Source of the DNA: Hypanus sabinus
Taxonomy: Eukaryota
Direction: 5' to 3'
Assembly: GCF_030144855.1 (NCBI RefSeq)
Contig: NC_082716.1
Span: forward strand, 25,606,001 to 25,670,000
Length of the DNA stretch: 64,000 bases
Shown: in pieces, positions 1 through 64,000 of the stretch
Numbering within the stretch: position 1 is the stretch's first letter
How the letters are laid out: every line of letters starts with the position of its first letter
Notes under the pieces: model-generated
Told to the model about the DNA's origin: nothing
The model's database searches: none
The model's input: only the letters and a program-made list of their open reading frames with translations
Program-made: the position numbers and the translations under genes

Positions 1-330
1 CCTTCTTTATAGCTGCACTGATATATTTGGTCCAGGTTATCTCCTCAGAGGTATTGACACCCAGGAGCTTGAAATTGCTCAATCTCTTCACTTCCGATCC
101 CTCTATGAGGACTGGTGTGTGTTCCTTGTCTTACCCTTTCTGAAGTGCACAATCAGCTGTTTGGCCTTACTGACTTTATTACGATTCCACTCAACCAGCT
201 GATATATCTCACTTCTATTCGCCTTCTCGTCATCATCTGAAGTTCTGCCAACAATAGTTGTAAATATATAGATGGCAGTTGAGCTGTGCCTACCCACACA
301 GTCATGGGTGTAGAGAGAGTAGAGCAATTA
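1..330 (-). mobile_element. Rex1/Babar-like LINE RT fragment
   Basis: Minus-strand degraded RT/C-terminal motifs (LYSLYTHDCV, IY.F..TTIVGR, VSKAKQLIVHFRK). Confidence 0.75.
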
Positions 331-482
331 TAGATTTCCCACTAACTCAAGATGACACATTTGAAGTTTATGTGACTCCTTTTGATTACCCAGTATATAC
401 GGTACAGTATATACATACCAGAAGGGGTATCGTTTCAAGGGATCTGGCCATTAAATCAATCATCTCCTGGATGATATCTTAC

Positions 483-724
483 TTTTATTTATTTGAAGAT
501 ATAGCACAGCAATAGGTCCTCCTGGCCCAATGAAGCTGTAATGCGCAAATACTGCCATATAACACATTACCCTTCTAACCTGTACATCTTTGGAATGTGA
601 GAGGAAACTGGGACACCTGGCATAAACCCATGCAGTCATGGAGAGAAAATTCCTACAGACAGCAGCAGGAAATGAACCCGGGTCGCTGGCGTTGTTATAG
701 CATTAAGCTAACTACTACACTACC
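483..724 (-). mobile_element. tRNA-derived V-SINE (HE1-like) with CR1-type 3' tail
   Basis: Minus strand: tRNA-like head with B-box gggttcatttcc, V-domain-like ttctctccatgactgcatgggttt, CR1-like tail gggcc...cctattgctgtgct and an A-rich end. Confidence 0.7.
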
Positions 725-2119
725 ATAACACACATCCTCAGAAGCACATTACAATCTGTCACGAAAGACTGGAAACTCGGATCTACCATGAGGACAGCAG
801 GCTCCTGCCAAAGCCAAGGAAAGCAAGATTTGGGGATGAACTGTGTAAAGATGAAGGAAAGGTTGAAAATGATGACATTTTCCATTGCGGCTGAGGTTAG
901 TGTTATTGGTACTGGAATAAAGTATGAGACAATGTCCTGAATTATATTGAATGAGGCTATAAACTGTAGAGAAAAGCTCTCTGGTGGTGATGAAGTAAGT
1001 GACAGACCAGTAAGTGATATCATGGTTTTCAGTGGTGGAGTCATGGTCTACGGGGAACAGAAGAACATCTCAGAGAACTGGCATTTACTGGTGATCTTCC
1101 TGTAAGGGATGGTTAATAAAATTTACCATCTTTCATCTACAAAAAATTGTTTTCCCAGTGGTCCTGACACTTAAAGCTTTTAATTCTCCCCAAAATGACA
1201 TCAAAGAGTGACACAGCATTACACAGTTAATTACCGCCCGGACAAAAAGTAAGTGATTTGTCCCCAACAGCAAAGCTTTGCCTTAATGACTAAGCAAATC
1301 CTGTTCAAAAATGATCCAAACTGTAAACTTCAGCACTGAAAGAGTTGATAAGAGAATGCAGTTTGGAAGCTGATTGCCCATCTCTCCAGATCTCCAGGGA
1401 TCCCACTGTGTATGCACAGCCATAGCCTTGAAGAGGAATATTAGAGAAAACTATATAACCCTCTAATAAACCCAATATATCTGTATCATTACCCTCCAGA
1501 GACTTATATCTTGAAAGGACTTGACATGCTCAATGAAATAATGTATATATATAAGTGAAAATGGTGAAATGTATTATTTTACCCAAAATAAATATGCCAT
1601 CAATTATCAAAAAAAATGCAAACTCTTCCTTGCATCAAGCTGCTGTGTGAGATAAGTCGGGACAAAGTGAGAAAGAGAGAAAAAGTGGGCACATGGAATC
1701 AGCCCAGATAAATGAGGAAAGGACTTATCTATAAATGTCAATGTGCCCTCCACATATACTGAGTTCTCAGGATCCAGAAATTAGGGTTTCTAGATCATCT
1801 TACAACCCAGACTGAGTATCTTGCTGACAGAACCTTCTGTGTTACTAATGACAATTTTGTAATGCGCGGTAGCGTACTTAAACACCCGCTTGAAAAAGTA
1901 ACATTAAGTGGGGTATGGTCTGCAGAAGCTGGAGGCCACAGAATAGACCAGGTTTACTGAAGTTTAGCTCATTTAGCCAAAACAGGTAAAAATCTCTTCA
2001 AATGACCTTAACTCCATCATTACACTTTGCACTCCTAGAAAATAGTAACATCTGGACAACTGTGCTATCTATCACAAGAAAAATGTAACATTTATCTCTA
2101 TGATGGCTAGCAATGTGTA

Positions 2120-2525
2120 GAATTAGGACTTTATTCTTTAGAACATGGAAGACTGAGAGGAGATTTGATAGAAGTTTGCACATTAATGAGGCGTATAGAC
2201 AGGGTAACTGCAAACATCCATTTTCCGCTGTGGTTGTGTGGGACTACAACTAGAGGTCATGGGTAAAGGGTGAAAGGTGAAAATTTCAAGGGAAACATGA
2301 GGGGAAAACTTCTTCACTCAGAGGGTATTGAGAGTATAGAACATGTGGTGCATACAAGCTCAATTTCAGTGTTTAAAAGAAGTTTGGATAGGTACATGGA
2401 TGGTAGGTGTATGGAGGTCCTGGTGCAGGTTGATGGGAGCAAGCAACTTAAGTGTTTTTGTCATGGACTAGATGGCCTGAATGGCCTCTTACTGTGCTGT
2501 ACTTCTTTATGACTTTATGACTCTA
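2120..2525 (+). mobile_element. CR1 LINE 3' fragment
   Basis: RLRGDLIEV-like and TRGHG motifs; CR1 3' UTR hairpin region; short tandem tail (tttatgac)n at about 2507-2525. Confidence 0.85.
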
Positions 2526-3268
2526 ATATATGGCTGCTTTTTTAAAAGAGTCTATCTGTCATTGTATCAGGCTGGTTTCAAATTCTAATGAAACATAACT
2601 AGTCCTAACTACTGCAGTTTCCATGATGTCCAGTCAATCTCCATGGTTTGCTCCAATGTCTTAATAATGTCATCTGCAGTAAAAGATGTGATTTATTTTG
2701 CAGTTTCTTGCATTTCCAACATAACCAATGTATTTTATGGTCCATCTGTTCTTATGTTCTTTTCTGCTTGTCACTATTTCTCTTTCTTATTAATTTACAT
2801 CTTTTTGGTGCAGTTGTTGTCATCTGAATTAAGGATGTTGTTCTTGAGAAATACAATATATACTTCCTTTAATACTTTGTGCCCACTTTAAACTTTGTGA
2901 GGTTTGCTGAAGGATAATGGATTGGATAATAATCTTTCTGCACACATCAACATTAAACTTATAACTCAATATCAGTTTAATTCCTACAGCAACATGCTGC
3001 AAATATTACAGCACAGAAAGTAAACGTTCAGGCTCACTGACCTATCCCGTATTGTTCTCCCCTCTGTATTCCACATATGATTTACATAATAAACTTACAA
3101 AAAATAGGAATAGAGATAGCCAAATGGCCTCTTCATCAATGCTACAGCTTCTCTACATCGAAATCTCAGTGTTCATTCCCATGGTTCTTTTTTTCCCCTC
3201 TGGGACAGAGAATTCTAAACGCTCCTAACCATCCAAGTGAACATACTTCTGTTTGTTTGCTTTGGAGT

Positions 3269-3571
3269 TCAGCTTCTTGATGCGACACTGGTTTGAGAAA
3301 CGTTGGAAGAGCGGGGAGACTCCAGCAGCAGCTTGCTGATTTTTCCACGAGGAGTTGCTAGAAGCTGCAATCCAGGGGAAGCATTGTCGGCGATGGCAAA
3401 GCATATGGAGGGAAGCCTTGTGACAGCTCTGTGCTTGCCTGTTATTCTTCCAAATGTGTTTTGCCTTGGGCTTGACGCACTACTGAATTTTCTGCAATGG
3501 GCCTTCAAAACAATCATTCCATTACCATGCCCAGACAGCCACTTTTCGGTTTCAAGCCAACGGTACTTTGC
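3269..3571 (-). other. Candidate terminal coding exon, unassigned (AKYRWLETEKWLSGHGNG...SQTSVASRS*)
   Basis: Apparently non-repetitive stretch. Minus-strand acceptor (atttaatatcactcag, CAG at 3574-3572) opens a 100-codon frame ending in TGA; AATAAA on minus at 2692-2697. No recognisable domain. Confidence 0.2.
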
Positions 3572-3669
3572 CTGAGTGATATTAAATGATGAATGATTGA
3601 ATATACCACAAAGTATAATACAATCTCCAGAGAATCAAGCAGAATCTACAAATTAAAAAAACATTTTTG

Positions 3670-3930
3670 TTTTATTTATTTATTGAGATACAGCGCAGAA
3701 TATGCCCTTCTGGCCCTTCGAGCTGTGCCTTTCAGCAGCCCCCAGTTTAATCTATGCCTAATCACGGGACAATTTACAATGGCCAATTTACCAACAAACC
3801 AGTATGTCTGGATTATGGGAGGGAATCAGAGGACCCAGAGGAAATCCTCATGGTCTTGGGGAGAACGTACAAGTCTCTTACAGGCAGCGATGGGAACTGA
3901 ACTCCTGTTTCCTCTACTGTAAAGCACCGT
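3670..3930 (-). mobile_element. tRNA-derived V-SINE (HE1-like)
   Basis: Same architecture as 483-724: V-domain ctgtaagagacttgtacgttctcccc, CR1-like tail gggccagaagggcatattctgcgctgtatctc, (aaat)n end. Confidence 0.75.
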
Positions 3931-4869
3931 GGTGTGTAAAAGTATGTTGACACTACTTCACATGATTTTACCCTTTTGGCTAAAAATATTGATCTACCTG
4001 TTATAAAATATTAGAAATATAAAAAGATAAGTAGACGATCTTCAAATAGGTTAATTTAAGCAGAAATAGTACCTGTACTCAATAGCTTGCTTAACATGAT
4101 GAGTAAAATCATAGAGCTCTTCTATATAGCTTATGTATAGTAGTTCAGTGAACAAAGTAGATCAATGTACCTTTCCTGTGAGTTTGCAATTATATTTGGA
4201 GGTTTGCTCCCAATGATTTGTTCAGCTGGTTCATTTTCAGATGTATATTAAAGCTGAAAATAGATCTATTCAGTCAAAGCTCAATTACTCACAAAGAACA
4301 CTTAATATGAGCAGGTTTTTGTAATCCTGTCTTGTGAATCACTGTGCAAAAGTCTTTCACTCAGACGTTGTATATGTATTTATTTTTGATTTTCTGATTT
4401 GATTCTCAGAGCTACTTACTAATTTTACTAACAAGGTGCTGCAATTAAATTAATTTAAAATGAAAATTGTTAAATGGCTCATTTATTTTTTTTGTTAATA
4501 ACAGTAAAATGAGCCAAAATCAAAGTATGACATCAGTTGCATAGGACAATTGACATTTCCTTGTGGCCTGGAAATGTCACAGGTGATTGCCCTCTCTTCT
4601 GCTCACCCACTCAAACCTGGGTAGTTTGACATACCTTACCTTCCTCCCCAACACACACACAAACTCTCTAGTTGAATTTACCAGTGCATCTGGTTCAGTC
4701 CAACAAAACAAGCCAAATATTCTCTGCATAGAGCACAATGCCAGAAAACAGGTATGAAGTTAGCGGTAGTAGTGTGGCAGCCTGCTAAGCTGGGTGTGGG
4801 GAGAAGTAGGGGTGTGGTAGCTGGGCTGCATTGGACCTTCTAACTGCTGTCAAAGGTCAACAGTCACCA

Positions 4870-5345
4870 AGGTTCAAAGTAAATTTATTTTTGAAATATG
4901 TATATATATGTCACCAGATACAATCTTGAGATTCATTTTCCTGCGGGCTTTCACAGTAAACGAAGAAACACAATAGAATGAAAAACCATACGCAACAAAG
5001 AACAATCAATGTGCGAAAGACAAAAAACTGTACTAACACAAAAATTAGTGATAATCAATAAACAACAACTAATCAAGAACATGATTTGTTTAGCCCTTAA
5101 AAGTGAGTCCATTGATTGCAGAATCAGTTTAATGATGGGGTTAGAGAAGTCATCCCCTCTAGTTCTGGATGAAGGGTAGTAACTATTCTTGAACCTCGTA
5201 ATGTGGGACTTGAGGCTGCTATACCTCCCTCCAGATGGCAGCACTGAAAAGAGAGCAAAGCCTGGATGGTGGGGGAGGGGGTATCCATGATGACGGACGT
5301 TGCCTTCCTTGTATTTCTGCTCAATGGTGGGTCCAACACTGAAGT
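4870..5345 (-). mobile_element. Rex1/Babar-like LINE 3' end
   Basis: HHPGFALFSVLPSGGRYSSLKSHITRFKNSYYP C-terminal motif; 3' UTR ending aataaatttactttgaac. Confidence 0.85.
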
Positions 5346-5909
5346 ACCAACTGCTGGACATATTCGTTATGACTTACGTCAAAGTTGGCTTCCCTCTCAA
5401 GTCTTCTAATTGGAGCAGAGTGTTTCCAGCAGTTTCTGCTTTGATTATATCATATGAACAGAATATCATATGATAGAATGGGCAAATATTGGCAGAGGGA
5501 GTATATGCAGAACTGAGTGATATATTTTGGTGGGAAGAATATTGAAATTTTGTGAAACTGTTCTACATGGATGCATGAACAAGACATCCTGTGGGAATTG
5601 ATATATAAACTAGGACAGGAAGCAGGAATAATTAATAAAATATTCTGAATTCGGAACTGGAGGAAGTGGAAACAGTGATGGATTTTGTCTTCCTCAATTC
5701 AAAGATTTCTATTGATGTTGTCGGAATTAAACAGGGCTTACTTCTGTGGAGAGCAGCAATGGCAAATTTAGATAAAGTACTGATTCTGGCATTGGAAATT
5801 TTGGCATTGGAGTTTAAGGTGGGGGATATACAGGAGGCAGGGTTTAAGGGTCGGCACAACATTGTGGGCCAAAGGGCCTGTACTGTGTTGTACTATTCTA
5901 TGTTCTATG

Positions 5910-6185
5910 ACATCCATTTAGAACAGAGATGCAGAGAAATTACTTTAGACAGAGGGTGGTAAATCTGTGTAATTTGTTGCCATGAGTGGCTGCGGAGGCC
6001 AAGTCATTGGGTATATTTAAGGCAGAGATAGATAGGTTCTTGATTAGCCAGGGCATCAAAGGGTATGGGGTAAAGGCCAAGAAATGGGGATGACGGGAAG
6101 AATTGGATCAGCCAATGATTGAATGGTGGAGCAGACTCAATGGGCCAAATGGCCTGCTTCTGCTCCTATATCCTATGGTTGTATA
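5910..6185 (+). mobile_element. CR1 LINE 3' end
   Basis: cagagggtggtaaatctgtg (QRVVNL) motif and CR1 3' UTR gggccaaatggcctgcttctgctcctatatc. Confidence 0.85.
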
Positions 6186-6190
6186 ACATT

Positions 6191-6643
6191 GTTTATGAAG
6201 ATCTGTATAGACAAGTCTATGGTATCTCCAGTTGTGATATATGACTGTGCGAGCTGGACTATTATTAAGGTTGAATACAAAAGAATCGATCCCTTTGAAC
6301 TTGGATGCTGGAGGAAAGTATTCAGATTTCGTTGGACAGCAGGAAGGTGCATGAGTCAATACTTGAAGGAATACAGCCAACTGCTCACTAGGAAGCTTGA
6401 TTATGAGAGAAAAGCTCAAAATTTTGGCCACATCATGAAAAGACAGGATTCCTTGGAGAAGTCTCTCATGTTAGGTAAAACAGAAGGTAAAAGAAGGGGA
6501 GGATGTCAGAGGCCACAATGGATAGATAATATTACTCAGAGACCTTGGGGGATCTTAGAGAGACAGTTTCCAACAACAAGGCTTGGTGTGCAGGTACCCA
6601 TGAGGTCATGAAGAGTCGGACTCAACTTAATGATTGAACAACA
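6191..6643 (+). mobile_element. RTE-clade LINE 3' fragment, BovB-like
   Basis: KSMVSPVVIYDCASWTI..KRIDPFELGCWR..FGHIMKRQDSLEKSLMLGKTEGKRRGGCQRPQWIDNI matches the BovB/RTE ORF C-terminus; 3' end gaagagtcggactcaacttaatgattgaacaaca is RTE-type. Confidence 0.85.
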
Positions 6644-6649
6644 TGGACT

Positions 6650-7240
6650 TTGTGTAATGTATTTGGGTGATGTGGGTGAACAAGGGAAGCCATAAACCCC
6701 TATTTCCAGGAGTTACAGTGGAATTTCTTCTCCCCAAGAGCAATGAGCCTGTAAAATCGCCTGCTACCAAAACAATTGAAGTATCTAGGTGTGTTCTACC
6801 CACATTTAACCTGTCCAGCTCTGTTCAAGTCCTGAAGGTTCTTATGATATCTCCTCTCAGCTTTCTAAACCCTTGTAAAAATAAAGCTAGTTGATAAAAT
6901 CACTCTTTGTGCATCATCCCTGCCATGCCAGCAATCAGTGTAACAAAATTGTTAAACTCCCTTCATGACAACAGAATCCTTACTCAGATAAAGGCAACCA
7001 ATATTAGACACAATGCTTAATGTGTGCTCTGCATAATTCAAGCAACTTACTTGAATCCTCTCCCTATAAATGCCAAAGTGCAATTTGCCTTCTTAATTGC
7101 CTGCTTCACTTGCACATTTATTTTTGTGACTGGTGCCCATGGACACCCAAGTCTTGCTGCATCTCCCCCTTTTACAGTCATCATTTAGATAATGGTCTTC
7201 CTTCCTGTTGTTACCACTCATATTTATCCACAATGAACTG
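6650..7240 (-). mobile_element. Ancient CR1 LINE fragment
   Basis: Highly degraded CR1 C-terminal pattern (ctgagaggagatatcataagaacc on minus); no intact frame. Confidence 0.55.
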
Positions 7241-7344
7241 CTGGTAAGACTCAATAAATCCAGGTCTTCTCTTTATGCCTCATTAAATGAAGTATGTGTA
7301 TGGGAATACTTAAATGGGATTATTAGTAACATAAAGACAAAAGT

Positions 7345-7465
7345 AATGCATACAAAATGCTGGAGGAACTCAGCAGGCCAGGCAGCATCTATAGAAAGGA
7401 ATAAACAGTCTATGTTTCAGGCTGATACCCTTCATCAAGACTGGAAAGGATGGGGGAAGAAGCCA
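7345..7465 (-). mobile_element. Short Penelope-derived repeat with degenerate hammerhead motif
   Basis: Minus strand cagtc ttgatga agggtatcagcct gaaa cata gactg (7406-7443), followed by the shared tail atagatgctgcctggcctgctgagttcctccagcattttg. Confidence 0.7.
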
Positions 7466-7551
7466 TTGTAGTCATTGTAAATATTCAACCCTGTGAAGAG
7501 GGTATATTGATATCTCAAATCAAACTATTCTATTTTATGTTGAACTTCCAT

Positions 7552-7933
7552 TCATCATTATGTGCCATGCCGAATAATATAGGCGATCATGGTCTTTCCA
7601 TGACCATGATTGTTCTTGGCAAATTTTTCTACAGACGTGGCTTGCCATTGTCTTCTGGGTAGTGTCTTTACAAGGTGGGTGACCCCACCCATTAACAATA
7701 CTCTTCAGAGATTGCCTACCTGACATCCATGGTTGCATAACCAGAACTTGTGATGCGCACCAGCTATTCATACAACCATCCTCCACCTGCTCCCATGGCT
7801 TCACGTGACCCTGGTTGGGGGGTTGGGGGCAGCTAAACAGGTGCTTACACCTTTCCCAAGGGTGATGTGCAGGTCTAGGGAAGGAGTGCCTCATACCTCC
7901 TTTGGTAGAGATGTACCTGCACCCTGCCACCCA
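7552..7933 (-). mobile_element. Non-autonomous RTE-related short element (about 380 bp)
   Basis: Minus strand carries the RTE 5'-UTR-like motif gaagacaatggcaagccac...ttgccaagaac, a perfect 9-bp hairpin (7586-7610) and a short (atga)-type tail; no tRNA head seen. Confidence 0.5.
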
Positions 7934-8799
7934 GCAACTTCCATTAGCTGGTGTCTTTACCCTGTGTCAAACAATATTTTGTCAACAACTAATGGCAATC
8001 ACAAGTTAATTTATCCATAGAGTGAGTTCAAGCAATAAGAACAAAATGAAGTTTATCAGTCCAAGTTACAGAAAGCTACTAAGAGTATGATTTTACTGAT
8101 ATTTTGAGAATGCCAGCAAAGTTATGCTACCCAAGTGTCAGTGCATGAATTCAGGGGTAAAATTTACTGTGGCAGGATTTCTGTTGCCAGTATAGAATGT
8201 ATTTACAAAGACCAGGAAATCAGTCAGATCCCTGTCTGATTAGTGCATCATGTGACCTTCCAAGCTCTCTCTCAAAATGTGCAAGAACTTCATTAAAGGT
8301 GCAAATCCTATGCAAATGAAGGGCAATTATCTTAAGGCAAGATTTCACATATTTCTCTCTGGGAACGCATCAGGCACTTGGCATGTAAAACCGACATTAA
8401 AGGATGGATCTGATTTGGTCTTTCGGGAAGTGGTACTTAAAGATGTACTGCAAGGTTTTGCATAATTCAGCCCTGAGTTCTCAAAACCACTGTTGGACTG
8501 AACGCTCCTCTCTGGTTTGTTGAAAGTAGAAGAGCAGAACTGGATAAGTGCAAGCTAGGTCTGCATGCATCCTTTTTCATTCAACTACATTTCTGAACAG
8601 ATCCAGCACATATGCTAGCGAGATGAAAGTGATCATAAAAAACTGAAATAAAAGAAATAAAAGAGCAGGAAACATTGAGCAGGTCAGGCAAACCAGTGTA
8701 AAAGCTACTTTGATTTTCTACATCACTTTTAACTATCTGACTGTGCTCTTCTGCATTGTCATAATGGGGCCCAGTGTTAGTTTGAGGAATAGCAAGTTT

Positions 8800-9305
8800 T
8801 AATAGTTTAGGGCTCCTCATCTAAGAAAATATGTGCTGGCATTGGAGGGGTTTCAGAGGAGGTTCAGGAGAATGATTCCAGGAATGAAAGGATTATCATA
8901 TGATAGCTCTGGATCTGTACTCATTGGAATTTGGAAGGATGAGGTGGGATCTCATTGAAATTTTTGGAATGTTGGAAGTCCTGGACAGAGTACATATGGA
9001 AAGGATGGTTCCCATGGTGGGGGAGTCTAGAGCAAGAGGGCGCAGCCTCAGGATAGAGGGGCATCCTCTTCAAACAGAGATATGGAGTAACTTCTTTAGC
9101 CAGAGGGTGGCGGAAGCCAAGTGGTTGGGTGTATTTAAGGCAGAGCTTGATAGGTTCTTGATTGTTCATGGTATCAAGGGTTAAGGGAAGAAGGCCAGGG
9201 AGTGGGGCTGAGGAGGGGTGAAAAGGATCAGATATGATTGGATGGCAGAGCAGAATTGATGGACCAAATGGTCTAATTCTGCTCCTATGTCTTATGGTCT
9301 CATGA
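8800..9305 (+). mobile_element. CR1 LINE 3' fragment
   Basis: LYSLEFGRMRWDLIE, ESRARGRSLRI and NFFSQRV motifs; CR1 3' UTR. Confidence 0.9.
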
Positions 9306-9408
9306 TCTATTCTACTGGGAACCTCACAACCTTCCAGGCTACAACAGGTAATTTTGATTTCTTTCTATGTATCTGAACTGTTCATTTCATCATTAAATCA
9401 TCCATCAA

Positions 9409-9970
9409 CACTTAGTAGCCACTTTATTAGGTGTGTTCTGTACCTAATGAAGTGGCCATTGAGCTTACAGTCGGGTCTCCTTATCCATGGGGGATTGGTT
9501 CTGGGACCCCCTGTGGATACCAAAAAATACGGTTGCTCAAGTCCCTTACATAAATGGCGTAGTATTTGCATATAACCTACGCACAACTTATAATAACTAA
9601 TACAATCCAAATACTATGTGAATAGTTATTATACTGTATTGTTTAGGGAATAATGACAAGAAAAAAAGTCTGTACACGAGACGCGAGGCGAACAATGCTC
9701 AAACAACGAGTGCTGGAGAGAGGACATCCGGGTTTTCATGATCTGCATGCAGAGCCCACGGATAAGGAGGGCCGACTGTATATTCATAGTATTTCGCTGC
9801 TCTAGCCTTCAAGGTTTGACATGTTGTGCACTCAGAGATGCTCTTCTGCACACCTCTGTTGTACGCATGATTATTTGAGTTACTGTCACCTTCCTGTCAG
9901 CTTGAATCAGCCTGACCATTCTCGTCTGACCTCTCTCACTAACAGGCTTTTCCCCACAGAACTACCACTA
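9409..9970 (-). mobile_element. Truncated Tc1-like non-autonomous element (host of the MITE at 9468-9778)
   Basis: Palindromic TIR pair cacttagtagccactttattagg / tacctaatgaagtggccattgag (9409-9463); 9781-9970 aligns with the element at 44336-45161. Confidence 0.7.
9468..9778. mobile_element. Tigger/pogo MITE, MER2-like (311 bp)
   Basis: 24-bp TIRs (cagtcgggtctccttatccatggg / cccacggataaggagggccgactg, 3 mismatches); TA duplicated at 9466-9467 and 9779-9780; interior resembles the MER2 consensus as remembered. Confidence 0.85.
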
Positions 9971-9974
9971 TGTG

Positions 9975-11700
9975 TACAAAGGTGCAATAAAAAAATTACT
10001 TGCTGCAGGAAAACATAAATTTTACAAGATTAAAACACAAAGAGGGCAAAAACAAGTCCATTGTTGAAGAAAATGGTCAAAGTAGTCATGATGCTGGTAC
10101 ACTGGGGTGGTGAATAGGGTTGTGCAGATTGGTTCAAGAACCATATCATTGAAGGCAAGAAACTGGTTTTGAAACTCATGATATAGGACTTTAGGCTTCT
10201 GTATCTTCTACCCAATGATAGCTGTCATAAATTGGCATGGCCCAGATGGTGATTATCTGTGATGACAGATGCTTCATTCCTGAGGCTGTGCTTCCTATAA
10301 TATTACTGATGGCAGGCAGGGATGTACCTGTGATGTTTTCAGGCTGAGTCCACTACTCTCTGCAGTCTCTTGCATTTTTGCACATTTGAGTTATCATACC
10401 AGATCACTCGAGTCAGAATCATTATCGCTGTCAGTTGATTTGAAACTTGTTGTTTTGAGGGATCGGTAAAATGTAAGTCATAATGATCCACAAATTATAA
10501 AAGTAAATACACAGTGCAAAGAAAGGAATAATGAGGCAGTGCTCATGAATTCGTGGACCATTCAGAAATCTGTTGTCAGAAGGGAAGTGTGGGTCTTCAG
10601 GGTCCTGTATCTCTTCCTCGATGGTAATAAAAAGCAGATGGTATATCCCAAAAGGGAGGGTCCTTATTGATGGATGCCACCTTCATGAGGCACATGCTTT
10701 TGAAGACGTCCTCGGTGGTAGGGAGGGTTGTGCCTGCAGTACAGCTGGCTGAGTCAGCAACCCTCTGCAGCCTCTTGTCACCCTGTATGATTGAGACCCC
10801 ATGCCTGCCATGGGGACCCCAATGCACAGATTAACCAGTCAGAAAGTACTTCACCATTTATCGATAGAAATTCAAAGTACAAAGTAAATTTATTATCGAA
10901 GTACATGTACATCTCTGCATACATCCCAGAGATTCATTTTCTTGTGAGCATTCGCTGTAAATACAACAAACACAATAGAATCAGTGCACTCAACAGGATG
11001 GACAAACAACCAATGTACAAAAGACAGCAAGGTATGCAAAACAAAAAGAGAGAAAAAAAGAAATAATAATAATGAATAGGCAATAAACTTTGAGAACATG
11101 AAATGAAGAGTCTTTGGAGGTGAGTCTATAGGTTGTGGGAACAGTTCAATGATGGGGCAAGTGAAGTTGAGTGCCCTCTGGTTAAAGAGCCAGATGGTTG
11201 AGGGGTAATAAATGTTCCTGAACCTGGTGGTGTGGGTCTTCTGGCTCCTGTACCTACTTCCTGATGGCAACATCGAGAAGAGAGCATGGCCTGGATGGCA
11301 GGGGTCCTTGATGATGGATGCTTCTTTCCATTTGCAGTGCTCTATGTAGATGTGCTCTCTGGTGGGGAGGGCTTTACCTGAGGTTGACTGGACTGTGTCC
11401 ACTACCTTTTGTACACTTTTCTGTTCAAGGGCATTAGGGTTTCCATACCAGACTGTGATGCAACCATGATGTAAATTTGCTAGAGTCTTTGGTGGCATAC
11501 CAAATATCAAATTACTAACCAAGCAAAGACCCTAGCTTGCCTCTTTCGTGATTGCATCAATGTATGTCCAGGGATGATCCTCTGAGATGCTGGCACACAG
11601 GAACTTAAAGCTGCTCATCCTTGAACACTCAGTGAGGGCCAGTGTGTGTTCTCCAGACTTCCCTTTCTTTATATCAACAGCCAGCTCTTTAGTCTTATGA
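9975..11700 (-). mobile_element. Cluster of three Rex1/Babar-like 3' fragments
   Basis: Repeated CITVWYGN, HPGHALFSMLPSGSRYRS, TTRFRNIYYP and FKFL.ASISED motifs; separate 3' ends near 9975, 10410 and 10870. Confidence 0.8.
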
Positions 11701-12328
11701 CGCTGATTAAAAATACTTGTCAGCTGAGGGACACTTGAGACCAGGTCTAAAGCACTGAGACCATGAAGTAAGTGAAGCAAATGCATTACTTTCCCACAAG
11801 AAGTGAAAGGGTAGTAAAATTGAAGGAATAGAGGGAGCTATTTGCCTCAAGCCTCCTGTGGCAATGATTAGATTATGATCATTATGTATCTGAATCTATT
11901 TACCCACTATAATACTTCATTCGCTTCAATTCACAAAAATACTTCTGTTGTACAGTAGTTTGGAAGTTTTCTAACTGATTCAATAATCATACCATTACTG
12001 CAGTGTGTCAAGCTGTGATTCTTGCAGCTGTTAGAGGCTGCAAGAGCCTTAAAGGTCACCCTTCATCTAATTCTTTATTCTTGAGACATGGGTGTCACTG
12101 TAAAGAAGGTACTTTTGGCCAGTCCAGTCTTCAACTGAGTGGCCTACAAATCCATATCACAAGGGAATTGAAAGCCAATTGCATTAGTGCTGCTTCAGAG
12201 ACCAGAAAAATGCCTTTTACATTCCTGAAGAACAAGATTTTAGATAAGTACATTATCACATACACTAAGCTGCAATGAAATTCCTTGTCTGCATAAAGCC
12301 TACAAATGTAAGGAGTATGCATGATAAT

Positions 12329-12569
12329 TGTGTATTTAATATTCAACTAATACTTGAATAATCTTATATATATGTTGATAAAGCATTTTTGTTCACTTAA
12401 ATAATTCATTACGGGTTATGTGTATAGATAAATGATTTGCATTTGTCGTCATGCTAACATGTGATATGTGCATGCCTTGCTTAAAGGGAACTTGAAGTCA
12501 GACCCACATTTTGGAATCTCATGTCTTCATTTGAATTAGTCTAATGTTCTGTAGGTTTAAAACATAATA
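12329..12569 (+). mobile_element. Possible solo LTR (degraded)
   Basis: About 240 bp bounded by tgtgt.../...acataata, with near-identical flanks ataat/ataaa; no internal coding sequence. Confidence 0.3.
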
Positions 12570-12589
12570 ATAAATACAACAATAATGTG

Positions 12590-13535
12590 GTAATGTGGTA
12601 AATTGTATCAGCAAATTTGCTGATGATACAAAGGTTGGAGGTGTAGTGAACAGTGAGGAAGGTTTTCAAAGCTTGCAGAGCGATTTGGACCAGCTGGAAA
12701 AATGGGCTGACAAATTGCAGATGGAGTTTAATGCAGACAAGTGTGAGGTATTGAACTTTGGAAGGACAAACCAAGGTAGGACATACAAGGTAAATGGTAG
12801 GACACTGAGGAGTGCAGTAGAACAGAGGGATCTGGGAATATAGATACATAATTCCCTAGAAGTGGCATCACAGGTAGATAGGGTCATAAAGAGAGCTTTT
12901 GGCACACTGGCCTTTATAATTCAAAGTATTAAGGATAAGAGTTGGAATGTTATTGTGAGGTTGTATAACACATTGGTGAGGCTGAATTTGGAGTATTGTG
13001 TGCAGTTTTGGTTACCTACTTACAGGAAGGATATTAATAAGGTGGAAAGAGTGCAGAGAAGGTTTACAAGAATGTTGCTGGTACTTGAGAAACTGAGTTA
13101 CAGAGAAAGGTTGAATTGCTTAGGACTTTATTCCCTGCAGCGTAGAAGAATGAGGGGAGATTTGATAGAGTTGTATAAAATTATGATGGGTATAGATAGA
13201 GTGAATGCAAGCAGGCTTTTTCCACTGAGGTTAGAGGAGAAAAAACACAGAGGACATGGGTTAAGGGTGAAGGGGTAAAAGTTTAAAGGGAACATTAGGG
13301 GGAGCTTCTTTACACAGAGAGTGGTGGGAGTGTGGAATGAGCTGCCAGTTGAAGTGGTAAATGCGGGCTCACTTTTAACATTTGAGAAAAACCTGGACAG
13401 GTGTATGGATAAGAGGTGTATGGAGGGATATGGGCCAGGTGCAGGTCAGTGGGACTATACAGAAAAATGGTTCAGCACAGCTAAAAAGGGCCAAAAGGTC
13501 CTTTTCTGTGCTGTAATGTTCTATGGTTCTATAGC
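12590..13535 (+). mobile_element. CR1 LINE, 5'-truncated
   Basis: ISKFADDTKVGG, QMEFNADKCEV, LVRLNLEYCVQFW and RRRMRGDLIE motifs; tail gttctatggttctat. Confidence 0.95.
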
Positions 13536-13709
13536 TCTAATAAATACGATGAAGAGTGAAGGTGCAAGTACTGAAGTGGAATCTGAAGTAGTACTAAAAG
13601 AATACTAAGCTGACAATAACAGAATAACAGAGAGAAAGAGAATGTGACGGCACCACTGGGAAAGGGTGAATAAGAGGTAATTAGTTCAGAAATCTGTTGG
13701 CAGTGAGGA

Positions 13710-14032
13710 ATGGCAGCATAATAGTTAGTGCAATATCTTACTGCACCAGAAATCAGGTTTCAATTCCCTCTGCTGTTTGTAAGGAGTTTGTATATTCTCC
13801 TTAGGATCATGTGGGCTCCCTCTGGGTGCTCCCACTTCCTCCCTCATTCCTAAGAGTTAGTGAGTTGTGGGCATGATATGTTGATGTTGGAAGCATGGAG
13901 ACACTTGTGGGCTGCCCCCAGCACAGCCTCAGACTGTGTTGGTCATTGATGCAAAAGACACATTTCACCATACGTCTCAATGTTTTGAGGTATATGTGAC
14001 AAATGAAGCTAATCTTTATCTTTACCTTAAAC
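13710..14032 (+). mobile_element. tRNA-derived V-SINE with Rex1-type 3' tail
   Basis: B-box-like ggtttcaattcc; V-domain tgtaaggagtttgtatattctcc; tail gtatatgtgacaaatgaagctaatctttatc resembles the Rex1 3' ends in this window. Confidence 0.7.
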
Positions 14033-14039
14033 TTCATTC

Positions 14040-14870
14040 TCTGTTTTCATCACTCTCTGCAGGTTCAGTTGGCTAAATGTGAATCGTTACCATACCAGAC
14101 TCTGACGTAGTCTGTCACAATACTCTCTATAGCGCATCTGCAGAAGTTCAAGAGAATCTTCGTATACATGCCAAATCTTCTGAGATGCCCAAGAAAATAG
14201 ATATGCAGAAATGCTCTCTTGATCACTGCATCTGTGTGAAAGCTCCACGTGAGGATGCTGGTGATGGAGATGCCAAGGATCTTCAAGCTGTTGACCATCT
14301 CTACAGAAGCGCCATTGGTGAGGACAAGGATATGTTCATTCCATGCTTCCTCAATCAATCTCTTTTGTCTTGCTGACGTTAAGAGCTAGGTTGTTTCTTT
14401 GATTCAAAGGCACAACGTTCTTGACTTCATTCCTGTACCCTCTGTGGTGAACTACATATACCCAACTGGACATGCCTCCCCACTGACTGCTCCTGTGGCT
14501 CCTCCCACAGACCCCTGTATAAAACTGATCAAGGCTGAGCCCGGCCTCTCAGTCTCCAGGATGTAGTATGGTGGTCACTCACTGCTTGTTCCTTCTTCCA
14601 GTCAATAAAAGCTGATATCTCGCCTTTACATCTCAGAGTGAGTTATTGATGTGCATCACTCTCCTCAACATTGTTCTTGATGTGGATGGTAATATTGGCA
14701 AACTTAAAGACCGAGTTGTCATATAGTCAAAGGTTAGCGATTAGCGATTAGCAGAGGGAACTGAGCATCTAGGCCTGAGAAGCACTCTTGTTGGTGGTCA
14801 GGGTGGGTGAAATGTTATGACCAATTCTAAATGACTGAGGTACGCCTGTCAAGAAGTTTTAAAGACAATC
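14040..14870 (-). mobile_element. Old Rex1/Babar-like LINE fragment, interrupted by a solo LTR
   Basis: LKILGISITSILTW, FCRCAIESIVTDYVRVWYGN. Confidence 0.75.
14443..14658 (+). mobile_element. Solo LTR (216 bp)
   Basis: TG...CA termini; TATAAAA near 14518; AATAAA at 14604-14609; 5-bp flanking direct repeat ccctc/ctctc (1 mismatch); cleanly interrupts a Rex1 fragment. Confidence 0.7.
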
Positions 14871-16124
14871 TAGTAACTTCAGTTTTTTTTATTCCATATG
14901 TATTTAATGTATACATTTATATAATTCCCTTGTTTTCAGGTTTGAAATAGCTAATGATTTGAACTCAATTTCTGAAATAATAGTTCTGGCTACTGAATCT
15001 GCTGGACATCAACTGAATGCTACTGAATTCTACCATACCTGCTGAGGGACATAACCATTGAAGATACCCATTCTGGTCACAGCGCTGAACTTGGAACATT
15101 TCAGACCCTATGTTTCATTGGTGATTCCAAAGGACTTGTGCAGAGCAAATCTAGCAACCCAAATCCAAGTAACACTATACAAATCCCCCAAATCTATTGT
15201 AGGCTTTGCACTGATGTAAATGACTCAGGTAGGTAATTAAGTACAGCCAGTAATTTCTATTTGTAAACAGACCTTGCCAGCTGAGAATTCCTAAGCACTG
15301 CAGCCAAGGAAGTAAATTCCAGCCAAAAATGCCAGCTGTAGCAATGTCTGTTCCTAAGAAAACAGGAGAGATTAAAATGCTAAAATGCTGCCACAGGGAA
15401 CCGACCTTCACACTGTTATCATTTCCCCATGTTCGGTGGTCACTCAACATAAAAGGAATATTTTAACATTATCACTGGGCTTCACTCTCATCACTGTCAA
15501 TGTTTTCACTGAAACGTAAAGCACTCCAAGCCATGTCCTGATTAAGGTCTCGGTTGATTAAAATCCTGTTCTGTAAGCAGAAGGTGTAACTGCATAGGGT
15601 AGTTGAGTTTCGCAGAGGTGCTGTAACTGTATGGGACAGCAGAAGTTTCACTGATGCTCTGTAATTATACAAAACAGCAGTAGTGTCACTGCATTGCTGG
15701 ATTCGGTATGCCAAAAAACAAAGAATGCCTATTCCTTCTGCACAGTTTTCTTTAAGAACTGTTGCCATGAGCACAGGTTGTCATCTGCTTTTCCTAATTG
15801 TAGCAATTGCATACAATTTAAATATCTCCATTCAAACAGAACATTCTTTGCACAGATCCAATCCTGGCAGATCGACATCTAGGCAATTTAGTCCTCCAGC
15901 TTTGTATCTATCATCATTAAATAGTTGGCAGAAAGAGCTTATTACATGGTCCAGCTCTTTTGTGTGTGTTAGAATTTCTTTAAGTTTGTGCTTGTGCACG
16001 CAAATGTATAACGAGGTTTCCTCTGAAAATAACTTAAATCTTTATGCAATTAGTTTATAACTACATGTGAACTTGCCTAACAATATTTCCTAAATGTCAC
16101 TACTCACTAATGAAATGAGGAAAA

Positions 16125-16700
16125 TCCTGAAATAGATTGGGAGATTGCTGCATTGAACACCTCCACTCTGTCCACTCTACCAGCCAGGATCACTCGATGA
16201 CCAGCCATTTTAGTTCCACCACCCATTCCCACAACAGCATGTTGGTCCATGTCTGCTGAATTGAGCACAGAGTAGAGAAAAAACACCTAATATTCTCCAA
16301 CTTGACAGCATGAATGTTTTTTTTTGTCTTGTTCCCACTAGCCCCAACCTCCCTATCTCTTTCCCCTCTTCCTTCCTCTTCCTCTTCATTTGCCCATCAT
16401 CCATCCATTCACTCTTTCTCCTCTCTAATTCTTACCCTTTATTCTCTGGTACACCATCCTCCCTATCAGATTCTACCTTTTGCCATTTCCACCAATCACC
16501 TTCCAGCTTTTTACATCAGTCCCACTCTGCCCCTCCTTTCTCTACCTATCACCCACTTCACCTGGAATCAGTTGTCACCTGCCAGCACTAGCTCCACTTC
16601 TCCCCCCATCTTTTTATACTGGCAATCTTCTCTCTTTCTTTTCGGCCCTGATGAAAGGTTGTGAACAAAAATGTTGATTTATCATTTCCCTCAATAGACG
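16125..16700 (+). mobile_element. Neptune-like Penelope 3' fragment (GIY-YIG remnant, CT-rich tract, degenerate hammerhead)
   Basis: agattgggagattgctgcattgaacacctccactctgtc (RLGD..IEHLHSV) and ccagccattttagttcc (SHFSS); then a pyrimidine tract and cctgatgaaagg near 16648. Confidence 0.65.
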
Positions 16701-16914
16701 ATGGTCGGAGGTGTTACTATGTTGCTGTATCCCGTTTTCTTGGTCTACAATTACAATAAAGTGACTATCTACAAATGATCCAATAAACAGAAGTCTGGAA
16801 GGATTCAGTCAAGCAACAATGTGGAGCAAAAGGTGCATGCAGAAAATTTTGTTTGAGATCCTGCATCAAAAAATGACAGGAAAGAGGAAAGACTGTTGAC
16901 TTATTTTTAGGTTA

Positions 16915-17145
16915 TATATTTTATTTTGAGATTCAGCACAGTAACAATTTCTTCTGCACAACGAACCCATGCAGCCAATTACACCCATATGACCAATTAG
17001 GATACTAACCTGTATGTCTTTGGAATGGTGGGAGGAAATAAAAGCTACCACAGAAAACCCCTGAGGTCATGGGGAGAACATACAAACTCCTTAAAGACAG
17101 CAGCAGTAATGAATCTGGGTCACTATTGATGTAATAGCATTATGT
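16915..17145 (-). mobile_element. tRNA-derived V-SINE (HE1-like)
   Basis: V-domain aaggagtttgtatgttctccccatgacc on minus; CR1-like tail; A-rich end. Confidence 0.7.
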
Positions 17146-17509
17146 GAACTGTTATGTTCCTGTGGCACTCCAATGTTTAACAGAATGAGTGGGGGAGAGG
17201 GTATGATATAGAGACAGATAGGTAAAAGGCAGAAGCAGAAGGAGAGGGGGATGATGTTAGATGATATCAGGATAGAGTTTCTGTAGATGAAGAACTCCAA
17301 GGGTGTGTGGGTTTCCTGAGAATTGAAAAGTCAATGATCCTACCATTGTGTTGTAAGCATATGCATTGCCTACTCAATAACTACTGCCAGCTCCAACATC
17401 ATCCAACCACCAATCACATCATCCTCTCTTCCCCCTTTCTCCTTTCTGCGTTCACAATGAATTTCACAATGCATGTCAGTAATAATAAATTGAATTCAGA
17501 TTCTGATTC

Positions 17510-17910
17510 CACACCTACCATCTCTTCATGACTCCCTGGTGCATTCATCCCACTCCACTTACCCCTTCCAGCCCCCCTGTACCTTCCCTTGCAAAGGATG
17601 CAAAACGACTGTCCCTTCATTTCCTCCCACAGCACCTTCCAGGAATCTAAACAGCCCTTGGAAGAGAGACAGAAGTTCAGATGCATCACTTCCAACCTGG
17701 TCTTTTGTAATCAGCCTTGTCTGCACTGGTGGAACTATGTGTGTGGACTAGGTGACAATTTCATGGAGTGTTGTATTCTGCCACAAAAGCCACATTAAAT
17801 ACCAAGTTGAGTGTCATTTTAACTCTCAATCTCACTCCCACACTGATCTTTCTGACAGCCAAATGCAAAATGGAATATTCTGATGTTCTGCTTGTATAGC
17901 CTGCAACCCA
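17510..17910 (+). mobile_element. Neptune-like Penelope endonuclease fragment
   Basis: TFPCK..DCPFISSHSTFQESKQPLEERQKFRCITSNLVFC..LGDNFME is a degraded Cys-rich linker plus GIY-YIG start typical of Neptune-clade PLEs. Confidence 0.65.
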
Positions 17911-18448
17911 GTTCACCAGTCTCAAAACCTTGGTGCTCTTCTCCCACATGAGTGTCCACCTAGTATTCTACCCTTCCTGTCCCAACTGGTCACTGCCTCA
18001 TTCCATTTGCCCATCATCCCCTCCCTATCCGGTCCACCAGCCTTAATTATGCCTCCATCCCACACGTCCCCCTACTCGAATCTTCCATTGACCCTCTCAG
18101 GTCTCAGTGTGAAATGGTGCTGTTAGATTCTGATGCTTTTATGATCCAAAGGTTCTTCTGAAGTTAAGAATAAGGCATAAAACTTATCCCTTACAGCTGT
18201 TTTATTAAGTGTCACAGTAGCAAAGAATGAACAAAAAATCTGAGCTGAGAGTACAGGGCAAGCACAAAAGTCATCTCGTACTCAGACCAGGGATACCCAA
18301 AATTCCAGTGTTAACAATTAACCTATAAAATAGCCAGATTCAAGTGTCGTGACACCTGCTACTGAAAACTAAGATGTTTCTAGAAAAAAATACAGAAGCA
18401 ACTGCACAGTAATTACTGGGAAATTCACTGAACAATTCCTTGTATATG

Positions 18449-18547
18449 CACTGATGAAGGGCCTCAGTCCAAAACATCAACTGTTTACTCTTTTCCATAG
18501 ATACTGCCTGGCTTGCTGAGTTCCTCCAGCATTTTGTGTGTGTTACA
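18449..18547 (+). mobile_element. Short Penelope-derived hammerhead repeat
   Basis: ctgatga agggcctcagtcc aaaa catc aactg (18451-18483) plus the shared tail. Confidence 0.7.
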
Positions 18548-19139
18548 TGCATATAGGAGATTATATAAAAATGCAAACAAGCATTGGAAAATTAAGCTAC
18601 AAGTAAAATAACAATTCCACACTCTAATCCAACACTGACTGGAACATTTACCTCCAAGATACTGAGTTCTTCTGGTGTTCTGTTTCTCTGATCCGAATTC
18701 CCAATCTGTTATTTTTTTTCTACATACACAATAGGAAGTGTACAATACAACACAGTAGGCCAGCTGAGTTAAATATTCAGGAATAGACAATGGTCAGCTT
18801 GTGTTCATATATTTGCCAGGCTATGTCACAGTATATTAATACTTCCTGTGTCCTTTTTAGACATCGTGCTGACTTCTGCTGGGTATTAGCAGCTGGTTCA
18901 GGCTTCAGGGCTTTCTGCTTTCTCAACTTAAGAGCGCAGCAAGGCACAGACATGGCTCTGAACTTGGCCTGATTAAGATGACTGTGGGGAGGGGGAAGGG
19001 GGGGGGTAGAAATTCAGGAGTCTTGCATAGACACTGTCCCTTTTTGAACAACTTGCTAGTCATCATTGCAAGACTGGACAGGTTAAAATAGGGTGACAAG
19101 AAGCTAGCTGCAGAATCGAGCGGTAGTCAGAAGTTGTGT

Positions 19140-19395
19140 AGAGAAAGCAGGGTGCATTTTAGGAACAGCTTCTCCCTCACTGTCATCAGATTTCTGAATA
19201 AACAATAAACCAACCCATAAGCACGATCTTACTATGTTTGCTCTCTACTTGTGCTGCTTGTGTTATAAACGGTGTATGTTTATTTCTCATTGTGATTCAT
19301 AGTTTTTATGTTTTGCACCGTACTGCCACTGAAAAACAACAGATTTCACAACAGGTCACAACATATGTCAGTGATAATAAACCTGATTCTGAATT
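19140..19395 (+). mobile_element. Rex1/Babar-like LINE 3' end
   Basis: aacagcttctccctcactgtcatcagatttctgaa (NSFS..VIRFLN) and terminal gtcagtgataataaacctgattctga. Confidence 0.75.
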
Positions 19396-19876
19396 CTATA
19401 ACAGGGAGAGTGGAAGCTGGATGCTGACTTTCAGCCATGTATCCACCAATTCCTCAGTGAAATTTCCAACTTACCATGCACTTGTATGTGTGCTGAGAGT
19501 TTTCTCCTCCACCAGTTTCTGTTTGATCTTATTCCATCACACAGTGTTTGGGATTAGTTAATTCTGAGCCCTATCTGGGGTGCTTCGTCTCCAGTGATTC
19601 CTTCCCAGCTTCACTCTGTGGTGCAGCAGCCTCACCGCTTGCTGCCTGAATTTGCTCTGTGTGGTCATTACCTCCACCAGTTCCTTCTTCCATCTGTTCA
19701 GACTACCAAGTGCAGGTCCCACAAACTGACCTGTTTCCAGTCGATTGTCCACTGTGGACTCTGCTTCCTGTATGGACATTGACTGACGGTTGCAGGTGAC
19801 TTTGCCGAGTGAACTATTTCCTCACTGTCTTTGAAGACGGCTGTCAATGTATTGACAATTGTCAGTTGTAAGAACT

Positions 19877-20015
19877 CAGTCCTGGTGAAGAGTATTGACC
19901 TGAAACATCGACTGTTTATTCCTCTCCATAGATGCTGCATGACCTGCTGAATTCTTTCAGCTTTTTGTGTGCGTTACTTTGGATTTTCAGCATTTGTAGA
20001 ATCTCTTATTTTTAT
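19877..20015 (+). mobile_element. Short Penelope-derived hammerhead repeat
   Basis: cagtc ctggtga agagtattgacct gaaa catc gactg (19877-19914) with intact stem I, plus the full shared tail. Confidence 0.75.
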
Positions 20016-21270
20016 GTCAATGTATTGTAGCTGGATGAGGAATTCTCGCCTATGAAGCAGGAAAGACATTATTCAATTAATACCACAAGACTGCATTTGC
20101 AATAAAAATTAAGAAACACTTCAAACATCAGATAGATGATGAACATTATGACAGTGTGCATATTAAGTGAGTTATGGAATATTTATAAAGAGATTTTGAC
20201 AAAATTATTAATGATTTTACAAAAGAATACAGGCAAACTGGAGTATTATGCACACTTCAGTGAATTAACTGATTGCATGCTGCCAGTAGGGAGCCCACTT
20301 GAAAACAGCAAGAAACAGAGAATAGGTTTTATGGTGATGTGGTCCCTGGCCCTTCCACTCAGCCCTCGAGCCTGACTCCCTGCCTTGAATATGGGTTCAA
20401 TAAATTTACCTACTGCTTCCAATTACATTCACTGTATGGGGAGATTGTTCAGGAAAAAAAAAACACTATATTTTGTACTAATCAACAGCTGGACATCTGG
20501 AAATAAACCTAATTTTTGAAACAGTTTAAACAAATGAGTTATCATTTCTTCAGGGCACAGAAGTGCTTTGTAAACACATAAGAGGATCTTCTGTGCTTTC
20601 CTGGACCTGTGAGAATTGAATTCAACTTTCTCCCCTTGCCCAGTTGCTTCACTGTTCCCAACAGATCTGCGTTGTTCTTCAAAAATGCGGCTACACTTTT
20701 AGAGATCACGCTCTATCCATCTGTTCATTTTTCCTGATATTGACAGTGTAGAATTCCTCCCATGGAAATATTTCTGATTTTTTAAAATAAACTCTTTGAA
20801 TAGAATGGATTATTTTAACAAACGGTTGTCTTCACTATGCACATGACTGTTAATTTCAGCTTGATCATCCTTTAGCATGGTATAAAGCAAAAACTAAACA
20901 TAAAGACCAGTTAACCCCCAGTGTATCTGTTGAAAGAGGTATGGGATACTTGCCCTGTGTGGTTTAACTACACTGAGTTGGTGGCAAGAAGTCTAACATG
21001 ATTTGCCTCTGTTAAGACAAAAAGCAATTGCCGATTTAAAAAATGTATCAAGTGTTATTTTCAATGAAAATTACTTGCCCTTGATGTTGCTTCCCCTTTA
21101 GGTTAATTGATTTAGTCTGTCTAATGCTTTGCTTCAAACAATGTTTTTATGTTAAAGCATAGCTTTTTCTGAAATTAAATCCATTTCAGAATACTCAACA
21201 AAGTATTAGAAGTAAATAATGAAGATTAGCACTGAGTATGTTATTTTCAACAATTATCTACAATTGGATT

Positions 21271-21472
21271 GGCCGATGGTACAGTGGCATCAGCAAAGGA
21301 CTGCGAGGTAGATGGTCCTGAGTTTAAATCCGGCTAGGTTAGCAGCAGTATCTGTACGGAAGAAAGGCCTGGCAATCTACTTCCATATCTTGCCACGAAA
21401 TCCCTATGGACAACTATCCACAGGACAATCATCCAAGAGTTGATGATGGCTTGATGGCACTCAACTACAACA
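21271..21472 (+). mobile_element. tRNA-headed RTE-dependent SINE (AfroSINE-like architecture)
   Basis: A-box-like ggccgatggtacagtgg; B-box-like gagtttaaatcc; RTE 5' motif gaaaggcctggcaatctacttcc...ccctatgga; RTE 3' end ccaagagttgatgatggcttgatggcact with caactacaaca tail. Confidence 0.7.
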
Positions 21473-21514
21473 TGTTATCATTCATGAGAATATATAGATA
21501 GAAAAGAAAAACAA

Positions 21515-21830
21515 TTAAAGATCAGCTTTATTTGTCACCTGTACATTGAAACACCAAAACATCACTTGCAACATCAATGACCAACATAGTCAATGGTTGT
21601 GCTGGGAGAAGCCCGCAAGTGTAACCACACCTTCAGCACCAGCATAACGTGCTTATAATTTTCTAATCCTGACCATATGACTTTGGAATGTGGGACAAAA
21701 CTAGAGCACCGGAAGGAAACCTACAAGGTCTGGGGAGAATGTACAAACTCCTTACAAACAGCAGCAAGAATTGAACACTGATCTTCTGATTGCTGGCACT
21801 GTTAGATGATACACTAATCATACTCTATTG
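21515..21830 (-). mobile_element. tRNA-derived V-SINE with Rex1-type tail
   Basis: Reverse-complement relative of 13710-14032 (tgtaaggagtttgtacattctcccc; gtgacaaataaagctgatcttt). Confidence 0.7.
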
Positions 21831-21919
21831 TGTCATACCAGAGAGAAGCTACAATAATTACTATTAAAATGTATTGGTATTAGTAACAGCTTATTTACAG
21901 AATGGTACAGTACATACCA

Positions 21920-22400
21920 GGTGCCAATGTCTCTCTGGGGGAAAAGAGGGAATGACAAGGATGGAAGCCCAGACAGGGTCGATAGAGGCGAGGGTTTCTT
22001 GCATGAAGGACTGGGCTACATTTGCAACTCTGTAATTTGTTGGAGTCTTGGGCAGAGCAGTTGCCATACCAATCTGTAATGCACCTGGATAGGATGCTCT
22101 CTACAATGTGTCTGTAAAAATAGGAAAAAGTTGTCAAGGACGTGCTGAATTTTCTTGGCCTTCTGATGAAGTAGAGGCAGGATGTGCTTTCTTGGCTACA
22201 GTGTTCATCGTATGGTGGCTAGTTCAGGACAAATTGTTAGTGATACATATACCTCGGACTTTGAAACTCTCAACCATCTCCATCTCTGGATTATTGATAC
22301 AGACAGGGACGCATATTCTATCTGTTACCTAAATTCAACAACCAGCTCCTTCATTTTGCTGATATTGATGGAAACATTATTGTCTTAACACTATGCTACC
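21920..22400 (-). mobile_element. Rex1/Babar-like LINE fragment
   Basis: FYRHIVESILSRCITDWYGNCSAQD. Confidence 0.8.
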
Positions 22401-22714
22401 AGGCATCAGTGGAAAGGTATGGATAATGGTTGGGCCAGGAGCTAAGGTGGTGGGAAGGATTGGTGCTGATGGTCGATCTGGAGGTTAGAGTGGGGGAAAT
22501 TTGGCTTCAGAGCTGTAACTGGCTTTAGTGTGGTAGCTTGGGATTCATGAACTAGGAAGGGGGATGTGGGAACAAAGAGTTGAGAGGTTGAAGGGAGAGT
22601 TGCCATGAATAGTAAATAACCAATCTGACAAAGAGCTACTTCACTGGACACCAAGGTTGGGACCTGACCAGGCTAATTCCTTTAAATTGGGTCAAAGAAA
22701 GCACCGTAAAGGGT

Positions 22715-23440
22715 GTAAAGACCTAGGAGCAGAATTAGGCCATTCAGCCCATTGAGTCTGCTCCGCCATTTCATCATGGCTAACTTATTATACTTCTCAT
22801 CTCCATTCTCCTACCTTCTCCCTGTAACCTTGGTGACATTACTAATCTAGAACCTATCAACCTTTGCTTTAAGTATGCCTGATCACTTGGCCCCTAGAGC
22901 TGTCTGTGTCAATAAATTCAGCAGTTTCACCACGCTCTGATTCAAGAAATTCCTCCTCACCTCTGTTTAAAGGGAAGTTCTTGAGATCCCACCTCTTTCC
23001 TCCGAACTCCAGCAAGTACAGGCCCAGGGCCATCAAATGCTCATCATTCATTCCCAGAGTCATTCTTCTGAACTCCTCTGCACTCCCTCCAATGCCAGCT
23101 CATCTTTTCTTTAATAAGGAACCCAAAAATGCTTACAATTCTCAAAATGCAGTCTGACCAATGCCTTATAAATCCTCAGCACTTCTTAGTGTCTATTATA
23201 TTCTAGTCCTCTTGAAATGAATGCAAACATTTCATTTGCCTTCCATGCCACTGACTAAACCTGCAAGCTAACCTTCAGAGAATCCTGCATGAAGACTCCC
23301 AGGTCCCTTTGCAAATCTTTTTTAAAAATTGCTCCCTGTTTATAAAGTAGTCTATGCCTTTACTCCTACCAAAATGCATGACTGTACAGTTGTCTACACA
23401 ATATTCTATCTGCCATTTTTCCGCCCATTCATCTAATCTC
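22715..23440 (-). mobile_element. CR1 LINE 3' fragment
   Basis: LMALGLYLLEF motif; CR1 3' UTR (reverse complement of aggagcagaattaggccattcagccc). Confidence 0.85.
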
Positions 23441-23454
23441 CTTCCTTAGCAAAG

Positions 23455-24700
23455 TTCAAAGTAGAAAGAAAATCTTTTTCTGTGCACATACTTAGCAAAT
23501 TTATAGAGCAGTAACTGTAAACTGTAAACATCAGGAGCTATAAGCTGTAAACAAACTGTGCAAATGAAGATATAAAGAAATAGCAATAAATAATGAGCAT
23601 GAAATAAAAATACACCAGAGTCCTTAAATGAGTGTAGTTATCCCCTTTTGAACCTGGTGGTGTGAGTCCTGAGGCACCTGCACCTTCTATCTGATGGCAG
23701 CAGTGAGAAAAGAGCATGGCCTGGGTGGTGAGGATCTTTGATGATGGATGCTGCCCAGCAATTTAAAGTTACTGACCCTCTCCAACTCTCATCCTCCAAT
23801 GACTACTGGCTTATGGACCTCTAGTTTACCTCTACTGAAGCCTACAAGCCTTTTCTTGGTCTTATTAAAATTGAGTGAGAGGTTGTTGTTATTACACCAC
23901 TCAGTCAAACTTCCAATCTCTTTCCTGCATGCTGATTCATCGCCCCTTTTGATACAGCCCACAACGGTGGTGTCGTCAGCAAACTTGTAAATGGAATTGG
24001 AGCTGTACTTTGCCACACAGTCATAGGGGTAAAGCAGGTAGAGCGGAGAGCTAAGTCCACATCCCTGCAGTAGTCCTTTGCTGATGGAGTTTGTGGAGGA
24101 GATGTTTTTGCCAATCTGAACTGTCTGGGGTCTGCAAGTGAGGAAATCCAGGATCCAATTGCACAAGGGGGTAGCGAGGCCCAGGTCTTTGAGTTTATTG
24201 ATTAGTTTTGAGGGGATGATGGTGTTAAATGTCAAGCTGTAATCAATAAAGTACATCCAGATGTAAGTATCTTTGCTCTCCAGATGTTCCAGGGCTGTGA
24301 GAAGAGCCAACGAGATACCACTTACTTTAGACCTATTGCTTCAGTAGGCAAACTGGAACAGGTCCAAGTTGCCATTCAGACAGGATTTATATGCTTCAGC
24401 ACTAGCCACTCAAAATACTTAATCACTGTGGATGTAAGTGCCACTGGGTGATCGTCATTTAGACAGGTTATCACACTCTTCTTGGGCGATTGAAGTAGGT
24501 GGGTACCACACACTGCTGGAGCAAAAGGTTGAAGATATCCTACACATCATCTTCAGATACTGAGACCAAAGGGTCACAGGGAGATATGGGGGTGCACAAT
24601 GGTTCCTCCTTCTTCTGTCCCTATGCCCATTTTTATATCAGCCACAAACCCGGCCACAAAGCTATCAATTACATCATTCAAGTCATGTACCTTCTGTGCT
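23455..24700 (-). mobile_element. Rex1/Babar-like LINE (RT core)
   Basis: [53 protein letters not shown]. Confidence 0.9.
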
Positions 24701-26680
24701 TAGACGCATAGAGGCGACATGACCACAAGACAAATCTGTACACTACAGTATTAGTACGCTGAAGACACAAACGGACCAGAGCCCCTGTTTTTCCTTTATA
24801 ATTGATTTTTCATTGAACCTGAATCAAATAGCACACACAATTGGAACACTATCCAATTTGCAGGTACTTCTCTTAATCAAGCATATGCTTTAACCAAATT
24901 AATGGCTTGGTTTAAAGTTGAACTGAGGATTGTCAATAATCTGAGGGTAGAATTAAGAATATTTTATTAGACTAATGCTATATTCATTTTTTCTCCTAGA
25001 GCTAAATGAAAAGCCAGAACATCTCATTGTAATTTCTGGGACAGGTAGAATAAGTGCACCTATTAGACAAATCATACAAAATATCCACTCTGCCCTAACT
25101 TAATTGACATTAATAACTTGGAACATGTCAAAGTCACTCTGTCTTAATATTTCAGATCATTCTGTCACTCTGTCATTTGAACATGAGCTTTAATATTAGG
25201 ATATGTGAGAATGCAAAATACTGTACGCATTCTTCACTAATTTCTGCAGCATTTACTTCAAAAATTTTGTCAGAGTGATTGTTGATTGGTTGTAGGTCTG
25301 GTGGGTGTGTTTGATGTGTGGGAACATGAATATTTTAATACTGTTAATTGCTTGGAATAAACGAAATATAAAGGTTTCAATAAAGCAATCTTCTTCAGAG
25401 GTGGAGCTTTATATGGTTTAGCAGATTGATCTGCAGTGCAAGTGGAGCGAGCTGTATAATGAAGGATTGGTAGTCCAGGAGATAAATCAGCAATGGATCA
25501 ATCTAAGATACTTGTTAGTTGTGAAAATTGTTGCGCTAATGATATGGAGGACATTCCACTAATCTACCTGACAACTCAGGTGTTCATTGATTAGTCATTC
25601 ACATGTTTGTAATATCTGGCAATTAGACAACACCATAATACCATCTGCTGACCAGAAAAGCCTGCTTCACTTTCTGTCTGACAAGGCAATTAACTATACA
25701 ATAAGGTGAAATGTGCTCAACAGGGCCTGTTTTATTTTGTACAGAACGGTTAATAATGGCAGTTTCAAACTCATACACATTGTGTTCTTTCTGAAATGGA
25801 CCACAATACAATTCCTAGAATCATTTGTATATCAATACATATACACTTGTTCAGGAAAATAATCTATATGTTATTGCAAAACAAGCTGACCGTAGGGTGG
25901 CCTGCACTGTATACAATTAAACAAATGTTGTTGAGAATATATTTTAGAAGCACTTCCAGCTCAATTAGCCAATATTTTATTATTTATAAACTACAGATGG
26001 CAATGTTTTAGAGTAAAGCAAGCTAAATTGTACAAGGATAGATTTCAATGATAATGTTCAAGAACAGATTATTGAATAATGGAACAATGAGCATAGTGGG
26101 TAGGAGGGGGATTTAATGTGCTTGCCACTTAAAAAGAAGCCATGTAAGTATAATTAGTCTCTGTCTGTAACTGATGTGGCAATACTTTTCAGAGGATAGG
26201 CACATTTTATTCATCAGAGGCATCTGAGGCTTTCACTGACTGTTTGATTGTCTTTTATGCTGTAAGCCCTAAAAGCACATTCAATAACCAATGACTGTTG
26301 ATCCACGGATGGGTAGAATATCTGCATAAAGTCCTGATGGATAGATTTTCCTTCATAATTGAAAGAGTTTGAATTTTTCAAGGGCAAGGGCAAATTTTCT
26401 TTGTGGAAAATAATGCCATGAAATTACCATTTAGTTTGTGAAAAGGGAATTGACCTGTGGTGTTAATTCCGCTTCTGTCTGCACAGATACTGCCTGACCT
26501 ATTGAATAAACCCAACATTTCATGAATTAATTTGAGCTATCCAGGGTTTTTCATTTTCGCTTTTCAGTCATGCTTTTTTATATAAATGTCATTCTTAAAA
26601 GGTATCATGTGATATCTTGGGGCATTCTTTCAGTTTGAATCTGAATCAGGTATGGTTGGTATTATATAGTATTTAGTATG

Positions 26681-26739
26681 TAGAAACGTAGAAAACCTAC
26701 AGCACAACACAGGCCCTTCGGCCCGCAAAGCTGTGCCAA
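26681..26739 (-). mobile_element. CR1 3' terminal hairpin and tail (3' part of the chimera)
   Basis: Minus: ttggcacagctttgcgggccgaagggcctgtgttgtgctgtaggttttctacgtttcta. Confidence 0.8.
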
Positions 26740-26749
26740 TCAAAGAGAT

Positions 26750-26801
26750 CGACGAAGGTGGGATGCAAACCCACACATGCAGAGCACAATGGATTAGCAG
26801 T
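26750..26801 (-). pseudogene. tRNA-Ser(GCT) 3' portion, retroposed fragment
   Basis: Minus: actGCTaatccattgtgctctgcatgtgtgggtttgcatcccaccttcgtcg, covering the anticodon loop, long variable arm, T arm and acceptor 3' strand of vertebrate tRNA-Ser(GCT). 5' half absent; no CCA. Confidence 0.85.
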
Positions 26802-27074
26802 ATTTAGTGTTAATGTAAAATTGAATTAAAATTGTAAGCCTGTACAGAATGAGAGAAAACACACTTGGTGTTCATGCTTGGCTAAGGAAATTGTCATGTA
26901 ATATTATCATCTGTTGGATTATGAGTCATAATCCCACATAAGTGTTCACCTTTCAGTTTCATCCTTAGAGATGATACAGTGTACATCTTCTCTAATTCAT
27001 GAAACACTGAGTTTGAGAGAGGACCACAATATTGGTTACAGGGTGTCCATTCAATAAGATCATGATAATGAAAC

Positions 27075-27455
27075 ATGTTTGGGAGTGGGGAGTAGCACCA
27101 GAAAGAAGTGATAGGCAGGTAAGGGCAAGCGGTAAGAAGCCTGACTGGGCAATAAAGGAAGAGGGACGGGGGAGGGAAAAAATTACCAGAAGGAGAAATC
27201 GATGCCAATGCCATCAGGCTGGAGGCTACCAAGATGGAATATGAGATCCTATCAGATTCCTTCTTCTCCAACCTGGCTTCACCTATCAACTTCTAGCTGT
27301 ACTCCTTCCCCTCCTCCCAACTTTTTATTCTGGTGTCTTTCCCCGTCCTTTCCAATCCTGAAGAAGGGGCTTAGCTTGAAACGTCGACTGTTCATTCACT
27401 TCCATAAATAGTGCATGAACTGCTGAGTTCCTCCAGTGTATTGCCTTATTTGTGT
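27075..27455. mobile_element. Inverted Penelope-derived pLTR pair with hammerhead
   Basis: Purine-rich minus arm (27075-27245) abuts a pyrimidine-rich plus arm carrying the hammerhead core and the shared tail. Confidence 0.65.
27353..27390 (+). ncRNA. Minimal type I hammerhead ribozyme motif (best-preserved copy)
   Basis: caatc CTGAAGA aggggcttagctt GAAA CGTC gactg: core CUGANGA, GAAA and GUC intact; stem I 4/5 paired; stem II weak with G-U pairs. Confidence 0.6.
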
Positions 27456-27499
27456 AGTTACTTACTTTAAAGTATATTTTTAATAATTCCAGATCAGAT

Positions 27500-30425
27500 A
27501 CCCAAATCAGAATCTGGTTTATTTTCACCGATGTATGTCATGAAATTTGTTGCTTTTACAGCAGCAATTACCATAAGTTATAATAAGATATACTGTATGC
27601 AAAATAAATAAGAAGTGCAGAAAAAGAAAGCAAAAATAGTAAAGTGCTTTTCATGGACCACTCTGAAATCTGATAGCAGAGGGAGAGAAGCTGTTCCTAA
27701 AATGTTGATTGTGTATCTTCAGGCTCCTGTACCTCCTCCCACGTGGTAGCAATGAGAAGAGGACATGTCCTGGATGGTGTAGTTCCTTCATAAATGATGT
27801 GGCCTTCTTGAGGCATTGCCTTTTGTATATATCCTCGACGGTAGGGAGATTCGTGCCAAAGATGAGCTGGCTCTGTTCAGAACCCTCTGCAGCTTTATTT
27901 CCAATCTGCACTGACTGTGGTCTCCCAATTCAGAATTCAAAGATAGATCCAAGATAGATCCAGTTGTAGAGGGAGCTACAGAGGCCCAGGTTTTGAAGCT
28001 TGTTGAATCAATAAACAGCAGTCTAATGGAGGTATTTCTATTGTCCAGGTGGTCCAAGGCTGAATAGAGTGCCAGTAAGAATGGACTGTAGATCTATTGT
28101 GGCGGAAGGCAAATTGCAGTGGGTCCAGGTCCTTGCTCAGGCAAGGGTTAATACAAGCTATGATCAACCTCTCAAAGTACTTCATCACAGTGGTTGTGAG
28201 TGCTACTGGATGACAATTATTGAGTCCATTCACCTTGCTCTTCTTGGGCACTGCTATGAGTTTCACACTTTTGAAGTAGGTGACAACCTCCAATTGCAGC
28301 TCTGAGAGATTGGAGATATCCTTGAATACTCCAGCCAGCTGGTTGGCACAGCTTTTCTGGGCCCTCCCAGGTACACCATTAGGGCCTGATGTTTTACGAG
28401 AGTTCACCCTTTTAAAAGATGTTCAGACAGAAATGCCTCTGAGGCAGAAACCACAGGCTTGGCAGATGCTGGCAGGTATTCATACAGCCACAGTTTTATT
28501 CTCCCATAGAAACATAGAAAATAGATGCAGGAGTAGGCCTTTCGGCCCTTCAAGCCTGCACCGCCATTCAGTATGATCATGGCTGATCATCCAACTCAGA
28601 GCCCTGTACCTGCTTTCTCTCCATACCCCCTGATCCCTTTAGCCACAAGGGTCATATCTAATTTCCTCTTAAATATAGCCAATGAACTGGCCTCAACTGT
28701 TTCCTGTGGCAGAGAATTCCACAGATTCACCACTCTCTGTGTGAAGAAGTTTTTCCTCATCTTGGTCCCAAGAGGCTCCCCCATTATCCTTAAACTGTGA
28801 CCCCTCGTTCTGGACTTTCCCAACATCGGAAACAATCTTCCTGCATCTAGCCTGTCAAATCCCTTTAGAATTTTATACGTTTCAATAAGATTCCCCCCTC
28901 AATCTTCTAAATTCCAGTGAGTATAAGCCTAGTTGATCTAGTCTTTCTTCATATGAAAGTCCTGCCATCCCAGGAATCAATCTGGTGAACCTTCTCTGTA
29001 CTCCCTCTATGGCAAGAATGTCTTTCCTCAGATTAGGGGACCAAAACTGCACACAATATACTAGGTGCCGTTTCACCAAGGCCTTGTACAACTGCAGTAG
29101 AACCTCCCTGCTCCTGTACTCAAATTCTTTTGCTGTGAATGCCAACATACCATTTGCCTTTTTCACCACCTTCTGTACCTGCATGCCCACCTTCAATAAA
29201 TGGTGTACAATGACACCCATGTCTCCTTGCATCTCCCCTTTTCCTAATCAGCCATCATTCAGATAATAATTTGTTTTCCTGTTCTTGCAACCAAAGTGGA
29301 TAACCTCACATTTATCCACATTAAATTGCACCTGCCATAAATTTGCCCACTCACTTAACCTATCCAAGTCACCCTGCTCACAGTCATCCGCAAACTTAGA
29401 GATGCTGCATTTAATTCCCTCGTCTAAATCATTAATATATATTGTAAACAATTGGGCTCCCAGCACTGAGCCTTGCGGTACCCCACTAGTCACTCACTGC
29501 CTGCCATTCTGAAAAGATCCCGTTTACTCCCACTCTTTGCTTCCTGTCTGCCAACCAATTCTCTATCCACATCAATCCCATACCCCCAATACCGTGTGCT
29601 TTAAGTTTGCACACTAATCTCCTGTGTGGGACCTTGTCAAAAGCCTTTTGAAAATCTAAATATACCACATGCACTGGCTCTCCCCTATCCACTCTACTAG
29701 TTACATCTTCAAAAAATTCTATATATTTCAATGTGTGCATAAATGGTGTTCAGCTCATTGGAGAGTGATGCATCACAGCCATCTATGATGTTAGGTTTTG
29801 TCTTGTAGGAAGTAATGTCCTGCAAACCCTGCTAGAGCTAATAGGCATCTGATTCTGTCTCTAACCTCCTTCGGGACTGCTTTATCACTCTTAAGATAGC
29901 CTTCCTTAGGATATACCTGGACTTCTTGTGAAGTTCTGGATCATTGGTCTTGAATGCCATAGATCTACCCCTCAGCAGACTGTGAATTGTACAGTTCATC
30001 CATGGCTTCTGATTTGGATATGTCAGGTGTGTTCTTAAAGGCACACAGTTATCCAGACAGGATTTGATAAAGTCAATAACAGCTGTGGCATATTCATACA
30101 GATCTGAAGATGAATCCCTGAATATAGTTCAGTCCACCAATTCAAAGAAGTCTTGTACATGCCCCTTTAGCTCCCTTGATCATTCTACCGGTCCTCACCA
30201 CTAGTGTTGTGGTCTTCAGTCTCTGCCTGAATGCTGGGAGTAGAAGTACAGCCATGTGATCAGACTTGTCAAAATGTGGGGGTGGAATGACATGGTAAGT
30301 GTTCCTGATGGTGGTGTAACAATGCTCAAGTGTGTTGCCTCCTCTGGTTCCAAAAGTGACATGTTGGTGGTAGTTGGTCAGAGGATTCTTCAAGCTTGTT
30401 GAAGTCCCCCTCGATGATCACAGTG
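27500..30425 (-). mobile_element. Rex1/Babar-like LINE (EN end, RT start, 3' end), split by a CR1
   Basis: TRGGNTLEHCY..SDH (APE endonuclease), YPNQKPWM, SGPNGVPGR..HPVALTTTVMKYFERL..DPLQFAFR. Sequence continues across the CR1 at 28505/29725. Confidence 0.9.
28506..29722 (-). mobile_element. CR1 LINE nested in Rex1
   Basis: YLDFQKAFDKVPH, SGVPQGSVLG, KFADD, YCVQFWSP, FFTQRVVNLWNSLP; tail ttctatgtttctat. Confidence 0.95.
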
Positions 30426-32061
30426 TCTGCAGAAACATCAGGGCATTCCCAGCAGAATGCCTCAGCAAATCATATCTGAACTGCACTTGCTACTTTGAGC
30501 ATACTCTAGCTCACTGGATACCTTTCTGTCTTTCCATATCTGGAGAACCTAGCTTCAAGTGGAGGGGATCACTTTCTGGAAAATCAGGCACAGACTGAAA
30601 GCAGGATGACCTGGTCCCAACTTGCGTACACGGATACTTCAGATCTTACAGGCGTGGTAAGAGGTGAAGGAAATTGGAAATAAAAACAAATTGTTGGAAA
30701 AACATATCCGTGATAAAATTTCAGGTCAAATCTTTGATTAGAACTTTGTGTTGTGATTGTAAGTCATCAACTGGAAATGTTAACTTTGTTTCCCAATCTA
30801 AATGCTGACTGACCTTTTGCATATTTCCCGTGTATTTTGAATTCTGCAATTTAATTTGATCATCTGTTCAATTTTGCTGAATGTTTTAACTTCATTTGGA
30901 AGCATTTGGAGGAACCGAAGCTAATACGACAGGAAACACATTTCTGCAGCAAGTCATAGAATCATTAAAAGCTATGGCACAGAAACAGGCCCTTCAGGCA
31001 TCTAGTCCATGATGAACTATTATGCTGCCTCGTCCCATCTACCAAGTGGTTACTTGTATTTTGCTCTCCATTTGATGTATTTAAATATCCTTTCTAGAGA
31101 ATAAAATGAGCTTGATTACAACTAATATCGAGCCTTTAATGTTTGTTTTATCGTTTTAATGGTTTGTTGTTTGATTTTCCATTAAAAAATTTGATAAAGT
31201 CCTTCATGCCTACATATTTATTAAATTCCTTAGTTCATTATGATGCTGTCATTAATGACATTTAAATTGCAGTCAACTAAGTGAGAAACTGAATTCCTTT
31301 GGTGGTGGGAAGGGAGGAGGGAGGGAGAGCTTGATCACTTAGTAATTCAAGATGAAGGAGAAGCATTTAAGAACAAATGAATGCAGGTGGCCATTGTAAA
31401 AATTTGGCCAAAGCTTTCAATAGCCCGGATCCTGTGTGAATAGATCCCTCTGGATACGTAAAGGGGACATGTCAGAGGAGACTTTTCTTTTCAGCCTCAC
31501 TTCTCAAGACAGGCTGTCACAAAATTGTACCATCTGCTGTATAATGAGCTGCAGACAACATCTGGATCGAAGACAGCTCCTCCTCTGCAAGTGAAGGTTA
31601 GAATCAAACCACTGACGTCTGCAGCACAGAAGGAGGACATTTGGCTGGAGAAATCCAAAAATAATCCCATAGCACAGCTCCCTCACTGTAGCCTTGTATA
31701 TCTCGCTGATTCAAGTTTTTATCACATTTTCTCTCGTTTCCACATTCCCTGTGGCAAAGCATTCCTGGCTGCAACAACTGCCTTTGCAGAGAGATTACTT
31801 TTAACTTCTCTGCTCAGTCTCTCAGTAACAATTCTAAACTCGTGACCCTCTTGACAGCAACTCCCCGGTGAGAGGAAGTAGGCTTTTTTCCTATATTCAC
31901 TCCAACCTCATGACCCAATTGAACTACAAGGATTCTGGGAGCATTCAGGTTCTTACTTTTTAACTTCATATAAAGACTGTTCAAAGCACAACATGAGTCA
32001 AACCATCTTTACTCATTGATCAAAGGAAGCAACTGTTCTACCCACAACATTTAATTGTCTC

Positions 32062-32478
32062 AAAGTTCAGAGTAAACTTATGATCAAAGTACATATACCC
32101 TGAGATTCATTTTCTTGCATCCATTCATTGTAGATGCAAAGCAATGGAATAAAATCAATGATAAAAGTGCATGCAAAGATAGCCAACCAATGAGCATAAG
32201 AAGAAAACTGTACAATTACAAAATAAAAAATAATTATTATTATTAATAAATCAGTAATAAATAATATTGAGAACATTTAGAGTCCTTGAAATTAAATCTA
32301 TAGGTTGTGGAATAGTTCAATGTTGGGATGAGTGAAGTTATCCATGCCAGTTCATGAGCCTGTTGGTTGAATGGTATTAACTGTTCCTAAACCTGGTGGT
32401 ATTTGACAAAACACTCCAGTACCTGCTTCCTGATGGCAGCAGTGAGAAGACAGTATGGCTTGGATGGCGGGTCCTTGA
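32062..32478 (-). mobile_element. Rex1/Babar-like LINE, 3' part (continues at 34520-35130)
   Basis: 3' UTR and C-terminal motif end at gggtccttga; the expected continuation tgctgctttc appears at about 34525. Confidence 0.8.
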
Positions 32479-32479
32479 C

Positions 32480-34519
32480 AAATTCACCAACTCCCACGGC
32501 CCCAGGTGGTCCTATGATTTTAGTCTTGGAGGTCTACATGTGAGAAGACTTCAGGAGTGTGAACCCATGAAAAGTATTCAGCACAGGTGCAGTAGCTGGC
32601 TAAGTACTAAAGACCCATGTTGATCACTGAGATCTTTAACCTCTCGTTAAGGCAGCCTGACATACCTACCTACTTCAAGCAGACTTTACTTATATTGGTG
32701 CCTAAGTCATTAAAGACCCCTCACACCCTCTCCATAAACTGTTTGTTCTTCTACCATCAGGTAAATGTTACAGGAGCATCAAAACTAAAACCACAAGGCT
32801 ACTAAACAGCTTCCTCCCACAGGCAGTCAGACTGCTAAATAGCTGCTCTACCTGATTCTGCTTTGGACACTTTTAACTTGCACTGGACATTTGTAACTTG
32901 TTTTTAACTGACATGTGGTGGTTGTGTTTTACTATTTATTGTTGTGTTTATTATTTAGTGTTGCATTTGTTATGTTATGATTGCACTGCGCCTTGGAAAC
33001 GCTGTCTCATTCTGCCCTGCAGAGCTGATGTACGGTTAGAATGACAATAAAGTTTTTGAGTCTTGAATCTTGAATATGGTAACCTGCCTCAGTGGCTATT
33101 ATTCAACATAGTTTACATCAACAGTGATCAAGTGTCTTGAGAGGTTGGTGATGAAACATATCAACTCCGGGCTGAGAAGCTTCTTGGATTTGCTCCAATT
33201 TGCCTATCAGAGCAACAGGTCCACATTGGATGCCATCTCATTGGCTCTTCACGCAACCCTGGAAAATCTGGACAACAAAAATGCATACATCAGAATGATC
33301 TTCATCAATTACAGGTTGGCATATAATACAATCATCCCCTCAAAACTAATCATTAAGCTTCAAGACCTTGGCCTCCGTGCCTCCTTGTGCAATTGGATTC
33401 TCGATTTCCTCTCTTGCGGACCCCAGTCAGCTTGGATTGGCAACAATATCTCCTCCACAATCTTCCTCAGGACAGGTGTACCATAAGGCTGTCTGCTCAG
33501 CCCCCTGTTCTACTGCTTTACACTTATGGCGGTTCAGCTAAGTACAGGTCCACCTGCCATATTCAAGTTTGCTGATGATACCACTGTCATAGGCTGAAAC
33601 AAGGGTGGTGATGAATCAGCATATAGGAGGGAGATAGAAAATCTGGTTGAACGGTGCCATAGAAACAACCTCTTGCTCAATGTCAGCAAGACCAAGCAGC
33701 TGATCATTGATTTCAGTAAGAGGAAACCAGAGGTCCAAGAGCCAGTCCTCATCAGAGGATCAGAGGAGGAGAGGGTCAGCATCTTTAAGATCTTTGGTGT
33801 TCATTTCAGAGGATCTATCCTGGGTCCAGCACATAAGTGCAATTATAAAGAAAGCACAGCAGCTGCTCTACTTCCTTAAGAGTTTGTGAAGATTCAGCAT
33901 GACATCTAAAACTTTGACAATCTTCTATAGATGTGTGGTGAAAAGTATATGGACTGTCTGGTATGGAATCTCCAATGCCCTGGAATGGAAAAACCCGCAA
34001 AAAATCATGGATGCCACACAGTCCATCATGGGTAAAGCACATCTCCATGAAGTATTGTCACAGGGAAGCAGCATCCATCATCAGGGACCCCCACCACCCA
34101 GTTCATGCTCTCTTCTCACCGCTGTAGTCAGGAGAAGGTACAGGAACCTCAGCACTCACACCACCAGGTTCAGGGACAGTTATTACGCCTCAACCATCAG
34201 GCTCTTGAAGCAAAGGTGATAAATGCATTCAGCTCTCTTGCCTCATCATTGAAATGTTCTCATAGCCTATCAATTCACTTTCAAGGACTTTTCATCTTAT
34301 GTTTTCGATACTTATTGCTTACTTTCTGTACTTGCACAGCTTATTGTCTTTTCCACACTGGTTGAATGCCCAAATTGGTATGGTTTTTCAATGATGTTAT
34401 TATGGATATTATTTTATTATGGGTTTATTGAGTATCCCTGATAGAAAATGAATCTTGGGGTTCTATATGGAGATATATGCTGTATATACTTTGATAATAC
34501 ATTTTCTTTGAACTTTGAT
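32480..34519 (+). mobile_element. Rex1/Babar-like LINE inserted antisense into another Rex1
   Basis: [70 protein letters not shown]; tail tttgaactttga. Confidence 0.9.
32706..33076 (+). mobile_element. Third Rex1-like 3' fragment, nested in 32480-34519
   Basis: IKDPSHP..LFVLLPSG..LLNSFLPQAVRLLN; distinct 3' UTR ending gacaataaag and (tcttga)n. Confidence 0.8.
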
Positions 34520-35130
34520 CTTTGCTGCTTTCTTGTGGCTGCACTTCTTTTCGATATGGTCAGAGGTGGGGTTAGCTTTACCTGTGATGTGACTCTCTAA
34601 TTTTTGAAGGTTTTTCCATTTGTGGGCATCGGTGATTCCATACCAGGCCATGATGCAACCAGTCAGGATATTTCCACTGTGGATCTATTGATGTTTGTCA
34701 AAGTTTTAGATGACATGGAAAATCTGCACAAATTTCTCAGAAATAAGAGGTGCTTCCATGCTTTCTTCGTAATGGCACTTAAGTGATGGTCCCAGAAGAG
34801 ATCCTCTGAAATAATAATGCCAAAGAACTTAATGTTACTGGCCCTCTCCATCTCCTATCTCCTGATGAGGAATGGCTCATGGATCTTTATTTTCTTCCCC
34901 CTGCAGGTAACAATCAACTATTTTGTTTCACTGATGTTGAGAGGCTGTCATTGTGACACCATTCAACCAGATTTTCAAACTCCCTCCTATGTGCCAATTT
35001 GTCACCACCTTGGATTCGGCCTATGTCAGTGGTGTCGTCAGCAAACTTGAATATAACATTGGAGCTGTACTTAGCCTCACAGTCATAAAAGTAATCCGAG
35101 TAGTGCAGGAGGCTAAGCACACAGTCTGCC
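34520..35130 (-). mobile_element. Rex1/Babar-like LINE, upstream part of 32062-32478
   Basis: IFKFADDTTDIGRI, KFFGIIISEDLFW, AWYG. Confidence 0.85.
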
Positions 35131-36549
35131 TGTTTCTCTATTTCCTTTTTATCCCTTATACTAAATTCCTTCATCACATGTACTAGAATCTGAATTTCCT
35201 GAGACTTGAGTCTTAGGTGCACAAAATAACATTTCACTTTGCCTTTTAATCCACAACAACAATAAAACTTTGTATTCTCCCTTTCATGCAATTTTACCTT
35301 TATATTAATTTTTGTCTGAGTTTTATTTTTGTCTGCGAGCCATATTTTAAATAAACAAAATCACTGTCAAAAATTACAGTGTAACCTTGCAGTTGGTAGG
35401 GAAATATTATAATTGATGGTCTTACTGCCTCCAAACAACCTCTTGCTAAATTCAACTCTTGACCTTTGAACTATTGACCTGTTCCTTTCCCTTCTAATTC
35501 TTTTCAGAAGATGAATTATAGAATTGTATTTTCTACCTCCATGGAGTGTGCTTGACCCAATCTTTCTTTAGTATCAATATATGTTTTAAAAATGTTATTT
35601 CAGAATTCTATCTTTTCCTTCCTAGTTTCATATTAATGAAAATTATTTAATCTGATTGACTGCTAGCCTACTGACATTACAGATGAAGGCAATCAAGAAT
35701 TACCTTTAACTGACATTGAGAGAGAGGATGGTGTTTAAGAAGACCTGACATTTGAGGGTAAGTGGCTAAAGGCGAAAAGCAGTTAGGAGGACCAGCTTTG
35801 GGGGATGGTAGTCTGAAAATGATGACTTGAGTTGATTTGGATGAACTTGAAGATGTGATGTCAAGTCAACTTTTTGGAGATGCTGCGGGCTAGAGGAGGG
35901 AGAGATGTGGTAACTCTAAGAGACCCTGTTGGCTGGTTAGAAATGGGAACCAAGGAGGGAGTGATGTTTTGTTTAAGGTGAGCAGCAGAGAAGGGGTGAA
36001 TGACATTCGCTTTTGGCTACAGCTGGCTTCCAGCATATCAGTGTATTCAGTTATCCCTACATTCTTTCACCTCTTCACTTGGATTATCTTGATAATGTAT
36101 TGCAGCAAGTGACCTAGCCAGATAATCGGTCTTCCCTATTCCAGTGATGGCCATTATCAATCAACACTGGAATATTGTTGGCCCTACAAATCCTCCCATT
36201 TTCTTAATCATGAAAAGGATTTGGAGTTCAGGTGCTAGCTTTGGAGAGCAATACTCGGTGTGCACCATGATCTGGAAAGTGATTGCAGAGTCCACACTAG
36301 AACGTGGTCCAGGAGTTTTATAAGCTGGAGAGAAGGAGAGAGCACTCCAGTCATTAATACTATTCTTGTGCTGGCAAGGAATTACAGGACATCCTCTTGG
36401 TTCAGTGCTTCTTTAGAATGTGATAAATTCTTGGATCATTTAGTGACTCTGAATTCACTTTTGTTTGGAAGGTGATATTAGGAAAGTACAGTGCAGTTGA
36501 TGGTGATAATGTATCTTTAAGTTGGACTGTGAACTGTCATTAAAAGACA

Positions 36550-36571
36550 GAAGAAGAAGAAGAAGAAGAAG
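36550..36571 (+). repeat. (GAA)n microsatellite followed by an old CR1 3' end
   Basis: gaagaagaagaagaagaagaag read directly. Confidence 0.9.
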
Positions 36572-37611
36572 GATAATAGAGGTTTATGGACTATGTAGGA
36601 GGGAAGGGTTAGATTGATTGTGGAGTAGGTTAAAGGGCCAGCAAAACATCGTGGGCTGAAGGACCAGCACTCTGCTGTACTGTTGTGTTCTCCGTTGTAT
36701 GTATAAAACAGAAAATGCTGCAAATGCTCAGCAATCCAGCCAATGCAAATAGAAAGAGAAACAACATCTGTTGAAGGGTCTTCAACCAAAAGGCATTGCC
36801 TTGGTTTCTATCTATCTTGCTGCTGCCTGTCTTCTGTTTGTGTACTGCTTCCTCAGTTCTTCACTGAGACATCAGCTGAGATTGTTATGTCCTTTTGCCT
36901 GGAGGCCAGTCCATTTGGGTATGAATATAACCTATAGAATTGTGCCCTCTCTCTGTAAATGGCTTCACTGCTGTTCAGATTCTTGTACCACAATTTTCAT
37001 ATATGCCAGTAAGCAATGTGAGTAGTTCTGGCATCTGGCCAGTCTTAATCAAATGATGCATAAGTACCAATTTGGCTCATGTCCCTCACCAACATCACTG
37101 GGTACGCTTCAAGGCTATTAAGCCTATTTTTTTGAAGCAATTTGACTATTTTCCCAGCAGATCAGAATATTTTTGATGAAAAGCTCAAGAGCATAGACGG
37201 AGATTACCAGTTGTGGAATGTTTTGCATTGCACCACAAAACACTGATAAATAATTTATCTAAATAATGTCATACACAACATGCTTGAAAATGGTTCTGAA
37301 CCACGTCTTTCCAATTTAAACTTATTTTTTCTCCTAAAATTTACTTCCTCAATAGATAAGATTCTGTGACATAATAAAATTGTGACCCAAGTATTGTTTT
37401 TAATCTAAGTATTAAATATGATTTTGTTTTATCAGTTTGGGACATTAGAATTATCATGTCTCTAACACATGGTGCTAACATTTGCTGCTTAGATGTAAAT
37501 ATTTTCTTATACAGAGAATATAAGGTGATTTTGATGTTCATGCACCTTGTTAAGACTTACGTTGGAAGAAGGAGACAATCATAATATTAAGAGTGTTCTA
37601 CAGGATACTGA

Positions 37612-37960
37612 AGAACATAAGACATAGGAACAGAATTAGACCATTCATATCCAGTCTGTTCTGCCATTCCATCATGGTTGATTTATTTTCCCTCTGAACT
37701 TTCTTCCTCTGCCTTCTCCCCATAACCTTTGGCATCCTTACTGATCAAGAAGCTGTCAATGTCCGCTTTAAATATACCAAATGACTTTGCCTCCACAGCC
37801 GCCTGTGGCAATGAATTACACTGATTCACTCCCCTCTGGCTAAAGAAATTCTGCATGTCTGTTCAAAAGGGATGTCCTTCTATTCTGAGACTGTGCCCTC
37901 TGGTCCTAGACTCCCCTGCTATAGGAAACATGCTCTCCAAATCCACTCTATCTAGTCCTT
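37612..37960 (-). mobile_element. CR1 LINE 3' end
   Basis: CR1 3' UTR; FFSQRGV and ESRTRGHSLRI on minus. Confidence 0.85.
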
Positions 37961-38004
37961 ACTGGGCCTTGAGAAAGAAGGGGGAGCCTATCTACAAAAT
38001 ATCG

Positions 38005-38455
38005 CAAGGTCAGGCAGCATCTATGGAGAAGAATAAAGAGCAAATGTTTTGGGCCAAGACCCTTCATAATTCTGGAAAGGAAGGGGAAAGAACCCTAAAC
38101 AAGGTGGGGGAGGGCAAGAGTACAAGTTAAAGGTGATAAGCAAAATGAGGGAAGGGGAAAGGTAGTTGAATGGGGGAGTGGTGAGAAGTTTGGAGGTGAT
38201 AGTTGGAAAAGGTAAAAGACTGAGGAAGGAGGAATCTCATAGGAGAAGAGAGTGGACCATTGGAGAGGGGATGGGCACCAGAGGGAGGTGAAGGGCAGGT
38301 GACGAGAAAAGAAGAGATAACTGTGGAGTCTGAATAGGGAATGGAAAAGAAAATGAGAGGATTGGGGAGAATCTACTGGAAGTAGGAGAAATTGATGTAC
38401 CAACTTTGTATGTGTTACTCTGGATTTCCAGCATCTGCAGAATCTCTGGTGTTTA
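38005..38455 (-). mobile_element. Penelope-derived pLTR repeat (degenerate hammerhead, CT-rich tract)
   Basis: Minus: ttatgaagggtcttggcccaaaacatt near 38043-38069; purine-rich tract on plus; inverted tail piece at 38405-38455. Confidence 0.65.
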
Positions 38456-38719
38456 GAATATTACATGGATGTGAGTGAACAGCAGAATGATGATGTTGGG
38501 GAGGCTTTATAAATCCAATATTCGCTAGAATCAAGGAATAGAAGGAAAGATATTCTAAAATGCATTTTTGGGAAAATTGATCAGAAAGTTTTCAATCCAA
38601 TCAGAGTGGGTTCATTTTTACATCTCTTTCTGACATTAGGTCTATTTGTTCCAGCTCATTTCTCGGAACTAAATCCAGAAGTGTTGTTGGATTTGGTTCC
38701 AAGAAATGAGCTGGAACAA

Positions 38720-39300
38720 GTTGACACCAGCCTTCATTGAGTGGTCAGTAGAGGAAAGAGTGAGCATGTTCTTGGGTGTCAACATCAAAGAGGATCTACC
38801 CTGAGACCAATATATTGATGCAATCATGGAGAAGGTCCACCAGTGCTGCACCTTAAGAATTTGAGGATGTTTGGTATTTTACCAAGGCTTACAAATTTAT
38901 ACAAATGTACAGTGGAGAGCATTTATCTGATTGCATAACAACCAGGTATGGAAGATTGCAAGAGGCTGCAAAAGGGTGTCGACTCAGCCAGCTCCATCAT
39001 GAGCAGAACCCCCCTCACCATCAAGAACATCTTCAAGAGGTGGTGCCTCATGAAAGCATCATTGTCACCATAGGGTACAATGTCTTCCTTGCTTTCTAAC
39101 TATTCACGAGGAGGAACAGGAGCTTGAAGACCCACACTCAACATTTTAAGAACAGTTTTTTTTCCCTCTGCCATCAGATTTCTGAGTGATTAATGAACAC
39201 TACCTCATTTTACTTTGTTTATACTGTATATTTTTGTAGCTTATTTTACATCTTCCACTTCTGGGATGTGAAAAGCAACAACTTTCACAACATATGTCAA
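38720..39300 (+). mobile_element. Rex1/Babar-like LINE 3' fragment
   Basis: FLGVNIKEDL, DCITTRYG, FKNSFF..AIRFL. Confidence 0.8.
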
Positions 39301-39499
39301 TATTTTGGCTGCTTTGGATTCCTCCCATATTTTAAAGACAGATTGGTTAATTGGTCATTGTAAATTGTCCTGTGATTAGGCTAGAGTTAAATACCTGTTT
39401 TCAGGTTGCTGCACCGTGTGGCTCATTGAGCCAGAAGGGCCTGTTCCTCGCTGTATCTCCAAATAAATAAATGATAAAACTAACTGGAAATCAGAAAAA

Positions 39500-41260
39500 C
39501 AGTAACATTATAGAATCATGAGCAATACCGAATGGCCAGAGACTCTTTGGCCAACCTACCAGTCCTAATTTCCTGCATTTGCCCAGATCCCTCTGAGCCC
39601 TTGCCCCTTCATGTACCTATCCAAGCTCTTCTTAAAACAACTGCTTTTGTACATACCACAACCTTTGTCAGCTCATTGCATATACTCACTACACTTTCCA
39701 TTGAAATGCTGCCCCTCAGGTCTCCTTTAAATCTTTATCCTCTCATCCTAAAACTATGATCCCCTTGATTTGGTCCCCAGAAAAGATGGGCAGCATCTGT
39801 GGAAAAGAGTAAGTAGTTGGCATTTCAGGCCAAGGCCCTTCATCAGGACGAGAAAAGAAGGGTGAAAGAGTCAGGTCTTCAATATGGGTTGTCCCTCATT
39901 CTCTTATGTTCCGAGGAGTAAAGATCTAGCCAGGCTAACTTCTCCCAATACTGTAACTCATGTTCTTTAGGCCTGGCAACATCCCCATAAATCTTCTCTG
40001 CACTCTTTCCAGTTTAGCCAGATCTTTCCTGTAATAGGATGACCTCACCAATGATTTATACAGATGTAAACATAATATTCCAACTCATATACTTAGTACC
40101 CTGAGTGATGAAGGCCAGTGTGCTAAATAGCTTTTTTCATTCCTAATTAACTGTGATGCCAGGTTCGATGAACTATGCACCTATACTCTCCAGTCCCTCT
40201 GTTTCATCATGTTCTCTAGTGCCCTACAGTTTCTACTATATGCCCCACATTGAAATAGCTTTCTCAAATGCATCATTGTACCCTTGTCCCTATTGAAATC
40301 CATCTGGCACTCCTCAACCCATTTCCCTAACTGATCAAGATCCCCCATGTAATCTGATGAGTCCTCATTTGGAGTATGATGAGCAGTTTCGGGCCACTTA
40401 TCAAAGAAACGATGTGCTGACATTAGAGAGGGTTCAAAGGAGGTTCACAAAAATGATTCCAGGAGTGAAAGGCATATCATAGGAGGAGCATTTGATGACT
40501 CTGGGACTCTACTCATAGGAATTCAGAAGAATGAGTGGTGACCTCATTGAAACCTATCAAGTGTTGAAAGGCCTCAATAGGGTGGATGTGGAGAAGATGT
40601 TTTCTGTGCTGGAGAAATCTAAAACCAGAAGACATAGCCTTAGAATAGAGGGACATCCTTTTAGAATGAAGATGAGGAGTGAGGAGGAGTTTCTTTAGCT
40701 AGAGGATGGTGAATCTGTGGAATTCATTGTCACAGACAGCTATGGAGGTCAAGTCATTGGGTATATTTAAGACAGAAGTTGATAAATTTTTGATTACAGG
40801 GAGAAGACAGGAGATTGGGGCTGATGGAGGAAAATGGATCAGCCATGATGAAATTGTTGAAGCATACTCAGTGGGTCAAATGGCCTAATTTAGTTCCTAT
40901 ATCCTGTGGTCTTATGGTAATCTATGATATTCCTCTTCAACATCAGCAACACTTAATTTACCATCATCTGCAAATTTGTTCAGGCCTTGCACATAGAAGT
41001 GATTTATATACAATAAATAATGAATAACAGGAGTTCTAATACTGACTTCTGCAACCCACCACTAGTCATTGACCTTCAGATACCACTCTCTGCTTCAAAC
41101 CTCCATATCAATTTTGAATGGACCTATCTGGCTCTCTCTGGCTTCCATAGGATCCAAACCTCCAGACCAGCCAACCACGTTGACCTTGTAGAAGACTTTG
41201 CTAAAGTACATATAAACAACATTCTTTGAACTACCTTCATCTACCCTTTTGGTTCCTACT
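39500..41260. mobile_element. Minus CR1 interrupted by a plus CR1 (40365-40920) and a hammerhead repeat (39788-39875)
   Basis: Minus DLDQLGKWVEECQMDFN; plus LERVQRRFTKMIPG and VNLWNSLSQ; minus cgtc ctgatga agggccttggcct gaaa tgcc at 39815-39850. Confidence 0.8.
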
Positions 41261-42981
41261 GCTAGACTTTTTAATTACTCGATCGCAGGCGTTCTAGTCT
41301 TTTGTAATGGAATTGTCATGTTACAATGCTTTGGAGAATAACTTTGGAGAAAATGCAAATCAAACTAAAGTAGAACTTGTCACTAGTGGAAGCCTAACCA
41401 GAATAACATAAAATAAAAGGTTATCATGCAAACCTATAATGGAACAAAGGATGACCTTTAAAGATGAAATATTTCAGGTACAGATGAAAAACCTTCTAAC
41501 AAGGGCAATGATATGGAAAAGTGGTGTTATCTGGATGCAAAAGGGGATAGATAATATGATAAAATATTGAACTGGGGTGACCGGTGTAACTGAGATAATG
41601 GGGCTCTCAGGCCCCATTTGTGCGGATATTTGGACCTCACTGATTGAGGAGAAGGGGGAATTAGATTGAGTTTCTATGTTTAAGAAGTGTATAGATAGGA
41701 ACAAATAAGCAAGCTGTGGATCTAACTTGGGCAAATGGGGCCACTGTAGGTGAATATCATCAGTGGCATGGATGTGATGAGAAAAGGGCCCGTTGAAGTG
41801 CTTTACAACTTTGTGACTTTTTCTGGCAAGTACTAGGCTCACTGTTGAAATCCAAACAGTTACTGAAAAGATGGACAAAGAGCAATTGAGAATAAAATGA
41901 CAGTTAACATTGAGGAACTCCGCAGCTTTGTATGGGAGCGTGAGTAGTTAGCGAGAAGTAAAAGGTGGTGAGCAACCCGCTGAGTGAGTGAGAAGGCAAA
42001 AGTGGAGTCAGAATTGGAAATAAAGTTGGCAGAAACCAGAATACAAAGGTTGGGGGAGAGGAGTATAAGCAGACAGCTGATATGTGAGACCAGGTGAGGG
42101 GGGGGGAAGTGGATGTGTGGGGAGGGCAAATGATGTAAGAATATGTGTGATGATAGGTGGAAGAGGTGGTAAAGAGCTGAAGAAGGAATCTAATAGGCGA
42201 GGGCAGTAGACTACAGAATAAAAGGAAATAGATGGGAACCAAAGGGAGGGGATGGGCAGGTTATAAGGGCAATAGAAAAGTTCCAGGGATGGTGAACTTA
42301 AGTTGCAAGACTATAGTGCAGAAGCTGGGGTTATTCTTCTTTAAGTAAAAAGGTCAATGGAAATTTGATAGTGATTTACGAGATTATGATTGGTTTAGTT
42401 GGGTCAATTGAGTTTCATGCCATTAGCAGATCACTCAAAATTCAAAGAACAGACTTAAAGCCAGGGAATATTCAAGTATGAAGAGGAATCATTTTACCCA
42501 GAATCTGATTACGTTCTGAAAATGAGTGCTAGGTAGGACAGCAAAAAGAGAACTACTCAGGGTTTCGAAGAAGAATTGATTAGGCACTCATGGTAAAAGA
42601 GCAGTGAACAGGGCTTACTAGATTGTTCTACCCTGAGCTAACATTGTGTCAATGAATTGAATAATCATCTATACCAGTCTTCTGCAATGAATCAATGATT
42701 TTATTCTATTATTTAGCAATACCATACTTCAAGTCCTGTTTTAGTGGCAATAATGGATCACATTTAATTTTTAATGTGTGACCACAATGGCATTTTACTC
42801 CAGCATACTTCCTGAAGAAACACCAAAAGCAAGATTTGGGCATTAAACTAACACTTGTTAATTATTTAAGAAAATAAAGTAGTGATCAGGAAAACATAAT
42901 GCCGTCTGAAGCAATTATATTTACGGTCCGACATCAGAACTGATCAACTTCTTTTAATTTATTGCTTATCCTTGATATGTA

Positions 42982-43468
42982 CAGTTCTGCACAAAATTCT
43001 TAGGCACATACATAGAGTATCGAAGACTTTTGCACAGTACTGTTGTTTTTCAATGTGGAGTGGAGAGAGAGTTTGTAAATCTAGTGAGTGCAAAGGATGT
43101 TGGGAATGACAAGGGTGGAGTTGTGTGGGTGGAGTCCGGGACAGATGGCACTGACGGAGTGCCAGGGCTGAGTTGGGGGGCTGAGGTGGAGTGGGTGAAG
43201 ACATACCCAGCCCTGAGACGCCAGACAAGATCATTTGATTCCAAACAATTGGTTTATTGATCATTACCTTCCCTTCCCCAACCATGATTCCCCTCTCCCC
43301 ACCCCCTTCTCACACTCAGTCTACAATAGAGACCCATATCATCACTCACATATGTCATGAAATTTGTTTTGTGGCAGCAACACAGTGCAATACATAAAGC
43401 TATATACTGCACAAGTGCTATATACTGCATAGGTACCCAAGACTTTTACGAAGTACTGAGGAACTGTA
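42982..43468. mobile_element. Tc1-type MITE composite with a palindromic mini-element at 42982-43042
   Basis: ta cagttctgcacaaaattcttaggcac ... aagacttttgcacagtactg; a third TIR copy near 43437-43459; related mini-element at 51678-51752. Confidence 0.6.
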
Positions 43469-43544
43469 GCATTTGCCTTCAAACATATTTGCAATATTCA
43501 GTTTTCACAATGTGTTTTCCATGCATTGTTATATTTCTTTCCTT

Positions 43545-44216
43545 AACAACCCTGCACTCAACATCAGTAATACCAAAGGACAGATTGTGGACTTCTGAAA
43601 TGGTAAGATGAGGGAACACACATCAGTCCTCATAGAGGGATCAGAAGTGGAGAGTGTGAGCAACTTCGAGTTCCTGGGTGTTAGTATCTCTGAGCAACTG
43701 TCCTGGTCCCAACATATCGATGCAGCGAGAAAGAAAGCAAGACAGGAGCTACATTTCATTAGGAATTTGAAAAGGGTTGATGTGTCACCTAACACACTCA
43801 CAAATTTCTACAGATTCATCGTGGAGAGCAATCTGACTGGCTGCATCACAATCTGGTATGGGGGTGGGGGGAACGCTACTGCACAGGATCAATGTAAGTG
43901 GCAGAGAGCTGCCAGCTTCATCTTGGGCACTAGATTCCATAATCTCCAAGGTACCTTCAAGGCAGCATCCGTTATTAATGACCTTCACCACCCAGGACCC
44001 GCCCTCTCATTTGTAACTATCAGGAAGGAGGTCCCTCACTACCTCTTTTTTTTTTATTTCTGTTTTGCCCTACTTATTTAACTATTTCATATATACACCA
44101 TACTATATATATATTATAAAATTCAGTTTTTTCTTTGTGTATTGTATTGTGCTGTTGCCGCAAAGTTAACAAATTTCACGACATATGCTGGTGACATTAA
44201 ACCTAATTTTGATTCT
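43545..44216 (+). mobile_element. Rex1/Babar-like LINE 3' fragment
   Basis: FEFLGVSISEQLSWSQHID, LTNFYRFIVESNLTGCITIWYG; terminal gacattaaacct...gattctg. Confidence 0.9.
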
Positions 44217-44335
44217 GCTATCATAAGGTCAAGTTGCTCTTTGCTGACATGTTGTTAAGAATAAGTATCTTTTAATTGTTTTTGCAGTCTATCGGTCTGA
44301 AACAGTTTTGCCTGGTAAAGCAGAAGGAAGATGCC

Positions 44336-45161
44336 CTCAGTGGTTATTTTAGTAGGTATAGAGGAAACTATTAAAGTGGCCGCTGAGTGTATGTTTGTGG
44401 TCTTCTGCTGCTGTAGCCAATCCAATTCAAGGTTCAACATATTGTGCACATTATCAGGGAGAGAGTGAGCCTATGGCATGTGGAATTGTCCGGTGAACTA
44501 TTCGTTTTTGTTGTACTGCAAATCATGGTCTATACTGGTGGCCTTGTTATTGCATGGGTGGAGAGTGCTGATGCTTTTTTGCAGAAGTGGGTGGGGGGGT
44601 TGGTCGTTGCTTTGCTGCTGTTTGTGTGTGGGGGGGGCTCTGGGTTTCTAACGTATTAACTGTCACTCATTCTTTGGGGCATTCTGTTTTCATGGATATC
44701 TGTGAAGAAAAAGATGTCATGATGTATATTGTGTGCATTTTTCTGATATTAAATGAAACTATTGTGTTCACTTGAGTTACTATTGCCTTCCTGCTAACTT
44801 GAAACAATCTGACCATTCTCCTCTGACCTCTGTCAATAGCAATGAATTTCGCCTGCAGAACTACTGCTCAATGAATGTTTTTTTTTGTTTTTCACAATGT
44901 TCTCTGTAAACTCTAGAGTGTTACACGTGAAAACTCCCAGAAGGCCAGCAGTTTCTGAGAAACTCAAACCACCCTGTCTGGTGCCAACAGTCATAGTCAC
45001 TAAGATCACATTTCTTCCCCAGGCTGATGTTTGATCTGAACAACAAATGAACCTCTGGATCATGTTTGCATGCTGTTATGCATTGTGTTGCTGACACATG
45101 ATTGGCTAATTAGATATTTGCAATAATGAGCAGGTGTACCTAATTAAGTGGCCACTAAGTA
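44336..45161 (-). mobile_element. Tc1-like deletion derivative (transposase N-terminus remnant) with a LINE 3' UTR insertion at about 44450-44765
   Basis: TIRs ctcagtggttattttagtaggta / tacctaattaagtggccactaag; minus VGTRQGGLSFSETAGLLG resembles the Tc1 paired-like HTH; extra inverted TIR copy near 44365-44390. Confidence 0.75.
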
Positions 45162-46013
45162 TATATTCCTCTCTCTGAGGAAATTGACAACCTGGGTAAA
45201 TCTTCTTATCACTTTTATATTGTTGACAAAGATATAATAATCGATAATATAAGCAATTAGTTGGTCTGACATTCCTCCATTCATTACTTGAACAGATAAG
45301 CTATATAAAATGAACAGGTAAACTCAATTAAACTAATAGTCATAGGAACGTAATGTGAAATGTAGAAATTGGATGAATTGCATATCTTAGCAGAAAACCT
45401 TTAGGTTATAACCAAAGTTAATTACTACTTTAAATCTTTTGAAAGTATTTGAACATATGTGAGTGGTTGAACAAGCAAGTTAATAATTATATTAGCATTT
45501 CTCCTGATGTTTTACTTTCTTTGTTTGTAAATAAAATATGCCTTTACAGCAATTTTGTTTTATTACCACATGCTTGCTCCAGAAAAAGCAAGTGAAAATG
45601 CAAAATGGAAAAAGTACTGCAGTTTAAACCACTATTTTAATTTGGGTCTGAATGAGGCAGGAAATGAACTCAGTTGTGTGAGGGAGATTTTAGTTATTGG
45701 ACCATCTCAGAACAGATAGTCACAAGTGACCAGTAAGTAGGAATGCCTGTTCTGTTTGGATTTATCTCTGGCCTTATAAATCGATTGACCTTTTCTTATT
45801 GTTCCATCTACCCAAGAAAGTCCTCAGCATACCTCCTCCCACCAGAGAATCACAGGAATTTGAAGGGCAGTAGGAAACCACCACCAGAGAATCCCAATTT
45901 CCAGCCCGTCAAATTCAAACTTTTTTAAACAACCGATGAATGCAATAATAAGCAGTGGTTAGTCATAAATGTTTTTTAATAGCATTTGAAGGGTGGCTTA
46001 AAATAGTCATTAG

Positions 46014-48113
46014 GATGAATAAACTCTTCTCGGAGTCCCAGCCTAGTACAGGTGTCAATTATAACTAACATTTGATAACAAACTCTGCCATCTTCTTCAG
46101 GGATGATACCTGGGCATGTTTAGTCCACTGGTATTTATACCCCCATAGTCTGTCCCTCCTGATTGATTAGTCCTCATCCAATCAGGTTTCTGCTGTCCTA
46201 CCTTGTTTACAATCAAATTCCAGTTCTTACTTAAAGTGAGACCTTCGTCTTTGTTAAAATTCTTTTCCTCTAATTTTATTTCAATGACTTTATTTACAAG
46301 GTGGCCCCAAAAGCCATTGGTGTGATACAGTAGTTTTGTGCTATCAAAGTCAATGCTCTGCTACCGCTGATTTCTCTGGGTAACCCAAACAGATGTACTG
46401 CCTGTGCTCCTTGATGCGGGTTTCCATCGTGCATCCTGTCTGGCTGATATACACTGCTCCACCTTCACAGGGAATCCTATCAACACCAGACGACCTAAGT
46501 CCCAGGTCATCTTTGACCTCCGTAAGCTGTGATTTGAGCTTCCTTATGGGTTCGTGGATGGTGTTAATCCAATCTTTCTTCAGAATCCTGGTGATCCTTC
46601 CAGAAGTCTTGGGAATATGAGGAAGACTCTATTGTCAGTGGGATAGATGCCTCACTAAGCATTTAATGGCCATCCTGTGTTGGGGGCTATAAGCATCATA
46701 TCATGATTTCAATCAACTTCATTAAAACCATAACCAACATCCAGCTGAATCCAGAGGACATAATCAGCAGTTTCAACATAGTGACCCTGGTCAGGAGAAT
46801 TCCCATTAATGACAACTTTGTCCTCCTGTAGTCAAGGTTTGACAAGGGTGCCATTGATCTCTTTGAAAACCCCGTTACGTCGACATACTTCCTTTATAAG
46901 GGGAACTACTATAAGCAAACAGATGGATTGGCCGTGGGATTGCACTTGTCACCAGCTATAGCTAATCTCTACATGGTGGACTTTGAGGAGAGGGCCCTGA
47001 ATTCCTTGCCCTTACACCCCAAATACTTCTTCAGATATGTTGATGACACTTTCGTAGTGTGACCTCATGGAGTCCAGGCACCAACAGTTATACAACCACC
47101 TGAACAGCGGACATCCAAACATTTACAGTGGACTTGGAGAAAAATAATTGCTTCCTGTTCCTGGATATTTTAATATGATAGAATCTAGATGGTAGCCTTG
47201 GATATGGCATCTATTGGAAACCCACTCACACGGATTTGTACTTCAACAATAACAGCCACCATTATGCCTCCCAATGTAGAGAAGTTCTTTTTACTTTAAC
47301 TGCGCAAAAACTACCTTGGATCCAGAGAGTCTCCCTGAGGAAACAAGATGGTTATACATGATGTTCCTACAAAATAGCCACTAGGTGAAGAAAATCAATC
47401 AGGACCTTAAAGGAAAACCAGGAAACCTAACAATGAGGAGGAACCCGTTGCTACCACCTGTCTTCCTTATATTCCCGTGGTTTCTGGGAGGATCACAAGG
47501 ATCCTCAAGAAATAACCGATTAATACCATCTACAAACCTGTAAGGAAGCTCAAGTCACAGCTTATGTGGGTCAAAGATGACCTGGGACTCAGGTCGGCTG
47601 GATTCCCTGTGAATATGGAGCAGATGATATTAGCCAGGTGGGACACATGGTGGAAACCCACGTCATGGAGCATAGGAGGTGCATCCATTTGGGTTACCCA
47701 GAGAAATCGGTGGTAGCTGATCACTGCATTTGCAATGGTCATAGATTGACTTCGATGGCACAAAAGTACTGTGCCACACCAATGGCTTTTGGGACTGCCT
47801 GGTCAAGAGAGCCATTGAAATAAAGCTAGAGGAAAAGAACTGTAATAAAGATGAAGGTCTCACCCTAAGTAAGAACTGTAATTCGATTGTAAACAAAGTG
47901 GGAGAGTGGAAACCTGATTAGATGAAGACTAACCAAACAGGACAGATAGATTACAGGTGGTATAAATACCACCAGACTAGACAGGCCCAAGCATCACCTC
48001 TGAAGAAGGTGGCAGAGTGTGTCATTGAAATGTCAGTTACAATCGATACCTGTACCCAGCTAGAAGCCCGAGAAGAGTTTATTCATCATGTACGCCGAGA
48101 AAGCACTAGATCC
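46014..48113 (+). mobile_element. Penelope-like element (Poseidon/Penelope type), 5'-truncated, with inverted pseudo-LTR
   Basis: Plus RT motifs IVSGID, ISSFNIVTL, YFLYKGNYYKQTDGLAVG..LSPAIANLYM, FFRYVDDTFV, FLDIL, KPTHTDLY; GIY-YIG part IPCE.., EHRRCI..SVVADH, EAIEIK-like, NKDEG. 46014-46620 is the reverse complement of about 47480-48087. Confidence 0.9.
47996..48037 (+). ncRNA. Hammerhead motif in the Penelope pLTR (mirror copy near 46062-46103, minus)
   Basis: CTGAAGA a ggtggca gagtg tgtcatt GAAA tGTC: core plus a 7-bp stem II including G-U pairs. Confidence 0.6.
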
Positions 48114-49243
48114 TCAGTCATTGGGACATTTACTTTTAATTCCAAAGGCGTCTATTCCAACGCTGAAGAACTGGCAACAAGCAATGGAACTGGTAGGTCT
48201 GCTACCTGGATACACTGCAATATAGATTTTGTGGAGGTGAAGGTGTTTGTAATTCATGAAATAGATCCTTTTGAACTTCTCTTCACCAATTACAAAGCAA
48301 GTACTGAACATCACTCCTTAAATATGGAGACTAAATACTCAAAATGTGGTCTAACTATTTCCATGTACTGTGGCATCTAAACAAACCTACTTTTAGGATG
48401 AAGAGTCTTGGCCTAAAATGTTGATTGTTTATTCCCTTCCCTTGATGCTGCCTGATATGTTGAATTCATCCAGTATTTTGTGTATGCTTTTAAGCCTACT
48501 GTAATGTCCCTTTTAATAAAGACCCACATTCCATCAGCATGCTTAATTGCTTGATTTTGTCGCAAGCTAATATTATTTTTAAATTTCAAGTATTCTGATC
48601 TCAATATCCCTCTGTATTGTGACACTTTACAGTCTCAGTCCATTTAAATAGCAATTTGTTTTATCATTCTTCTTCCCAAAGTAGATTAATATTTTCCCAT
48701 ATTATACTCCATCTACCAATTTCAAGCCCACTCATTTATCTACAATATATCCCTTTGTAGGCTCTTTGCTTTCACTTTCTAACTTACTATCCCACCTGTC
48801 TTTGTATCAGCAGCAAAGTTGGTACTCGCATTCAACTCAATAAACAGAATTAAAAATTTTGCAATCCCAGGGCTATGAGAGCTCAGAGACTCATGTTTAA
48901 TCTTGAACATGGCTCCTGTCTGACCATAGTTTGCACATTCTCTTCCAAACTGCTTGGGTTTCCTCGCGGATCCCAAAGACTTGCTGTTCGGTTAATTGGA
49001 CACTGTTAATTGCCACTGGGTAAAGGTTAATTGCAAAAGAATCCAAAAGCAGTATTAATGAGCATGCCAGAGAGAATGAGTTGCTGGGGTACAGGGAGAT
49101 AAGCAGAGGGGAAAGAGGACTAATCAGATTGCTTTTCTTGAAGCCAGCATGGTTCTGCTGGATCATAGAATTATTCAGCTCAGAGATGGGCTCTTTCAAC
49201 CTTCCCTTTTCCACGCCACTGTGATGCCCATATATGCTAATCC

Positions 49244-49365
49244 TAGTCCTGATGAAGGGTCTCAGCCCAAAATGTTGACTTTTTATTCATTTCCACAAAT
49301 GTTGCCTGACCTGTTCAGTTCCTCTAGCATTTTGTGTGCGTGTGTGGATTTCTAGCATCTGCGGA
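49244..49365 (+). mobile_element. Short Penelope-derived hammerhead repeat
   Basis: agtc ctgatga agggtctcagccc aaaa tgtt gact plus the full tail; deviations are at CpG positions. Another degenerate copy at 48396-48490. Confidence 0.75.
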
Positions 49366-49614
49366 ATCCCTCAGGCTTGTGCTGATCCCAGTTGCCTGCA
49401 TTAGGTCTGGACTATGTCTTTCCTATCGAGATACCTGTCCAGCTATCTTTTAAATATAGTATTTGTGTCTGCCTCTACCACCTCCTTTGCTTGCAGATAT
49501 CTACCCCCCTTGGAAGAAAATTTAAAAGTTACAAGCTTTTTGGAACTGCAAATGTACACGAAAAATAGAATTCATTTTGTGCTTAGAACGATGGAACAGT
49601 TAGAATTGAGGTAT

Positions 49615-49862
49615 CATGGTGGCACAGCACGATTACAGCTCGCGGTGATGCAGTTCGGAGTTCAATTCCGGCGTCCTCTGCAAACAAGTTTGTATGGTCC
49701 TTCCCATGTGTGCGTGAGTTTCCTCCGGATGCTCCAGTTTCCTCCCACAGACTTACCAGTGAGTTGGTTAACTGGTCATTGTAAATTGCCCTGTGATCAG
49801 GCTAGGGTTAAAGTTCGAGCCATAAGGACTTGTTCCACACTGTATCTCTGAATTTAAAAAAT
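49615..49862 (+). mobile_element. tRNA-derived V-SINE (HE1-like)
   Basis: B-box ggagttcaattcc; V-domain gcgtgagtttcctccggatgctccagtttcctcccacag; CR1-like tail. Confidence 0.75.
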
Positions 49863-50811
49863 ATAATTAGTTCAATCTTTAATAGAAGGACATGATCTGC
49901 TTTTATATAATGCAGGTAGGATCAAATAGTAATTGGAATCTTCCTGTGCTGAATGTCTGGCTGAGGAGGCTTTCCACCTCGACTAAGTGCCCATTAAGGA
50001 AAAGGTAGAAACAATGACACAGGTCTGTTGCCATCACTGAAGATAAATGTGCCCATAAAGTATTCTATTGTATGTTTTAAACTGTAATGTTTATTGCCTT
50101 CAACCCTCAGATTGGTTACTGCAGGGGCAATGTTTTCATTAAAGGAGATGCAATTTCAACTGCAAAGACAGTCTCCATGAAATTTATTTAAAGTTGCTTT
50201 TCAACATTGTGCTCTTTGTCTGAACCCAAGGCAGTAAGCACTGAAGTTAAAAAAAAAATGTGACATTATTATAGTTGAGAACCAATAACATTATTTGGTG
50301 TGTTAATGACAATTGCTGGAACATCATGGGTCACCTTCCTTGGACTGAGGGTAGTTTTGAAGTAAGTAATCATTTTGTAGATCATCCTTGTTGAACAAAA
50401 CCACATGAAAATAGTGAATGTAATAAAAGGTACAATAAATTCACTATTCACTTGAATTACTTTCCACTGACTTGTGTCAGATTGCACAACATTTGTCCTT
50501 GCTTCCAATTGGCCACAATTGCCATTATTATTAGATTAAATGTAAAGGTTAAAACTACTTTCTTTCTCTGTGGCTGTTACCTTAATTCTCTCCTCCCTCA
50601 CGTGACAAACTCATAGAGTTCGACATCACTGGAGCTGAGGCTTTCTGTCCAGCAGCCTCTCTGCATTTGCCAACCATGCTAAGCTTCTACAGTTTTCCCG
50701 TGCCCTTATCCACCAGAGTTCATCTTGTGAACGTGGCCTGCCCCTTCTTTTGATAAGGTATCATTTCAACTGCAAATATACATGGAAAATAGAATTCATT
50801 TTATCCTTAAT

Positions 50812-51498
50812 ATTCAGATTCAGATTCAGTTTATTGTCATTTAGAAACCACAAATGCAATGCAGTTAAAAAATGAGACAATGTTCCTCCAGAATGATATC
50901 ACAAAAGCATATGACAAAACAGACTACACCAGAAAATCCACATAACATTTGGCAATCCCCAATACAGAGAGGCTGCTGCGTATTAATATCGTGCTACCGT
51001 CTTAGCGTCTTCCCCAGAAAGGAGCTCCAAATCCACCAGACAAAACAAGGCCAAAAACTAAAACTACAAGACCTGCACAAAACCACATAGTTACAACATA
51101 TAGCTACAACAGTGCAAACGATAGCATAATTGATAAAAAAAAACAGACCATGGGCACAGTAAAAATAGTCCAAAGATGTTAAGGGACTATAAGTTCAAAA
51201 GAAATCACCACACTGTTTCCACGTCCCCAGGGTCCCGAAAGACTCGCCATCCCACGCCGGCCGCAGAAGGGAATACCCCCGCTATGGACTTCCACGGCGC
51301 CGCCCGACTCAGCCTCGCAGACACAGCACACAATGAGAGCTCTGTCAAACCCAGCCTCGCAGACACAGCACACAGTGAAAGTGACGTGACCGCAGCGGAC
51401 TCCAAGTCCGTCGAACTTCCAAGCCTCCGACCATCCTCTCCGGCACAGCTTCTCCATGCACCATCCTCTGCTGAGCGTATTAAGATGCCCCCACCAAC
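50812..51498 (-). mobile_element. CpG-rich LINE-type 3' UTR element with (ctgaat)n tail, probably Rex1-mobilised
   Basis: attcagattcagattcagtttattgtc (reverse complement gacaataaactgaatctgaatc); many CpGs retained; 23-bp direct repeat at 51310-51332 and 51352-51374. Confidence 0.6.
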
Positions 51499-51677
51499 AG
51501 TTGGAATTGTGGTATCATGTGAGTGTAGTGGTTATCATGATGCTGTTACAACTCAGGGTTATGGAGTTCAGCGTCCGATTCCCTACCCTGGCACCTGTGT
51601 CAGTTGGTAAGTGAGAGTACTTAGCTTTGCATTAGTTCAGTAGTATAGTTGTTTGATAACTGGAAAGATATAATATA

Positions 51678-51752
51678 CAGTTCTGTGCAAAAGTTTTAGA
51701 AACCTTAGATATATATGTTTAAGACCTATATATGTGACTAAGCACAGTACTG
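51678..51752. mobile_element. Mini Tc1-type MITE
   Basis: ta cagttctgtgcaaaagttttag ... gcacagtactg ta, with TA flanks. Confidence 0.6.
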
Positions 51753-51759
51753 TATTTAT

Positions 51760-51978
51760 TTGTAGCATTTTGTTTTTTTGATGCTCTTTTATACTTACAC
51801 AGTTTGTTGCCCTTTGCACATTAGCTGTTGTCCGTCCTATTGGAGCTGGTCTTCCATCGATTCTATTGTGTTTCTTTTATTTACTCAGAATGCCCACCAG
51901 ACGATGAATCTAAAGGTTGTATATGGCACATAAATGTTTTATTATTACTTTGATAATAAATTTACTTTGAACTTTGAG
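51760..51978 (+). mobile_element. Rex1/Babar-like 3' UTR
   Basis: Terminal tactttgataataaatttactttgaactttga is shared with other Rex1 ends here. Confidence 0.75.
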
Positions 51979-52611
51979 TTGAAACTGTTGGAGGAAAGAA
52001 ATCAATGAGCGCACGTATTGGTACATGTCTCTGAGTGTGAATCTCAGTATGTGGAGAAGATGACATTCTGAGAAACCCAAGGTCTTGAATCTGTTTATAA
52101 TCATGGGAAGGATTAAATTGTGAAAAATAGAACTTCAGTTGGAATCCACCTGGCACAGTTCTGAGCTGTAGACAGTTGCAGGGGAAGGAGATGGAACTGA
52201 AAGTGAGATTAGGTCAAAGGTCAGACAGGGAAGAGAAACCAATAAAGGAAGATAGGGTAAAGGACAAATAGAACTTGCATCTAAGAAGAGGACAGTGCTA
52301 CTTCACGAATGCTAATTGTGGAAGAGCCAATAATACAAGACACTACAGAAGCTGGAGATATGAAAAAAAAAAGAAAATACAAGGAGTGAGAGAGTTATTC
52401 ACAGACACCAATGACCAATCATCAGAACTTCCTGATGTCCAGAGTTCACAAATGAATCAGGAATCAATTTCCCCACTCATTGCTGGGGCACAGGTGATGT
52501 ACTACATACTATAACTGGATGTAAGCAGATTTCGAGGATTCAGTTCAATGGTGGAGAAAGAACAGTTCAACATTATAGGTTTGCAAATACTCATTTTAAT
52601 AAACTATTAAC

Positions 52612-55600
52612 AAACCATAAGATATAGGAGCAGAAATAGGCCATTGAGCCCATTGATTCTGCTCTGCCATTCCATCATGGCTAATCTCAGATCTCACTCA
52701 ACCCTATACACCTGCCTTCTCACCATATCCTTTGATGCTCTGCCTTCTCACCATATCATTTGATGCCCTGACCAATCAGGAAATGATCAACTTCAACTTC
52801 CTTACCTCTATCCTAAAAGGTTACCCCTCAATTTACGCCCCCCCCCCCCCCCATAGGACCCATCCTCTCTACATCAACCCTATCTGATCCTTTCAACATT
52901 CGGTAGGTTTCAATGAGATCCCCACCTTATTCTAAATTCCAGTGAGTATATGCCCAAAGCTGCCAAACACTTCTCATATGTTAACTCCTTCATTCCCAGA
53001 ATAATCCACGTGAACCTCCTCTGGACTCTCTCCGATGACAACACATCCTTTCTGATACAAGGGGCCCATAACTGTTGACAATACTCCCAAGTGTAGCCTG
53101 ACTAGTATCTTATAAAAACTCAGCATTATCCCTTGCATTTATTTCTATTCCCCTCAAAATATATGCCAACATTGCATTGCCTTTTTTACTGCAGACTCAG
53201 CCTGTAAATTAAACTTCTGGGAGTCTTTTACATGGGCTCCTAAGTCCTCCTGTACCTCTGATGTTTGAAACTTTTCCCCCATTTCAATAAAGTCCACACA
53301 ATTATTCCTTTTACTAAAATGCATTATCACACTATATTCCATCTGCCACATTTTTGCCCATTATTCCAATTTGTCTAAGTCCTGCTGCAATCACATTGTT
53401 TCCTCAGCACTACCTACCCCTCCACCTATCTTCGTATCATCTGCAAACTTTGCCACAAAGCCATTAATTCCATTATCCAAATCATTAATTTACAATGTGA
53501 AAATTAGTGGTCCCAATACTGATCCTTGAGGAACACCACTAGTCACGAGCAGCAAACCAGAAAAGGTCATTTTTATTCCCACTCGCTGCCTCCTGCCTGT
53601 CAGCCATTCCTCTATCCATGCCAGTATCTTTCCTGCAACACCATATGATTTTATCTTGTAAAGTAGCCTCATGTGTGGCACCTTAAGAAATGCCTTTGGA
53701 AAATCTAAGTAAATGACATCCACTGCCTCTCCATTGTCCACCCTGCTTGATGCTTCCTTGAAGAACTCTAACAGATTTGTCAGGCAAGATTTCACTTTAC
53801 AGAAACCATGCTGACTTTGACTTAGACTTATCATTAGTCTCCAAGTATCCTAAAACCTCATCCTTAATCATAGTCTCCAACACTTTCCCAGCCACTGAGG
53901 TTAGGCAAACTAACCTATAATTTTCTTTATTTTGCCTTCCTCCCTTCTTAAAGAATAGAGTGATATGACCAATGCATCCGTTATCTCCTCAGCAACCTCT
54001 CTTAAGACTCTGGGATGTAGGACACTTCGTCCAGATGACTTACCCACCTTAAGACCTTTGAGTTTGCCTAACACTTTGTAATGGCAATTGCACTCACTCC
54101 TACTACCTGATTCTCTCAGATCTCGGCATACTGCTAGCATCTTCCACAGTGAAGAATGATGCAAAGTACTTACTAAGTTCATCTGCCATTTTTTGTCCAT
54201 CCCCACCCCCCCCCCCCCCCCTTGCTACTTCACCAGCATCATTTTCCAGTGGTCCAATATTAGCTTTCACCTCCCTTTTATTCTTTCTATAACTGAAAAA
54301 CCTTTTAGCATCCTGCTTTTTATTATTGGCTAGTTTTCTCTCATATTTCATCTTTTCTGTTCTTATAGTTTTTTAGATGACTTTTGTTGAATTTTAAAAA
54401 CTTCCCAATCATCCAACTTCCCATATATTTTTGCTACCTTATATACCATTTCCTAGGCTTTTATGAAGTTCCTAACTTCCCTTTTCAGCCACAGATGCCT
54501 ATCCCTGCCATTTGAGAACTTCTTCTGTGGAACATATCCATCTTACTCCTTCTGAACTATTCCCAGAAACATCAGCCTTCTCTGCTCTGCCATGATCCCT
54601 GCCTGTATCCTCCAATCCACCTGGGCAAGCTCCTCTCTCATGCCCCTGTAATTCTCTTTATTCCATTGTGATACTGATACATGTGACTTATGCTTCTCCC
54701 TCTCAAACTGCAGAATGAATTCAATCATATTATGATCACTGCCTCCTAAGGGTTCCTTTACATCAAGCTCCCTAATAAGATCTGGATTATTAAACAACAC
54801 CCAATCTACGATGGCCTTTCCCAATTAGGCTCAAGCATAGGCTGCTCTAAAAAGTCTTTTCATAGGCATTCAACAAATTGGCTCCTTTGTGATTTGACAC
54901 CAACCTGATTTTCCCAATCCCTTGCACATTGAAGACCTCATTATAATTGTGTCATTAACCTGATTACATGCCTTTTCCAGCTCCCTTTGCGATCTTAATC
55001 CTACATCTTGGCTACTATTTGAAGGCCTATTTATGATTTCCATTGTTTTTTTAACCCTTGCAGTTTCTTAACTCCACCCACAAAAATTCAGCATTCTCAT
55101 ATCCTATGTCATCTCTTACTAAAGATATAACTCCATCCCTTACCATCAGAGCCGCACTACCGCCTATGCTTTCCTGTCTGTCCTTTCAAGACAAAGTATA
55201 TCCTTTGCTATTAAAGCTCTCAACTGTGGCCTTCTTTCAGCCACAACTCAGTGTTGCCCACAGTATCATACTGACAAATCTCAAATTGTGCCACGAGTGT
55301 GTCCACCTTATTCCGAGTGCTATGTGCATTTAAGTACAACATCTTCAGTGCTACATTCTTCTGTCTTTTGAATTTTGCTTCTGTGGTACAGTTTAACTTT
55401 TTGCTCTGTCTGCATTTGTACCCAGTCACTGGCTTGGCCTTCCTTACATTCATATTACACCCATCATCTACTTGTAAACCTGCTGACTCATCCTCATCTC
55501 TATCGTAAGTTCCCATCCCCTTGCCATATTAGTTTAAACCACTGCCAACAGTTCTAGTAAACCCACAAGGAAATTGGTTCCCCTCCGATTCAAGTGCAAC

Positions 55601-55740
55601 CTGTCCCTTTTGTACAAGTCCCATCTGCCCCAGAAGAGGTCCCAATTATCCAGAAATCTGAATCCCCGCTCCCTGCTTCAATTCTTCAGCCATTAATTTA
55701 TCTGCCACCTCATTCTATTCCTATCTTCACTGTCGTGTGA
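52612..55740 (-). mobile_element. Long CR1 LINE remnant (end of ORF1, EN, RT, 3' UTR; internal deletions)
   Basis: LYLNAHSTRNK..TELWL (APE start), LGGSDHNMIEF, SQHGFCKVKSCLTNLLEFF, YLDFPKAF, SGVPQGSVLGP, WQMEY. Confidence 0.95.
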
Positions 55741-57617
55741 AGAAACCAATAATTTGCTAAAATATTGATAAAGTATCAAGTCACATGCCTTCAGCCTGTC
55801 TGGGATTCTGATAAACTAAGTGACAGCTGATCTGAATGAAGATCTCCTTGCACCATTCATGATCCTAGTCTGAACAACAGTCCAGGGGTACACTGTGCAT
55901 AGTTAAAAGAAGCTGCTTTCACATTCATTTGTCAATCACAATATTTTTTAAAAAGCGGCTATCCTTCCTGTGATAAGCAAGAGGTGGTGTTAATTGCTTT
56001 CCTGTCATAAACAAGTTTTACCTTAACTTACTGCATCACTGCATGTTTCACAGCTACATGTCTTAGGGACTCATGATTATCTCATTTTTCGAGTAAGTCT
56101 GCTTGCTCAGCCTGGATGCTGGTAGAATACAACTGCATTTTAATTGCAAACATGCTTTTTAACCCTTGCACTACACGCACATAGCACCCAGGTTTTTAAT
56201 TCTGCCAAACTATTCACTTACAAGCACTTTTTACCCATCATTTGACAGAACATCAGCTTTGATATTATGATGCATTTGCATGTCAATTAGTATTCACTTA
56301 CTGAGCTACTATTGGGATACAATAGATGTGTAGCAATCCTCTCTCTGAGTAAAATTGCTAATTGGTGCTAAGTGGGCCAAGGAGATCTATCTAAGTCCAT
56401 TGCTTATGAAATGTTAACTGTCAGTAGAGAGGGGAAAATGCTACTTATCAAACTGAATTTAAACGCTTTGCAAAAGGGGCCTTGTGCTGAGCCATTCCAT
56501 AGGTCAAAATAAGCCTGGGATAAATAAACAGGATGGAAGTCTCAGTCTGTAACATGTCCAACAAAATTAATTCATGTGATTGCTCTAAAACACACAACTG
56601 CCAATATTTCAGACAATTTCAGACTAAATTGCCCATTTTAGTCAACCGCATGGGAAGTTGAAAAACTGACCTTGCCGTTGCAGATGTGTTCTGCTCAAAT
56701 TAGAGTTGAGTTATATTATTTGGGAGGAACAGATGGGTCTTAATTCCACTCCTGGCTCTGCTTTACCTGACCTAAGAGTGCTTGCTGCTGACATTGCCTG
56801 CTCAAAGTAGAAACATGTTCCAATCCAAAGCTTTCACATGCTTACTTTCATGAGCACTTTGTTCCTGCATGAAGCATTTGCCGATCAGGTGTAACAAATC
56901 TGAAATGCAGGTTGAGACTCCCACCACAATAGTATACTCCAAGCACATTCAGAAGAGCAACCATTCATGACTGAAATATGAATGTCACCTAGTAGAGCAT
57001 CAATGATAGCCCGTTTAGTCATTGTCTTCATAGGAGGTTACTGAGATTTTTATGCCATAAGATTGTTCCTACTAGAACTAGGATCAGACTATGCAGGCTC
57101 ATTTTCCTTGCTGTCAATTATTTTATTGATTTGATCTGAATTCCTACTCAGTCAGTAAGGGTGATAGGACTCTGCACTAACTTATTTATCTTATTTGTTG
57201 TTTTTGAAGTATAAGATTGAACTTCTACAAAATTCAATTTGTTATGTCTTAGTATTTTCAGGTCAGACCATGAATGGTATTTTCATTAGAAATTTTCATG
57301 CTAAAAGCAAGTTTGACTTCTTCCAAAAGGTTAACTATTAATCTAAATGTTGATTAAATTGAGATTTTTGCCAGATCCACTGATTGGACATGCAAACAGT
57401 GAATCAGGGTCCACTGAGGAAAGGAACTGGGCTCAATACGTTAACTGATTTCTCTTTCCACAGATATTCTCTAAGTTCCTCCAGTATTTCTGCCATTGCT
57501 ATACCCTCTTCTTTTTTAGTTGCTTTCTATTTTGCATCAGGCTACAGTGTGTACTTGATTGCACCGTAAGTGTGACACTTGTTGAATTAGCTTAGGTAGT
57601 CCTTAAATATCCAAGCT

Positions 57618-57923
57618 CAGAATCAGAATCGGGTTAATATCACTGGAATATGTTGTGAAATTTGTTGTTTTGTAGCAGCAGTACATTGCAATATATAGTA
57701 ATAAAATACCATAAATTACAATAAGAAATATATATAAAAAATAAGTATTGCATAAAAGAGAGCAAAAGTAGTGAGGTAGTGTTCATGAGTTCAATGTCCA
57801 TTCAGAAATCTGATGATAGAAGGGAAGAAGTTGTCCTGAAATATTATGTATATGTCTTCAGGCTCCTGTACCTCCTCCTTGATGGTAGCAAGGAGAAAAT
57901 AACATGTCCTGGGTAATGGGGTC
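57618..57923 (-). mobile_element. Rex1/Babar-like LINE, 3' part (continues at 61866-62770)
   Basis: cagaatcagaatc tail; breaks at gggtaatggggtcc and resumes at ggatgctgccttc near 61869. Confidence 0.8.
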
Positions 57924-58552
57924 CATAAGACCATAAGGCAAAGGAGCAGAAGTCAGCCATTAGGCCCATCGAGTCTGCTCCGCCATTTTGTCATGAACTG
58001 ATCCATTCTCCCATTTAGTCCCACTCCCACGCCTTTTCACCATAACCTTTGATGCCCTGGCTATTCAGATACCAATCAATCTCTGCCTTAAATGCACCCA
58101 ATAACTTGGCCTCCACTGCTGCCCGTGGCAACAAATTCCACAGATTCACCACCCTCTGGCTAAAGAAATTTCTTCACATCTCTGTTCTGAATGGGTGCCC
58201 TTCAATCATTAATTCATGCCCTGTTGGACTAGACTCCCCCACCATGGGAAACAACTCAGCCACATCCACTCTGTCCATGCCTTTCAACATTTGAAATGAT
58301 TCTATGAGGTCCCCCCTCATTCTTCTAAGCTCCAAGGAGTACAGTCCAAGAGCGGTCAAACATTCCTCATATCTTAACCTTCTCATTCCTGGATTCATTC
58401 TGGTGAATCTTCTCTGAACCCTCTCCAACGTCAACACATCCTTTCTTAAATAAGGAGCCCAAAACTGGACACAGTATTCCAAGTGAGGTCTTACCAGTGT
58501 CTTATAGATCCTCAACATCACATCCCCGCTCCTATACTCTATTCCCCTAAAG
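57924..58552 (-). mobile_element. CR1 LINE, 3' part (continues at 61242-61865)
   Basis: YKTLVRPHLEYCVQFWAPYLRKD, RRMRGDLIE; tail cttatggtcttatgg. Confidence 0.95.
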
Positions 58553-61241
58553 CAGTGGTCAGCACCCTTTACCACTGAAAGAGCCATTTGGACCCGTTTC
58601 CCACAGAAAAGAAAACACTGGGAGCCACAAAACCCGTTTGACACTTAAAATGAAATAACACTGCATACAATGCTTTTTTTGCCTTTATGCTATGTATAAA
58701 CAAACTATAATGTGTTGCATTTATGAAATCGATGGACTCCTGCAGAGAAAACGAAATTACATTTCTGCATGCAACAAAAACATTTTGAACTCCGAAAAAA
58801 AGACGTTGGGTTGAAGGTTACTTTTAAGTAAAATACTCAAAGTCGATTTGAGTCCTTCTTGTATTTATGAAAAACGCCAAACTTAAATTGTCCGCCAGCA
58901 GCAAACCAAAAATAACGTCAGCCATCTGTCAACCTGAAAAATAAAAGGACTATTTCACTGAACAATGAAAAATATGAATATACGTAAAATAATAGGCAAT
59001 TAAAATATTTATCATACTTGGTTAATGGGATTTCTGCTCCTGGACCTCAGCGCACAGTGTCTGCACATTAGGGCTGTATGACGTCACCTTCATCTTTACA
59101 CAGGATCGCAAGCTGTCACCTGTGAGGCGTGCGCGATGTTTGTTTTTAATAAAGTTCATGTTGGAGACCACCTGCTCACATACATATGTGGATCCAAAGA
59201 TCGACAGGACTCCAAGCGCATACTTTTTAATGTTTACATAAGTGTCGGGGATAGCATTCCATGTTTCGAACACAAGTTTGTCCGATTTGAGGAGGTTTTC
59301 AATATCACTCCATTTGTGATTCTGAGCAAGAATGGACTTCTGACGGGCAACATCTTCAAGGTCTGCTGTCAAGCGTCTAAACTTGGTCACCCATATGTCT
59401 TTGTCGGCTAAGTCGGCCAGTTCCATCTCAAGATCAGATTGAATCACACCTGCCAATGCAGTCGTATTCAGTAGGGATGGATCGATGCTTCGGGGAGTGA
59501 CCGGGAAGGATAATGTGTTTTTTTCCTCTCTGAACTCACAGAAGTGTTTCCCAAATGATGCTTGTATTGCAATGATTGCAGAATGTAGTACTCTGAATTT
59601 ATCATGTCGTGAGTTTGTTTGAACTCTCTCAAATTGGGGAAGTGAGACAATGTGCCTTTCTGTAAATCTCTGGCAAGCACTGTCAACTTGCGCTCAAATG
59701 CCAAAACCTCCTCCAACATGTGCAGGGCTGTGCGTCCTTTCCCCTGAAGAGCTGTGTTCAGCGTGTTCATGTGCGCTGTCATGTCTACCATGAAGTGTAG
59801 CTTTTCCAGCCACTCTGGTTGTTCCAGCTCAGGAAAGGTGAGCCCTTTGCTGCCCAGGAAAGTTTTCACTTCTTCCAGACACACGACAAAGCGTTTCAGC
59901 ACCTCCCCTCTGGACAGCCACCGGACTTTGTTGTGCAGCAGGAGATCAGAATATGCGCTTTTCAGCTCGTCCAGTAACAAACGGAATTGACGGTGATTTA
60001 AACTTTTTGCCATTATTTTATTGACAATCTAAATGACAACATCCATTACTTCTGTGCATTCCGGAGGAAATGTTTGAGCACACAGTGCATCTTGGTGCAA
60101 GATGCAGTGAACAGTCAGCAGCTTTCTGTCCAGCGACTTCTGCAGTAAAGCCACAAATCCCTTGTGCGCTCCTGTCATACTTGGTGCCCCATCAGTAGCT
60201 ACTGACACCAGGTGGGTGTCCTTTATTCCTTTGGCTCTTAAACAATTCAAGACAGCCTCACAGATGTCCTCCCCCCGTGTTTGGCCTTTTAGAGTTATCA
60301 CCTCAATCATTTCTTCCTGTGGCCAGGCAGAGTTTACATACCGGCAGAACAGCGCTATTTGTTCAATATTACCTTTGTCTTTAGACTCGTCACAGGCAAT
60401 CGAGTAGGCCACAGCTGAATTGATGTCTTTAGTTTGCTGTCTTGTGATGTCTTCTGCCATTTTTATGGTTCTGTCTTTGACAGTCTTTGCAGAGAGGGGC
60501 ATATCCCTGATTTTCTGCACAATTTCACTCTTGTTTTTAAAGTCCGTGAATAGATGTTCTGAAATCTTAATGAAAGATTCTTTTATATATTCACCATCTG
60601 AAAACAGCTTCCCGTGCCTGACTATTTCCTGAGCGGCAACAAAACTAGCATATGTAGTTGATTTTCCAGGTTTCATCCACTTCTTGAAATGATTTTTGCT
60701 CAGATCAACCTTCCGCATCAGTTCCGAAACGACTGTTTTTTCTCCTCATCTCCATCCGGATATTTTTGAGCAAAGGCTGCGTGTTTATTCTGGAAATGTC
60801 TTGCGACTTTTGACTTTTTGTTGTTTGCTAGTTTCTCATTGCATATTAAGCATACCGGTAAACCAGTCTCGTCAGCAGTGAAAGCAAATGAATCTGCCCA
60901 CGTATCATTAAACGTTCTGTTTTCTTCATTCACTTTTCTTTTATTAGAATTCTCCATAATTAGCCTACCTTGGATTGAAAAATTAAAGAGATCACGCACT
61001 GGCGGGTGTCAGGCATTGGCAGTGGTGACGTATATTAATAGCGACAAAAAACACATTTTATTTGGATTGTACAAGATCACCATAATCTTCAAATATAGAA
61101 TTACATTTCAAAAACTAACAAACTAACATAAAATATATTTTAATTAAATACTTAACATTTATTTTCCAAAGCCACAGGGAGCCGCAGCACAGAGATGAAA
61201 GAGGCGCATGCGGCTCTGGAGCCGCGGGTTGCCGACCCCTG
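58553..61241 (-). mobile_element. Full-length hAT DNA transposon, Charlie/Buster subfamily (2689 bp)
   Basis: Imperfect TIRs cagtggtcagcaccc / gggttgccgacccctg; 8-bp flanks ccctaaag (58545-58552) and ctctagaa (61242-61249, NTCTAGAN-type target); subterminal palindrome gaggcgcatgcggctc; host CR1 rejoins across it. Confidence 0.95.
59022..60957 (-). pseudogene. hAT transposase (GTF2IRD2/EPM2AIP1/SPIN-like), about 640 aa reconstructed
   Basis: MENSNKRKV start; BED-like CLIC..RHFQNKH; catalytic DES, TDGA and CEQ; HCILHQ; VRWLSRG; FGSTY. Frameshifts near 60740 and 59587; in-frame TAG at 60029-60031. Confidence 0.93.
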
Positions 61242-61865
61242 CTCTAGAAATTAATGCCAACATTGCATTCGCCTTCTTCACCACCGACTCAACCTGGAGG
61301 TTAACCTTGAGGGTATCCTGCACGAGGACTCCCAAGTCCCATTGCATCTCCGAAATTTGAATTCTTTCCCCATTTAAATAATTGTCTGCTCGTTTATTTC
61401 TTCTACCGAAGTGCATGACCATACACTTTCCAACATTGTATTTCATTTGCCACTTCTCTGCCCATTCTCCCAATCTATCCAAGTCTCTCTGCAGACTCTC
61501 TGTTTCCTCAGCACTGTCGGCCCCTCCACCTATCTTTCTATCACCAGCAGACTTAGCCACAAAGCATCTATTCCATAATCCAAATCGTTGATACGCAACG
61601 TAAAAAGAAGCAGCCCCAACACGGACCCTGTGGAACACCACTGGTAACTGGCAGCCAACCAGAATGGGATCCCTTTATTCACACTCTCTATTTCCTGCCA
61701 ATCAACCAATGCTCTATCCATGTATGTAACTTTCCCGTAATTCCATGGGCTGTTATCTTGTTTAGCAGCCTCATGTGCGGCACTTAATCAAAGGTCTTCT
61801 AAAAATCCTACACAACATTCACTGCATCTCCCTTGTCTAGCCTATTTGTAATTTCCTCAAAAATT
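61242..61865 (-). mobile_element. CR1 LINE, upstream part of 57924-58552
   Basis: LQRDLDRLGEWAEKWQMKYNVGKC, VVKKANAMLALISRG. Confidence 0.95.
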
Positions 61866-62770
61866 ATTGGATGCTGCCTTCTGGAAGCATAACCTTTTGA
61901 AGGTGTCCTTGATGCTGGAGAGACTAGTGCCCATGATGGAGCCAGCTGAGTTTACAACTTTCTACAGCTGTTTCCAATCCTGTGTAGTGGCCTGTCCATA
62001 CTAGACAGTGATGCAACCAGATAGAACGATCTCCATGGTACATCTGTCGAAGCTAGAGAGAAACTTTGGTAACATATAGATTTTTCTCAAACTCCTACTG
62101 AAATATAGCCACTGTTGTGCCTTCTTTGTAATTGTAACAATATGCTGGGCCCAGGATAGATCTTTGAAGATATTGACACATAAGAACTTGAAATTGCTCA
62201 CCTTTTCCACTTTTGATCCCTTGAAGTGGACTGATGTGTGTTCCATCAATTTCGCTTTCCTGAAGGATACAATCAATTCCTTGGTCTTACTGACATTGAG
62301 TACAAGATTATTGTTGTGATACCACTCAGCCAGTTAATCTATTTTGCTCCTGTACACCTCCTTCATACTATCTGAAATTCTGCCAACAATAGTTATGTCA
62401 TCAGCAAGTTTATAGATGATGTTTGATCTGTGCCTGGCCACACAGGCATAGGTACAAAGAGAATAGAGCCGTCAGCAAAGGATAAGCACCCTTGAGGTGC
62501 GACAGTGTGGATTGTCAGTGAGGAAAAGATGTTATTTCTGATTTGCACTGACTGTAGTTTTGCAGTGAGGAAGCCAAGGATCCAGTTGTAGAGGGAGGTA
62601 CAGAGGCCCAGGTTTTGAGCTTGCTAATTAGAACTGACTATGATTGTTTTGAATGCTGAACCGTAATCATTAAACAGCTGTTGCCCTGGTGATCCAAGGT
62701 TGTGTGAAGATCCAGTGAGATTGCTTCCACTGCAGATGCATTGTGGTGATAACCAAATTGCAGAAGGTCT
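61866..62770 (-). mobile_element. Rex1/Babar-like LINE, upstream part of 57618-57923
   Basis: FKFLCVNIFKDLSWAQHI, LSGCITV, YKLAD. Confidence 0.85.
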
Positions 62771-63935
62771 TTAGAGTCATTAGAGAAGTGCAGCACAGAA
62801 ACAAGACTTTCAGCCCATCTAGTCCATGCCAAAACCATTTAAACTGCCTACTCCCATCAACCTGCATTGGGACCATAGCCCTCCATACCCCTACTATCCA
62901 AGTACCTATCCAAACTTCTCTTAAATGTTGAAATCAAGCTCACGTCCACCACTTGTGCTGGGAGCTCATTTCACACTCTTGTGACCCTATGGGTGAAGAA
63001 ATTTCTTCTCATGTTCCCCTTAAACTTCTCACCTTTCACCCTAAACACATGACTACTGGTTGTTGGGTTCGATTACAACCAATCCACCTAACCTCAGTGG
63101 GAAAAGCTTCCATGCAGTTACCCTTTCAATACCCATCATCATTTTGTATACTTCTATCAAATCTCCTTTCAATCTTCTACATTTTAAAGAATAAAGTCCT
63201 AACCTATTCAGTTTTTCCTTATAACTCAAGTCCCCCCAGACCTGGCAACATCCTTGTGAATTTTCTCTGCACTTTTTCAAACTTATTTACATCTTTCCTT
63301 TAGATAGGTGACCAAAACTGCACACAATATTCCAAATTAGACATCACCAATATCTTATATAACTTCAACATAACATCCCATCTTCTGTACTCAATATAGT
63401 ACTATAATCTATGAAGGCAATGTGCCAAAAGCTTTCTTTGTGACCTTATCCACCTGTGATGCCATTGTCAATGAATTCTGGACCTGTGTTCCCAGATTCC
63501 TTTGTTCTTCCATACTCCTCAGTGCCCTACTTTTCACTGTGTAACACCTACCCTAGTTGGTTCAATCAAAATGCAACACCTTGCACTTATCTGGTATTTT
63601 CAGCCCATCTTTCCAGCTGATCCAGACCCCTCTGCAAACCACGACAGTCTTCTTCGCTGTCCACTACACTGCTAATCTTGGTGCCATCTGCAAATTTACT
63701 GATCCAGTCAACCAGTCCATATCCAGATTGTCGATTATAGATGACAGACAACAATGGACCCAGCATCGGTCCCTGTGGCACTCTACTAGTCGCAGACCTC
63801 TGGTCAGACAGGCAACCATCTACTACCACTCTGTTTTTTTCCCACAAAGTCAATGTCTAATCCAATTTACGGCCTCATCTCGAATGCCAACCGAATGACC
63901 ATTCTTGTCCATGTGGGACCTTGTCAAATGCCTTG
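62771..63935 (-). mobile_element. CR1 LINE fragment
   Basis: VPQGPMLGP, ISKFADGTKI, LGLYSLKCRRLKGDLIEVYK; CR1 3' UTR. Confidence 0.92.
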
Positions 63936-64000
63936 CCATTCTTGTCCATTACTTCTCTGATCTTCCAGAGGACCAATTTCATCCTTTACAACCCTGTTGT

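Follow-up and report, generated by a model that had tools for sequence, protein, structure and literature searches.

A TA-flanked pogo/Tigger-type MITE in the stingray Hypanus sabinus that resembles human repeat DNA, and the probable horizontal origin of its family

An element of 311 bp in the genome of the stingray Hypanus sabinus was identified as an inert non-autonomous cut-and-paste MITE, flanked by TA and bounded by 24-nt terminal inverted repeats (TIRs), and this anatomy was confirmed. The reading that best accounts for the element, and which is considered probable as a whole, is that this pogo/Tigger MITE belongs to the MER2/Tigger2 family and that the family spread horizontally to rays and to the ancestors of placental mammals. 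MER2/Tigger2 is a classic DNA-transposon fossil family of placental mammals, and we know of no source of it outside mammals. The window analysed was a stretch of 64,000 nucleotides (assembly GCF_030144855.1, contig NC_082716.1, positions 25,606,001 to 25,670,000 of the forward strand), and all coordinates given below are those of the window. The features of the locus are as follows.

9404..9465: hairpin-like terminus of the older repeat that received the MITE (paralogue at 44367-45168)
9466..9467: left TA target-site duplication (one TA only in the paralogous empty site)
9468..9778, + strand: whole non-autonomous element (MITE), 311 bp, without coding capacity
9468..9491, + strand: left 24-nt TIR, starting CAGTCGG, matching the right TIR at 21 of 24 positions
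9535..9676, + strand: interior with the three strings of the earlier note, at 9535-9548, 9552-9585 and 9630-9676
9677..9754, + strand: right interior, GC- and CpG-rich by composition count
9755..9778, - strand: right 24-nt TIR, the element ending CCGACTG
9779..9780: right TA target-site duplication
about 44367..44449, + strand: paralogous empty site, where another copy of the repeat runs through one TA without interruption

An earlier note on this DNA, made from the letters alone, had described a non-coding MITE of 311 bp with TA on both sides and 24-nt TIRs, strikingly similar to mammalian MER2. The structural part of this description held in full, as did its reading as a pogo/Tigger-type element. 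The repeat search recovered the terminal arms at 9466-9491 and 9755-9780 (26 nt including the TA), which were 88% complementary. When the element ends were compared without gaps, 21 of the first 24 nt matched, and no similarity was found past 24 nt. The TIRs begin with CAG, as is required of Tc1/mariner-pogo MITEs. For a TA-flanked inverted pair matching at 21/24 positions, with a spacing of at most 1 kb in a 64-kb window, the chance expectation was approximately 5e-5, and a chance origin of the pair was rejected on this basis. No open reading frame (ORF) of at least 110 aa overlapped 9468-9778, the Rfam scan gave no match on the element, and no second copy of it was detected by BLAST within the 64-kb window (n=1). 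The transposase behind the element was probably of the pogo/Tigger type.

The insertion was examined with a sequence in which the left flank, up to and including its TA, was joined directly to the right flank from after the second TA, and which was then compared with the window. The joined flanks aligned across the junction to approximately 44367-44449, with 71% identity over 82 columns (E=3e-8), and only a single TA was present there. With its one TA, this paralogous empty site establishes that 9468-9778 was inserted by cut and paste and that the TA was duplicated in the process. The repeat that received the MITE (9404-10000; second copy at 44367-45168) is a non-autonomous element of about 0.8 kb with palindromic, hairpin-like ends. 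Its end at 9404-9470 gave a weak mir-9256-like match, far under the gathering score.

Likeness to human DNA was assessed with an index of sequencing runs that works on exact 31-letter words. The 311-bp stretch, or some part of it (the index specifies neither the part nor the number of words), was found to occur mostly in human runs. As a random 31-mer has a probability of about 1e-9 of occurring in a 3-Gb genome, this assignment implies that human DNA does contain at least one exact 31-mer of the element, and the resemblance of the element to some human repeat is thereby indirectly confirmed. A 31-mer is longer than the 24-nt TIR and cannot fit within it, so that the likeness reaches past the inverted repeats; the earlier note had held that similarity confined to the TIRs would tell against its proposal, and this was not what was found. 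The three interior strings that it had matched to MER2 were all located in the element, with lengths of 14 nt (9535-9548), 34 nt (9552-9585) and 47 nt (9630-9676). If these strings do match MER2, the shared 31-mer or 31-mers would lie within 9535..9676, as no other matching runs would be of sufficient length. A full-text literature search with short strings of the element returned no paper printing them.

MER2 and MER2B are eutherian non-autonomous derivatives of Tigger2 (Tc1/mariner-pogo), and the human counterpart of the stingray element is presumably MER2. Over its left two thirds, the element is taken to be close to the MER2 consensus, with a single short deletion; the 34- and 47-nt strings presumably belong to the best-conserved part of MER2, whereas the right interior (9677-9754) is assumed to be unlike it. 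The element resembles MER2 and MER2B in its TA duplication, in TIRs of about 24 nt and in being a non-coding MITE of roughly 300 bp; it differs in its host, a stingray in the one case and placental mammals in the other. Tigger2 itself has been described with 24-bp TIRs and one transposase ORF (PMC8458439), and the stingray element shares both this TIR length and the TA target. Tigger2 is autonomous in eutherians/primates, whereas the stingray element is without a transposase gene. It is plausible that the element belongs to the same family as eutherian MER2/Tigger2, and a Tigger2-type transposase is presumed to have moved it.

The split between rays and mammals dates back more than 400 Myr. 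DNA transposons have been reported to evolve neutrally within genomes (PMC7070016). Given such neutral evolution, an exact non-coding identity of at least 31 nt across this span of time favours horizontal transfer over vertical descent. The best reading, and a fairly probable one, is therefore that a single Tigger2-type family was passed horizontally to both lineages, in line with the transfer proposed in the earlier note. The family might have entered the ray lineage and the placental ancestors directly from one to the other or via a common third source. A Tigger2-like transposase encoded elsewhere would have bound the 24-nt TIRs in trans, and the same transposase would have excised the element and pasted it into a TA within the older repeat, duplicating that TA. 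The same pattern of near-identical non-coding MITE sequence in distant vertebrates is known for SPIN, OC1 and other DNA transposons, although these are hAT elements that spread among tetrapods and are far younger.

The evidence from the human runs proves that some part of the element is shared, and no more. The match to MER2, which the earlier note had called almost base for base, is presumptive and may be overstated, and the right third of the element, which is CpG-rich, differs strongly in composition. These points would suit a ray-specific pogo/Tigger MITE in which one short block is shared with a human repeat, be it MER2 or another, and for which no recent shared origin need be assumed; were the likeness limited to one such block, the element would be an ordinary ray MITE. 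This explanation is considered unlikely. It leaves an exact 31-mer common to the interior of a ray transposon and to human DNA still in need of explanation, the 34- and 47-nt strings were verified in the element, and the TIR length is the same as that of Tigger2 (PMC8458439).

Vertical persistence would require a Tigger2-like lineage maintained since the jawed-vertebrate ancestor, with parts of the interior conserved because transposition requires them in cis. Conserved domains of SINEs, such as V (also present inside mammalian MER6), have been reported to be vertically inherited over metazoan time (PMC6887750), and the match to human runs would be explained if just part of the element were shared. 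However, constraint would have to be unusually strong for exact identity to persist over 31 nt or more when the summed divergence exceeds 800 Myr. Moreover, the activity of mammalian MER2/Tigger2 has been dated to about the time when the eutherian orders diverged, and not before, Tigger2 having arisen more than 100 Myr ago (PMC1914374; PMC3525145). The published chondrichthyan Tiggers also carry different TIRs (PMC9219625). Vertical persistence is thus regarded as quite improbable. An artefact, in which human DNA had contaminated the stingray assembly or been wrongly joined into it, would agree with the assignment of the stretch mostly to human runs, but is scarcely credible. The element has exact TIR boundaries and a TA duplication, it lies in a ray repeat of which the paralogue runs on without a break at the same TA, and its flanks are ordinary elasmobranch repeats with many copies in the window.

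Transfers of pogo/Tigger elements between Eutheria and Chondrichthyes have been claimed before, by Diaby et al. (2022), who described such elements with TA duplications in shark and skate (PMC9219625). The chondrichthyan TIRs of that study start CAGTAAGTCC, CAGTAGCGCC and CAGTAAAACTC, and are unlike the CAGTCGG start of the stingray element. Its mammalian entries, in the rows compared, are of the Tigger1 type and none has a start like that of the stingray element, and no stingray is among its sampled species. As the TIRs differ and the mammalian entries in these rows are Tigger1-like, the study, judged by them, does not cover the family of the stingray element. In the literature search, no relative of MER2/Tigger2 was found to be reported in cartilaginous fish, nor was the family reported outside mammals.

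The composition of the element differs from that of its surroundings. The element has a GC content of 0.44 and 12 CpGs, with a CpG observed/expected ratio of 0.81, and its last 101 bp reach a GC content of 0.56 and a ratio of 0.90. The corresponding CpG ratio was 0.17 in 10 kb of flanking sequence around the element and 0.22 in the whole window (GC content 0.41), the latter value being in keeping with a methylated vertebrate genome. The retention of CpGs in the element, compared with their depletion in the flanks, would indicate that it has spent much less time under methylation-driven decay, and the element looks younger than its surroundings, in line with late entry into a genome poor in CpG. 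It also suggests that the insertion is younger than the eutherian fossils of MER2 and MER2B. Alternatively, the element may have been very CpG-rich at the start. Three mismatches are present between the TIRs, one of which is a CpG-to-CpA change; these show that some decay has occurred, and the age of the element is uncertain.

A close stingray relative of MER2/Tigger2 would add an old cross-class transfer to a record in which few such events involving mammals have been catalogued; 24 of 975 vertebrate horizontal transfer events involve mammals or birds (PMC7070016). With it as an outgroup the Tigger2 invasion could be dated, and it might be a route to an autonomous relative that is still living. 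It is possible, although rather doubtful, that a single Tigger2 lineage, spreading horizontally, has both the stingray family and eutherian MER2/Tigger2 as its branches, and that it was active outside mammals long after it had become extinct in them, as the CpGs retained in the ray copies would show. If this were true, stingrays, or an associated marine parasite or virus, might still hold an intact Tigger2-type transposase, and the element would be a pointer to the source of a major transposon invasion of placental mammals approximately 100 Myr ago.

Among the 27 ORFs of at least 110 aa in the window, no pogo/Tigger transposase domain was found with Pfam; LINE reverse transcriptase and hAT fragments were recovered from the same set. 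Diverged interspersed repeats crowd the window, together with LINE reverse-transcriptase fragments, two of which (24038-24388 and 33163-33513; 351 nt) lie in inverted orientation with 75% identity. A decayed hAT transposase of the Buster type is present at 59022-60718 (- strand), in three consecutive ORFs with DUF4371 and hAT dimerisation domains. For one 229-aa piece of it, the best protein matches were two from Hypanus sabinus, at 91% and 88% identity, in support of a stingray host; teleost proteins (Knipowitschia, Umbra) matched it at 82-88% and a turtle protein at 78%. The identity to the teleost and turtle proteins makes this hAT element a candidate for horizontal transfer in its own right. 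Two arms of about 480 nt each (46146-46627 and 47460-47953) form an inverted repeat with 78-83% identity in three collinear blocks and about 830 nt between them, and could be either a foldback element or a transposon with long TIRs. Finally, a 157-aa ORF at 43608-44081 (+ strand) gave an ALKBH8_N-type domain match (E=3.5e-10), and the repeat sequence around it recurs at the start and at the end of the window.

Follow-up and report, generated by a model that had tools for sequence, protein, structure and literature searches.

A tRNA-Ser(GCU)/CR1 tail chimera enclosed by a single target-site duplication in the stingray Hypanus sabinus

We describe a 121-nt unit on the minus strand of Hypanus sabinus NC_082716.1, whose anatomy is well supported as a chimera of the back half of a serine tRNA, plausibly in precursor form, and the tail of a CR1-type LINE, laid down in one CR1-driven insertion. 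Coordinates refer to the window, the whole 64-kb stretch of DNA that was analysed. The unit is formed by three parts inside an exact 10-bp direct repeat, all read on the minus strand: an upstream copy of the target-site duplication (TSD; ACTAAATACT, 26799–26808) is followed by the 3′ 49 nt of tRNA-Ser(GCU) (26750–26798, GCTAATCC...CTTCGTCG, placed with the Rfam tRNA model), a linker ATCTCTT (26743–26749, delimited by alignment with two other CR1 tails, B and H), a 65-nt CR1-type LINE 3′ tail (26678–26742, TGATTGGCACAG...GGGCCGAAGGGCC...TTTCTACGTTTCTACAT, defined by its hairpin, its octamers and the tail alignment) and the downstream TSD copy (ACTAAATACT, 26668–26677). The tRNA part and the tail share one orientation and stand only 7–8 nt apart, the 3′ end of the unit is the LINE's own 3′ terminus, and the part derived from a small cellular RNA sits 5′ of the LINE 3′-terminal part, as in LINE-mediated chimeric retropseudogenes. 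A preliminary description had proposed a TSD-flanked tRNA-Ser(GCT)/CR1 chimera on the minus strand, and sequence reading, the tRNA model and the tail alignment all confirm this anatomy.

Such junctions bear on how SINEs arise. For a SINE mobilised by a stringent LINE, a pol III transcript must first acquire a LINE tail, and this acquisition is usually put down to template jumping (Gilbert & Labuda 1999 and Ohshima & Okada 2005, both cited in PMC4476161), as also by Suh et al. 2017 (PMC5729268). The explanation has so far been inferred mostly from finished SINE families. A tRNA/CR1 junction with an exact tRNA 3′ end and a U-ended trailer would show that the captured RNA was a nascent pre-tRNA, and also how little of the LINE tail carries over.

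The bracketing duplication was assessed by sequence reading, repeat count and random placement. The 10-bp direct repeat given earlier at 26668–26677 and 26799–26808 is exact and lies at both ends of the unit. Its 10-mer, AGTATTTAGT, occurs three times in 64 kb (0.17 expected), two of the three exactly at the element ends, and of 200,000 units of 121 nt placed at random in the window, 41 (~2e-4) had an exact bracket of at least 10 bp with both copies no more than 3 nt off the unit's ends. The internal tRNA/CR1 junction carries no duplication and neither sub-part has one of its own; because the internal junction lacks a duplication, one CR1-driven event is strongly supported. The proposal that both parts integrated together thus stands, on a single exact TSD pair with none at the junction, a shared orientation and a LINE 3′ terminus at the end. 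The last 2–3 nt of the upstream ACTAAATACT copy (ACT) can equally be read as tRNA positions 31–33. ACT is expected just before the anticodon in tRNA-Ser(GCU); U33 is, as far as is known, universal in tRNAs, and C32 is common. Since ACT fits both the repeat and the tRNA, the true 5′ break lies somewhere in tRNA positions 31–34, and this microhomology of 2–3 nt at the 5′ junction may have helped to join the cDNA end. The tRNA part had been described as the 3′ 52 nt of tRNA-Ser(GCT): the identity holds, and once ACT, which the repeat can equally claim, is set aside, 49 nt can be assigned without ambiguity.

The tRNA part (26798–26750, minus strand, GCTAATCCATTGTGCTCTGCATGTGTGGGTTTGCATCCCACCTTCGTCG) spans anticodon position 34, the 3′ strand of the anticodon stem, a long variable arm, the T arm, the 3′ strand of the acceptor and the discriminator. 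With the searched stretch cut at the 5′ end of the element, Rfam aligns it as positions 33–71 of the tRNA model, truncated at the 5′ side (12.2 bits; E = 2.1 in a search of 4227 families, equivalent to ~5e-4 had the tRNA family been searched by itself); the match is seen only with this cut, which permits a truncated Infernal match. In the alignment, positions 34–38 read GCU-AA, the variable arm contains an 11-nt insert that makes this a class-II tRNA, the T stem is intact with a perfect 5 bp, and the acceptor strand ends in discriminator G. Together the GCU anticodon and the long variable arm identify tRNA-Ser. The discriminator is followed by ATC with no CCA, so the template was not a mature tRNA. 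A tRNA-primed LTR origin was considered and rejected, as a primer site would be 18 nt, antisense and CCA-ended, against 49 nt in sense and without CCA here. Across the whole window ARAGORN reports 0 tRNA genes and no complete cloverleaf, and Rfam gives no match at the gathering threshold and no tRNA-like match at E ≤ 10.

The internal pol III promoter is incomplete. Box A is absent, the copy beginning at anticodon position 34, and box B, in the T loop, is off consensus (GGTTTGCATCC against GGTTCGAATCC): with UUUGCAU in the loop in place of the model's UUCGAAU, the copy has decayed at two highly conserved positions. Lacking box A, the element itself is unable to found a SINE. The earlier characterization of the locus as a snapshot of SINE birth is therefore overstated for an element that starts at the anticodon, has no box A and departs from box B at two conserved positions; at best it is related to such a birth as a sibling or descendant, itself dead on arrival.

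The CR1 tail is modular, with a 5-nt lead, an extended hairpin (26737–26701, minus strand; GGCACAGC...GCGGGCC GAAG GGCCUGU GUUGUGCU), a spacer, two TTTCTACR octamers (TTTCTACG at 26694–26687 and TTTCTACA at 26686–26679) and a final T. It folds as a 15-bp interrupted hairpin at −27.4 kcal/mol (z = −4.0), and RNAalifold finds the hairpin common to five tails. The CR1 subfamily behind the tail would be the one whose tail reads GATTGGCACAGCTTTGCGGGCCGAAGGGCC; the motif GGGCCGAAGGGCCTGT occurs six times in the window at up to three mismatches, against 0.21 expected. These sites, read together with two further tails, show that seven other tails in the window share with that of the element a common hairpin/octamer design, giving eight in 64 kb: an extended hairpin around GGCC-NNNN-GGCC, a short spacer and tandem repeats of ~8 nt, which read ATTCTATG/TTCTATG in tail B, TTTCTATG in tail D and TTTCTACR in the element. 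Tails D and H lie directly 3′ of LINE ORF2 C-terminal coding sequence. The former follows a frame-shifted LINE reading frame (29493–28599) that opens with RVT_1 (a Pfam match confirmed for D only), and the latter a reading frame that extends from a FADD-type RT motif at ~12600 as far as the C-terminus of ORF2. From the tail design and from ORF2 C-terminal motifs we provisionally assign the partner LINE to the CR1 clade. The design itself, a stem-loop followed by tandem 8-nt repeats (5′-AUUCURUG-3′), is that of the RT binding site at the CR1 3′ end (PMC5729268).

The nearest relatives of the element's tail are B (5846–5910) and H (13466–13535), with which alignment begins at T-G-A-T-T-GGCACAG. 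As GA and probably the T before it align with these tails, the linker is 7–8 nt long and the CR1 part 64–65 nt, in place of the 59 nt first reported. The claim that the CR1 sequence runs to its own end at the 3′ side of the unit is upheld by the hairpin and octamers shared with the seven other tails. A TTTT run stands 17 nt before the end of the tail.

The linker occupies the place of CCA with 7–8 nt, ATCTCTT/T, in which the T at 26742 can be assigned to either side and three T's form the end. It had been given as 10 nt, atctctttga, instead of CCA; the lack of CCA is correct, and GA, with probably the preceding T, belongs to the sequence that aligns with tails B and H. Upstream of the hairpin in B and H, the alignment reveals no homology to the linker; these two tails share GGGA.TATACAGRA ahead of the point where tail homology starts, and the element is without it. 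Homology to two related tails sets in ~5 nt ahead of the hairpin, which makes a pre-tRNA trailer a likelier source of the linker than CR1 sequence; its T end also matches that expected of a pol III primary transcript. On these sequence features a pre-tRNA origin of the junction is plausible. The linker could also belong to the 3′ UTR of some other CR1 subfamily, one that would read ...ATCTCTTTGATTGGCACAG; we judge a CR1 derivation unlikely, the GATC common with tail D being only a 4-mer and B and H dissimilar upstream of the lead. The suggestion of an unprocessed pre-tRNA template accordingly survives in part: the template was not a mature tRNA, and the linker is T-ended and not recognisably CR1, while the accompanying notion of a one-off switch is about equally likely as a truncated SINE copy. 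If the template was a pre-tRNA, the trailer of a tRNA-Ser(GCT) gene would read ATCTCTTTT...

The junction is most simply explained by a template jump, end to end, from CR1 RNA onto nascent pre-tRNA-Ser. A single CR1-driven target-primed reverse transcription would have inserted a 121-nt cDNA at a staggered break, duplicating ACTAAATACT. As is necessary for CR1, synthesis would have started on an RNA with the CR1 recognition module (hairpin plus octamers) at its end and, after copying 64–65 nt, the enzyme would have switched to the free 3′ terminus of another RNA, the nascent pol III transcript of a tRNA-Ser(GCU) gene, which would have retained a 7–8-nt U-ended trailer (AUCUCUU/U) without CCA. 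Copying of the pre-tRNA would then have gone back as far as the anticodon loop and halted there, after which the new cDNA end would have been attached to the target DNA on the upstream side, possibly via the ACT microhomology. The locus would be the primary product, dead on arrival because box A is absent, and an unsuccessful counterpart of the events from which CR1-mobilised simple SINEs arise. That the element is a primary, one-off product of a CR1 jump onto nascent pre-tRNA-Ser(GCU) we propose tentatively, at a little short of an even chance.

Several features argue for this jump. The exact 10-bp duplication is present at both ends with none at the junction, and random placement yields such a bracket at ~2e-4; the tRNA part extends precisely as far as the discriminator and gives way to T-ended, non-CCA sequence, as an end-to-end jump onto a pol III transcript would produce; and homology to B and H starts sharply at T-G-A-T-T-GGCACAG, their upstream GGGA.TATACAGRA being absent. 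The tail retains the full conserved hairpin and octamers of RT-bearing LINE copies in the same window. Pol III transcripts tend to stop at TTTT, which a pol II LINE transcript tolerates, so the run within the tail fits a pol II LINE transcript and would tend to halt a pol III SINE transcript. Neither the tRNA piece nor the junction recurs in the 64-kb window at up to three mismatches, and no tRNA-like head occurs there (ARAGORN; Rfam E ≤ 10). Precedent exists for CR1 with tRNA (PMC5729268) and for stringent LINEs generally (PMC4476161). Against a one-off event stands the architecture itself: a tRNA part, a minimal LINE recognition tail and a flanking duplication are exactly what a simple SINE consists of, and SINE copies far outnumber one-off chimeras in genomes. 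The CR1 part is trimmed almost exactly to the functional module, a fit more readily explained by selection on a SINE master than by a jump at a random point, the linker could come from the 3′ UTR of another CR1 subfamily, and uniqueness is a statement about 64 kb only. For the fully specified account, in which CR1 RT switched from its own RNA to a nascent pre-tRNA-Ser that was still unprocessed, entering at its oligo-U 3′ end, and this locus is the primary product, our confidence is a shade lower and clearly under one half.

The main rival, which we regard as a real possibility, also below an even chance, holds that the element is a 5′-truncated copy of a low- to middle-copy simple SINE, composed of a tRNA-Ser(GCU) head with trailer, no body and a CR1 tail. 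Here the junction would have arisen once, in a master, and the locus would be a secondary CR1-mobilised copy whose RT stopped in the anticodon loop. TguSINE1/PittSINE offers the same architecture, in which a CR1 hairpin and an 8-bp microsatellite follow immediately on a tRNA head (PMC5729268), and according to PMC3747384 cartilaginous fishes have several tRNA-derived SINEs paired with CR1-type LINEs. The LINE-derived tail with recognition hairpin and terminal repeats is present as in CR1-tailed tRNA SINEs and trimmed to the recognition module, the flanking duplication is in place, and the base rate favours SINE copies, which are far more numerous than chimeras. What speaks for the one-off jump instead is the single occurrence of element and tRNA-like head in 64 kb, the TTTT run, which would hamper pol III transcripts, and a tRNA part that stays near the tRNA consensus up to the discriminator where SINE heads are usually more diverged. 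To this the junction-spanning ORF (26633–26803, minus strand) adds very weak evidence: a protein word search, whose power here is very low, returned no candidates. On balance, a one-off template switch and a truncated Ser-tRNA SINE copy are about equally likely. The two remaining accounts dispense with a jump altogether. Fusion might have occurred at the DNA level, the element then deriving by retroposition from one read-through transcript, made by pol III or pol II at a locus where a short, 5′-truncated CR1 tail had earlier inserted in the T-run downstream of a tRNA-Ser(GCT) gene. Only three T's end the linker, as if an insertion had interrupted the terminator, and CR1 tails are dense, with eight in 64 kb; this nonetheless demands that a CR1 landed precisely within a tRNA terminator and that a second event followed, an unsupported coincidence, and we hold the account improbable. 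Least credible, and in our estimate very improbable, are two independent adjacent insertions, of a tRNA retropseudogene fragment and a short CR1 fragment, with the flanking repeat arising by chance: nothing specific favours them beyond the occurrence of abutting CR1 copies in the window (for example B/C at ~5910–5915), and they sit poorly with an exact 10-bp repeat at the outer ends only (~2e-4 by random placement), with parts that lack duplications of their own and with their shared orientation at 7–8 nt.

The concept of tRNA–CR1 fusion is already published, and the element is a further instance of a predicted kind: Suh et al. 2017 proposed tRNA–CR1 chimeras made by CR1 RT template switching as the origin of passerine SINEs (PMC5729268). 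Like the element, TguSINE1/PittSINE has a tRNA-derived 5′ part joined to a CR1 tail of RT-binding hairpin and 8-nt microsatellite, a TSD flanking the unit and a proposed origin by CR1 RT template switch onto tRNA (PMC5729268). The element differs in being from a stingray, in containing only the 3′ half of a tRNA, here Ser(GCU), without box A, in its trailer-like linker, in its single copy in the 64-kb window and in its octamer, TTTCTACR against their ATTCTRTG (PMC5729268). It also resembles U6/L1-type chimeras (Buzdin et al. 2002–2003, as cited in PMC4476161), where a small pol III RNA that is 3′-complete at the junction lies 5′ of a LINE 3′ end, one TSD pair brackets both parts and an RT template jump is the explanation; the driver there is the relaxed, poly(A)-dependent L1, here a stringent-type CR1. 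Primate tRNA/L1 chimeras (21 loci; bioRxiv 10.1101/2025.02.02.635956) are mostly antisense 5′ halves attributed to twin priming, whereas the element is a sense-orientation 3′ half with trailer. Mammalian pre-tRNA or 'tailless' tRNA retropseudogenes (Schmitz et al. 2004, as cited in PMC3747384 and PMC4476161) likewise have a precursor tRNA as RT template, which implies recruitment of the RNA in the nucleus; they have no LINE part and are usually 3′-truncated, whereas the element is 5′-truncated with a LINE tail. Among cartilaginous-fish SINEs, PMC3747384 lists HE1 (a V-SINE with partner LINE HER1), SacSINE1 (a DeuSINE with a CR1-4_DR-like tail) and SINE2-1_CM (with a CR1-2_CM tail), which share with the element a tRNA-derived head and a CR1-type LINE tail. 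They are set apart by a conserved V or Deu central domain between head and tail, where the tRNA 3′ end of the element lies 7–8 nt from the tail. A search of the literature found no stingray or Ser-headed CR1 SINE.

Were the locus a primary jump, it would directly preserve, in fossil form, the initial step that has long been postulated for how SINEs of stringent-type LINEs come about, and would place CR1 reverse transcription in contact with La-stage pol III transcripts in the nucleus. If instead it belongs to a family, a body-less, Ser-headed SINE would be added to batoid repeat libraries. One-off or family alike, the gain is incremental, not conceptual.

The element lies in window-unique DNA (25668–27270) between two separate L2-type LINE remnants; nesting within these neighbours was considered and rejected on that placement. 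The window is strongly CpG-depleted (observed/expected 0.22), and the element retains five CpGs. Compared with vertebrate tRNA-Ser(GCU), the tRNA part presumably differs at 5 of 49 nt, 3 of these being CpG to TpG. The remaining CpGs, these presumed differences and the intact duplications together suggest a middle-aged rather than a recent insertion. The flanking ORF 26894–27289 (minus strand) has no homologue in a protein word search.

Eight CR1-type hairpin tails of at least three subfamilies occur in the 64 kb, which makes the region dense in CR1 insertions. At 5832–6185, tail B ends at 5910 and a 5′-truncated CR1 copy of another subfamily (C) starts ~5 nt later, a tail-to-head pile-up of CR1 insertions. 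CR1 copy H (~12578–13537, plus strand) has a candidate 10-bp TSD, TAATAAATAC, at 12568–12577 and 13538–13547, which has the 7-mer TAAATAC in common with the TSD ACTAAATACT of the tRNA/CR1 element; judged from these two cases only, TAAATAC may hint at a CR1 target-site preference. A near-perfect inverted-repeat hairpin at 38632–38735 gives a sub-threshold mir-133 match (44.8 bits; the gathering score is 55.5), and other miRNA models match it too, on both strands. As its sequence contains no miR-133-like mature arm, it is probably a transposon-derived palindrome.

The two neighbouring L2-type LINE copies (28422–27600 and 24546–23541, minus strand) are decayed and separate, with RVT_1 fragments and an HPGH..FSLLPSGRRY-type C-terminus, and the former has an internal deletion. 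The best matches of the L2-type RT fragment 23792–24340 (minus strand) are at most 62% identical, the nearest named being from Pristis pectinata and none from its own species. A locus in GCA_977065575.1 with ~66% identity to the L2-type fragment at the RT is without CR1 hairpin tails. A third L2-type 3′ end lies at 43608–44220 (plus strand), with a match to ALKBH8_N (PF09004).
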